This document shows positions 1 through 1,631 of a stretch of DNA of 1,631 bases, in pieces. Positions within the stretch are counted from its first letter, which is position 1; each line of letters begins with the position of its first letter. The notes under the pieces were generated by a model that saw only the letters and a program-made list of their open reading frames with translations, was not told where the DNA came from and ran no database searches. The translations under genes were made by a program, and so were the position numbers. Origin of the DNA: Naegleria gruberi (lineage: Eukaryota); NCBI GenBank assembly GCA_000004985.1, contig GG739365.1; one strand, 5' to 3'.

Positions 1-1
1 T

Positions 2-481
2 TGGCTGGGAATTCATGATTCACATTGTACTATTAGAAGAATTGAATGGGAAATTAAAGAAATTGTTGATAAGAAGAAGGAGAATTTGCCAGATCCTGCA
101 CCGAGGGAGCAGATTGAGAAAGAACTTGAAAAGTTTAAGGCAATTCCATTAGACAATTTTATTCCAAACAGAGTGCTTGAGGTGGATTATCCTTTCCAGT
201 ATGTGAATTCTCTCACTCTTTCTCCTCTTTCACAAGCCAATTCATCCCAAATTAGAAGCATTGAGATAGCTCAACAATCTACTCAACCACAACAACAATT
301 TCAACCACTGAATTCTTACAATAGTACAATGCCAACCTATCCTCCAAATGATAGCATTTGGCAACAAGAAGATCCATCCAATCATGACAAATCTCAAACT
401 ACCAAAACACCACAACATGCACCAATTAACTGGATGGGAGAAGATACTCTCGACATGGAATCATTTCTCAACAGAATATAA
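2..481 (+). CDS. 5'-truncated CDS (last ~159 codons) of a hypothetical protein. A moderately complex N-terminal part (WLGIHDSHCTIRRIEWEIKEIVDKKKENLPDPAPREQIEKELEKFKAIPLDNFIPNRVLEVDYPFQYVN) is followed by a Q/P/S/T-rich low-complexity tail. Product not recognised.
   Basis: Frame 2 is open from the first full codon (nt 2) to TAA at 479-481. The ORF track's start at 86 is TTG (Leu), an artefact of a bacterial start-codon rule. The first in-frame ATG is at 329, which would leave only ~50 aa, so the gene most likely begins upstream of the window. Codon usage (AT3-rich, TGG Trp) matches gene 2. Confidence 0.55.
   Translation, partial: WLGIHDSHCTIRRIEWEIKEIVDKKKENLPDPAPREQIEKELEKFKAIPLDNFIPNRVLEVDYPFQYVNSLTLSPLSQANSSQIRSIEIAQQSTQPQQQFQPLNSYNSTMPTYPPNDSIWQQEDPSNHDKSQTTKTPQHAPINWMGEDTLDMESFLNRI
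209..430 (+). other. Low-complexity, probably intrinsically disordered Q/P/S/T/N-rich C-terminal tail of gene 1 (SLTLSPLSQANSSQIRSIEIAQQSTQPQQQFQPLNSYNSTMPTYPPNDSIWQQEDPSNHDKSQTTKTPQHAP).
   Basis: Compositional bias is visible directly in the translation. Every Gln is CAA or CAG, with no TAA/TAG. A short Q-cluster (QQSTQPQQQFQ) is encoded by a CAA run at ~275-307. Confidence 0.5.
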
Positions 482-595
482 AATTGTAATTCTCTAAAAT
501 CATCTCATGTTCGTTTATTATTCGTGTAAAGTTCCATTTTTCCCTAATTTTATCTATTTTGTAATAAACATTGAAAAAGTATTATCTTGAAAAAA
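482..595. promoter_or_regulatory. 114-bp AT-rich intergenic spacer that must hold the gene-1 3' end signals and the gene-2 promoter/5' UTR. AATAAA is at 563-568. The gene-1 stop sits in a TAAA context (479-482). TAATT is at 487-491. An A-run lies immediately 5' of the gene-2 ATG (gaaaaaaATG).
   Basis: Motifs were read directly from the sequence. There is no Shine-Dalgarno-like purine tract 5-10 nt upstream of ATG 596, and no convincing -35/-10 pair. Assigning a function to individual motifs is inference, since all of them are short and expected by chance in AT-rich DNA. Confidence 0.3.
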
Positions 596-1612
596 ATGAA
601 AAGACAACCAACGGAAGAAGTTTCTTCCAACAATAAGAAAATTAAACAAACTAATGATGAAGAATCAACACTATCGGAACAAGAAACAAACAAAAAACTT
701 GGATTAATTAAAACTTTTCTCGATGATTTTATAGAATATAAAACGAATTATGATGATGAAGATATTGCCGAGGAGGATTTTGAAGAGGAAGCACAGAAGG
801 ATGCAAATGTTGAACGTCTCCGAAAATTTAGAGATAAATCCTATAAGAAGAATTGTGGAATTGATTGGAAAAAGGATCGTTCAATGATTATTGAGCAGAC
901 TGCAAAATTGTCAACTGCATCTGATATGATGGTAGTTGCCAAAGAATTTAAATTGTGGAATGAAAAGGAGTTTGTTATAAAGCTTATTGAAAAGAGTGAA
1001 TATGACTTGTCCTATGAAATACCAAAGAAATTGAAAAAGGATAGAGATGTTAATCTTGCATCTGCAAAGAAACATGGAATTATAAGTGATGGATTAGAGA
1101 AGGATAGGGAAATTGTGATGGCTGCTGCTAGTAGTGGTAATCTATCATGGCTTCCAAAGGAATTTTCAAATGATAGGGAGATTGTAATGGCAGCTGTTGC
1201 CAATAATGGAAGAATTTTGAGAGGTGTGGGTGATGAATTGAAAAATGATAGAGAAATTGTTAGAAAAGCCATTGAAAATGATGGATGTGCAATTGCAGAC
1301 GCCCCAGAAGAATTTCAGAAAGATAGAGAACTTGCTGAAATGGCAGTTAAACAAAATGGACGTGCCTTTATTTGTTTGAAAGAATTTGAAAACGATAGGG
1401 AGCTGCTAAAGATTGCTATTAAAGGAGATACCACCATTATTGACAAATTACCCTTTGCTATCAAGAATGATCGAGAAATTATCATGTTGGCTGTTGAGAA
1501 AGATGGATTAGCCATCAAATATGCTTCAGCTGATTTGAGAAATCAAAAGGATATTGTCATGAAAGCTATTGAAAAAAATCCTGATGTACTTTGTTATACT
1601 CCTTTGAAATGA
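596..1612 (+). CDS. Hypothetical DUF4116-type helical-repeat protein, 338 aa as called. A charged N-terminal region (aa 1-~90) is followed by ~10 degenerate tandem repeats of 21-29 aa (mostly 23-25 aa).
   Basis: The ORF track's 587 start is TTG. The first ATG in that frame is 596, preceded by an in-frame TGA at 572-574. The frame stays open to TGA at 1610-1612. Strong internal periodicity shows as repeated K/N-D-R-E-I/L-V/I-M-A-A-V...N/D-G...E-L/F units (EKDREIVMAAASSGNLSWLPKEF, SNDREIVMAAVANNGRILRGVGDEL, KNDREIVRKAIENDGCAIADAPEEF, QKDRELAEMAVKQNGRAFICLKEF, ENDRELLKIAIKGDTTIIDKLPFAI, KNDREIIMLAVEKDGLAIKYASADL, RNQKDIVMKAIEKNPDVLCYTPLK). This matches my memory of the DUF4116 (PF13475) repeat. 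The 3' end may be artefactual (see findings). Confidence 0.85.
   Translation: MKRQPTEEVSSNNKKIKQTNDEESTLSEQETNKKLGLIKTFLDDFIEYKTNYDDEDIAEEDFEEEAQKDANVERLRKFRDKSYKKNCGIDWKKDRSMIIEQTAKLSTASDMMVVAKEFKLWNEKEFVIKLIEKSEYDLSYEIPKKLKKDRDVNLASAKKHGIISDGLEKDREIVMAAASSGNLSWLPKEFSNDREIVMAAVANNGRILRGVGDELKNDREIVRKAIENDGCAIADAPEEFQKDRELAEMAVKQNGRAFICLKEFENDRELLKIAIKGDTTIIDKLPFAIKNDREIIMLAVEKDGLAIKYASADLRNQKDIVMKAIEKNPDVLCYTPLK
869..1609 (+). repeat. Degenerate in-frame tandem coding repeat array, ~10 units with periods of 87, 78, 63, 69, 75, 75, 72, 75, 75 and 69 bp. The core 'gat ag(a/g) ga(a/g) (a/c)tt gt' recurs at 1040, 1103, 1172, 1247, 1322, 1394 and 1469.
   Basis: Unit boundaries were measured from the recurring GAT (Asp of the N-D-R-E motif) at 875, 962, 1040, 1103, 1172, 1247, 1322, 1394, 1469 and (Gln-substituted) 1544. 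Adjacent units at 1100-1168 and 1169-1243 are ~80% identical at the nucleotide level over the first 30 nt. Confidence 0.8.
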
Positions 1613-1631
1613 GAAATGATCCAGAAATTAA
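1606..1631 (+). other. Out-of-frame (-1/+2 relative to gene 2) continuation of the DUF4116 repeat past the TGA stop: gaa atg aga aat gat cca gaa att = E M R N D P E I, running off the 3' edge.
   Basis: Frame 1 is open from 1585 to the window end. R-N-D-P-E-I matches the unit-initial consensus (K/R)-N-D-R-E-I at 5 of 6 positions. Its spacing from the preceding Tyr (Y+6=R, +7=N, +8=D) is identical to the preceding unit (YASADLRNQKDI). One extra A in the run at 1607-1609 would give ...YTPLKMRNDPEI... in frame. Confidence 0.4.

What the first reader, a model, noticed from the sequence alone, without database searches (positions are those of the whole stretch)
1585..1631. The repeat array continues in another frame past the annotated stop, so gene 2 is probably truncated by a frameshift or indel
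Seen in sequence: gene 2 ends ...tat act cct ttg aaa TGA (Y T P L K *). From 1609 the -1/+2 frame reads atg aga aat gat cca gaa att (M R N D P E I) and is open to the window edge. R-N-D-P-E-I is the unit-start motif of this protein, compare L-K-N-D-R-E-I-V and L-R-N-Q-K-D-I-V. It also sits at exactly the spacing expected after the ...C-Y-T-P-L... end of the last unit. Inserting one A into the a3 run at 1607-1609 yields ...DVLCYTPLKMRNDPEI..., a seamless next repeat. A chance match of a 5/6 motif at the right phase immediately after a stop is unlikely. The called 338-aa protein is therefore most likely either (i) truncated by a homopolymer indel or assembly error, (ii) a genuinely frameshifted, pseudogenising allele in a repeat-rich gene, or (iii) much less likely a -1 recoding site. 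In all cases the true array extends beyond this window.
Basis: seen in the sequence. Interest (0 to 1): 0.6.

Follow-up and report, generated by a model that had tools for sequence, protein, structure and literature searches.

The report
One-base deletion truncates Naegleria repeat gene
The gene at the end of this tiny Naegleria gruberi scaffold lacks one T, which cuts off its last 23 amino acids; two other copies are intact and end just past the window, so this is an ordinary sequencing error or minor allele.

Summary
After the annotated TGA (1610-1612), frame 1 reads ...FEMRNDPEI to the window edge, at the correct 25-codon spacing.

The window is a complete 1,631-bp orphan scaffold of Naegleria gruberi (protein XP_002668066.1, 338 aa). 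Two other copies read straight through:
- A second copy in the same assembly (XP_002675958.1, on a 396-kb scaffold).
- An independent environmental Naegleria contig (L001, 97% identical in DNA).

Both give ...CYTPFEMRNDPEIKEYHSKLIAERQNK*.

The DNA alignment places the lesion in the T-run. The window has TTT at 1603-1605 where L001 has TTTT.

The array does not continue. The intact frame closes 14 codons beyond the window. Only a terminal half-unit of 23 residues is lost, and a convergent gene starts 36 nt after the stop.

Nothing suggests programmed frameshifting. There is no slippery heptamer and no significant downstream structure, and the relatives need no shift.

The deletion lies 27-29 nt from the end of a redundant mini-scaffold. 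It is most likely a base-calling or assembly error, less likely a real allele. Low interest.

The parts
2..481 (+). 3' part of gene 1. The partial CDS runs off the left edge and stops at TAA 479-481. No Pfam domain.
   Evidence: Frame 2 is open from 2 to 478 and has no Pfam hit. It is 95% identical to the upstream gene of L001 and to the N-terminal part of P0002.
596..1612 (+). Annotated gene 2, 338 aa plus TGA. This is XP_002668066.1 / NAEGRDRAFT_54979, a DUF4116 repeat protein, C-terminally truncated as deposited.
   Evidence: The translation is 100% identical to P0001, whose contig length is 1631. Pfam DUF4116 scores 216.8 bits in 6 stretches.
1103..1602 (+). Run of canonical DUF4116 units of about 25 aa (KDREIV / NDREIV ... 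NG ...). Strict or near-strict unit starts are at 1169, 1244, 1391, 1466 and 1541.
   Evidence: Motif positions, family consensus, and a high-confidence repeating helix pattern in the AF2 model of the sister copy.
1603..1605 (+). T3 run, the site of the 1-nt deletion relative to intact copies, which have T4.
   Evidence: Window CC-TTTG aligns to L001 CCTTTTG. This is the only indel in the 1631-nt alignment that is not a multiple of 3. P0002 switches from window frame 2 to frame 1 exactly here.
1610..1612 (+). Premature TGA created by the frameshift.
   Evidence: In L001 the same bases are read as (a)TG A(ga) within FEMRND.
1603..1631 (+). Continuation of the true reading frame (frame 1): FEMRNDPEI, running off the window edge. 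It begins the terminal half-unit RNDPEIKEYHSKLIAERQNK.
   Evidence: 9 of 9 residues identical to P0002 525-533. 29 of 29 nt identical to L001 2238-2266. The AF2 model gives helices 525-528 and 531-546 with pLDDT above 90.

Best explanation
The window is an entire 1,631-bp orphan scaffold of the Naegleria gruberi draft assembly. It duplicates the 3' part of a locus that is also present, intact, on a 396-kb scaffold.

Relative to the intact copies it lacks one T in a TTTT run (window 1603-1605 = TTT), 27-29 nt from the scaffold end. The frame therefore shifts by one base. The deposited gene reads ...CYTP-LK-stop instead of ...CYTP-FEMRNDPEIKEYHSKLIAERQNK-stop.

Only 23 residues are lost. These are the last three residues of the final DUF4116 unit (FEM) plus a terminal half-unit that is predicted to form a long C-terminal helix of the alpha-solenoid.

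The most likely cause (inferred, not shown) is a homopolymer base-calling or assembly error in the thinly covered end of a redundant mini-scaffold. On that reading the biological gene is intact and about 359 aa long.
For: Shown:
- P0001 is 100% identical to the window product and sits on a 1,631-bp contig. P0002, from the same organism on a 396,166-bp contig, is 99% identical and ends ...CYTPFEMRNDPEIKEYHSKLIAERQNK.
- tblastn puts P0002 residues 282-524 in window frame 2 (875-1602) and residues 525-533 in frame 1 (1603-1629).
- L001, an independent ENA metagenome contig, aligns to the whole window at 97%. It has three gaps only: 18 nt, 3 nt and the single T.
- The L001 ORF is 360 aa, ends at TAA 2307-2309, and is followed by a convergent gene.
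- There are 6 Pfam DUF4116 stretches with or without the tail.
- The tail is modelled as helix 531-546 with pLDDT above 90.
- Several paralogues also end in a half-unit.

Inferred (error rather than allele):
- The site is within 30 nt of the end of a scaffold only about two Sanger reads long.
- A frameshifting indel is the class of difference least expected between functional alleles.
- It is the class most expected from read-end homopolymer miscalls.
Against: - No reads or quality values could be examined, so 'error' is not demonstrated.
- The 26 nt after the deletion are identical to L001, so the scaffold end is not grossly low in quality.
- The window carries two other private, amino-acid-changing differences away from the scaffold ends: nt 98 G vs T (Ala/Ser) and nt 964 A vs T (Glu/Asp). 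At both, P0002 and L001 agree with each other. That pattern would also fit a genuinely distinct haplotype.
- Naegleria is described as a heterozygous diploid (PMC9928731).
Confidence: 0.62

Rival explanations
1. Real variant. The orphan scaffold is the second haplotype, or a very recent duplicate, of the NAEGRDRAFT_58368 region. It genuinely carries a 1-nt deletion, giving an allele whose product lacks the C-terminal 23 residues (a mild truncation or incipient pseudogene).
For: - The window differs from P0002 at two further amino-acid positions away from the scaffold ends, and L001 sides with P0002 at both. The scaffold therefore looks like a distinct sequence rather than a copy with one bad base.
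- Its failure to merge into the main scaffold fits haplotype divergence.
- Naegleria is reported as a heterozygous diploid (PMC9928731).
- Only a terminal half-unit is lost, so selection against the allele could be weak.
Against: - The lesion sits 27-29 nt from the scaffold end, in a homopolymer, where base-calling errors concentrate.
- All other indels between the window and L001 preserve the frame.
- The lost helix is predicted with high confidence and is conserved 100% between P0002 and L001.
- No third sequence with T3 was found.
Confidence: 0.34
2. Programmed -1 ribosomal frameshift or another recoding event joins frame 2 to frame 1 near 1603-1609, so the full-length protein is made from the sequence as deposited.
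For: Only that the downstream frame encodes the authentic C-terminus.
Against: - There is no X XXY YYZ slippery heptamer in c cct ttg aaa tga (read from the sequence).
- The T3 and A3 runs are far too short for transcriptional slippage.
- The 100 nt after the site in L001 fold no better than shuffles (z = -0.92).
- Both relatives encode the same protein in one continuous frame. The shift is therefore not conserved, as recoding sites are.
Confidence: 0.01
3. Chance resemblance. The gene really ends at ...YTPLK* and the RNDPEI in the other frame is coincidental.
For: None beyond the shortness (7 codons) of what is visible in the window.
Against: - The strict motif occurs only here among the five non-coding frames, with chance about 7e-5.
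- 9 of 9 residues and 29 of 29 nt match the intact homologues, which continue to a conserved stop.
Confidence: 0.01

Closest known systems
NAEGRDRAFT_58368 (XP_002675958.1 / UniProt D2VJ45), Naegleria gruberi, on a 396-kb scaffold
   Same: 99% identical protein over window 2-181 and 875-1602, and 9 of 9 over 1603-1629. Same DUF4116 array.
   Different: - It has an intact frame through ...YTPFEMRNDPEIKEYHSKLIAERQNK*.
- It carries Ser and Asp where the window has Ala (nt 98) and Glu (nt 964).
- Its gene model fuses the upstream gene to the DUF4116 gene across a 693-nt 'intron' (window 182-874). That fusion is probably wrong.
Environmental Naegleria contig ERZ929261 k127_515913 (L001) and its 360-aa protein P0121
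   Same: 97% DNA identity over the whole window. Same two-gene layout, same start (MKRQ...), same repeat array.
   Different: It has T4 instead of T3, so the ORF runs 22 codons further. The 18-nt and 3-nt indels are in frame. There are 34 substitutions.
Pfam DUF4116 (PF13475) helical-repeat family
   Same: Scores 216.8 bits against a cut-off of 24.9, with tandem units of about 25 aa and the consensus ND[RK]EIV..AV...G.AL.YAS..L. Predicted alpha-solenoid (PMC8078820).
   Different: Nothing distinctive. Function is unknown for the whole family, and no solved structure matches (best Foldseek PDB E = 0.017).
Frameshift artefacts at contig ends of low-coverage draft assemblies (general knowledge)
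   Same: A single-base homopolymer indel within 30 nt of the end of a very short scaffold that is redundant with the main assembly.
   Different: Not verified at read level. A true heterozygous indel would look identical in the consensus.

Membership tests
DUF4116 (PF13475) repeat proteins | Match to the Pfam profile above the gathering score | tested here: met
   216.8 bits against a cut-off of 24.9, E = 1.7e-65, 6 stretches. Same for P0002 and P0121.
DUF4116 (PF13475) repeat proteins | Tandem units of about 25 residues with the ND(R/K)E(I/V)...G...L motif | tested here: met
   Unit starts are 24-25 codons apart. The consensus of 40 homologues shows the same unit.
DUF4116 (PF13475) repeat proteins | All-helical solenoid fold | tested here: met
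   In the AF2 model of P0002, residues 290-547 have pLDDT 86-98 with a repeating 10/6/4-residue helix pattern. A trRosetta alpha-solenoid is reported for the family in PMC8078820.
Programmed -1 ribosomal frameshift site | Slippery heptamer X XXY YYZ at the shift point | tested here: not met
   The sequence act cct ttg aaa tga contains no such heptamer in the zero frame (read directly).
Programmed -1 ribosomal frameshift site | Stable stimulatory structure 5-9 nt downstream | tested here: not met
   Only 20 nt remain in the window. The equivalent 100 nt of L001 fold at -11.3 kcal/mol, z = -0.92 against shuffles.
Programmed -1 ribosomal frameshift site | Two-frame arrangement conserved in relatives | tested here: not met
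   P0002 and L001/P0121 encode the same C-terminus in one continuous frame.
Sequencing or assembly artefact | Lesion in a homopolymer at the low-coverage end of a short scaffold that is redundant with the main assembly | tested here: met
   The T-run at 1603-1605 lies 27-29 nt from the end of a 1,631-bp scaffold. A near-identical intact copy lies on a 396-kb scaffold.
Sequencing or assembly artefact | Underlying reads do not support the consensus base count | not testable with these tools
   No reads, traces or quality values are available here.
Genuine frameshift allele or pseudogene | Deletion present in independent reads or clones from the same strain | not testable with these tools
   No T3 copy other than the window was found in the protein collection or in JGI metagenomes.

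The most novel reading that the evidence does not exclude
N. gruberi NEG-M is truly heterozygous at this locus. One allele encodes the full DUF4116 solenoid and the other lacks the terminal capping helix. That would be a natural example of allele-specific C-terminal truncation in a repeat-protein family of unknown function.
Probability: 0.34. Interest if true: 0.12.

Novelty: already known. Interest (0 to 1): 0.07.

Why it matters
It matters only for annotation hygiene.
- XP_002668066.1 (NAEGRDRAFT_54979) should be treated as a truncated, redundant copy of the DUF4116 gene that is intact on the large scaffold.
- The sister model NAEGRDRAFT_58368 is probably a chimera of two adjacent genes.
- Comparative or pangenome counts of Naegleria genes that include both models double-count one locus and carry two wrong protein sequences.
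- No new biology follows from the frameshift itself.

Tried and rejected
- Exact-protein look-ups of P0001, P0002 and the window ORF in the contig index found nothing. The DNA of the 396-kb scaffold could therefore not be read, and the window-versus-sister comparison is at protein level only.
- A scan of JGI metagenome contigs for the junction sequence, allowing T3 or T4, found nothing.
- The N. gruberi genome paper (PMID 20211133) is not held in the library. Statements about its sequencing method and coverage are not cited from it.
- Programmed frameshifting was considered and rejected: no heptamer, no structure, not conserved.
- Transcriptional slippage at the A7 run (1572-1578) was considered and rejected. 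The conserved NPDVLCYTP between that run and the shift is read in frame 2.
- A Foldseek search of the model against PDB gave only generic helical-repeat matches, none with E <= 0.001.

Full report
**What the window is.** The 338-aa product of ATG 596 to TGA 1612 is 100% identical to a Naegleria gruberi protein: P0001 = EFC35322.1 / XP_002668066.1, NAEGRDRAFT_54979. Its only contig is 1,631 bp long, exactly the window length. The window is therefore a complete orphan scaffold of the N. gruberi draft assembly. It has 33.7% G+C. It holds the 3' part of an upstream gene (frame 2, 2-481), a 114-nt spacer, and a DUF4116 repeat gene (Pfam PF13475, 216.8 bits, 6 stretches).

**Checking the observation.** The reading is accurate.
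- Gene 2 ends tat act cct ttg aaa TGA.
- Frame 1 is open from 1585 to the edge and reads ...FEMRNDPEI.
- The strict unit-start motif ND.E[ILV] occurs four times in the coding frame. Among the other five frames it occurs only once, at 1615-1629.
- That hit is 25 codons after the previous unit start, which is the period of the array.
- The chance of this motif in 7 random codons of this composition is about 7e-5.

**What it is.** Two independent sequences show the intact state.
1. The same assembly holds a sister copy on a 396,166-bp scaffold (P0002 = XP_002675958.1, NAEGRDRAFT_58368). It is 99% identical and ends ...NPDVLCYTPFEMRNDPEIKEYHSKLIAERQNK. tblastn places its residues 282-524 in window frame 2 (875-1602) and residues 525-533 in frame 1 (1603-1629, 9 of 9 identical).
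2. The 90% cluster of P0001 contains a 360-aa ENA protein (P0121). Its 2,747-bp metagenome contig was retrieved as L001.

L001 aligns to the entire window at 97% identity with only three gaps:
- an 18-nt gap in the tail of gene 1;
- a 3-nt gap near the start of gene 2;
- one single base, where window CC-TTTG aligns to L001 CCTTTTG.

The window thus has T3 at 1603-1605 where the intact gene has T4.

**How far the gene goes on.** In L001 the frame closes at TAA 2307-2309, 14 codons beyond the point matching the window end. Thirty-six nucleotides later a convergent gene begins on the other strand, an Arf/Ras-like GTPase fragment.

Pfam reports six DUF4116 stretches for the truncated protein and for both intact ones. 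In P0121 the last full match ends at residue 341, the M of FEM.

So the frameshift removes 23 residues: FEM, then RNDPEIKEYHSKLIAERQNK, a unit-start motif followed by one long helix. An AlphaFold2 model of P0002 gives the repeat region pLDDT 86-98. It models residues 525-528 and 531-546 as helices with pLDDT above 90. Several paralogues also end in such a half-unit. The expectation that more complete units follow beyond the window is not met.

**Mechanism and rivals.** The lesion is a one-base deletion in a short homopolymer, private to this scaffold and 27-29 nt from its end.

I could not read traces or reads, so error and real allele cannot be separated by evidence here. I favour error (about 0.62) for four reasons:
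- The position is at the end of a scaffold only about two Sanger reads long.
- The scaffold is redundant with the main assembly.
- Every other indel against L001 preserves the frame.
- The lost tail is perfectly conserved between P0002 and L001.

A real haplotype variant (about 0.34) is kept alive by two further private amino-acid differences at nt 98 and nt 964. At both, P0002 and L001 agree against the window. Naegleria is also described as a heterozygous diploid (PMC9928731).

Programmed -1 frameshifting is effectively excluded:
- There is no X XXY YYZ heptamer.
- The downstream 100 nt of L001 fold no better than shuffles (z = -0.92).
- The relatives use one continuous frame.

**Comparison with what is known.** The protein is an ordinary member of DUF4116. 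This helical-repeat family has no known function, is predicted to be an alpha-solenoid (PMC8078820), and has no solved structure. The best Foldseek PDB matches are generic designed or ARM/HEAT-type repeats, none with E <= 0.001. The intact gene is already in the databases, so nothing here is new.

**Side finding.** The sister model P0002 joins window 2-181 (...FIPNRVLE) directly to 875 onward (DRSMII...). It treats 182-874 (693 nt, GT...AG) as an intron and fuses two genes. The evidence favours two genes, as annotated on the window:
- Both ORFs stay open through the supposed intron.
- Indels against L001 there are 18 and 3 nt.
- Divergence of 596-874 (0.011 per site) equals that of the rest of gene 2 and is far below that of the spacer (0.060).
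- A 63%-identical homologue of gene 1 (P0122, 428 aa, contig L002) reads straight through the supposed donor (FIPNRVLVVDYPF...).
- P0122 has no DUF4116 part and no DUF4116 neighbour.

**Verdict.** It is wrong on the site (T-run, not A-run) and on the extent (a 23-residue tail, not more repeats). This is an annotation or assembly blemish, or at most a minor allele. Interest is low.

Noticed in passing
window 182-874 (and P0002 residues 281/282): The sister gene model NAEGRDRAFT_58368 treats this 693-nt stretch (GT 182-183, AG 873-874) as an intron and fuses the upstream gene to the DUF4116 gene. Open frames, frame-preserving indels, low divergence of 596-874 and the stand-alone homologue P0122 all indicate two separate genes. 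The fused model is probably chimeric.
   Followed up: partly
window 98 and 964: Two private, amino-acid-changing differences of the window: G vs T (Ala vs Ser) and A vs T (Glu vs Asp). At both, the sister copy P0002 and the environmental contig L001 agree with each other. They are either further errors or marks of a distinct haplotype.
   Followed up: partly
window 239-258 and after 621-625: Relative to L001 the window has 18 extra nt in the low-complexity Ser/Gln-rich tail of gene 1. It lacks one TCT (Ser) codon in a Ser run near the start of gene 2. Both indels preserve the frame.
   Followed up: no
L001 2346-2744, minus strand: A convergent Arf/Ras-like small GTPase fragment (Pfam Arf, E = 1.7e-6) starts 36 nt after the stop of the DUF4116 gene. 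This leaves no room for more repeats downstream.
   Followed up: partly
window 1572-1578: An in-frame A7 run (gaaaaaaatc) lies 25 nt upstream of the deletion. L001 has it interrupted (gaacaaaatc, Lys to Gln). It is not involved in the frameshift, but it is another homopolymer that would be error-prone.
   Followed up: no
L002 269-1555 (P0122): The same metagenome sample (ERZ929261) holds a 63%-identical homologue of gene 1. It has a long divergent C-terminal tail and a different downstream neighbour on the other strand. Gene 1 and its homologues have no Pfam domain, and only two homologues were found among 5.8 billion proteins.
   Followed up: no
P0002 model, residues 290-547: The DUF4116 array is modelled with very high confidence (pLDDT 86-98) as a regular helical solenoid. 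It has no significant match in the PDB (best E = 0.017), so the family lacks an experimental structure.
   Followed up: partly
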